The notes under the pieces were generated by a model, which made no database searches, was not told where the DNA came from, and saw only the letters and a list, made by a program, of their open reading frames with translations. A stretch of 45,825 nt of DNA from Escherichia coli (lineage in GTDB: Bacteria > Pseudomonadota > Gammaproteobacteria > Enterobacterales > Enterobacteriaceae): NCBI RefSeq assembly GCF_003334765.1, contig NZ_QOWT01000032.1; one strand, 5' to 3'. The position numbers and the translations under genes are program-made. Below are positions 1 to 45,825 of this stretch, one piece after another. Every line of letters begins with the position of its first letter. Within the stretch, counting starts at the first letter, position 1.

Positions 1-71
1 GGTGATGACGGGATCGAACCGCCGACCCCCTCCTTGTAAGGGAGGTGCTCTCCCAGCTGAGCTAATCACCC
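1..71 (-). tRNA. valZ: tRNA-Val (anticodon UAC), truncated at its 3' end by the window edge
   Basis: Positions 1-71 are identical to positions 6-76 of the complete tRNA-Val copy at 300-375; position in operon matches valZ. Confidence 0.9.
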
Positions 72-220
72 GATACTGCGCTGGATACTACAAACTACTT
101 CCACCGAACCCACCGTCATTAGTGGTGGGTCGTGCAGGATGACTCGCTTCGCTCGCCCTACGGGCCGTTGCTGACGCAACGTTATCCTACACGCTTAACA
201 TCTGTCTTCGATGTTAAAAC
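72..220 (-). repeat. tRNA operon spacer module (149 nt) containing a 17-nt copy of the tRNA-Lys 3' terminus at 123-139
   Basis: 123-139 tggtgggtcgtgcagga equals the first 17 nt of the tRNA-Lys genes on this strand, then diverges; module is about 85-90% identical to 376-510 over its first ~70 nt. Confidence 0.6.
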
Positions 221-296
221 TGGTGGGTCGTGCAGGATTCGAACCTGCGACCAATTGATTAAAAGTCAACTGCTCTACCAACTGAGCTAACGACCC
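221..296 (-). tRNA. lysW: tRNA-Lys (anticodon UUU)
   Basis: 76-nt reverse complement gives a canonical tRNA-Lys with TTTTAAT anticodon loop and encoded CCA end. Confidence 0.95.
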
Positions 297-299
297 GAG

Positions 300-375
300 T
301 GGTGGGTGATGACGGGATCGAACCGCCGACCCCCTCCTTGTAAGGGAGGTGCTCTCCCAGCTGAGCTAATCACCC
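300..375 (-). tRNA. valT: tRNA-Val (anticodon UAC)
   Basis: 76-nt reverse complement GGGTGATTAGCTCAGCTGGGAGAGCACCTCCCTTACAAGGAGG... with encoded CCA; 3-nt gap to lysW. Confidence 0.95.
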
Positions 376-510
376 GATACTACGCTGGATACTACAACTA
401 ACTATGTTAGTGGTGGGTCGTGCAGGATGACTCGACTTCGTCTCGCCCTTCGGGCCGTTGCTCATGCAACGTTATCCTTCACGTTTTACTACCGCTTCCA
501 CCTTAGCGAT
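376..510 (-). repeat. tRNA operon spacer module (135 nt) containing a 17-nt copy of the tRNA-Lys 3' terminus at 411-427
   Basis: Same architecture as 72-220; two stems are conserved between the copies with different loops (gccc-tac/ttc-gggc and cgttgc-tgac/tcat-gcaacg). Confidence 0.6.
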
Positions 511-586
511 TGGTGGGTCGTGCAGGATTCGAACCTGCGACCAATTGATTAAAAGTCAACTGCTCTACCAACTGAGCTAACGACCC
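511..586 (-). tRNA. lysT: tRNA-Lys (anticodon UUU), first gene of the operon
   Basis: Identical to the 221-296 copy. Confidence 0.95.
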
Positions 587-636
587 ACTTTTTCGTTGCT
601 TTCGGTTTGTTTGATATCCCGTGGCAACGGCGGCAT

Positions 637-664
637 ATATTACTGATTTCAGACCTGAGCGCAA
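637..664 (-). promoter_or_regulatory. Candidate sigma70 promoter of the lysT tRNA operon
   Basis: On minus strand: TTGCGC (659-664), 16-nt spacer, TAATAT (637-642), GC-rich discriminator gccgcc, A/T-rich tract upstream; about 45 nt upstream of lysT. Confidence 0.45.
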
Positions 665-710
665 CAAAAATTTCGATGTAGATCACTCAACTGCTTATGA
701 TTCGCACGAC

Positions 711-740
711 ACGACCAGAAATAATGCGACTTCTGGTCGT
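711..740 (-). terminator. Perfect 10-bp stem / 10-nt loop hairpin just downstream of cpoB stop; no clear U-tract
   Basis: acgaccagaa ataatgcgac ttctggtcgt; placed 11 nt after the cpoB stop. Confidence 0.3.
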
Positions 741-750
741 GTGTTATGCA

Positions 751-1542
751 TTACATCGCGTTCAGACGTTTTTGTGCCTGTTTAGCGCCATCAGTACCAG
801 GGTATTTACTGATAACCTGCTGGTATACGGCTTTCGCTTTTGCGGTGTCACCTTTGTCCTGCATGATGACGCCGACTTTAAACATCGCATCTGCAGCCTT
901 TGGTGACTTCGGATAGTTTTTCACTACCGAAGCAAAATAGTACGCCGCATCATCTTTTTTACCCTTGTTGTAGTTTAACTGACCCAGCCAATAATTGGCG
1001 TTTGGCAGGTAAGTTGAATCAGGGTAATTTTTGATGAAATTCTGAAATGCCACCATTGCGTCATCCTGGCGGGATTTATCCTGCACCAGCGCAATAGCTG
1101 CATTGTAATCCGTGTTTGCATTACCGCTTTTCACCGGCGCGCCAGCATTCGCAGTACCAGCATCAGCTGTCGGCGTCGTTGATGCCGCCGCACCGCTTTG
1201 ATCGCCGCTGGTTGATTGCGCCGCTGCACCACCGCTGCTGAGGCTGTCGATCTGCAACAGGATCTGCTTTTGCCGCTCCACGACCTGATTCAGTTGATAC
1301 TGATTTTCCTGAATCTGACCACGCAGGGAATCAATATCGGATTGATTATCAGAAAGTTGTTGCTGGAGTTGGGTTAAAAGCTGGCTGTGAGCATTAGAAA
1401 TACGCTCAAGTTGAGTGACGCGGTCTTCGACCGAGCCTGAGCCGACACTACTGATTGGTGCCTGAGCAAAAGCGGCCCAGGGGGCCGCTATACCAACCAG
1501 TAACGACAGACTCAATAGTTGATGTCTGAAGTTACTGCTCAT
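751..1542 (-). CDS. cpoB: Cell division coordinator CpoB (YbgF), TPR-repeat periplasmic protein
   Basis: 263-aa ORF with signal peptide, coiled-coil region and C-terminal TPR repeats; last gene of the tol-pal cluster. Confidence 0.93.
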   Translation of the reverse strand: MSSNFRHQLLSLSLLVGIAAPWAAFAQAPISSVGSGSVEDRVTQLERISNAHSQLLTQLQQQLSDNQSDIDSLRGQIQENQYQLNQVVERQKQILLQIDSLSSGGAAAQSTSGDQSGAAASTTPTADAGTANAGAPVKSGNANTDYNAAIALVQDKSRQDDAMVAFQNFIKNYPDSTYLPNANYWLGQLNYNKGKKDDAAYYFASVVKNYPKSPKAADAMFKVGVIMQDKGDTAKAKAVYQQVISKYPGTDGAKQAQKRLNAM

Positions 1543-1551
1543 GCAATTCTC

Positions 1552-2097
<546 letters not shown>

Positions 2098-2107
2098 TTA
2101 ATTATTA

Positions 2108-3400
2108 TCACAGATACGGCGACCAGGCAGGGAATTTGACCTGTCCATCAGTTGCCGGAAGACGCGCTTTGAAACGCCCATCTGTAGAAACCAAATTCAG
2201 CACGGATCCCATCCCCTGAGAAGAGCTGTAGATTACCATAGTGCCGTTAGGTGCCAGACTTGGCGTTTCATCCAGGAACGTGGACGACAGAACTTGTACG
2301 CCTCCCGTTGCCAGATCTTGTTTGGCAATGTGCTGCTGCCCACCATTGGAGCTGACCATTACCATAAATTTACCGTCGCTGCTGACATCCGCATCCTGGT
2401 TCTGCGAACCTTCCCAGGTAATACGTTGTGGCGCACCGCCGTTGATATTCACTTTATAAACCTGCGGACGACCGGCCTGGTCAGAAGTAAATGCCAGGTT
2501 CTGGCTATCCGGGAACCAGGTCGGTTCGGTATTGTTACTGCGACCATCAGTCACCTGGCGGATCTGACCAGAAGCCAAATCCATTACGTACAGGTTCAGA
2601 CTACCGGTTTTCGACAAGGCGAATGCCAGTTTGCTGCCGTCTGGCGAGAATGCAGGTGCACCGTTGTGACGCGGGAATGAAGCCACCTGACGTACAGCGC
2701 CATTTGCCAGCGTCTGAATAACCAGCGCGGAACGACCGCTTTCGAAGGTCACATAAGCCAGTTTAGAACCGTCTGGTGACCACGCCGGAGACATCAGCGG
2801 CTGCGGTGAACGGTGAACGACAAACTGGTTGTAACCGTCATAGTCAGATACGCGCAGTTCATACGGGAACTGACCGCCGTTGGTCTGAACAACGTAGGCA
2901 ATACGAGTACGGAACGCACCTTTAATGCCGGTCAGTTTTTCAAACACTTCATCACTGGCGGTATGACCAGCATAACGCAGCCACTGCTTGTTCACTTTGT
3001 ACGAGTTCTGAGCAAGTACAGTACCCGGTGCGCCGCCAGTGTCAACAAGTTGATAAGCAACATTGTAAGAACCATCCGGATTCGGAGTGACCTGACCGAC
3101 AACTACAGCGTCAATGCCCAGTGCGGACCATGCAGCTGGTTGTACTTCCTGCGCACTACCCGGCTGCTGTGGCAGACGAGCGCGATCTAACGGATTAAAT
3201 TTACCGCTGTTACGCAAGTCAGCAGCAACGATGCCGCCAATATCTTCAGGTGCCGCACCAGGCCCCGCCCACTGGAAAGGAACAACACCAATAGGACGAC
3301 CGGAATCTACACCGCTGTCGATCACAATGCGGACTTCAGCATGCAGAACTGATGCCCACAGTATGAGAAAACCAAATGCTACTCGTAATGCCTGCTTCAT
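2108..3400 (-). CDS. tolB: Tol-Pal system periplasmic beta-propeller protein TolB
   Basis: 430-aa protein [21 protein letters not shown]...; start trimmed by one codon from the ORF. Confidence 0.95.
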
Positions 3401-3500
3401 CATATCTCCCTTATCTGGACCGATGGCCCACGATAATTTAGCAGAATGTTAACAAACTAAAATACACAAAACTACCAGAACCCCGTGGCAACCGGTGCCT

Positions 3501-3528
3501 GATGTTGACCGTCCGAACAGTCAACATC
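3501..3528 (-). other. Stem-loop (9-bp stem, 10-nt loop) in the tolA-tolB intergenic region
   Basis: gatgttgac ... gtcaacatc, 4 nt downstream of tolA stop; not followed by a U-tract. Confidence 0.4.
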
Positions 3529-3532
3529 GCGA

Positions 3533-4798
3533 TTACGGTTTGAAGTCCAATGGCGCGTTTTTGAACACTTCATATACTGCCTGGCTTGGTGGTTTCGGGA
3601 TCTTCGCAAGTTTAGCTGCTGCCAACGCAGCCTGACAAAGTGCGGGATCGCCACCTTCAGGTTTGATATCCAGTAACATACCATCGGGTGCCAGTTTTAT
3701 GCGCAGCGTACAGGTTTTGCCTGCATAGGACGATGCGTCATAGAACTTACTTTCGATAGCAGATTTAATCTGCCCGGCATAGTTATTGATATCGGCCCCT
3801 GATGCGCCATTGTTTTTAGTATTACCACTCCCGGCAGGCGAAGCATTGTTCCCTTTCGCCCCTCCCCCCGTTTTCGGTGCATTCTTACCAGAGCTTAGCT
3901 CACCGAAAATATCATCTGCCTCTGCGGCCGCTTTTGCTGCAGCGGCTTTTTCAGCTGCAGCTTTTGCCGCTGCCGCTTTTTTGTCTGCGGCGGCTTTTTC
4001 TGCCGCTGCTTTCTTATCAGCTGCTGCCTTTTCAGCAGCCGCTTTTTCTGCTGCTTTTTTGTCGGCTGCAGCTTTCTCTGCTGCCGCTTTCTTATCAGCT
4101 GCAGCCTTTTCAGCAGCCGCTTTCTTCTCAGCTTCTGCTTTGGCTTTTTCAGCAGCTTCAGTTGCCGCTTTCTTTCTTGCTTCAGCTGCAGCTGCTTCTG
4201 CCGCTTCCGCTTTCTTCTTCAGTGCCGCAGCGGCTGCCTCGGCTTTTTTCTGCGCTTCGGCTGCGGCTTTGGCGGCTTCTGCTTCTGCTTTTTTCTTTGC
4301 GTCTGCAGCCGCTTTCTTCGCTGCTTCTTCCGCAGCTTTAGCATCTGCTTCGGCCTTCGCTTTAGCATCTGCCGCCGCTTTCGCTGCCGCCTCTTCAGCT
4401 TGCTTCTGCTTTAACTCGGCCTGTTTTGCGGCTTCTTCAGCCTGCTTTTTCTGCTCCTGAGCCGCTAACCGCTCTTTCTCAAGTTGCTTCAGGCGTTCCT
4501 GTTCAGCCGCTTGTTTCTCACGCAGTTCTTCAGCAGCCTGCTGTTCCTTCATCTTGCGCTGTTCATCAGAACGCTTCGCGCTTGATTCCTGGCTTTGCAT
4601 GCGTTTGTACTGCTCAACTACCGCACCTGAATCAACCATGACAGCGTCGATGGACGAACCACCGCCGCCTCCGGCTGAAGCTTCTATATTCTCATCGAAC
4701 GAACTCCAGATCAGCGCCGCAAATAAGATGACATGCAGCACTGCTGAAATAATTATCGCCCGCTTGAGCTTGTCGTTTTGTTCGGTTGCCTTTGACAC
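3533..4798 (-). CDS. tolA: Tol-Pal system protein TolA (N-terminal TM anchor, long Ala/Lys/Glu-rich helical domain II, C-terminal domain III)
   Basis: 421-aa ORF; characteristic low-complexity domain II. Confidence 0.95.
   Translation of the reverse strand: MSKATEQNDKLKRAIIISAVLHVILFAALIWSSFDENIEASAGGGGGSSIDAVMVDSGAVVEQYKRMQSQESSAKRSDEQRKMKEQQAAEELREKQAAEQERLKQLEKERLAAQEQKKQAEEAAKQAELKQKQAEEAAAKAAADAKAKAEADAKAAEEAAKKAAADAKKKAEAEAAKAAAEAQKKAEAAAAALKKKAEAAEAAAAEARKKAATEAAEKAKAEAEKKAAAEKAAADKKAAAEKAAADKKAAEKAAAEKAAADKKAAAEKAAADKKAAAAKAAAEKAAAAKAAAEADDIFGELSSGKNAPKTGGGAKGNNASPAGSGNTKNNGASGADINNYAGQIKSAIESKFYDASSYAGKTCTLRIKLAPDGMLLDIKPEGGDPALCQAALAAAKLAKIPKPPSQAVYEVFKNAPLDFKP
3929..4514 (-). repeat. 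Imperfect tandem coding repeats encoding TolA domain II (KAAAEKAAADKKAA-type units)
   Basis: Visible DNA periodicity (gctgc/gccgc-ttt units); creates a 224-aa mirror ORF on the plus strand. Confidence 0.8.
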
Positions 4799-4862
4799 TC
4801 TCGGTTTCCAAAAACTGTTCGCCTGTTACCCGCTCTCTTTCAAGCAAGGGAAACGCAGATGT

Positions 4863-5291
4863 TTAGATAGGCTGCGTCATTAAACCAACCGATTTCACAC
4901 CCGCACTATGTAACAAGTTCAGTGCTTTAATTATTTCATCGTAAGGCACATCTTTTGCGCCACCGATCAGAAAGACCGTTTTCGGGTTGGCCTTGAAACG
5001 GCTGGACACTTCCGCCACCACCTGCTCTGGTGGTAAACGCTCCAGGCGATCTTTCTCAACCACCACGGTGTACTGACCAATACCAGACACTTCAACAATC
5101 ACTGGCGGATTATCGTTACTGCTCACCGCCTGTGATTCAGTAGCGTCTGGCAGATCGACCTCCACGCTCTGGGTGATGATGGGCGCTGTCGCCATAAAGA
5201 TCAGCAACAGCACCAGCAGTACGTCCAGCAACGGTACAATGTTGATTTCGGACTTGAGATCGCGACGACCTCGTCCACGCGCTCTGGCCAT
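4863..5291 (-). CDS. tolR: Tol-Pal system protein TolR (ExbD/MotB-like)
   Basis: 142-aa ORF, single TM, ExbD-like. Confidence 0.95.
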   Translation of the reverse strand: MARARGRGRRDLKSEINIVPLLDVLLVLLLIFMATAPIITQSVEVDLPDATESQAVSSNDNPPVIVEVSGIGQYTVVVEKDRLERLPPEQVVAEVSSRFKANPKTVFLIGGAKDVPYDEIIKALNLLHSAGVKSVGLMTQPI

Positions 5292-5294
5292 GGC

Positions 5295-6388
<1,094 letters not shown>

Positions 6389-6484
6389 TTTACATCCCGG
6401 TAATGCAACAAAAGTTAGAGCTTTTAAACGCTGCTACTATACGCGCGCGATTGAGGTTTGGGAATGAGGGCAAGTTAAGGGAGC

Positions 6485-6514
6485 GTAAAAATTTATGGGC
6501 CTGGAGCGGCCCAT
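6485..6514 (-). terminator. Rho-independent terminator downstream of ybgE (bidirectional-looking)
   Basis: Hairpin atgggcc-tggagc-ggcccat (6495-6514) flanked by T-runs on both strands. Confidence 0.6.
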
Positions 6515-6537
6515 AATTTTTTAAAGAGAATTCTGAT

Positions 6538-6831
6538 TTAAAAGAAGAAGAAAATCAGCCCGACAATGAGAACAATATCGGCAAGCAATGGGCAAAAAAT
6601 CCCTTGCCAAAGAACCTTCTGCGGACGAAAGCCCACGCCGTGAATCACACCAGCACAGACGGCCCACATCAGCAATAAACCATGCCAGATTTCCAGTTCA
6701 CTGGTCTTCGCGGCAAAACGAGATGGGTCCCAAAACATACATCCTGCTAACAGAAGCGCCATCACGAAGGAAAGCGCCCGCAGGGGGCGCTTGTCCATTA
6801 CCGCATACAAAGTCGCGATAATCTTACTCAT
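6538..6831 (-). CDS. ybgE: Small inner-membrane protein YbgE, cyd operon member
   Basis: 97-aa hydrophobic ORF immediately downstream of cydX. Confidence 0.9.
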   Translation of the reverse strand: MSKIIATLYAVMDKRPLRALSFVMALLLAGCMFWDPSRFAAKTSELEIWHGLLLMWAVCAGVIHGVGFRPQKVLWQGIFCPLLADIVLIVGLIFFFF

Positions 6832-6944
6832 CAGATGTCTTCTTGACCGGCTTTGCCTGATTCGACGTGTTCAAGCGCCAGCGCGGTGATTACCCCAAAC
6901 GAACAGGCAAGAAGCGTTCCCAGAATCCATGCGAAATACCACAT
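6831..6944 (-). CDS. cydX: Cytochrome bd-I oxidase accessory small subunit CydX (37 aa)
   Basis: Not in the ORF track. Minus-strand ATG at 6942-6944 preceded by AGGAG; translation MWYFAWILGTLLACSFGVITALALEHVESGKAGQEDI; stop overlaps ybgE start as TGATG. Confidence 0.9.
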   Translation of the reverse strand: MWYFAWILGTLLACSFGVITALALEHVESGKAGQEDI

Positions 6945-6958
6945 TTTTAGCTCCTTAC

Positions 6959-8098
6959 TTAGTACAGAGAGTGGGTGTTACGTTCAATATCTTCTTTGGT
7001 GATACGACCGAACATTTTCCAGTAACACCAGGCGGTGTAGAGCAGAATGATCGGTACCAGAACCACCGCAACCCAGGTCATGACGTTAAGCGTCAGCTGG
7101 CTGGAAGTTGCATCCCACATTGTCAGACTTGCGTTCATCATGGTGCTGGACGGCATCACAAACGGGAACATTGCGATACCGGCTGTCAGGATGATGCAGG
7201 CCAGCGTCAGGGAGGAGAACACAAACGCCCACGCGGCTTTATCCATACGTGCAGTCAGGATGGTCAGCAGCGGCAGAACCACACCCAGTGCCGGAATAGC
7301 CCACAGAATTGGCGTGTTGTTGAAGTTAACCAGCCATGCGCCAGCTTCACGAACCACTTCTTTATTCAGTGGGTTAGAGGCTGCGTAATGGTCCATTGTC
7401 GATTTCACGACATAACCATCGATACCGTACATCACCCATACGCCAGCCAGTGCGAAACAGACCAGTGTCACCAGCGCAGCCACCTGAGCCGTTGCACGGG
7501 TACGCAGGTGCAGTTCGCCCACGGTACGCATTTGCAGATAGGTTGCGCCCTGAGTAATGATCATCCCTACGCTCACCACGCCTGCCAGCAGGCCGAACGG
7601 GTTAAGCAACTGGAAGAAGTTACCGGTGTAGTACAGACGCAGATATTCATCAACGTTGAACGGTACGCCCTGCAACAGGTTACCGAACGCTACACCAATT
7701 ACCAGCGGCGGAACGAAGCTACCAATGAAGATGCCCCAGTCCCACATGTTACGCCAGCGGGTTTCTTCAATCTTGGAGCGGTAGTCAAAACCGACCGGAC
7801 GGAAGAACAAAGACGCCAGCACGAGGATCATCGCCACATAGAAGCCGGAGAACGCAGCGGCATAGACCATCGGCCAGGCAGCAAAGAGTGCGCCGCCCGC
7901 GGTGATCAGCCAAACCTGGTTACCGTCCCAGTGTGGTGCAATGGAGTTAATCATAATTCGACGCTCGGTGTCGTTACGACCGAGGAAACGGGTGAGCATG
8001 CCCACCCCCATGTCGAAACCGTCAGTGACTGCAAAACCAATCAGCAGAACGCCAACCAGCAGCCACCAGATAAAACGCAATACTTCATAATCGATCAT
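6959..8098 (-). CDS. cydB: Cytochrome bd-I ubiquinol oxidase subunit II
   Basis: 379-aa polytopic membrane protein. Confidence 0.96.
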   Translation of the reverse strand: MIDYEVLRFIWWLLVGVLLIGFAVTDGFDMGVGMLTRFLGRNDTERRIMINSIAPHWDGNQVWLITAGGALFAAWPMVYAAAFSGFYVAMILVLASLFFRPVGFDYRSKIEETRWRNMWDWGIFIGSFVPPLVIGVAFGNLLQGVPFNVDEYLRLYYTGNFFQLLNPFGLLAGVVSVGMIITQGATYLQMRTVGELHLRTRATAQVAALVTLVCFALAGVWVMYGIDGYVVKSTMDHYAASNPLNKEVVREAGAWLVNFNNTPILWAIPALGVVLPLLTILTARMDKAAWAFVFSSLTLACIILTAGIAMFPFVMPSSTMMNASLTMWDATSSQLTLNVMTWVAVVLVPIILLYTAWCYWKMFGRITKEDIERNTHSLY

Positions 8099-8113
8099 TT
8101 GACGACTCCTGTC

Positions 8114-9682
8114 TTAGCGTGCCGGCTGAGTAGTCGTGGAAGACTGCTCAAAGTGATAGCGACCGGTTTTCAGGCTGCTTGGGCCGAGGCGTGCAAACTT
8201 GAACATTAAGAACAATTCTGCCACCAGGAACAGGGTATACAGGCCGCAAATCAGCACCATTGAGAAGATGAGATCGCCTGCGGTCAGTGACGAGTTCGCC
8301 ACAGCTGTCGGCAGCACTTCACCGATAGCCCACGGTTGGCGGCCATATTCAGCCACGAACCAGCCCGCTTCTACAGCAATCCACGGCAGCGGAATACCGT
8401 ACAGCGCGGCGCGCAGAAGCCATTTTTTCTCGCCAATGCGGTTGCGGATGACACTCCAGAAAGAGAGCGCGATGATTGCCAGAAGCAGGAAGCCACACGC
8501 CACCATGATACGGAACGCAAAGTACAGCGGCGCTACACGCGGGATGGAGTCTTTGGTTGCCTGTTGAATCTGCGCTTCAGTCGCATCAGCCACGTTTGGC
8601 GTATAGCGTTTCAGCAGCAGACCGTAACCGAGGTCTTTCTTCATGCTATTGAACTGGTCACGAACCGCCTGGTCGGTAGAACCAGAACGCAGTTGTTCGA
8701 GCAGAGAGTACGCCTTCATCCCGTTACGAATGCGTTCTTCATGCTGCACCATCAGCTCTTTCAGGCCGATAACCGGGGTATCCACGGAACGCGTTGCAAT
8801 GATGCCCAGTGCGTAAGGGATCTGAATCGCAAATTTGTTCGTCTCCTCTTCCTGATCAGGAATGCCGAACAGAGTAAAGGCAGCAGGCGCAGGTTGCGTT
8901 TCCCACTCGGCTTCAATAGCAGCCAGTTTGGTTTTCTGCACGTCGCCCATTTCGTAGCCGGATTCATCACCCAGAACAATAACAGACAGAACAGCAGCCA
9001 TACCGAAGCTGGCAGCGATAGCAAAGGAGCGTTTAGCGAAGGCGAAGTCACGACCTTTCAGCATATACCATGCGCTGATACCGAGGATGAACATCGCGCC
9101 AGTCACATAACCAGACGCTACAGTGTGAACGAATTTCACCTGAGCAACCGGGTTAAGCACCAGCTCGGAGAAGCTCACCATCTCCATACGCATAGTTTCA
9201 AAGTTGAAATCGGACGCGATTGGGTTTTGCATCCAGCCGTTCGCAACCAGAATCCACAGTGCGGACAGGTTTGAACCGAGCGCCACCAGCCAGGTGACAC
9301 ACATATGCTGAACTTTACCCAGACGATCCCAACCGAAGAAGAACAGACCTACAAAGGTGGATTCGAGGAAGAAGGCCATCAGACCTTCGATTGCCAGCGG
9401 CGCACCGAAGATATCCCCTACATAGTGGGAATAGTAAGACCAGTTAGTCCCGAACTGGAACTCCATGGTCAGACCGGTAGCCACACCCAGAGCGAAGTTG
9501 ATACCAAACAACTTGCCCCAGAACTTGGTCATATCTTTATAAATCTGTTTGCCGGAGAGGACGTAGACCGTTTCCATAATGGCCAGCAGGAACGCCATAC
9601 CGAGCGTCAGTGGCACAAAAAGGAAGTGGTACATCGCGGTCAAGGCAAACTGTAAGCGCGACAGTTCGACTATATCTAACAT
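8114..9682 (-). CDS. cydA: Cytochrome bd-I ubiquinol oxidase subunit I
   Basis: 522-aa protein [20 protein letters not shown]...; start set at the second Met of the ORF. Confidence 0.96.
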
Positions 9683-9964
9683 CATGACTCCTTGCTCATC
9701 GCATGAAGACTCCGAGAGTGAACCCCGTTAGAAAGGGTCACACGCATGCCCCAATAGAAATTTGTTTGAACACTTTCATCATACCATGTGAATGCACACA
9801 AAAACGGCGTAAAGAAAGGTTGCAAACATGTTAATAAAAACTCAAATTGATCCCACGTATATATTACGCCGCAAAATCCTTACAATAAACAGGTTTTTGT
9901 TGAAGCAAATTTGCATTTTTCGACGGTGATCAATTTATAGCTAAATTACCGCCTTTCAGCCAAT

Positions 9965-9978
9965 TTGATCGAGAACAA
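9965..9978. promoter_or_regulatory. Second FNR-like site TTGAT-CGAG-AACAA (9/10 match)
   Basis: ttgatcgagaacaa, about 50 bp from the perfect site. Confidence 0.4.
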
Positions 9979-10016
9979 TTTATCTCTTTTTGATGCCCAT
10001 TTCCAAGACTTATACA

Positions 10017-10030
10017 TTGATAAATATCAA
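10017..10030. promoter_or_regulatory. Perfect FNR/CRP-family palindrome TTGAT-AAAT-ATCAA
   Basis: ttgataaatatcaa read directly; matches FNR consensus TTGAT-N4-ATCAA 10/10. Confidence 0.6.
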
Positions 10031-10308
10031 TTCCTACAAATTATGTTAATCATGTTTCAATAAGGTAACTTTAGTGACATTTATGTTTAAAATGTGTGAG
10101 TTATAAGGCTGAAATTAGTTTCGGTTGGCAATTAAAGATAAAAAGAGACGAAGCAAAAACAGCACGGTTGACCTTAATTCTTTTTTTGGTCACTGGCTAA
10201 TACGACGCAGAGTTTCAGGATTACTAATAAAGGCATAAATCCACCCCGCCAATATTAACATTTAGTTAACTTATAATTATATTATAATTAACTCACCCAG
10301 GGTTATTA

Positions 10309-10341
10309 TTTTGTTAAAAATAAAGCCACATATACGTGGCT
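10309..10341 (-). terminator. Candidate rho-independent terminator of the mngAB transcript
   Basis: Hairpin agccac-atatac-gtggct (10324-10341) followed on the minus strand by TTATTTTTAAC. Confidence 0.45.
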
Positions 10342-10367
10342 TGAGAGTGAAGATAAACGCAAAATTA

Positions 10368-10466
10368 CCTGATGCGCTACGCTTGCCAGTGTCTACATCA
10401 TCTCTGCAATATATTGAATTTGCCTGCTTTTGTAGACCGAATAAAGCGTTCATGCCGTATCCGGCA
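10368..10466. repeat. Degenerate REP/BIME-like element downstream of mngB
   Basis: cctgatgcgctacgcttgcc ... gtagaccgaataaagcgttcatgccgtatccggca resembles REP Y and Z units. Confidence 0.5.
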
Positions 10467-10528
10467 TGAACAAAGCGCCCTTTGTCAACAATCTGGCCGC
10501 GCATATGTGGCTTCGGTTTGATTGCTAT

Positions 10529-13162
10529 TCAGGCAAGCCGGTAACTGAACGTCCGTGACTGGCCGGGTAAAAAAGGCCCCGATAGATTTGAACCTTGATT
10601 TTCCTCGGTGGTAATGTGTTCATCCATCATCGTTTCTGAGCAAGAAATCACCTCGCGACTGAAAGCAACAGTCGCATCACAGGTTGCTGATTCAGCCGGA
10701 TTAAACAGCCGTAAAATCACTTCTTGTCGGTCTTCAGCTTTCTTAAGTGCGCTTATCAGGCATCCCACTGGGGGCATTTTCAACAAACTATAACTTTCCG
10801 GCACGTTGAATCCGGCTTTGTTGAGCTTCATCACATCCCATGGGATTTTGTTGTAACACTGTACTGGAGTCAGCCATGCTCGCGCCTGCTGAGCTACACC
10901 AGCGGCGGTTGGCGTACCGGTATAACTCAATAAACTTAGGCGACAAGAAAGCAGACCACGTAGTTGTGAGTCCGGGACTGGCATTTTAATTCCCGAAGGC
11001 CGCCCAGGCCTTAAAAGCAGATCTTCTTTGCCCAGTAAGCCCACGCCACGCAGCAACGTAATGGCAAAGGTTTTCTTCTCTTCACCGATGACTTCAAATT
11101 CACGTAACCCTTCGCTAAAGACAGCCATGCCGTTACGCCCTTCCTGTAAGGCAACATAGTTGAGCATATTCCATACCGGAACCGGCGCTTCTTTCCAGCC
11201 TTCTTGCTGCCAGTTGTTCATTGCACTGTCGTTCACGGGGCGCGTTAGCGAACCAAACTGCGTATCTGCCAGAACACTGTCGGTGTTAAAAGGTGTAGGG
11301 ACCAGGACACGAAGGCGATGATCGTCAGCCTGGTTATCAAGATTGATATCCACATCAATACGCCTGCTGTTATGACTAAGAGTGACAACCAACACCACCC
11401 CTACTCTGCCAGTGGATTGCCGGGCGCTGCGTTCTGACAAATTGAGCGGCACTGCCATGTCATAGCGGATAACAGCCCTGCTCTGCCAGGCTTCATGAAT
11501 AATATCGCATTGCGGTTTCGCGTTCGCTGCGGTAATTACCCACTCTTCTTTTGCGGGTGAATAGTCATATTCATCACCATCATCAGAGCTTTCTTCAATT
11601 TGCAATACCCGGTCATAGCGCACACCGCTGTCTTTATCTACCAGTTGCAGAGAACCATCCTCATTGAGCGCAATTTGCCAGAAAGCATTTTCCAGTATCC
11701 CTTCAGCGTCACTTTTTGCCGCAATTACGTTGCCAGGCTGATTCGCTTCGATATAAAGCGTGCGATAGCCCATAGAAGGGACAATCTGGTTGATCTGTAT
11801 ATCAAACTCCATAAAGGGATCGTAATTACCGTAATGAACTATTTGCCGATCGATTAGGCCTGGATCGATCTCACGGGCATGGCGAATAAAATACGGTACA
11901 GGCTGACCGCGATCGTCCCGCAAATTAAACTGGCTGGCGCGCAGCCGCACAGTGGTGTTGATAACTTCTTCACGCGGCCAGGGCATCAGGTTAAACAGGA
12001 CGAGTTTGTCGGCGTCGCTCTGCGGCATGTTGTCGGCAATTTTGCGCATGTAGAAACGAATCAGATTATCCGCCATGTCTTCAGCCAGTTCGAAGCGGGC
12101 GACGATTTCGCGATGAACTTTGTCACTACAGCAGCAGCCGATACTGTCGTGGGCATGATTTTTTAAGATCTCTTTCCACATTTTCTCCAGCAAGCCGTGG
12201 TGGTATTCAAAACCCAACGTCCAGGCCAGTGTTGCCAGCGGTTCCAGCAGATTAACAATCTTATTTTCAATACGCGCGTGGGCAATTTTGATATCCATAC
12301 GCGTAGAACCGATGGTGCGATGCACGCGCATATATTTGCCATCAATAAATTCCCCTTTCAGGGTTGCCAGATTATCTCGCTGCGCTTCGATCTTCTCAAA
12401 TACCTCTTCAAAGCGGCTCATCACAAACTTACGTTGAGGGTAGATCTCACGTAGCTTATCCATCACTTCGAAGATATTTTGCTGCAATGGCATCTGGTCA
12501 TGCCCATTCGGCAGCAAAATCTCTTTGGTTACAGACGCTTTTTCCAGCACGTCAAAATAACTGTCGAGGCGTTTACGTAATCCGTTTTCGTCGGCAGGTA
12601 AGTACTTACCGATGGCGTAGCCCAGCGGCAGCACCTGCGCCGTCACTTCGCTACCGTCACTGCTTTGCCACAAAAACTCGGTTTTATCAGTACCGTGGCG
12701 CTCCGAACATCCGCGCCAGAACATGGTGCGGGTAATGCCAAATCCATTGTAGATATGCGGCAGTTGCCCGGACATGCCAAAGGAATCTGGTAAATAACCT
12801 ATTTTCATCGGCTCGCCAAACGCGAGGCAGTCACGCATTCCGTACATCAGATTACGGACGATGGATTCCGCAGAAACAATCGTGGTATCGGTCTGGGTAT
12901 ACCAGGGGCCGATAATCAACTTGCCGGCTTCTACCTGTTTCTTCACACGGTCTTTGTTTTCCGGTTTCACCGCGAAATAATCTTCGAGGATCGCCGTTTG
13001 CCCGTCGAGTACGTAATATTTGTATTCGTTGTCCTGTTCCAGTCGGCACAGGATCTCTTCCATATTATTGACCAGCAGAATACGTGACTCTTCGGTGGTG
13101 AAATACCACTCTCGATCCCAGTGCATATGCGGGGTGATGTGAACGCGAGATACTGCTTTCAT
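10529..13162 (-). CDS. mngB: Alpha-mannosidase MngB (GH38; mannosyl-D-glycerate hydrolase)
   Basis: 877-aa ORF with GH38 N-terminal signature. Confidence 0.93.
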
Positions 13163-13179
13163 CGTCGTTTCCTTTTTGT

Positions 13180-15156
13180 TTATGGCATTACGCCATCAGT
13201 CAGATAGTTGCCATGCTTAACCGCGTGACGCCGCCACATCAGGAGAATTGCAGTCGAGATTGCAGCCCCCACCAATGCCGCGCCAAACCAGCCAATTGCC
13301 GCCATAACACCGCCCGCGCCATTATCATGAAGTAAAAAGAGCGAGAAAATGCCGGCACCGGGTGTCGAAAGGCCGATATTCATCGCACCGACAATAGCGC
13401 CCGTTACCATAGAGCCCAGCACAAACGAACCAATAACCCGCAGCGGATCTTCAATCGCCATCGGGATCGCCCCTTCGGTAATACCTGCCAGCCCTAACAG
13501 CCAGGTGGATTTCCCGGTCTCAATTTCAAACTCTTTAAACAGGCGCGGTGCGAGCATCGTGGAAGCGGTTACGGTAAATGCCGAAACCATTTTGACGGAG
13601 GCGAAAATGGCATACGGGCCGTAAACGCCGTTCGCCATTGCGCCCAGGCAGAATGCATAAGCGGCTTTATTCACTGGCCCTCCAAGGTCAAAGGAACACA
13701 TAAAACCGAGAATGGCACCCAGCAACAGCGCGTTACTTCCTGACAGACCGTTCAGCCAGGCGGTAAGCGAGTTATTGATCCAGGCGACAGGTTCCCCCAC
13801 CACAAACAGCATCAGACTGCCCGCTCCCAACGTACCGAGCACCGGGTAGAGATAAAAAGTCAGGAATCCATTGAATTTACTGCTAAGACGCAAGTGATTT
13901 TTCACCCAGCGCATCAAGTAACCGGCTATCAATCCGCCAACGACCGCGCCGAGAAACCCGGAGCCGATCATGTTGGCGGCAAGTCCAGCCGCAAAGCCTG
14001 GCGCTAACGCCGGTTTATCTGCCAGAGAATAGGCGGTATAGGCCGCGAGCACCGGTACCATCAAAATTCCGAGCAGCCCGCCGCCCAGCTTGCGGTACAT
14101 CCACAGCCAGGAGTTTTCTTCATTAAACAGATCTTGTAGCCCGAAGATTTGCGACAGTAATACCGCGACCGCCAGCACCGTGCCCCCCGCGACAATCAAC
14201 GGTACGGCAAAAGAGATTCCGCTCAACAGTGCCTGTTTCAGCTCCGTTTTGACACTTTTCACCGGTTGCGTATCTTGCTGTACGGTACGCGTCTCATCGC
14301 TACGCTTGAGGGTAAGCGCTTGTTGGATCAACGCTTCTGCATGGCGAATCGGCTCGGCAACAGGCACTGAAAGCGCGGGAATGCCATTAAAACGCTCACT
14401 CTCCTTGATGGCGACTTCAGCCGCAAAAATACAGGCGGTTGCACTATTGAGTTGATCCGCCGTTAAACGCCCTTCAATGCCGTTAGCGCCTTGTTTTTCA
14501 ACGTAAACATTTACGCCGAGTTTGCGTCCGGCTTTTTCCAGATATTCCGCAGCCATATAGGTGTGAGCAATACCCGCCGGACAGGCCGTTACGCAGACGA
14601 TAGTTGGCGCGTTGGAAAAAGAGGCAGAAGGTTGCGTGCCTCCCTTGTCATCCAGCGCCGAGAGCAACTCATCAGGCGTCGTCGCCGACTGTATACGCGC
14701 CCGAATCTCATCATCCGCAAGGCGCGTGGTCAGCGCTGTCAGCAGTTGCATATGCGTAGTACCCGCTTCATTGGGGGGAATCGCCAGCAGCACCACTAAA
14801 TCAACTGCTTCCGGGCCATCAACGCCTTCCCACTGAAGCGGCTCGCTGAGTGTGGCGACCGCAAACGCCGCTTCTTTTACCGCAGCAGTTTTGCCATGCG
14901 GCACAGCCAACCCTTCACCTAAGGCGGTCGGGCCAAGGCTTTCACGGCGATACACTTCTTCCAGAAATTGCTCAGTACTGGAAATTTTCCCCAGAGCAGC
15001 AAGACGTTGAGTCAACGCGTGGATGGCCTCTTCACGGCTGGTAAAGCGCGCATTCAGACACAACGCATCGCGGTGGGTCAGAGTCGTCAGATTCATCATG
15101 ATCCTCACTTGATCGTTTTTATAGTCGCGCCAGTGTGCCCGATAAAACAATACCAT
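13180..15156 (-). CDS. mngA: PTS 2-O-alpha-mannosyl-D-glycerate-specific EIIABC component MngA (true start possibly at 15096)
   Basis: 658-aa longest ORF with EIIA, EIIB ([17 protein letters not shown]) and EIIC domains; the ATG at 15094-15096 has a GAGGA Shine-Dalgarno, the ORF start at 15156 has none. Confidence 0.9.
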
Positions 15157-15264
15157 TATGTGATCAATTTCACTTGATTGAAATTATTTGTATTGTATTT
15201 GTATTATTTACAGGATGAATTTATCGGGCATAATGGTTAAATTCGTATTAATGAGATACTAAAA
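15097..15264. promoter_or_regulatory. mngR-mngA divergent control region with repeated motifs (probable MngR operators)
   Basis: gcccgataaa (15137-15146) / tttatcgggc (15220-15229) inverted 10-mers; ccattatg / cataatgg; aatttca-N6-tgaaatt palindrome; tgtatt x3. Confidence 0.55.
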
Positions 15265-15987
15265 ATGGGACACAAGCCCTTATACCGGCAGATTGCCGAT
15301 CGCATTCGTGAACAAATTGCGCGTGGCGAGCTTAAACCTGGCGATGCGTTACCCACTGAATCAGCGCTACAAACAGAGTTTGGCGTCAGCCGGGTTACGG
15401 TGCGTCAGGCTTTGCGCCAGCTAGTCGAGCAGCAGATCCTCGAAAGCATTCAGGGCAGCGGGACTTACGTCAAAGAAGAGCGGGTCAATTACGATATTTT
15501 TCAGTTAACCAGTTTTGATGAAAAACTGTCGGACCGTCACGTCGATACACACAGTGAAGTTCTGATATTCGAAGTGATTCCGGCTGACGATTTTCTTCAG
15601 CAACAGCTACAAATCACCCCGCAGGATCGTGTGTGGCATGTGAAGCGCGTGCGCTATCGCAAGCAAAAGCCAATGGCGCTGGAAGAAACCTGGATGCCGC
15701 TTGCGTTGTTCCCGGATCTCACCTGGCAGGTCATGGAAAATTCGAAATATCACTTTATCGAAGAAGTGAAGAAAATGGTTATCGATCGTAGCGAACAGGA
15801 AATCATTCCTCTGATGCCAACCGAAGAGATGAGCCGTCTGCTTAATATCAGCCAGACAAAGCCGATTCTTGAAAAAGTATCGCGTGGATATTTAGTTGAT
15901 GGTCGGGTGTTTGAATATAGCCGCAACGCTTTTAATACCGATGACTATAAATTTACCCTGATAGCGCAGCGAAAATCATCGCGATAA
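15265..15987 (+). CDS. mngR: GntR/HutC-family transcriptional repressor MngR (FarR)
   Basis: 240-aa ORF with N-terminal GntR winged HTH and UTRA-like C-terminal domain. Confidence 0.93.
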   Translation: MGHKPLYRQIADRIREQIARGELKPGDALPTESALQTEFGVSRVTVRQALRQLVEQQILESIQGSGTYVKEERVNYDIFQLTSFDEKLSDRHVDTHSEVLIFEVIPADDFLQQQLQITPQDRVWHVKRVRYRKQKPMALEETWMPLALFPDLTWQVMENSKYHFIEEVKKMVIDRSEQEIIPLMPTEEMSRLLNISQTKPILEKVSRGYLVDGRVFEYSRNAFNTDDYKFTLIAQRKSSR

Positions 15988-15991
15988 GCAC

Positions 15992-16015
15992 AAAAAAGGC
16001 CATCATACGATGGCC
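15992..16015 (-). terminator. Rho-independent terminator of the sucABCD transcript and SdhX
   Basis: Hairpin ggccatc-atac-gatggcc (15998-16015) followed on the minus strand by TTTTTT. Confidence 0.8.
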
Positions 16016-16090
16016 AACCATGTCGAAACCGACAGCCCTTCGCCATTCCTGTAGAGGGAAGCGGCGAGGGCTATTTCTTATTACAGATAT
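15992..16090 (-). ncRNA. sdhX: 3'UTR-derived sRNA SdhX (RybD) following sucD
   Basis: About 100-nt 3'UTR between sucD stop and the terminator; identity from established knowledge of this locus, sequence not independently verified. Confidence 0.55.
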
Positions 16091-16960
16091 TTATTTCAGA
16101 ACAGTTTTCAGTGCTTCACCGATATCCGCCAGGCTGCGAACGGTTTTCACGCCTGCGGCTTCCAGAGCAGCGAATTTCTCATCCGCAGTCCCTTTCCCAC
16201 CGGCAATGATGGCACCCGCGTGGCCCATACGTTTGCCTTTCGGCGCAGTCACACCAGCGATGTAACCCACAACTGGCTTGGTAACGTGCTCTTTGATGTA
16301 CGCAGCTGCTTCTTCTTCAGCGCTACCGCCGATCTCACCGATCATCACGATCGCTTCGGTCTGCGGATCTTTTTCGAACATTTCGAGAATGTCGATAAAG
16401 TTAGAGCCCGGGATCGGGTCACCGCCGATACCGACACAGGTCGACTGACCGAAACCGTAATCCGTGGTCTGTTTAACCGCTTCATAGGTCAGTGTACCGG
16501 AACGGGAAACGATACCCACTTTACCCGGTTTGTGAATGTGACCAGGCTGGATACCGATTTTGCATTCACCCGGAGTGATAACGCCTGGGCAGTTCGGGCC
16601 GATCATACGAACGCCTGCTTCATCCAGCTTCACTTTCACGGTCAGCATATCCAGCGTCGGGATGCCTTCAGTGATGGTGATAATCAGTTTGATGCCTGCG
16701 TCGATGGCTTCCAGAATGGAGTCTTTGCAGAACGGTGCTGGTACGTAGATAACAGAAGCGGTAGCGCCAGTGGCAGCAACGGCTTCACGCACGGTGTTGA
16801 ACACCGGCAGGCCGAGGTGGGTGGTGCCGCCTTTACCTGGGGTTACGCCGCCAACCATTTTAGTGCCGTATGCAATGGCCTGTTCTGAGTGGAAAGTCCC
16901 CTGGCTACCGGTAAAGCCCTGGCAGATAACCTTGGTGTTTTTATCGATTAAAATGGACAT
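16091..16960 (-). CDS. sucD: Succinyl-CoA synthetase alpha subunit
   Basis: 289-aa [31 protein letters not shown]... Confidence 0.97.
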
Positions 16961-18126
16961 TATTTCCCCTCCACTGCGGCAACAACCTGCTGAGCTGCAT
17001 CCGTCAGACCTTTTGCTGCAATAATATTCAGGCCGCTGTCAGCCAGTTTCTTCGCGCCGAGTTCGGCGTTGTTACCTTCCAGACGTACCACGACCGGTAC
17101 GTTAACACCCACTTCTGCTACCGCGCCGATGATACCGTCAGCGATCAGGTCGCAACGAACGATACCGCCGAAGATGTTAACCAGAACGGCTTTCACTTTG
17201 TCGTCAGAGAGGATGATTTTGAACGCTTCGGTTACACGTTCTTTGGTTGCGCCGCCGCCAACGTCAAGGAAGTTAGCCGGTTCGCCGCCGTGCAGTTTAA
17301 CGATGTCCATCGTACCCATCGCCAGACCTGCGCCGTTAACCATACAACCGATGTTACCGTCCAGCGCAACGTAGTTCAGTTCCCACTGTGCAGCCTGTGC
17401 TTCACGCGGATCTTCCTGCGACTGGTCACGCATTTCGCGCAGATCAGGCTGGCGGAACAGTGCGTTGCCGTCAGCGCCCAGTTTGCCGTCGAGGCAAATC
17501 AGATCGCCCTGTTTGGTGATGACCAGCGGGTTGATTTCGATCAACGCCAGGTCGCGCTCCAGGAAAATGGTCGCCAGGCCCATGAAGATTTTGGTGAACT
17601 GCTGAACCAGTTTACCTTCCAGACCCAGTTTGAACGCCAGCTCGCGTCCCTGATACGGCATCGGGCCAGTCAGCGGATCAAGCGCAACTTTATGGATCAG
17701 GTGCGGAGTTTCTTCCGCCACTTTTTCGATTTCCACGCCGCCTTCGGTGGAGGCCATAAAGACCACACGACGGGAACTACGGTCAACAACGGCACCGAGA
17801 TACAGCTCTTTAGCGATATCGGTCGCTGCTTCAACCAGAATCTGGTTAACCGGTTGGCCATTGGCATCTGTTTGATACGTTACCAGACGCTTGCCCAGCC
17901 AGTTTTCTGCAAAAGCACGGATGTCTTCTTTGCTGTTTACAACTTTCACACCGCCCGCTTTACCGCGGCCACCAGCGTGAACCTGACATTTCACTACCCA
18001 CGGACCGGCACCGATTTTTGAAGCGGCTTCTTCTGCTTCGCGCGGAGTAGTACAGGCATAACCCACCGGTGCTGGTAAGCCATAGCGGGCAAAAAGTTGT
18101 TTTGCCTGATATTCATGTAAGTTCAT
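16960..18126 (-). CDS. sucC: Succinyl-CoA synthetase beta subunit (ATP-grasp)
   Basis: 388-aa [21 protein letters not shown]...; 1-nt overlap with sucD. Confidence 0.97.
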
Positions 18127-18211
18127 GTGTTCTGTCCATCCTTCAGTAATCGTTATCTTTTAAACCGTAGACCGAATATTTCGTATCGCTTCCGGGCATT
18201 GTCGGTCACCC

Positions 18212-18378
18212 GTAGGCCTGATAAGACACGTTAAACGTCACATCAGGCATCGCTTGTCGGATGCGGCGCTAGCGCCTTATCCGACCTACATTGGTGGTCC
18301 CGTAGGCCTGATAAGACGCGTCAGCGTCGCATCAGGCTTCAATTGCCGGAGAAGGCGATAATGCCTTATCCGGTCTAC
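18212..18378. repeat. BIME: four alternating REP elements in the sucB-sucC intergenic region
   Basis: gtaggcctgataagacacg...catcaggc; cggatgcggcgctagcgccttatccgacctaca; second Y and Z copies follow. Confidence 0.85.
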
Positions 18379-18400
18379 AGTGCAGGTGAAACTTAAACTA

Positions 18401-19618
18401 CTACACGTCCAGCAGCAGACGCGTCGGATCTTCCAGCAACTCTTTGATCGTTACCAGGAAGCCCACGGATTCGCGACCATCGATCAGACGGTGATCGTAG
18501 GACAGCGCCAGGTACATCATCGGCAGGATCTCAACCTGACCATTCACCGCCATCGGACGATCTTTGATAGCGTGCATACCCAGAATTGCGCTCTGCGGCG
18601 GGTTGATGATCGGCGTAGACATCAGGGAACCGAACACACCACCGTTGGTGATGGTGAAGTTACCACCGGTCAGATCTTCAACGGTCAGCTTGCCGTCACG
18701 GCCTTTGACTGCCAGCTCTTTGATTTTCTTCTCGATGTCTGCCATGCCGAGGGTATCGACATCACGCAGAACCGGCGTCACCAGGCCGCGCGGCGTAGAA
18801 ACCGCCATGCTGACGTCGAAATAGTTGTGGTAAACCACGTCATCGCCGTCGATAGAAGCGTTCACTTCCGGGTAACGTTTCAGGGCTTCAACCACCGCTT
18901 TCACGTAGAAGGACATAAAGCCCAGACGGATGCCGTGGCGTTTTTCAAACGCTTCACCGTACTGCTTACGCAGATCCATAATCGGCTTCATGTTGACTTC
19001 GTTGAACGTGGTCAGCATGGCGGTGGAGTTTTTCGCTTCCAGCAGACGCTCTGCCACACGCTTACGCAGGCGAGTCATCGGGACACGTTTTTCACTACGT
19101 GCAGCCAGAGCCGGTTGCGCCGCCGGAGCAGCCGCTGCCGGAGCAGACTCTTTCGCCGGGGCTTTCGCCAGATGTTTTTCCACATCTTCACGAGTCAGAC
19201 GACCACCCACACCGGTGCCTTTAATGGCGCTGGCGTCGAGATTGTGTTCAGCCAGCAGGCGACGGATCGCCGGGCTTAACGCATCGTTGTTTTGCTCTTC
19301 CAGAGACGCCTGCTGGCGTTGCGCCGGAGTGGACGCTTTCTCTTCAGATTTGGCGCTGGTTTCTTTACCGGCGCTGTTGCCTTCACGCAGGCGACCAAGG
19401 ATCTGACGAGACGTTACCGTTGTACCTTCATCTTCCAGAACCGCATCCAGAATGCCGTCTGCTGATGCCGGTACTTCCAGTACCACTTTGTCAGTTTCGA
19501 TTTCTACCAGCACTTCATCACGTACGACTGCGTCGCCGGGTTTTTTATGCCAGGTTGCGACGGTGGCATCGGCTACGGATTCAGGCAGGTCAGGGACCAG
19601 AATATCTACGCTACTCAT
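18401..19618 (-). CDS. sucB: 2-oxoglutarate dehydrogenase E2 (dihydrolipoyllysine succinyltransferase)
   Basis: 405-aa ORF with lipoyl domain (ETDKVVLEV) and catalytic domain. Confidence 0.97.
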
Positions 19619-19632
19619 TGTGTATCCTTTAT

Positions 19633-22434
19633 TTATTCGACGTTCAGCGCGTCATTAACCAGATCTTGTTGCTGTTTCTGGTGAACGGACATATACCCTA
19701 CCGCCGGAGAGGCGGAGGCCGGGCGGCCTGCATAACGCAGAGAAGCCCCAAACGGAATCACTTCACGGAAATGATGCTGGCTGCAGTACCATGCGCCCTG
19801 GTTGAGCGGCTCTTCCTGGCACCAGACAAAATCCTTGACGTGAGCAAACTGCTGCAACACTTCCTGCATCGCTTTATGCGGGAACGGGTAGAGTTGCTCG
19901 ATACGCACAATGGCGACATCGTGTTGATTGTTCTTACGACGCTGTTCCAGCAGGTCGTAATAAACCTTACCAGAACACATCACTACGCGCTTCACGCCCT
20001 TCGGATCAAGCTCGTCGATTTCACCGATGGCTGGCAGGAAGGTGCCGTTCGCCAGTTCTTCGAGGCTGGAAACCGCCAGCGGATGACGCAGCAGGGATTT
20101 CGGCGACATCACGACCAGCGGACGACGCATCCCGCGCAGCGCCTGACGACGCAGCATGTGGTAAACCTGTGCCGGGGTAGACGGTACGCAAACCTGCATG
20201 TTTTGCTCAGCACAAAGTTGCAGATAACGTTCCAGACGCGCGGAGGAGTGCTCCGGCCCCTGCCCTTCGTAACCGTGCGGCAGCAACATCACCAGACCAC
20301 ACATCCGGCCCCATTTCTGTTCGCCAGAGGAGATGAACTGGTCGATAACCACCTGCGCACCGTTGGCGAAGTCACCGAACTGCGCTTCCCAGATGGTCAG
20401 AGTGCGTGGTTCTGCGGTGGCATAACCATATTCAAACGCCAGCACTGCTTCTTCAGACAGTACGGAGTCCCAGACACGGAACGCGCCCTGCCCGTTATGG
20501 ATATGTTGCAGCGGCGTGTAAGTGGAACCGTTAGACTGGTTGTGGATCACCGCGTGGCGGTGGAAGAAGGTACCGCGACCGGAGTCTTCACCCGACAGGC
20601 GAACCGGAATGCCTTCATCAACCAGCGTGGCGTAAGCGAGGTTTTCCGCACCGCCCCAGTCGAACAGTTTCTCACCGGCAGCCATCGCCTGGCGATCGCC
20701 ATAAATCTTGGCAACGCGAGACTGCATTTCAACTGCTTCCGGCACCGTGCTGATGCGTTTCGCCAGCTCCTGCAGGCGCTTCATCTCAACTTTGTTCGGG
20801 TACTCTTCGTCCCATTCGTGGTTGAGGTACGGCGACCAGGTGAAAGAGTGCATGTTCATCGGACGCCACTCTGCCACTACGCAATCGCCAGCATCCAGCG
20901 CATCGCGGTACAGGTTAACCATCTCGGTGGCATCTTCCAGCGTCGCCACTTTTTCCTGCTCCAGCTTGTCAGCGTAGATTTTGCGCGGTGTCGGATGTTT
21001 TTTGATTTTCTGATACATCAGCGGCTGGGTTGCGCTCGGCTCGTCGGCTTCGTTGTGGCCGTGACGGCGGTAGCACACCAGGTCGATGAAGACATCACGT
21101 TTAAAGGTGTTACGGAAATCGAGCGCCAGACGGGTCACAAAGGCAACGGCTTCCGGATCGTCCGCGTTAACGTGGAAAATCGGGGCCTGAACCATCTTAC
21201 CGATATCAGTACAGTACGGCGTAGAACGGGCATCCAGCGGATTAGAGGTGGTGAAACCAACCTGGTTGTTGATAACGATACGTACCGTACCGCCAACTTC
21301 ATAACCACGCGCTTTCGACATGTTCAGGGTTTCCTGAACCACGCCCTGCCCGGTCACTGCGGCGTCACCGTGGATGGTGATTGGCAGCACTTTGTTGCTG
21401 CTCGGCTCATCAAGTCTGTCCAGACGGGCACGAACAGAACCGATAACTACCGGGCTTACAATCTCAAGGTGAGACGGGTTAAACGCCAGCGCCAGGTGCA
21501 CCAGGCCGCCATCGGTCTGGAAGTCAGACGAGAAGCCCATGTGGTATTTCACGTCACCCGTGCCGAGGTGTTCTTTATGTTTACCGGCGAACTCGTCGAA
21601 CAAGTCTTGCGGTTTTTTACCCAGCACGTTCACCAGCACGTTCAGACGACCACGGTGCGCCATCCCGAGAACCACTTCGCGGGTGCCGCTGTTGCCAGCG
21701 TGGCGGATCATCTCTTTAAGCATCGGGATTAACGCGTCACCGCCTTCCAGCGAGAAGCGTTTTGCGCCAGGGAATTTTGCGCCGAGGTAACGTTCAAGAC
21801 CTTCAGCGGCGGTCAGTTCGCTTAAGAAGCGTTTTTTCTCTTCGCTATTGAAAGTCGCGCGACCAGACTCGATACGCTGTTGGATCCAGCGTTTTTCTTC
21901 GGTGCTGGTAATGTGCATATACTCGGCACCAATCGGGCCGCAGTAGGTTTGCTTGAGGGCTTCCAGCAGCTCGCCGAGTTTCATGGTTTCTTTGCCGCTG
22001 GCAAATGAACCGACGTTGAAGGTCTCCTGGAAGTCTGCTTCGGTCAGATCGTGGAAAGACGGATCCAGATCGGCCACTTTATCTTGCTGCCACAGTCCCA
22101 GCGGATCGAGATTCGCATGCTGGTGACCACGGAAGCGGTATGCGTTAATGAGCTGCAGGACTTTAACCTGCTTCACATTGGTGTCAGGGTCGGAGATCGT
22201 TGAAGAGTAACGTGAAGCGTCTTTCGCCAGGCGGCGGAAATATTCACGCGTTTGAGAGTGGAATTGATCCGGTTTGACTCCCGTACCAGGTAACTGCTGG
22301 AACGTCGAACGCCAGTTAGCGTCAACCGAGTCAGGATCGGTTAAGAAGTCTTCATAGAGCTGTTCTATCCAGCTCTGGTTTGCGCCAGAGAGGTAAGAAG
22401 AGTCCAACCAGGCTTTCAAAGCGCTGTTCTGCAT
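19633..22434 (-). CDS. sucA: 2-oxoglutarate dehydrogenase E1 component
   Basis: 933-aa [33 protein letters not shown]... Confidence 0.97.
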
Positions 22435-22613
22435 CGTGATCCCTTAAGCATCTTTTTTATGCTTACTTCGCCGTGGATACTACCACGCACAGTGATGTGC
22501 GTGCCGGGGTTCACTTGCGAGCTCTTGTCTACGTAGTGGCTCGCGAAGGAACCTTTAAAAACTGTCTTAGTGTCAGGGGCAGTTTTTAAAGATTTCCTGC
22601 ATTTCTTTGTTAC

Positions 22614-22731
22614 GCCTGATGCGCTGCGCTTATCAGGCCTACGGGTAATGACTTGTAGGCCGGATAAGGCGTTCACGCCGCATCCGGCACTGGTTGCCTG
22701 ATGCGACGCTTGCGCGTCTTATCAGGCCTAC
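22614..22731. repeat. BIME: three REP elements in the sdhB-sucA intergenic region
   Basis: gcctgatgcgctgcgcttatcaggcctac; gtaggccggataaggcgttcacgccgcatccggca; gcctgatgcgacgcttgcgcgtcttatcaggcctac. Confidence 0.85.
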
Positions 22732-22734
22732 GGT

Positions 22735-23451
22735 TTACGCATTACGTTGCAACAACATCGACTTGATATGGCCGATGGCGCGCGTCGGGTTCAGCCCCTT
22801 CGGACATACACTGACGCAGTTCATGATGCTGTGACAGCGGAATACGCTGAATGCATCACTCAAACCGTCGAGGCGGCTGTCAGTCTCGGTATCACGGCTA
22901 TCAATCAGGAAACGATATGCCGCTAACAAGCCTGCCGGGCCGATAAACTTATCGGGATTCCACCAGAAAGACGGACAAGAGGTTGAACAACATGCGCAGA
23001 GAATACATTCATACAGCCCGTCGAGTTTTTCGCGCTGCTCTGGCATCTGTAAATGCTCGCGAGCTGGCGGATTTTGTCCATTATTCAACAGGTAAGGCTT
23101 AATTTTCTCATATTGCGCATAGAATTGTCCCATGTCTACCACCAAATCGCGGATCACCGGTAAACCTGGCAGCGGGCGAATCACAATCTTCTTGCCCGGC
23201 TGGTTGAGTGCCGAAATCGGGGTAATACAGGCCAGACCATTCTTGCCGTTCATGTTCAGACCGTCGGAACCGCACACACCTTCACGGCAGGAGCGGCGGA
23301 ACGACAGGCTGGGATCTTTCTCTTTTAGCTGGATAAGCGCATCCAGCAGCATCATGTCGCGACCTTCATCCGCTTCCAGGGTGTAATCCTGCATACGCGG
23401 AGCATCATCAACATCCGGGTTATAGCGATAAATTGAAAACTCGAGTCTCAT
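22735..23451 (-). CDS. sdhB: Succinate dehydrogenase iron-sulfur subunit
   Basis: 238-aa ORF with 2Fe-2S, 4Fe-4S and 3Fe-4S cysteine motifs. Confidence 0.97.
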   Translation of the reverse strand: MRLEFSIYRYNPDVDDAPRMQDYTLEADEGRDMMLLDALIQLKEKDPSLSFRRSCREGVCGSDGLNMNGKNGLACITPISALNQPGKKIVIRPLPGLPVIRDLVVDMGQFYAQYEKIKPYLLNNGQNPPAREHLQMPEQREKLDGLYECILCACCSTSCPSFWWNPDKFIGPAGLLAAYRFLIDSRDTETDSRLDGLSDAFSVFRCHSIMNCVSVCPKGLNPTRAIGHIKSMLLQRNA

Positions 23452-23466
23452 TTTCCTGTCTCCGCA

Positions 23467-25233
23467 TTAGTAAGTACGAATCTTCGGCGGGAATGCCGGG
23501 CGCAGTTTCGGTTCCATGTTGACGCTTCGGCGCGTCATGGATTCCGACTCTGGCAGATACAGGGAGTGGCACAGCCAGTTTTCATCATCACGATCCGGGA
23601 AGTCGAAGCGGCTATGCGCGCCACGGCTTTCGGTACGGAAGTTGGCAGAAACAGCCGTTGCATACGCCGTTTCCATCAGGTTATCCAGTTCCAGGCACTC
23701 AACGCGCTGGGTGTTGAACTCGCTGGAAGTGTCATCCAGACGGGCATTTTTCAGACGCTCGCGGATCACTTTCAACTGCTCAAGCCCTTTCGCCATCGCA
23801 TCACCTTCACGGAAGACCGAGAAGTTATGCTGCATACATTCTTGCAGCGCTTTACGGATCGCCACCGGATCTTCACCGTTACGATTATTGTTCCAGCGGT
23901 TCAGGCGATCCAGAGACGCTTCAACATCAGACTCGCTGGCATCGCGCAGTGCGCCCTGCTCGGCGATAGACTCTTGCAGATGCAGACCTGCCGCGCGACC
24001 AAAGACCACCAGGTCCAGCAGCGAGTTGCCGCCCAGACGGTTAGCGCCGTGTACCGATACACAAGCGATTTCACCAACGGCAAACAGTCCCGGAACAACC
24101 ACATCTTCGCCTTTCTCATTCACAGTCAGCGCCTGACCGGTAACTTTGGTCGGAATACCGCCCATCATGTAGTGACAGGTTGGGATAACCGGAATCGGCT
24201 CTTTCACCGGATCGACGTGAGCGAAGGTACGGGAAAGCTCCAAGATACCCGGCAGACGGGATTCGAGAACTTCTTTACCCAGGTGATCGAGTTTCAGTTT
24301 CGCGTGTGGCCCCCACGGACCATCACAGCCGCGACCTTCACGGATTTCGATCATGATGGAACGCGCAACCACGTCACGGCCCGCCAGGTCTTTGGCGTTC
24401 GGCGCATAACGCTCCATAAAACGTTCGCCATGTTTGTTCAGCAGATAACCGCCTTCACCACGGCAACCTTCGGTGACCAGTACGCCCGCACCGGCAATGC
24501 CGGTCGGGTGGAACTGCCACATTTCCATATCCTGCACCGGTACGCCGGCACGGATAGCCATGCCGACACCGTCGCCGGTGTTAATGTGGGCGTTGGTGGT
24601 GGACTGATAAATACGCCCTGCTCCGCCAGTCGCCAGCACGGTAGCGCGGGCTTTGAAATAAACCACTTCACCGGTTTCGATGCACAGTGCGGTACAACCC
24701 ACCACCGCGCCATCCTGGTTTTTCACCAGATCCAGCGCATACCACTCGGAGAAAATGGTGGTGTGGTTTTTCAGGTTCTGCTGATAAAGCGTGTGCAACA
24801 GTGCGTGACCGGTACGGTCAGCTGCTGCCGCAGTGCGTGCCGCCTGCTCGCCGCCGAAGTTTTTCGACTGACCGCCAAACGGACGTTGATAGATACGACC
24901 ATCATCGAGACGCGAGAACGGCAGGCCCATGTGTTCGAGTTCCAGAATCGCTTCCGGCCCGGTTTTACACATATATTCAATCGCGTCCTGGTCACCGATA
25001 TAGTCCGACCCTTTCACGGTGTCGTACATATGCCATTCCCAGTTATCTTCATGGGTATTACCCAGCGCAACGGTAATGCCGCCTTGCGCAGAAACGGTAT
25101 GGGAACGGGTCGGGAAGACTTTAGAGAGCAGCGCACAGGTCTGGCCGCTCTGGGAAATTTGCAGCGCCGCGCGCATACCTGCGCCACCGGCACCAATCAC
25201 AACTGCATCAAATTCTCTGACTGGCAATTTCAT
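23467..25233 (-). CDS. sdhA: Succinate dehydrogenase flavoprotein subunit
   Basis: 588 aa from [19 protein letters not shown] (FAD-binding GxGxxG); start trimmed from the ORF. Confidence 0.97.
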
Positions 25234-25580
25234 CACACACCCCACACCACAACGAATCCATAAATCACGTAAACCACCAGTGCAACGACAATCACCAGTT
25301 GCAGCATCAGGCGCAAAGCCAGCGGTTTAACGTAGTCGGTCAACACCTGCCACATGCCGATCCAGGCATGGATCAAGATAGAAAACAGCGCCAGCAGGGT
25401 GAACACTTTGGTGAACGCAGAGGCGAAGAAACCGATCCAGACTTCATATGTCAGCTCGCCACTGGTAGCGAAAAAACCGACCATATAAATGATGTAGAGC
25501 GTCAGGACGATAGCGGTAGCGCGAACGAGGATGAAATCATGTACGCCATTGCGTCCTAATGCGGAGGCGTTGCTTACCAT
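25233..25580 (-). CDS. sdhD: Succinate dehydrogenase hydrophobic membrane anchor subunit
   Basis: 115-aa three-TM ORF. Confidence 0.95.
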
Positions 25581-25963
25581 ACGAGGACTCCTGCGAGAAG
25601 TGAAAGCACGACAGTAATAACAAAGGAGATTTTGGCGGAGCGTTTACCCGCTTCGAATGTTTCTTCCAGATAGCCAAAATCCATCATCATGTGGCGAATA
25701 CCTACGACGACGTGATACGCCAGAGCGGTAAGGATGCCCCACATGATAAATTTGACGAAGAAGCTGCCCATAATCGCGGAAGCTTGCTCGAAACCTTCAG
25801 GGGAAGAGAGGCTGGTACCCAGAAGCCACAGCAGGATGCCCACTGCAACAAAGGTGATCACACCGGAAACGCGATGGAGAATGGACGCTATCGCCGTGAT
25901 GGGGAACCGGATGGTCTGTAGGTCCAGATTAACAGGTCTTTGTTTTTTCACATTTCTTATCAT
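25574..25963 (-). CDS. sdhC: Succinate dehydrogenase cytochrome b556 subunit
   Basis: 129 aa from [21 protein letters not shown]; start trimmed from the ORF. Confidence 0.95.
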
Positions 25964-26671
25964 GAATAACGCCCACATGCTGTTCTTATTATTCCCTGGG
26001 GACTACGGGCACAGAGGTTAACTTTCTGTTACCTGGAGACGTCGGGATTTCCTTCCTCCGGTCTGCTTGCGGGTCAGACAGCGTCCTTTCTATAACTGCG
26101 CGTCATGCAAAACACTGCTTCCAGATGCGAAAACGACACGTTACAACGCTGGGTGGCTCGGGATTGCAGGGTGTTCCGGAGACCTGGCGGCAGTATAGGC
26201 TGTTCACAAAATCATTACAATTAACCTACATATAGTTTGTCGGGTTTTATCCTGAACAGTGATCCAGGTCACGATAACAACATTTATTTAATTTTTAATC
26301 ATCTAATTTGACAATCATTCAACAAAGTTGTTACAAACATTACTAGGAAAAGCATATAATGCGTAAAAGTTATGAAGTCGGTATTTCACCTAAGATTAAC
26401 TTATGTAACAGTGTGGAAGTATTGACCAATTCATTCGGGACAGTTATTAGTGGTAGACAAGTTTAATAATTCGGATTGCTAAGTACTTGATTCGCCATTT
26501 ATTCGTCATCAATGGATCCTTTACCTGCAAGCGCCCAGAGCTCTGTACCCAGGTTTTCCCCTCTTTCACAGAGCGGCGAGCCAAATAAAAAACGGGTAAA
26601 GCCAGGTTGATGTGCGAAGGCAAATTTAAGTTCCGGCAGTCTTACGCAATAAGGCGCTAAGGAGACCTTAA
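25964..26671. promoter_or_regulatory. gltA-sdhC divergent promoter/regulatory region
   Basis: 708-bp AT-rich non-coding region between divergent gltA and sdhC; individual operator sites not resolved by eye. Confidence 0.75.
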
Positions 26672-27955
26672 ATGGCTGATACAAAAGCAAAACTCACCCT
26701 CAACGGGGATACAGCTGTTGAACTGGATGTGCTGAAAGGCACGCTGGGTCAAGATGTTATTGATATCCGTACTCTCGGTTCAAAAGGTGTGTTCACCTTT
26801 GACCCAGGCTTCACTTCAACCGCATCCTGCGAATCTAAAATTACTTTTATTGATGGTGATGAAGGTATTTTGCTGCACCGCGGTTTCCCGATCGATCAGC
26901 TGGCGACCGATTCTAACTACCTGGAAGTTTGTTACATCCTGCTGAATGGTGAAAAACCGACTCAGGAACAGTATGACGAATTTAAAACTACGGTGACCCG
27001 TCATACCATGATCCACGAGCAGATTACCCGTCTGTTCCATGCTTTCCGTCGCGACTCGCATCCAATGGCAGTCATGTGTGGTATTACCGGCGCGCTGGCG
27101 GCGTTCTATCACGACTCGCTGGATGTTAACAATCCTCGTCACCGTGAAATTGCCGCGTTCCGCCTGCTGTCGAAAATGCCGACCATGGCCGCGATGTGTT
27201 ACAAGTATTCCATTGGTCAGCCATTTGTTTACCCGCGCAACGATCTCTCCTACGCCGGTAACTTCCTGAATATGATGTTCTCCACGCCGTGCGAACCGTA
27301 TGAAGTTAATCCGATTCTGGAACGTGCTATGGACCGTATTCTGATCCTGCACGCTGACCATGAACAGAACGCCTCTACCTCCACCGTGCGTACCGCTGGC
27401 TCTTCGGGTGCGAACCCGTTTGCCTGTATCGCAGCAGGTATTGCTTCACTGTGGGGACCTGCGCACGGCGGTGCTAACGAAGCGGCGCTGAAAATGCTGG
27501 AAGAAATCAGCTCCGTTAAACACATTCCGGAATTTGTTCGTCGTGCGAAAGACAAAAATGATTCTTTCCGCCTGATGGGCTTCGGTCACCGCGTGTACAA
27601 AAATTACGACCCGCGCGCCACCGTAATGCGTGAAACCTGCCATGAAGTGCTGAAAGAGCTGGGCACGAAGGATGACCTGCTGGAAGTGGCTATGGAGCTG
27701 GAAAACATCGCGCTGAACGACCCGTACTTTATCGAGAAGAAACTGTACCCGAACGTCGATTTCTACTCTGGTATCATCCTGAAAGCGATGGGTATTCCGT
27801 CTTCCATGTTCACCGTCATTTTCGCAATGGCACGTACCGTTGGCTGGATCGCCCACTGGAGCGAAATGCACAGTGACGGTATGAAGATTGCCCGTCCGCG
27901 TCAGCTGTATACAGGATATGAAAAACGCGACTTTAAAAGCGATATCAAGCGTTAA
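26672..27955 (+). CDS. gltA: Citrate synthase (type II)
   Basis: 427-aa [39 protein letters not shown]... Confidence 0.97.
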
Positions 27956-27983
27956 TGGTTGATTGCTAAGTTGTAAATATTTT

Positions 27984-28016
27984 AACCCGCCGTTCATATG
28001 GCGGGTTGATTTTTAT
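27984..28016 (+). terminator. Rho-independent terminator of gltA
   Basis: Hairpin acccgcc-gttcatat-ggcgggt followed by tgattttta. Confidence 0.75.
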
Positions 28017-28344
28017 ATGCCTAAACACAAAAAATTGTAAAAATAAAATCCATTAACAGACCTATATAGATATTTAAAAAGAATAGAACAGCTCAAATTA
28101 TCAGCAACCCAATACTTTCAATTAAAAACTTCATGGTAGTCGCATTTATAACCCTATGAAAATGACGTCTATCTATACCCCCCTATATTTTATTCATCAT
28201 ACAACAAATTCATGATACCAATACTTTAGTTTTGCATTTAATAAAACTAACAATATTTTTAAGCAAAACTAAAAACTAGCAATAATCAAATACGATATTC
28301 TGGCGTAGCTATACCCCTATTCTATATCCTTAAAGGACTCTGTT

Positions 28345-28911
28345 ATGTTTAAAGGACAAAAAACATTGGCCGCACTGGCCGTATCTCTGCTGTTCACTGC
28401 ACCTGTTTATGCTGCTGATGAAGGTTCTGGCGAAATTCACTTTAAGGGGGAGGTTATTGAAGCACCTTGTGAAATTCATCCAGAAGATATTGATAAAAAC
28501 ATAGATCTTGGACAAGTCACGACAACCCATATAAACCGGGAGCATCATAGCAATAAAGTGGCCGTCGACATTCGCTTGATCAACTGTGATCTGCCTGCTT
28601 CTGACAACGGTAGCGGAATGCCGGTATCCAAAGTTGGCGTAACCTTCGATAGCACGGCTAAGACAACTGGTGCTACGCCTTTGTTGAGCAACACCAGTGC
28701 AGGCGAAGCAACTGGGGTCGGTGTACGACTGATGGACAAAAATGACGGTAACATCGTATTAGGTTCAGCCGCGCCAGATCTTGACCTGGATGCAAGCTCA
28801 TCAGAACAGACGCTGAACTTTTTCGCCTGGATGGAACAAATTGATAATGCAGTCGATGTCACGGCAGGTGAAGTAACCGCTAACGCAACCTACGTGCTGG
28901 ATTATAAATAA
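28345..28911 (+). CDS. ybgD: Fimbrial major subunit-like protein (chaperone-usher pilin)
   Basis: 188-aa ORF with signal peptide MFKGQKTLAALAVSLLFTAPVYA and pilin-like C-terminus; preceded by about 330 bp of very AT-rich DNA. Confidence 0.88.
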   Translation: MFKGQKTLAALAVSLLFTAPVYAADEGSGEIHFKGEVIEAPCEIHPEDIDKNIDLGQVTTTHINREHHSNKVAVDIRLINCDLPASDNGSGMPVSKVGVTFDSTAKTTGATPLLSNTSAGEATGVGVRLMDKNDGNIVLGSAAPDLDLDASSSEQTLNFFAWMEQIDNAVDVTAGEVTANATYVLDYK

Positions 28912-28961
28912 GTATTATTTTGGCGGCATCATCGCCGCCTTTCATAAAATATTTATCAGGT

Positions 28962-31418
28962 ATGGACACCGTGAATATTTATCGACTCTCTTTTGTATCC
29001 TGCCTGGTCATGGCGATGCCTTGCGCAATGGCGGTCGAATTCAATCTGAATGTTCTCGATAAATCAATGCGCGACCGCATTGATATTTCATTATTAAAGG
29101 AAAAAGGAGTCATTGCTCCCGGTGAATATTTTGTTAGCGTTGCGGTGAATAACAACAAAATCAGTAATGGGCAAAAAATTAACTGGCAAAAAAAGGGTGA
29201 CAAAACCATTCCATGCATCAATGATTCACTGGTCGATAAATTTGGTTTAAAACCAGATATCCGTCAGTCCTTGCCACAGATAGATCGGTGTATTGATTTC
29301 AGTTCCCGACCTGAAATGCTCTTCAATTTCGATCAAGCCAATCAGCAACTGAATATTAGTATTCCGCAAGCCTGGCTGGCGTGGCACTCAGAAAACTGGG
29401 CTCCCCCCTCTACATGGAAAGAAGGTGTTGCCGGTGTCCTGATGGATTACAACTTGTTTGCCAGCAGCTACCGCCCACAGGACGGCAGCAGCAGCACTAA
29501 CCTGAATGCCTACGGTACCGCCGGAATTAACGCCGGGGCATGGCGCTTACGCAGTGATTACCAGCTTAATAAGACCGATAGCGAAGATAACCATGACCAG
29601 TCAGGCGGAATATCGCGCACCTATCTTTTTCGTCCATTACCGCAATTAGGCTCTAAGTTAACCCTCGGCGAAACCGATTTCAGTTCCAATATTTTCGATG
29701 GTTTTTCTTATACCGGCGCGGCACTGGCGAGTGACGATCGAATGTTACCGTGGGAGCTGCGTGGCTACGCCCCACAAATTAGCGGTATTGCACAGACCAA
29801 TGCCACGGTGACGATCAGTCAATCAGGCCGCGTCATTTACCAGAAAAAAGTCCCGCCAGGCCCGTTTATTATTGATGACCTCAATCAGTCTGTTCAGGGC
29901 ACGCTGGATGTCAAAGTGACGGAAGAAGATGGTCGGGTGAACAATTTCCAGGTTTCGGCAGCATCGACGCCCTTCCTGACTCGCCAGGGACAGGTTCGCT
30001 ATAAATTGGCCGCGGGTCAGCCACGGCCTTCCATGTCACATCAAACTGAAAATGAAACCTTTTTTAGCAATGAAGTTTCCTGGGGGATGCTCTCAAACAC
30101 CTCGCTGTACGGCGGCCTGCTGATTTCTGATGATGACTACCATTCTGCCGCAATGGGTATCGGGCAAAATATGCTGTGGCTTGGCGCACTGTCCTTTGAT
30201 GTCACCTGGGCCAGTAGCCATTTTGATACTCAGCAGGACGAGCGGGGCTTAAGCTACCGTTTTAATTACAGCAAACAAGTGGATGCCACCAACAGCACGA
30301 TTTCGCTCGCCGCTTATCGCTTCTCAGATCGTCATTTTCACAGCTACGCCAACTATCTGGATCACAAATACAACGACAGCGATGCGCAGGACGAAAAACA
30401 GACGATCAGCTTATCCGTGGGCCAACCGATTACCCCACTAAACCTCAATCTTTACGCCAACCTGCTACATCAAACCTGGTGGAATGCAGACGCCTCCACG
30501 ACCGCCAACATCACAGCAGGTTTTAATGTTGATATTGGTGACTGGAGAGATATCTCGATTTCGACGTCATTCAATACGACCCACTACGAAGATAAAGATC
30601 GCGACAACCAGATTTATCTGTCGATTTCGCTCCCCTTCGGTAACGGTGGTCGGGTTGGCTATGACATGCAAAACAGTAGCCACAGCACCATACACCGCAT
30701 GTCGTGGAACGATACGCTGGATGAACGTAATAGCTGGGGCATGTCTGCCGGACTGCAATCCGATCGTCCGGACAATGGAGCCCAGGTGAGCGGTAACTAT
30801 CAGCACCTGAGTTCAGCGGGTGAGTGGGATATTTCTGGTACCTATGCCGCCAGTGATTACAGTTCCGTCAGCAGCAGCTGGAGCGGTTCTTTCACCGCAA
30901 CCCAATATGGTGCAGCATTTCATCGCCGCAGCTCCACCAATGAACCACGCCTGATGGTCAGCACCGATGGCGTGGCAGATATTCCGGTTCAGGGCAATCT
31001 CGACTACACCAACCATTTTGGCATTGCGGTGGTGCCGTTGATTTCCAGTTACCAGCCTTCCACCGTGGCGGTGAACATGAATGACTTACCCGACGGCGTA
31101 ACAGTTGCAGAAAACGTCATCAAGGAAACATGGATTGAAGGCGCGATAGGTTACAAATCACTGGCTTCCCGTTCCGGTAAAGACGTTAACGTCATCATAC
31201 GCAACGCCAGCGGTCAGTTCCCTCCCCTCGGTGCGGATATCCGCCAGGATGACAGCGGCATTAGCGTGGGTATGGTTGGCGAGGAAGGACATGCCTGGTT
31301 AAGCGGTGTCGCTGAAAATCAACTGTTTACCGTGGTCTGGGGTGAGCAAAGCTGCATTATTCATCTGCCAGAACGTCTGGAAGACACGACCAAACGCCTG
31401 ATTTTACCTTGTCATTAA
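28962..31418 (+). CDS. ybgQ: Fimbrial outer-membrane usher (start uncertain: ATG 28962 or GTG 28971)
   Basis: About 815-aa ORF, PapC/FimD-like, signal peptide ...NIYRLSFVSCLVMAMPCAMA. Confidence 0.9.
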   Translation: MDTVNIYRLSFVSCLVMAMPCAMAVEFNLNVLDKSMRDRIDISLLKEKGVIAPGEYFVSVAVNNNKISNGQKINWQKKGDKTIPCINDSLVDKFGLKPDIRQSLPQIDRCIDFSSRPEMLFNFDQANQQLNISIPQAWLAWHSENWAPPSTWKEGVAGVLMDYNLFASSYRPQDGSSSTNLNAYGTAGINAGAWRLRSDYQLNKTDSEDNHDQSGGISRTYLFRPLPQLGSKLTLGETDFSSNIFDGFSYTGAALASDDRMLPWELRGYAPQISGIAQTNATVTISQSGRVIYQKKVPPGPFIIDDLNQSVQGTLDVKVTEEDGRVNNFQVSAASTPFLTRQGQVRYKLAAGQPRPSMSHQTENETFFSNEVSWGMLSNTSLYGGLLISDDDYHSAAMGIGQNMLWLGALSFDVTWASSHFDTQQDERGLSYRFNYSKQVDATNSTISLAAYRFSDRHFHSYANYLDHKYNDSDAQDEKQTISLSVGQPITPLNLNLYANLLHQTWWNADASTTANITAGFNVDIGDWRDISISTSFNTTHYEDKDRDNQIYLSISLPFGNGGRVGYDMQNSSHSTIHRMSWNDTLDERNSWGMSAGLQSDRPDNGAQVSGNYQHLSSAGEWDISGTYAASDYSSVSSSWSGSFTATQYGAAFHRRSSTNEPRLMVSTDGVADIPVQGNLDYTNHFGIAVVPLISSYQPSTVAVNMNDLPDGVTVAENVIKETWIEGAIGYKSLASRSGKDVNVIIRNASGQFPPLGADIRQDDSGISVGMVGEEGHAWLSGVAENQLFTVVWGEQSCIIHLPERLEDTTKRLILPCH

Positions 31419-31432
31419 TTAAGGAAAAGAGA

Positions 31433-32161
31433 ATGACATTTATTAAAGGATTACCCTTAATGTTGTTAACCATCAGCTTGGGTTGCAATGCTGCGGTGCA
31501 ACCCGATCGCACACGCATTGTGTTTAACGCCAATGACAAAGCCACCAGCCTGCGTATCGAAAACCAAAGTGACAAACTGCCTTATCTTGCTTATTCCTGG
31601 ATAGAAAATGAAAAAGGGGAGAAAAGCGATGCTCTTCTGGTCGCTTTGCCCCCTATTCAACGTCTGGAACCGAAAGCGACATCGCAGGTGCGGGTTGTGA
31701 AACAAGCCTCAACCACACAATTACCTGGCGATCGCGAAACGCTATTTTTCTACAATATGCGCGAAATTCCTCCCGCTCCGGATAAAAGCAGCGACCATGC
31801 GATACTTCAGGTCGCTATTCAAAGTCGTATTAAATTGTTCTGGCGACCGGCTGCATTACGCAAGAAAGCAGGAGAAAAGGTCGAACTGCAGTTACAGGTC
31901 AGCCAGCAGGGCAACCAACTGACACTGAAAAATCCTACCGCGTATTATCTGACCATTGCCTATCTGGGGAGAAATGAAAAAGGCGTTCTCCCAGGCTTCA
32001 AAACCGTGATGGTTGCACCTTTTAGTACGGTCAACACAAACACCGGAAGTTATAGCGGCAGCCAGTTTTATCTCGGTTACATGGATGATTACGGCGCATT
32101 ACGCATGACGACGCTCAACTGCAGCGGACAATGCCGTTTACAAGCAGTGGAGGCGAAATGA
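31433..32161 (+). CDS. ybgP: Fimbrial periplasmic chaperone (PapD-like)
   Basis: 242 aa from [20 protein letters not shown]; start trimmed from the ORF. Confidence 0.9.
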
Positions 32162-33219
32162 GTGCTGGCAAGGGATTGTTGCTCGTCATCTGCCTGTTAT
32201 TTCTGCCGTTGAAGTCTGCAATGGCGCTGAACTGCTATTTTGGTACATCTGGTGGCGCAGTAGAAAAATCAGAAGCGATTCAACCGTTTGCTGTACCAGG
32301 CAATGCCAAACCCGGTGATAAGATCTGGGAATCTGACGATATTAAAATTCCCGTCTATTGTGACAACAATACCAACGGCAACTTTGAAAGCGAGCATGTC
32401 TACGCCTGGGTAAACCCCTATCCGGGGGTGCAGGATCGTTATTATCAACTCGGCGTGACATACAACGGTGTCGATTACGATGCCAGTCTGGGAAAAAGTC
32501 GCATCGACACTAACCAGTGTATCGACAGTAAGAACATTGATATTTATACCCCTGAGCAGATCATCGCGATGGGATGGCAGAACAAAATTTGCTCGGGCGA
32601 TCCCGCTAATATTCATATGTCGCGTACCTTTCTCGCTCGCATGCGGTTATACGTCAAAATACGAGAAATGCCGCCGCATGATTATCAAAGTACGCTTAGC
32701 GACTATATCGTCGTGCAATTTGACGGTGCCGGTAGCGTTAACGAAGACCCTACTGCCCAAAACCTGAAATATCATATTACTGGTCTGGAAAACATTCGCG
32801 TGCTGGATTGCAGCGTCAATTTTTCCATTTCACCGGAAACACAGGTGATTGATTTTGGTAAATTTAATTTGCTGGATATACGTCGCCACACAATGTCGAA
32901 AACGTTCAGTATTAAAACGACCAAGAGCCAAAACGATCAATGCACCGACGGATTTAAAGTCAGTTCCTCCTTTTATACCGAAGAAACGTTGGTTGAAGAA
33001 GATAAAGCATTGTTGATTGGTAATGGTCTGAAGCTACGTTTACTGGATGAAAACGCCTCGCCTTATACCTTCAATAAATATGCTGAATACGCCGATTTCA
33101 CCAGTGACATGTTGGTCTACGAAAAAACCTATACGGCTGAACTTTCGTCCATTCCAGGCACCCCCATCGAGGCTGGCCCCTTCGATACAGTGGTGCTTTT
33201 TAAGATTAACTATAACTGA
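32158..33219 (+). CDS. ybgO: Fimbrial-like protein, probable tip adhesin or minor subunit
   Basis: 353 aa from [23 protein letters not shown]; last gene of the operon. Confidence 0.85.
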
Positions 33220-33227
33220 TTTACCAT

Positions 33228-33263
33228 GATGCCCTTTGCCGCCGGAAAGGGCATCTCTTTCAG
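33228..33263 (+). terminator. Rho-independent terminator of the ybgDQPO operon
   Basis: Hairpin gatgcccttt-gccgccgg-aaagggcatc followed by tctttc. Confidence 0.65.
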
Positions 33264-33370
33264 AAAATTGCTGATTTTCCCCTTTTCCTTGATTGCTGTT
33301 ATTTTTTCCTGGCCCAGCTTTCTTTATGCTGTATCGATACACCAAAGAGAAAATAATGAGGGAGCGAAGG

Positions 33371-34417
33371 ATGCCAGTTTTGCAGTGGGGAATGTTATGT
33401 GTGCTATCACTTCTCCTTTCTATTGGTTTCCTCGCGGTACATCTCCCGGCGGCGCTATTACTTGGGCCGATGATCGCCGGGATCATCTTTAGTATGCGCG
33501 GAATTACTCTGCAACTTCCCCGCTCTGCTTTTCTCGCCGCCCAGGCCATTCTTGGCTGCATGATTGCGCAAAACCTCACTGGTTCGATTCTCACCACCCT
33601 GGCCGTCAACTGGCCGATCGTGCTTGCAATTTTACTGGTAACGCTGCTTTCCAGCGCCATTGTGGGTTGGTTATTGGTGCGCTATAGCTCATTGCCTGGA
33701 AATACCGGTGCCTGGGGCTCCTCTCCTGGCGGCGCGGCGGCAATGGTCGCTATGGCGCAAGATTACGGCGCAGATATTCGCCTGGTGGCGTTTATGCAAT
33801 ATCTGCGAGTGCTGTTCGTCGCGGGGGCCGCTGTTCTGGTCACCCGCATGATGCTGGGCGATAACGCTGAAGCGGTTAACCAGCATATCGTCTGGTTCCC
33901 GCCAGTGAGCATTAATCTCCTGCTTACTATTTTGCTCGCGGTCGTTGCCGGTACAGTGGGATGCCTGCTGCGTCTTCCTTCCGGCACGATGCTCATCCCG
34001 ATGCTGGCGGGCGCAGTGCTCCAGTCTGGTCAGCTCATCACCATCGAACTACCGGAATGGCTGCTGGCGATGGCGTATATGGCAATTGGCTGGCGGATTG
34101 GTCTTGGTTTCGATAAACAAATCTTACTGCGGGCACTACGCCCGCTACCGCAAATCCTGCTGTCGATTTTTGCTCTGCTGGCTATTTGTGCGGGTATGGC
34201 GTGGGGGCTGACCCGGTTTATGCACATTGATTTTATGACTGCCTACCTCGCCACCAGCCCCGGCGGGCTTGATACCGTGGCGGTCATCGCCGCAGGGAGC
34301 AATGCCGATATGGCGCTCATTATGGCGATGCAAACCCTACGCCTGTTCAGTATTTTGCTGACAGGGCCTGCCATTGCGCGGTTTATTTCAACCTATGCGC
34401 CGAAGCGGTCGGCCTAG
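33371..34417 (+). CDS. abrB: AbrB-family polytopic membrane protein (putative regulator/transporter)
   Basis: About 348-aa hydrophobic ORF; start chosen at [11 protein letters not shown]; 3' end overlaps nei by 4 bp. Confidence 0.85.
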
Positions 34418-35205
34418 TGCTGGCAGCCAGGGCACCAGTAAAACGGGCGAGATGACAGCGTGGTTTTCTCAATGATGCTGCCACAACGTTCGCACGGTTC
34501 GCCATCTCGATGAAAAACCTTAAAGCGAAACAGCGCCCCATGATGCTTATTCTCATCCACCTGCCCCCGCGTAGCGTAGGAAAATCGAGGAATCTCCAGT
34601 AACGCGTGTGCGAGTGCATCCAGTTGCGCCGCATTGAGATCTTTCGCTTTATGATTTCCAGTCAACCCAACCTGCCAGAGGATCTCCACCCGCAAATAAT
34701 TGCCAAGCCCAGCCAGAAACGCCTGATCGAGCAGTAATCCAGCAAACTGACAGTTACGAAAGCGCGGCGACAATAATCGTTCTTTCACCACCTCCGGCGT
34801 CAGATTCGGATCCAGCACATCGGGACCAACGCGTTGTAAAAACGGATGCGTGGTCAGTTGTTCCGGGGTCAACATCTCAATATCCGAGGCGCTATAAAGC
34901 AGAATGGTTTTGTCAGCCGTTTGCAGTTTTACCCGCAATACTCGCGTGGTCTGCGGCTCTTCGCCGGTATCAACCACGCGCCAGACGCCGTAAAGCTGAT
35001 TATGGCTGTAGAGCGTTAAGTCGTTGGAAAAATGAGTTAACAACGCCTTACCACGCGTTTCCACATGGGTAACGTGTTGACCGATAAGTTGTGATTGATA
35101 AGGTTTTAACTGCGGGAAGGCAAACCAGACATCAGTTAGTGGTTTGCCTTTGATCGCCGCCTCCAGGTTATCCGCTGCACGGCGGATCTCCGGGCCTTCA
35201 GGCAT
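34414..35205 (-). CDS. nei: Endonuclease VIII (DNA glycosylase/AP lyase)
   Basis: 263-aa ORF beginning MPEGPEIRR (catalytic Pro2/Glu3) with C-terminal zinc finger CERCG...CPGCQ. Confidence 0.96.
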
Positions 35206-35240
35206 GGTGATATCCTTTTTTCATTCTTTATTAATCGGGG

Positions 35241-35975
35241 TTATGCTGCGACAACAATCCCCTTTTCGGCAAATGCAGAGCGTAGTCGGCGGGCGAACGC
35301 CAGTGCGTGCTCGCCGTCGCCATGCAGGCAGACCGTTTGCGCCGCGACCGTTGCCCATTCGCCGGTGATACTTTTGACTCTGCCGTGTTGCACCATCTCC
35401 AGCGTTTGCGCCAGCGCCTGTTCTTCGTTTTCAATCAACGCGCCTGACTGGCTTCGCGGCACCAGCGAGCCGTCAGCCTGATAACCGCGATCGGCAAACA
35501 CTTCCTCGCGCGTTGTCAGACCATATTGCTTGCCTGCACGAATCAGCTCGCTTCCCGCCAGCCCGACGAGAATCAATGCTGGATCGCAAGCGTATACCGC
35601 TCTGGCGATGGCGTCTGCCAGTTGTGCTTCTTTCGCCGCCTGGTTGTACAACATGCCGTGCGGTTTGACATGACGCATTACGCCGCCTTGCGCACGGGCA
35701 ATCGTTGCCAGCGCGCCAATTTGATACAGCGTCTGGGCGTAAACGGTTTCTGGCGGCAGCTGCATGGCGCTGCGACCAAAATTTTCCCTGTCGGGAAAAC
35801 TCGGGTGAGCGCCAATCGCGACACCATTTTTTATTGCTTCACGCACGCAAGCCTGCATGATTTGCGCATCGCCTGCATGAAATCCACAGGCAATATTGGC
35901 AGAGGAAACCAGCGTTAATAGCTCTGCGTCGCTGGCGCAGCCTTCGCCCAGATCGGCGTTCAGGTCAATTTTCAT
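35241..35975 (-). CDS. pxpA: 5-oxoprolinase subunit A (LamB/YcsF family)
   Basis: 244-aa [23 protein letters not shown]... Confidence 0.92.
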
Positions 35976-36897
35976 TGTGCAGCCGCCACGCTAATTGTTC
36001 AAAATAACGTTGCTGATCTTGCCGTGCTTTTAGTGCCTCTTCCAGTGAACACTGGACAAAATGAATCGGCTGACCGAGCGGAATTTGCGCCAGATGGTAC
36101 ATATCAGCCTCAATGATACAGGCAATACGCGGGTAACCACCGGTGGTCTGTGCGTCGTTCATCAACACAATCGGCTGCCCGTTATGTGGCACCTGCACCA
36201 CGCCCGGTAACAAACCGTGAGATAACAGTTCGCGATCGGTGGTGCGTTTTAAAATTTGCCCCTGTAAGCGATAGCCCATGCGGTTACTTTGCGAGCTAAG
36301 CTGCCAGGGCGAACGCCAGAATGCATCCTGCGAGGCGCGATCGAACTCATGATATTCCGGCCCCGGCAAGGCGCGAATGCGGTTGCCCCACAGCAGCTGT
36401 TTAACGCCCTGCGCTTCCATAGAATCACGCTTCGATTTGCCAATCGGGAGTCGGTCACCATCCTTCAGTAAACGGCCTTCCAGCCCGCCAATCCCCACTT
36501 TGAGATCGGTGCTGCATGAGCCCATTACCGGCGGAACATCAATACCACCCGCGACCGCCAGATAACTGCGCATCCCGTGCTGCGGGCGTTTAAGCGTTAA
36601 ACGCTGGCCTGCTTTCATCGGCAATCGCCAGCCGGTCCAGACGGCATTATCATCCAGCCGCGCTTCGCAACCGGCACCCGTCAGAGCAAACCACCCATCA
36701 GTTTCGAACTCAACAGTTAACTGACCGAGCGTGATCTCCAGCGCGGGGGCATTGGCGTCATTACCCACCAGTAGGTTAGCAATGCGTAACGCGGGCATAT
36801 CCAGTGCGCCGCAGTGGCTGATACCCGACTGGCGAAAACCGTGACGACCGCCATCCTGCACAGTGGTATACATGCCCGCACGAATAATCTTCAGCAT
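35965..36897 (-). CDS. pxpC: 5-oxoprolinase subunit C (allophanate hydrolase subunit 2-like)
   Basis: 310-aa ORF; overlaps pxpA and pxpB. Confidence 0.9.
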
Positions 36898-37547
36898 ACT
36901 CCCTCCTTCTGCGGTACAAAGCGCACGCTGTCTCCCGGACGTAATAAGATGGGTTCGTCACGCGCCGGATCAAACAGGCTGAGTGAGGTATGACCAATCA
37001 ACTGCCAGCCACCCGGCGTTGCCAGCGGATAAACACCAGTCTGCGGCCCGCCGATCCCGACAGAACCTGCCGGAACGAGTAAGCGCGGTTCAGCGCGCCG
37101 TGGCGTGTGTAGTTGTTCCGGCAAACTCCCGAGATACGGGAAGCCCGGTTGAAAACCTAAAAACCAGACCACGTATTCCACGGAGGAGTGCAATTCAACA
37201 ACCTGTTTTTCGCTCAACCCGCAATGCGCCGCGACCACCGCCAAATCCGGTCCGCCTGCACCACCGTAAACCACCGGAATTTCAATAAAGCGAGACTCCG
37301 GCTCCAGCGCCTCGCTCTCCTCCCACCAGCGTTGCAAACGCTCTATGGCATCCAGCGCCAGCGACTCAGGATTACGCAAAATCACCGTGATATTGTTCAT
37401 GCCGGGAATGGCTTCAACCACATTCGGCATATCCACCAGACGCTGCGCCAGTCGCCAGATCCGTTTCTGGCTAGCCAGCGTCACCGGCGGTTCCAGTTCC
37501 AGCACTACCGCCGTTTCACCTATCAGATAACAACGCGCTCGTTGCAC
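36891..37547 (-). CDS. pxpB: 5-oxoprolinase subunit B (allophanate hydrolase subunit 1-like)
   Basis: 218-aa ORF. Confidence 0.9.
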
Positions 37548-37569
37548 TTTCGATCCCTCTGATTATTCG

Positions 37570-38313
37570 TTATGCAGGATTAGGAATATCAATAAAGGTC
37601 ACATCAAGATCGGTATTTTCATTCAGCCACTCGCTCAATGCGCGAATACCACCACGTTCAGTGGCATGGTGACCTGCAGCATAAAAATGCAATCCCTGCT
37701 CGCGGGCTGAATGAATGGTCTGTTCAGAAACTTCGCCAGTAATAAAAGCATCCACGCCAAAACGCGCGGCGCTATCGATAAAACTTTGCCCGCCGCCCGT
37801 GCACCAGGCGACGCGCTGGACCACCTCAGGTCCGGTATCGCCACACCATAACGGCTTACGTCCCAGACGCGCTTCAATCCAGGAAGCCAGCTCCAGTCCC
37901 GGCACAGGCATGGTCAGTTCGCCCCACGGCACCAACGGCTCAATTTCGCCCATGACCGTGATCCCCAGTAACGCCGCCAGCTGTGCGTTATTGCCCAGCT
38001 CAGGATGTGCGTCAAGCGGCAAATGCCAGCCATACAGGTTGATATCATTCGCCAGCAACGTTTTTAAACGGTTACGCTTCATTCCGCGAATGACCGGAGA
38101 CTCTCCTTTCCAGAAGTAGCCATGATGCACAATGACCGCATCCGCGCCCAGACGCACTGCCTCATCGAGCAAAGCCTGGCTGGCGGTGACACCGGTAACA
38201 ATTTTTTGCACCGTCTCTTTGCCTTCCACCTGCAAACCATTCGGCGCGTAATCACTAATCGCCGCGCTGTTCAGTTTTTCGTTAATCAGTTGTTCCAGTT
38301 CGGTGTTTTTCAT
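37570..38313 (-). CDS. ybgI: NIF3-family metal-binding protein (GTP cyclohydrolase 1 type 2 homolog)
   Basis: 247-aa ORF; first gene of the ybgI-pxpBCA-nei operon. Confidence 0.9.
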   Translation of the reverse strand: MKNTELEQLINEKLNSAAISDYAPNGLQVEGKETVQKIVTGVTASQALLDEAVRLGADAVIVHHGYFWKGESPVIRGMKRNRLKTLLANDINLYGWHLPLDAHPELGNNAQLAALLGITVMGEIEPLVPWGELTMPVPGLELASWIEARLGRKPLWCGDTGPEVVQRVAWCTGGGQSFIDSAARFGVDAFITGEVSEQTIHSAREQGLHFYAAGHHATERGGIRALSEWLNENTDLDVTFIDIPNPA

Positions 38314-38400
38314 CTTCGCGCCTTCCGTATTCTGATAGCTACACCGTTAACATAGCGTTACCTCGCCAGTTCGTCGATAGCCAATCTTTTGACATATTAA

Positions 38401-40065
<1,665 letters not shown>

Positions 40066-40080
40066 TAGGCCAGCACCGAT

Positions 40081-40210
40081 GCCTGATGCGACGCTTGACG
40101 CGTCTTATCAGGCCTACGTATTTCCTGCAATTTATTGAATTTGCACAAATTTGTAGGCTGGATAAGGCGTTCACGCCGCATCCGGCATCTGGGCTCGATT
40201 GCCTGACGCG
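40081..40210. repeat. BIME (REP Y + REP Z + partial REP) between convergent dtpD and phr
   Basis: gcctgatgcgacgcttgacgcgtcttatcaggcctacg; gtaggctggataaggcgttcacgccgcatccggca. Confidence 0.85.
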
Positions 40211-40214
40211 TCTG

Positions 40215-41633
40215 TTATTTCCCCTTCCGCGCCGCCTCATACGCTGCCAACGTTTGTACTCTCGCTTCTTTGTGCTCGACTATCGGTTGCGGATAATCCA
40301 GCGTCACACCTGCTTTCTGCGCCCACTTCCACGGCTCATGCACCACTTTCCCTGGCACATCGCGCAGTTCCGGTAGCCACTGGCGGATAAACTCGCCCTC
40401 ATGATCAAATTTCTCGCCCTGGGTTGTCGGGTTGAAAATACGAAAATACGGCGCTGCATCGGTTCCGGTTGAAGCGGCCCACTGCCAGCCACCGTTATTG
40501 GCTGCCAAATCACCATCAATCAGCTGCGACATGAAATATCGCTCGCCTTCGCGCCAGTCGATCAATAAATCTTTCACCAGAAAACTGGCTGTAATCATCC
40601 GTAGCCTGTTATGCATCCAGCCAGTGCTGTTAAGCTGACGCATAGCGGCATCAACAATCGGGTATCCCGTTTTGCCTTCCTGCCAGGCCTGTAAATGTGC
40701 GGGATTGCTCTGCCACTGTACACGATCCGTCCAGGCAATAAATGGACGATGTTTACACAACGAGGGGTGATACGTTATCAGGTGACGGTAAAACTCGCGC
40801 CAGATCAGCTCATTAAGCCAGACACTACCGGCCCCACCGTCCAGCGCCTGCGGCTGTTCAGCCAACAAGCGATGCAAGCACTGGCGAGGCGATAACCCGC
40901 CCGTTGCCAGGCTGGCCGACAAACGGCTGGTGCCTTCCACTGCCGGAAAATCTCGTTGTTGCTCATATTCTCCGGCACCGTTCTGGCAAAACTGGCGTAA
41001 TTGCGCAATCGCCGCTTTTTCTTCCACCGGAAAATGCGCAGTATCGAAAGACTGACGAGGATAATTCAGCGTAATGGATGGCGAGGGCTCTATCGATCCG
41101 CTACTACGAACTTTTGGCGCAGCGACGCACTCCGGCATCCCTTCCCGCAGCCGTTTCAGCCAGGCATTCTTAAAAGGCGTAAAGACTTTGTACATCTCGT
41201 GATTACCGGTCATCACCGCGCCAGGCGGCAGGATCACGCTGTCATCAAATCCTTCACACACCACGTTACGCAGCGCTCTTTCAACTTCCACATCCCGCGC
41301 CCGCTCATTCACTTCATACTGATAGTTATAAAACAGGTGGGTAACGCTGTTTTCCGCGCACACCTGTTTAACTATTTCGACACTGGCGACAAAGTCATCC
41401 ACTTCACGGAACAATAAAGGAATACCTTTTTCCGCAAGCGCTATTTGTAGCCCATTCAGTTGAGCATTGATAAGTTCAGCCTGACGCGGCGACATGTTAT
41501 GCGTCGCCCACTGGCGTGGTGTAGCGATATACAACGCCAGCACGCGTGCAGACGAATTGCGGCAGGCGGCAGCCAGTGCGAGATTATCGTGCAGACGTAA
41601 ATCCTGGCGAAACCAGACCAGATGGGTAGTCAT
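40215..41633 (-). CDS. phr: Deoxyribodipyrimidine photolyase (CPD photolyase)
   Basis: 472-aa ORF MTTHLVWFRQDLRLHDNLAL... with FAD-binding C-terminal domain. Confidence 0.96.
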   Translation of the reverse strand: MTTHLVWFRQDLRLHDNLALAAACRNSSARVLALYIATPRQWATHNMSPRQAELINAQLNGLQIALAEKGIPLLFREVDDFVASVEIVKQVCAENSVTHLFYNYQYEVNERARDVEVERALRNVVCEGFDDSVILPPGAVMTGNHEMYKVFTPFKNAWLKRLREGMPECVAAPKVRSSGSIEPSPSITLNYPRQSFDTAHFPVEEKAAIAQLRQFCQNGAGEYEQQRDFPAVEGTSRLSASLATGGLSPRQCLHRLLAEQPQALDGGAGSVWLNELIWREFYRHLITYHPSLCKHRPFIAWTDRVQWQSNPAHLQAWQEGKTGYPIVDAAMRQLNSTGWMHNRLRMITASFLVKDLLIDWREGERYFMSQLIDGDLAANNGGWQWAASTGTDAAPYFRIFNPTTQGEKFDHEGEFIRQWLPELRDVPGKVVHEPWKWAQKAGVTLDYPQPIVEHKEARVQTLAAYEAARKGK

Positions 41634-42139
41634 AAAACTCCTGAATGGCGCAAGTTAATCACACGCGGCCAAAGTTCGAAATAACGCTGCCCTGAAAGCC
41701 AGGCGTCAGGATAAAGCGCCATATAGTGTTTGATACGCATCAGCGGCGCAAGAAGTGGTTGCTCGCCACGGCGATAACTGTCGATAAGCGCAGCCAGCTG
41801 CTGGCGTTCTGTGGAATCAATATGCGGGCGAAAATAACCCTGAACGTGCATCAAAACATTGGTGTGATCGCGCGGGTTGGCGGGGTGAGAAAGCAAAACA
41901 ACTACGCGTTGGCGGTACTGGTTGTAATAGTCATCCAGATTTTGCCACTGGTGAATATCAGCCACGAACGGGCCAAGTTTGCGGTACTCCGGCTGAGAAT
42001 GCGCCAGAAAGACGAGTTTATAGCGGCTGTGATAATCGAGAAGCGCCCCGCGCGTTAAGCCATGTTCTTTCAGTCGATGTAACTCATGAAGGGCAAAGAT
42101 ACGGATTAGGGTGCTGTCATCAAATCGTTGTAGATTCAT
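41630..42139 (-). CDS. ybgA: DUF1722-family protein, co-transcribed with phr
   Basis: 169-aa ORF; 4-nt overlap with phr start. Confidence 0.88.
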   Translation of the reverse strand: MNLQRFDDSTLIRIFALHELHRLKEHGLTRGALLDYHSRYKLVFLAHSQPEYRKLGPFVADIHQWQNLDDYYNQYRQRVVVLLSHPANPRDHTNVLMHVQGYFRPHIDSTERQQLAALIDSYRRGEQPLLAPLMRIKHYMALYPDAWLSGQRYFELWPRVINLRHSGVL

Positions 42140-42286
42140 TACTGCTCCTGAGCGGTTTACAGGAGTAAGTGTAGACGTTGAGAAATGATATTTGTGAAGT
42201 TAATCCTGTTGTAGCAGGACAAATTTACGAAAGCCTGCTCCCCGCAAGGACTGACGTCAGGTAGTTTCTAACCATAGCTGCCCTTT

Positions 42287-43048
42287 CTATTCAAACGTGA
42301 AATCAATAAGCTCATCAGGGACATCGCAAACAATATGAAGACGGGTTTCTTCTCTGCCGTGACTCTTTTCACTAATTGCGTAACTGTCATGCTTGGGATT
42401 ATTTAATTCTTTCAGCGGAAATTTTTCCTCGAAGGCTTTATTTAGCCGCCCCTGGTTTCCTTTTACAGCGAATAAATAATCACCTCCCTGTTTTTGTATC
42501 TTCTCTGCAATATCTTTCTGGCAACCCATCGCATCAGTTGTGATGATTTTTCCTTTAATATCCAGCATGTTAAGAAGTTCAGGGATAGCTGTGATCTCAT
42601 TGGATTTCTTATCCGTCTTGATCTGTCCGATGACCAGACTGTGCATTGTTGAGAACGCACTAATGACATGAATCGCTCCCTTACGGCGACTCTTGTCATA
42701 AGAATGCCGGTGTATTTTTCCATCAATTGCGATGACGTCTTTATCATCTGAAGAATGGTAGTCAAGCATCCAGTTAATAAAGCTCTCATGAAATTTCGCA
42801 GGACAGATACAGGATACAACTCTGGCAATGGTATCGTGAACAGGAATACCATTTTCAAAATCACCATATTGCTTCAAAAAATCGGGATGTGTTTCCCCAA
42901 AATCCTCTATATCTTCCCAGCCTTCTGCACCAGAAATAACGGCACAAATAGTCAACAGTAGAATATCCGATAACTTATGTTCCATTTTCCAGGCTTGTCT
43001 GTAATCGGGGATAATAGAAATATGTCCCATCAATTTTTTAAGTTCCAT
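42287..43048 (-). mobile_element. ybfD: ISAs1-family (H-repeat) transposase, C-terminally truncated (253 of about 378 aa)
   Basis: [18 protein letters not shown]... ends ...LIDFTFE-stop, where the paralog in this window reads [10 protein letters not shown] (TAG in place of Trp codon), then diverges. Confidence 0.85.
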
Positions 43049-43155
43049 TTTGTTCTCCTTAATTATGTAAGGAGTATTTGATCATGTGTAAGCAATAAAA
43101 AACAGCTTTAGGTAATAAGGAATATCTCAATTTTTAAACATAAAATGCGAATTGT

Positions 43156-44278
43156 TTAGTACAAAAAGTGAACTTCTGATGATCTTTCCCTGTGTTTAAC
43201 GCAGCCTTCTTTCTTTTCCTCTTCACCCTTAATGTCTTTGCAATCTCTTAATAAATTCAGTGCCATCTTCTTTATTCCAGATATTATTTAGGCTGCGTTT
43301 CCTCTTCTTATCCGGCTGGCATCTTCATTCATTTTTACATCTAACACCCAATGAAGACTGTGCTCGATCAGCCAGTGCGCTCTGATAGCATGTGCAAATT
43401 CTTTAGCATCCATATCCTTTGATGAAATATAATATCGGATGCTTACACCTTCTGCTGATTTATCTTCTTTCTTCTGCCTGAATGACAATGCTACACAAAG
43501 CTTTTTTAATCCCTTCCATTCGAATTCAAAATCACAAAAGTTCAGGCGTTACGTTACTGACAATATGCAAACGTGTTTCTTTTCTTCCATGACTTATCTC
43601 CTGCGTACTAAACGAATCGCCTTTATAATTAGAAAACACATTTACAGGAAATTTTTCCTCGAATGCATGATGTAATTTCCCCTGATTGCCTTTTACTGCC
43701 AGAAGATAATCTGCTTTTTTATCTTTGATCTTCGAAGCGATATCTTTCTGACAGCCCATAGCATCAATGGTTATCAAATTTTTCTTTAAATACAGTAGGT
43801 TAAGCAACTCTGGAATGGCTGTAATCTCATTACTTTTGGCTTCCGTTTTCACCTGCCCCAGTACAACACCATTTTCGTTCGAGAATGCACTCACCATATG
43901 GATTGCTCCTTTTCTTTTTCCCTTATCAAAGGAGCCTCTTATGGTCTTTCCATCTATTGCTATAATTTCACCATCAGTGATTTCATGGCACTCCTGCATC
44001 CATTCAATAAACATCTTTTCAAAGGCCAAACTGTCAATGTTACTCACAACGCGTGCAATGGTGTCATCGACCGGAATGCCATTATCAAAATCACCATATT
44101 TCTTTAGCCATTCAAGTCTTTCATGTCCAAAATCTTCAATTTCCTGCCACTCATCGGCACCTGCAATTACTGCACATACGGTGAGAAACAAAATAGCAGA
44201 TAATTTATGTTTAACCTTTCCTTGTTGTCGTATATCAGGGGTCACTGAAATATAATCAAGCAAACTTTGAATACTCAC
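43156..44278 (-). pseudogene. ybfL: ISAs1-family (H-repeat) transposase pseudogene: frameshift near 43530 and in-frame TAA at 43288
   Basis: Three consecutive pieces (43532-44278; 43291-43488; 43156-43287) together cover a full-length transposase; about 65% identical to ybfD so not a recent duplicate; K-12 annotates pseudogene fragments ybfQ/ybfL here, assignment uncertain. Confidence 0.75.
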
Positions 44279-44351
44279 CTGGCGTCCTTTTTTATCTTTT
44301 TAGTTATTCCAAAGGTTAAATTTTGATCACCTGTAGGCGTTAAAGCAAAGA

Positions 44352-44381
44352 TGAAAATCGTGATTTACATCACAATTTTCA
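44352..44381. other. 13-bp inverted repeat with 4-bp spacer between ybfC and the H-repeat copy
   Basis: tgaaaatcgtgat-ttac-atcacaattttca (12/13 match). Confidence 0.4.
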
Positions 44382-44459
44382 TGATCTTGCCCTGCCCCGT
44401 CCCTTGCTCTCATGTCTTTCTGTATGTATTTTATATTTTTCTCTTTCTGGTGTTGTTCA

Positions 44460-44942
44460 TTATGACCATTTACCAATCCAGTCAAAAACTTCATTTTTCA
44501 AATTGTTATCATAATAATCAACATCATAATAGTCTCCATAATTAATTATTTTATAACTAGCCTTCTTGTTTTTATCACTAAAATACACCCGTTGTTTTGT
44601 AGCGCAGAACTCCATATTCTCCAGTTTACTAATGTTTTTTAATCGCACGCTATAAAGAATATCATTGAAAAAATTAAGATTTATATCAACCACTCCACAG
44701 TGCGTCCTGTAATTATTAACCATTATACTTATAAAATGACCATTCCCTCTACTAATTTTTTGGTCATTAATTATTTTATAAATAATATTTTTTTCAGAAA
44801 GATATATCTCAACGCTCTTTGGTGTTTTATGTCCATAAAATACGATGTCAGAATTTGAATTGTTATCAAACCCAAGGTAAACAACAAATAAACAAAGGGT
44901 AATTAAAAAAATGACAAGTTTGCCTCTAATAATTTGAAGCAT
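44460..44942 (-). CDS. ybfC: Small AT-rich membrane-anchored protein immediately downstream of the Rhs toxin tip; probable cognate immunity protein
   Basis: 160-aa ORF with N-terminal hydrophobic anchor [25 protein letters not shown]; 17-bp overlap with the Rhs ORF; immunity role is positional inference. Confidence 0.7.
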
Positions 44943-45825
44943 CTGAACTCCCTTGCTTTGCTTTTATTGGATTATCTGCTTTTATACCATCTAACCCGAA
45001 GAGTTGCCCAGTGTTATATTTTTCAATACATGCATCGCTACATTTGGCAGAAAAATCGCCACAAGCAATACCGACAGTGTTATTTTTAAGATCCATGATT
45101 CTTTCTTTAGCTGGCTGACCTTGTCTATCCCCTGCCGCCTCATGATTTTTACCTATCACGTCAGCTATTGTTGATCCAAATGTCTTAGTCATTCGACACA
45201 TCAAGTAACAATGTCTCATTGCATCGGCGGCCCCATTATGAGCTCCGCCAACAATAGCATCCATATCATAACCGAACTGGTAAGCACTGTTAGTAATGCT
45301 GTTTGCAGCAATCAATCCAGGTACACCAGATACGGCATAAATTAGTCCACCTGATGTCATATTCTCAATCGCATCTAACCCCATTGGGTCTATCACTTGT
45401 ATGGGATTCAACGGATACTGATACATATTCCATCCACCTCTCAACCCAATCGGGTCCGGGGTGATATACCGCCCCTGCAACGGATCGTAGTGCCGGTGAC
45501 GGTTATAGTACAGCCCCGACTCCTCATCATGCTGCTGCCCTGGCAGACGGTACGGCTGGTGCAGGTGATGCGGGTTCTCCTCATTAAGCTGGTTGCCCCA
45601 TTCATCATACTCCCCGCGCCACGCCGTATTGCCGTCTTCGCTGATGAGCGCCAGCGGCAGGCCCCGGTGGTCGCAGTGGTAAAAATGAACTTTTCGCGCC
45701 GGTGTGTATTCCGGCTCCACCTGTCTGGCCAGTTGCTCCACCGTCAGTCCGCACTGCGCAAGCCACGCCCGGCTTTCACTGCTCACGCGGTCTGCCCGGA
45801 TTTCTTCCTCCAGCCTGTCCAGCAG
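44926..45825 (-). CDS. ybfO: Orphan Rhs C-terminal fragment: end of Rhs core (PxxxxDPxGL) plus about 149-aa polymorphic toxin tip of unknown activity; 5' end beyond window
   Basis: ...[23 protein letters not shown]...[13 protein letters not shown] boundary motif at aa 124-137 of the ORF; GC-rich core gives way to AT-rich tip around 45375. Confidence 0.85.

Follow-up and report, generated by a model that had tools for sequence, protein, structure and literature searches.

The window, by which we mean the whole 45,825-bp stretch of Escherichia coli DNA analyzed here (contig NZ_QOWT01000032.1), carries on its minus strand, in order of reading, the 3' end of an rhs gene, a ydcD-family gene, two ISAs1-family transposase pseudogenes, ybgA, and phrB. 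The rhs segment (44926–45825, minus strand) comprises the end of the core and an RhsE-type C-terminal tip, matches NF041261 and TIGR03696, is cut by the end of the window, and has a single mismatch to MG1655 rhsE. Just 3' of the Rhs C-terminal tip lies the ydcD-family gene (44460–44942, minus strand; NF050020, 215 bits), a member of a cassette of ~4 kb that is shared between loci. On the far side of the two pseudogenes, the annotated ybgA (41630–42139, minus strand; NF007549, 347.9 bits) is the first gene of the core genome. The sequence and the list of open reading frames bear out the preliminary description of this DNA in placing both transposase copies on the minus strand, head to tail, and the left ends of the two elements form direct repeats with a spacing of 1202 bp (our repeat family D3).

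Elements of the ISAs1 family (ISfinder) are ~1.2–1.5 kb long, are bounded by imperfect terminal inverted repeats of ~14–22 bp, and generate target-site duplications of ~8–10 bp. Against the NF033564 model, "ISAs1 family transposase," for which the cutoff is 70 bits, the ybfD ORF of the downstream copy scores 282.6 bits (E = 4e-84; profile positions 1–220 of 314) and the N-terminal ORF of the upstream copy 293.5 bits (E = 2e-87; positions 1–218 of 314). Both matches are far beyond chance, and they uphold the earlier assignment of the two copies to ISAs1-family (H-repeat type) transposase pseudogenes. Each copy thus presents a single transposase ORF that fits the family model, and neither has a full DDE domain or an unbroken frame, the ORFs stopping at about position 220 of the 314 in the profile; intact relatives cover the full profile and contain both PF13808 and PF01609. 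Alignment to these relatives reveals stops, frameshifts, and deletions, which disposes of the possibility, raised at the outset, that the ORFs are intact after all. Terminal inverted repeats, read off the alignments, match at 16 of 17 positions in an intact 1305-bp relative and at 12 of 17 in an intact 1291-bp relative; within the window, the upstream copy has a left repeat only and the downstream copy has both, the right one diverged (9 of 17, by eye). The upstream and downstream copies share 69% nucleotide identity and 59% amino-acid identity, close to the 65% first estimated, and at this distance they represent different IS species of one family.

The upstream copy is an ISEc26-like element that occupies 43193–44394 (minus strand) and corresponds to positions 1–1205 of 1305, so that it lacks the terminal 100 bp and, with them, the right inverted repeat. 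As reference we used the intact ISEc26 at the yafV locus of O157:H7 strain 9234 (L003, 4107–5411; 1305 bp, 390-aa transposase), from which the window copy differs by 10 substitutions in 1205 bp and three indels, with homology stopping at 43193/43191. Its left inverted repeat, CAGGGCAAGATCATGAA (44378–44394, minus strand), agrees at 16 of 17 positions with the reverse complement of the right end of intact ISEc26 (CAGGGCAAGAGCATGAA). The N-terminal ORF of the transposase (43535–44278, minus strand) begins with GTG and runs for 248 codons, until an additional C at 43540 (minus strand), relative to intact ISEc26, shifts the frame and produces a TGA at 43534–43532; this is the frameshift that the preliminary description had located near 43530. 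The in-frame TAA at 43288–43290 (minus strand), also correctly identified there, is GAA in intact ISEc26. The list of lesions given at that stage was sound for these two and overlooked a second frameshift, caused by a 5-bp deletion at 43228–43229 (minus strand) in which one GGGTG unit of GGGTGGGGTG was lost. The extent proposed for this copy, down to 43156, needs to be shortened, as the element ends at 43193 and the frame beyond that point belongs to the left end of the downstream element. The PGAP annotation makes the same overrun and extends the upstream frame to 43134. Nor can the copy be called old, as had been supposed, because 10 substitutions in 1205 bp, a divergence of 0.8% from intact ISEc26, are not those of an old relic.

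The downstream element (42215–43192, minus strand), annotated as ybfD by PGAP, is an H-rpt, an ISAs1-family IS of the ISEc5/ISEc1-like type, and measures 978 bp, an internal 313 bp having been lost from the original 1291 bp. Here the references were intact ydcC elements of 1291 bp and 378 codons (L002, 7309–8599; L010, 5634–6924). The left inverted repeat, CAGGGAAAGATCATCAG (43176–43192, minus strand), abuts the truncated upstream copy, and matches to ISEc1/ISEc5 elsewhere begin at 43192. The ybfD ORF (42287–43048, minus strand) comprises 253 codons and a TAG stop (42287–42289, minus strand), which alignment to intact ydcC identifies as a TGG>TAG nonsense change at Trp254, in agreement with the earlier reading of a stop where the paralog has tryptophan. 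That reading also held that the C-terminal third had been lost by a deletion beside ybgA; the deletion is in fact internal. It removes 313 bp, element positions 912–1224 or about codons 256–360, with GC microhomology at its junction (42280–42281, minus strand), and it leaves in place both the right inverted repeat (42215–42231, minus strand; reverse complement CAGGACAAATTTACGAA) and the last 57 nt of the transposase gene (42225–42281, minus strand), which encode 18 codons ending in AAMVRNYLTSVLAGSRLS plus the stop and are out of frame with the N-terminal ORF. Homology to ydcC stops at CCTG, at 42215, and pairwise alignment to ydcC finds the right end TTTGTCCTG still there, finishing at that same position. 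The 67-bp tail past the deletion was placed by this pairwise alignment, the MAFFT alignment having misplaced it. The deleted segment holds the motif HWHVENKLHW, which lies inside the Pfam DDE domain (residues 102–343), and judging from the span of Pfam DDE_Tnp_1, the catalytic glutamate would be expected within this HW..EN segment. Like the 1291-bp H-rpt repeat with its ORF downstream of the Rhs extension, the window copy lies 3' of an Rhs tip and ydcD, and it amounts to a ydcC element minus 313 bp. Transposase production is now impossible from either copy in the window.

The lesions of ybfD are specific to the ybgA locus and widespread. Of 5426 complete E. coli genomes, 2813 contain a 70-mer that spans the TAG and the deletion junction, nearly all of them in a single copy, and 2684 contain it at ≥99% identity; the junction between the downstream right end and its flank occurs in 3102. 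With such numbers, the ybfD lesions are no sequencing errors, a finding that the preliminary description had named as one that would refute it, and the upstream lesions likewise recur in all nine of the interrupted copies described below. Between the ybfD right inverted repeat and the core lies a 37-bp island tail (42178–42214, minus strand). The empty ybfA/ybgA site in strain F2_81 sets the island boundary at 42178/42177, so that the core resumes at 42177, 37 bp past the ybfD right repeat, and the pair does stand at the edge of an Rhs island, as was first proposed.

Within the window, neither element is surrounded by a target duplication, and of the 10-bp H-rpt target site GCGTTAAACA only the proximal copy remains (43193–43202, minus strand; read as 43202–43193), the distal copy being missing. 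Other genomes preserve what the window has lost. The reciprocal junction, in which the H-rpt right end meets the ISEc26 tail, is found in 284 of the 5426 complete genomes, a class that retains the 10-bp target duplication GCGTTAAACA together with the distal 100 bp of ISEc26. In O121 strain RM8352 (L013), one of the 284, which has both copies of the target site, GCGTTAAACA is followed directly by CAGGGAAAG at the start of the H-rpt, and CTTGCCCTG at the end of the H-rpt by the second GCGTTAAACA and then CATGTTATATAG, from where the sequence continues to the ISEc26 right end. Uninterrupted ISEc26 (L003) contains a single GCGTTAAACA, so the 10 bp are not repeated across the insertion point, and ISEc26 without interruption or lesions occupies the same min-5 site in O157:H7. 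Because the duplicated GCGTTAAACA and the distal ISEc26 tail flank the H-rpt in 284 genomes, we read the pair as a nested insertion: the junction sequences demonstrate that the H-rpt transposed into an ISEc26-like element between positions 1205 and 1206 and thereby deprived the ISEc26 transposase gene of roughly its final 27 codons. What appeared to be a tandem pair, and was described as two insertions side by side, is really one element inside the other. We consider it probable that the region preserves what is left of two different ISAs1-family ISs, one inserted into the other, which now remain as passive repeats on the right-hand border of the Rhs toxin/immunity island. The clean 10-bp target duplication is indirect evidence of one past event, in which the H-rpt transposed at least once; transposition activity of H-repeats has not been observed, according to a genome paper (PMC3032704).

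The lesions of the upstream copy have a distribution of their own. The +1 C, the TAA, the 5-bp deletion, and the junction between truncated ISEc26 and H-rpt are present in 9 of 9 interrupted copies examined, which come from the RhsE/pptA locus (MG1655, YJ3, and BR1220), the ybgA (RhsC) locus (the window, S40, FELIX_MS771, and CEA106S), and the yafV (min-5) locus (RM10042 and RM8352). The three lesions are absent from the uninterrupted ISEc26 of O157. A 70-mer across the junction of truncated ISEc26 and H-rpt occurs in 2205 genomes. Identical lesions at three chromosomal loci mean that those of the upstream copy did not arise at the window locus. The earlier picture of two separately decaying copies is therefore right in that their lesions differ and were independently acquired, and wrong in assigning the decay of the upstream copy, which is shared at three loci, to this one.

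The RhsE, ybgA, and yafV loci have in common a segment of ~4.0 kb at 97–99% identity, which begins ~1.37 kb before the rhs stop codon and finishes inside or at the end of the H-rpt. Upstream of it the rhs cores are ~75% identical, and downstream the right flank of the H-rpt is different at each locus. A segment so closely shared, between divergent cores and locus-specific right flanks, argues for spread by recombination. The series of events that we propose would start from an ISEc26-type element that lay 65 bp past ydcD, the Rhs tip gene. A 1291-bp H-rpt of the ISEc5/ISEc1 type inserted at 1205/1206 of this element and generated the 10-bp target duplication, a step to which the junctions retained in other genomes attest, and the interrupted ISEc26, as its shared lesions show, gained the +1 C, the GAA>TAA change, and the 5-bp slippage deletion before the cassette reached the three loci. 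Homologous recombination may then have carried the cassette, consisting of the rhs 3' end, ydcD, and ISEc26 interrupted by H-rpt, from locus to locus, the conserved Rhs core serving as left arm and a resident H-rpt as right arm, and in spreading the cassette may have dropped the distal target duplication and the ISEc26 tail; recombination through these two arms would explain why both are missing. The resident H-rpt beside ybgA, ybfD, separately acquired the TGG>TAG change and the internal 313-bp deletion that are seen in its sequence. In the window genome, finally, a crossover between 42974 and 42833 appears to have joined an RhsE-type left part to ybfD; the joint can be read directly, and an origin within the cell is what we infer for it. 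The direction and the mechanism of cassette movement proposed here are reconstructed from end states.

The evidence for the last of these steps comes from a four-way alignment, in which the informative sites from 43192 to 42974 are all of RhsE (ydcC) type and those from 42833 onward all of ybfD (H-rptC3) type, placing the crossover in the interval 42833–42974 (minus strand). Between 45825 and 42834 the window has 1 mismatch in 2992 bp to MG1655 RhsE, and in the following 554 bp it has 27. From 42833 onward it is identical to K-12 ybfD except at two positions (42540 and 42536), and the next 21 kb, on the housekeeping side, matches K-12-like genomes at 100.0%. On these informative sites, the downstream copy reads as a ydcC-5'/ybfD-3' recombinant, and such a joint would be expected if H-rptE and H-rptC3 had undergone unequal crossing-over or gene conversion. 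The window's upstream copy has 0 differences from the pseudogene at K-12 RhsE (yncI position). Authentic K-12 has at the ybgA locus the order ybfC, ybfQ' (H-rpt bp 1–381), ybfL' (a full-length H-rpt with an internal stop), ybfD', and ybgA, and its ybfD is without the first 24 bp; the gene order of the ybfQ-ybfL-ybfD region is also given in PMC10652928. An identification of the upstream copy as ybfL, made with FELIX_MS771 taken as K-12, was rejected, since authentic K-12 has ybfQ', ybfL', and ybfD' there and since a copy equivalent to ybfL should be about 93–98% identical to ybfD/ydcC, whereas the upstream copy is 69% identical to H-rpt.

Recombinants of this kind are rare. The pair of ISEc26 and H-rpt adjoins ybgA in only 3 of 5426 complete genomes, and the whole arrangement of the window has no match among the complete genomes of the collection. 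An identical 251-mer over the crossover is found only in BR1220, at RhsE, and in CEA106S, at ybgA, the latter differing from the window by 3 mismatches in 3368 bp. FELIX_MS771 has a comparable joint with its crossover further 5', and in BR1220 a ybfD-type conversion patch lies in the RhsE H-rpt, the opposite direction to that in the window. The structures of CEA106S and FELIX_MS771 are odd. A deletion by recombination between ybfL and ybfD has arisen during laboratory evolution (PMC10044804). The left side of the rearrangement falls outside the window, which stops at 45825.

Three other readings have to be weighed against these data. Two independent insertions, side by side at the island edge and each long decaying in place, would be in keeping with the fact that the copies are different IS species at 69% nucleotide and 59% amino-acid identity, that their lesions differ, and that the ybfD lesions are specific to the ybgA locus. 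Such a history can nevertheless be given hardly any credence, because the upstream element breaks off at position 1205 exactly where the left end of the downstream one starts, both the duplication and the ISEc26 tail survive in 284 genomes, RhsE, ybgA, and yafV share this junction and all three upstream lesions, the upstream copy is 0.8% from intact ISEc26, and the pair stands beside ybgA in only 3 of 5426 genomes; for the upstream copy, the model is already contradicted. It is likewise very improbable that the truncated YbfD, a product of 253 aa with a DNA-binding N terminus and two-thirds of the DDE domain, has been retained as a functional derivative, for instance a regulator or inhibitor of ISAs1 transposition. 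In its favor, the exact TAG/deletion allele is present in 2684 genomes at ≥99% identity, and the ybfD and ydcC probes were reported to be up-regulated in long-term stationary phase (PMC4032248). Clonal inheritance can, however, account for the frequency of the allele, many strains are without the island (L007) or have other alleles with different stops, and array and PCR probes cannot tell near-identical H-rpt copies apart.

A weightier objection concerns the chimeric joint itself, which could have been created in assembly: a K-12-like genome in which the true neighbor of ybfD is ybfL would give exactly this joint if it were put together wrongly across the H-rpt repeat. The left part of the joint is 1 base in 2992 off MG1655 RhsE and the right part is essentially identical to the ybgA side of K-12, the copies do not differ over the 140 bp in which the crossover falls, and the arrangement is nearly missing from complete genomes, with the pair beside ybgA in 3 of 5426 and the 251-mer in two. 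We still judge an artefact unlikely, at perhaps the level of a serious minority view, because the complete genome of CEA106S carries the identical chimeric 251-mer beside ybgA, because FELIX_MS771 and S40 have analogous joints with other crossover points or in other sequence lineages, and because BR1220 offers a natural conversion between the same H-rpt copies.

Both copies belong to known elements. H-rpt is a 1291-bp repeat reportedly described by Zhao and colleagues in 1993, with a 1134-bp ORF-H and a position downstream of the Rhs core extension; the same authors are said to have distinguished H-rptE (ydcC) from three tandem defective H-rptC copies at RhsC (ybfQ, ybfL, and ybfD). The downstream copy of the window is this classical Rhs-associated H-rpt (ISEc5/ISEc1): it is the same element as the K-12 H-rpt, is situated 3' of an Rhs tip, and shows the same TAG and 313-bp deletion as K-12 ybfD. 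Unlike K-12 ybfD, whose neighbor is ybfL, it has an ISEc26-like pseudogene beside it, and roughly its first 220–360 bp, including the left inverted repeat, are of ydcC type. The upstream copy is ISEc26 and matches the O157:H7 element at the yafV locus (WP_000027427.1) at 99.2% over 1205 bp, with the same left repeat and the same place after ydcD/yncO; it departs from the intact element in the +1 C, the TAA, the 5-bp deletion, and the H-rpt insertion that cost it the last 100 bp. Another close counterpart is K-12 RhsE, where rhsE', ydcD, yncI', ydcC, and pptA follow one another with the same junction of truncated ISEc26 and H-rpt and the same upstream lesions. There the H-rpt (ydcC) is intact and leads to pptA, whereas that of the window switches to ybfD sequence and leads to ybgA. 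Both copies are already named and annotated in RefSeq as pseudogenes ("frameshifted; internal stop" and "incomplete").

The shared segment also recalls the model of Rhs C-terminal displacement and shuffling of orphan tips put forward by Jackson et al. in 2009 (PMC2935791). As that model would predict, the cassette common to the loci has its left boundary within the conserved 3' region of the rhs core. Insertion sequences and transposases go unmentioned in that paper, whereas here the exchanged segment has its right boundary within an IS copy. We therefore put forward, tentatively and as something that may well prove otherwise, that dead H-rpt copies act as portable right homology arms and, with the Rhs core, move a toxin-tip/immunity cassette of ~4 kb among at least three loci, the window then recording a rare and recent transfer from RhsE to RhsC in a K-12-like strain.

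As routinely annotated ISAs1/H-repeat pseudogenes, the two copies are in themselves of little consequence. Mosaic H-rpt sequences show that the RhsC, RhsE, and min-5 loci have undergone recombination and gene conversion with one another, and they bear both on the exchange of Rhs toxin/immunity tips and on the ease with which such repeats can mislead genome assembly. Worth keeping are the nested-insertion history and the evidence that dead IS copies may mediate exchange between Rhs loci.

The left inverted repeat of ybfD is present in the window copy (42215-43192, minus strand) but absent from the K-12 copy. In K-12 (comparison locus L008, ~4500-4502 on its own numbering, as for all comparison loci here), position 25 of the ybfD H-rpt directly adjoins the right end of the ybfL H-rpt, and it is because of this abutment that K-12 ybfD lacks its left inverted repeat. 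On the opposite side, the island tail separating the H-rpt right end from the core genome measures 37 bp in the window (42178-42214), and in strains such as CUVET19-1969 (L005, 6291-6668) it is about 378 bp long and AT-rich. Similarity between these two types of tail is limited to the last ~16 bp.

Several structures point to exchange between the RhsC and RhsE loci, next to ybgA and pptA, respectively. In BR1220 (L011, 5778-6941), the H-rpt at the RhsE locus carries a ybfD-type patch of ~460 bp, equivalent to 42833-42374 of the window, and despite this patch it retains TGG and its full length. The patch is a gene conversion that proceeded from the RhsC copy to the RhsE copy. In FELIX_MS771 (L001, 8737-8769), 33 bp of an H-rpt left end is fused to the final 276 nt of ydcD, with TTTT microhomology at the joint; this strain is K-12-like, and the illegitimate junction marks the left side of a segment of RhsE type that has been inserted at its RhsC locus. 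Between ybfC and the ISEc26-like pseudogene copy, CEA106S (L009, 6586-9427) has an H-rpt whose right flank is of the RhsE type, together with a nearly complete pptA. The joint connecting this segment to ISEc26, whose sequence here runs from about its position 28 onward, reads ATGAATGCT followed by AAATCACG. The arrangement looks as though a circle released by excision at the RhsE locus had integrated here.

O157:H7 9234 (L003, 533-1825) has an intact ISAs1 element of the H-rpt type. It directly adjoins an orphan rhs fragment, itself truncated, at the fragment's 5' end; the fragment sits upstream of the ydcD-ISEc26 cassette. In the window, a hairpin with a 14-bp stem followed by a T-rich tail (44351-44382, minus strand) lies just inside the ISEc26-like copy's left inverted repeat. 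RefSeq annotates a putative 61-aa ORF, "protein YncO," on the plus strand (44360-44545), where it overlaps the 3' end of ydcD and the left end of the IS in antisense orientation. The hairpin could keep transcription of ydcD from running on into the transposase gene.
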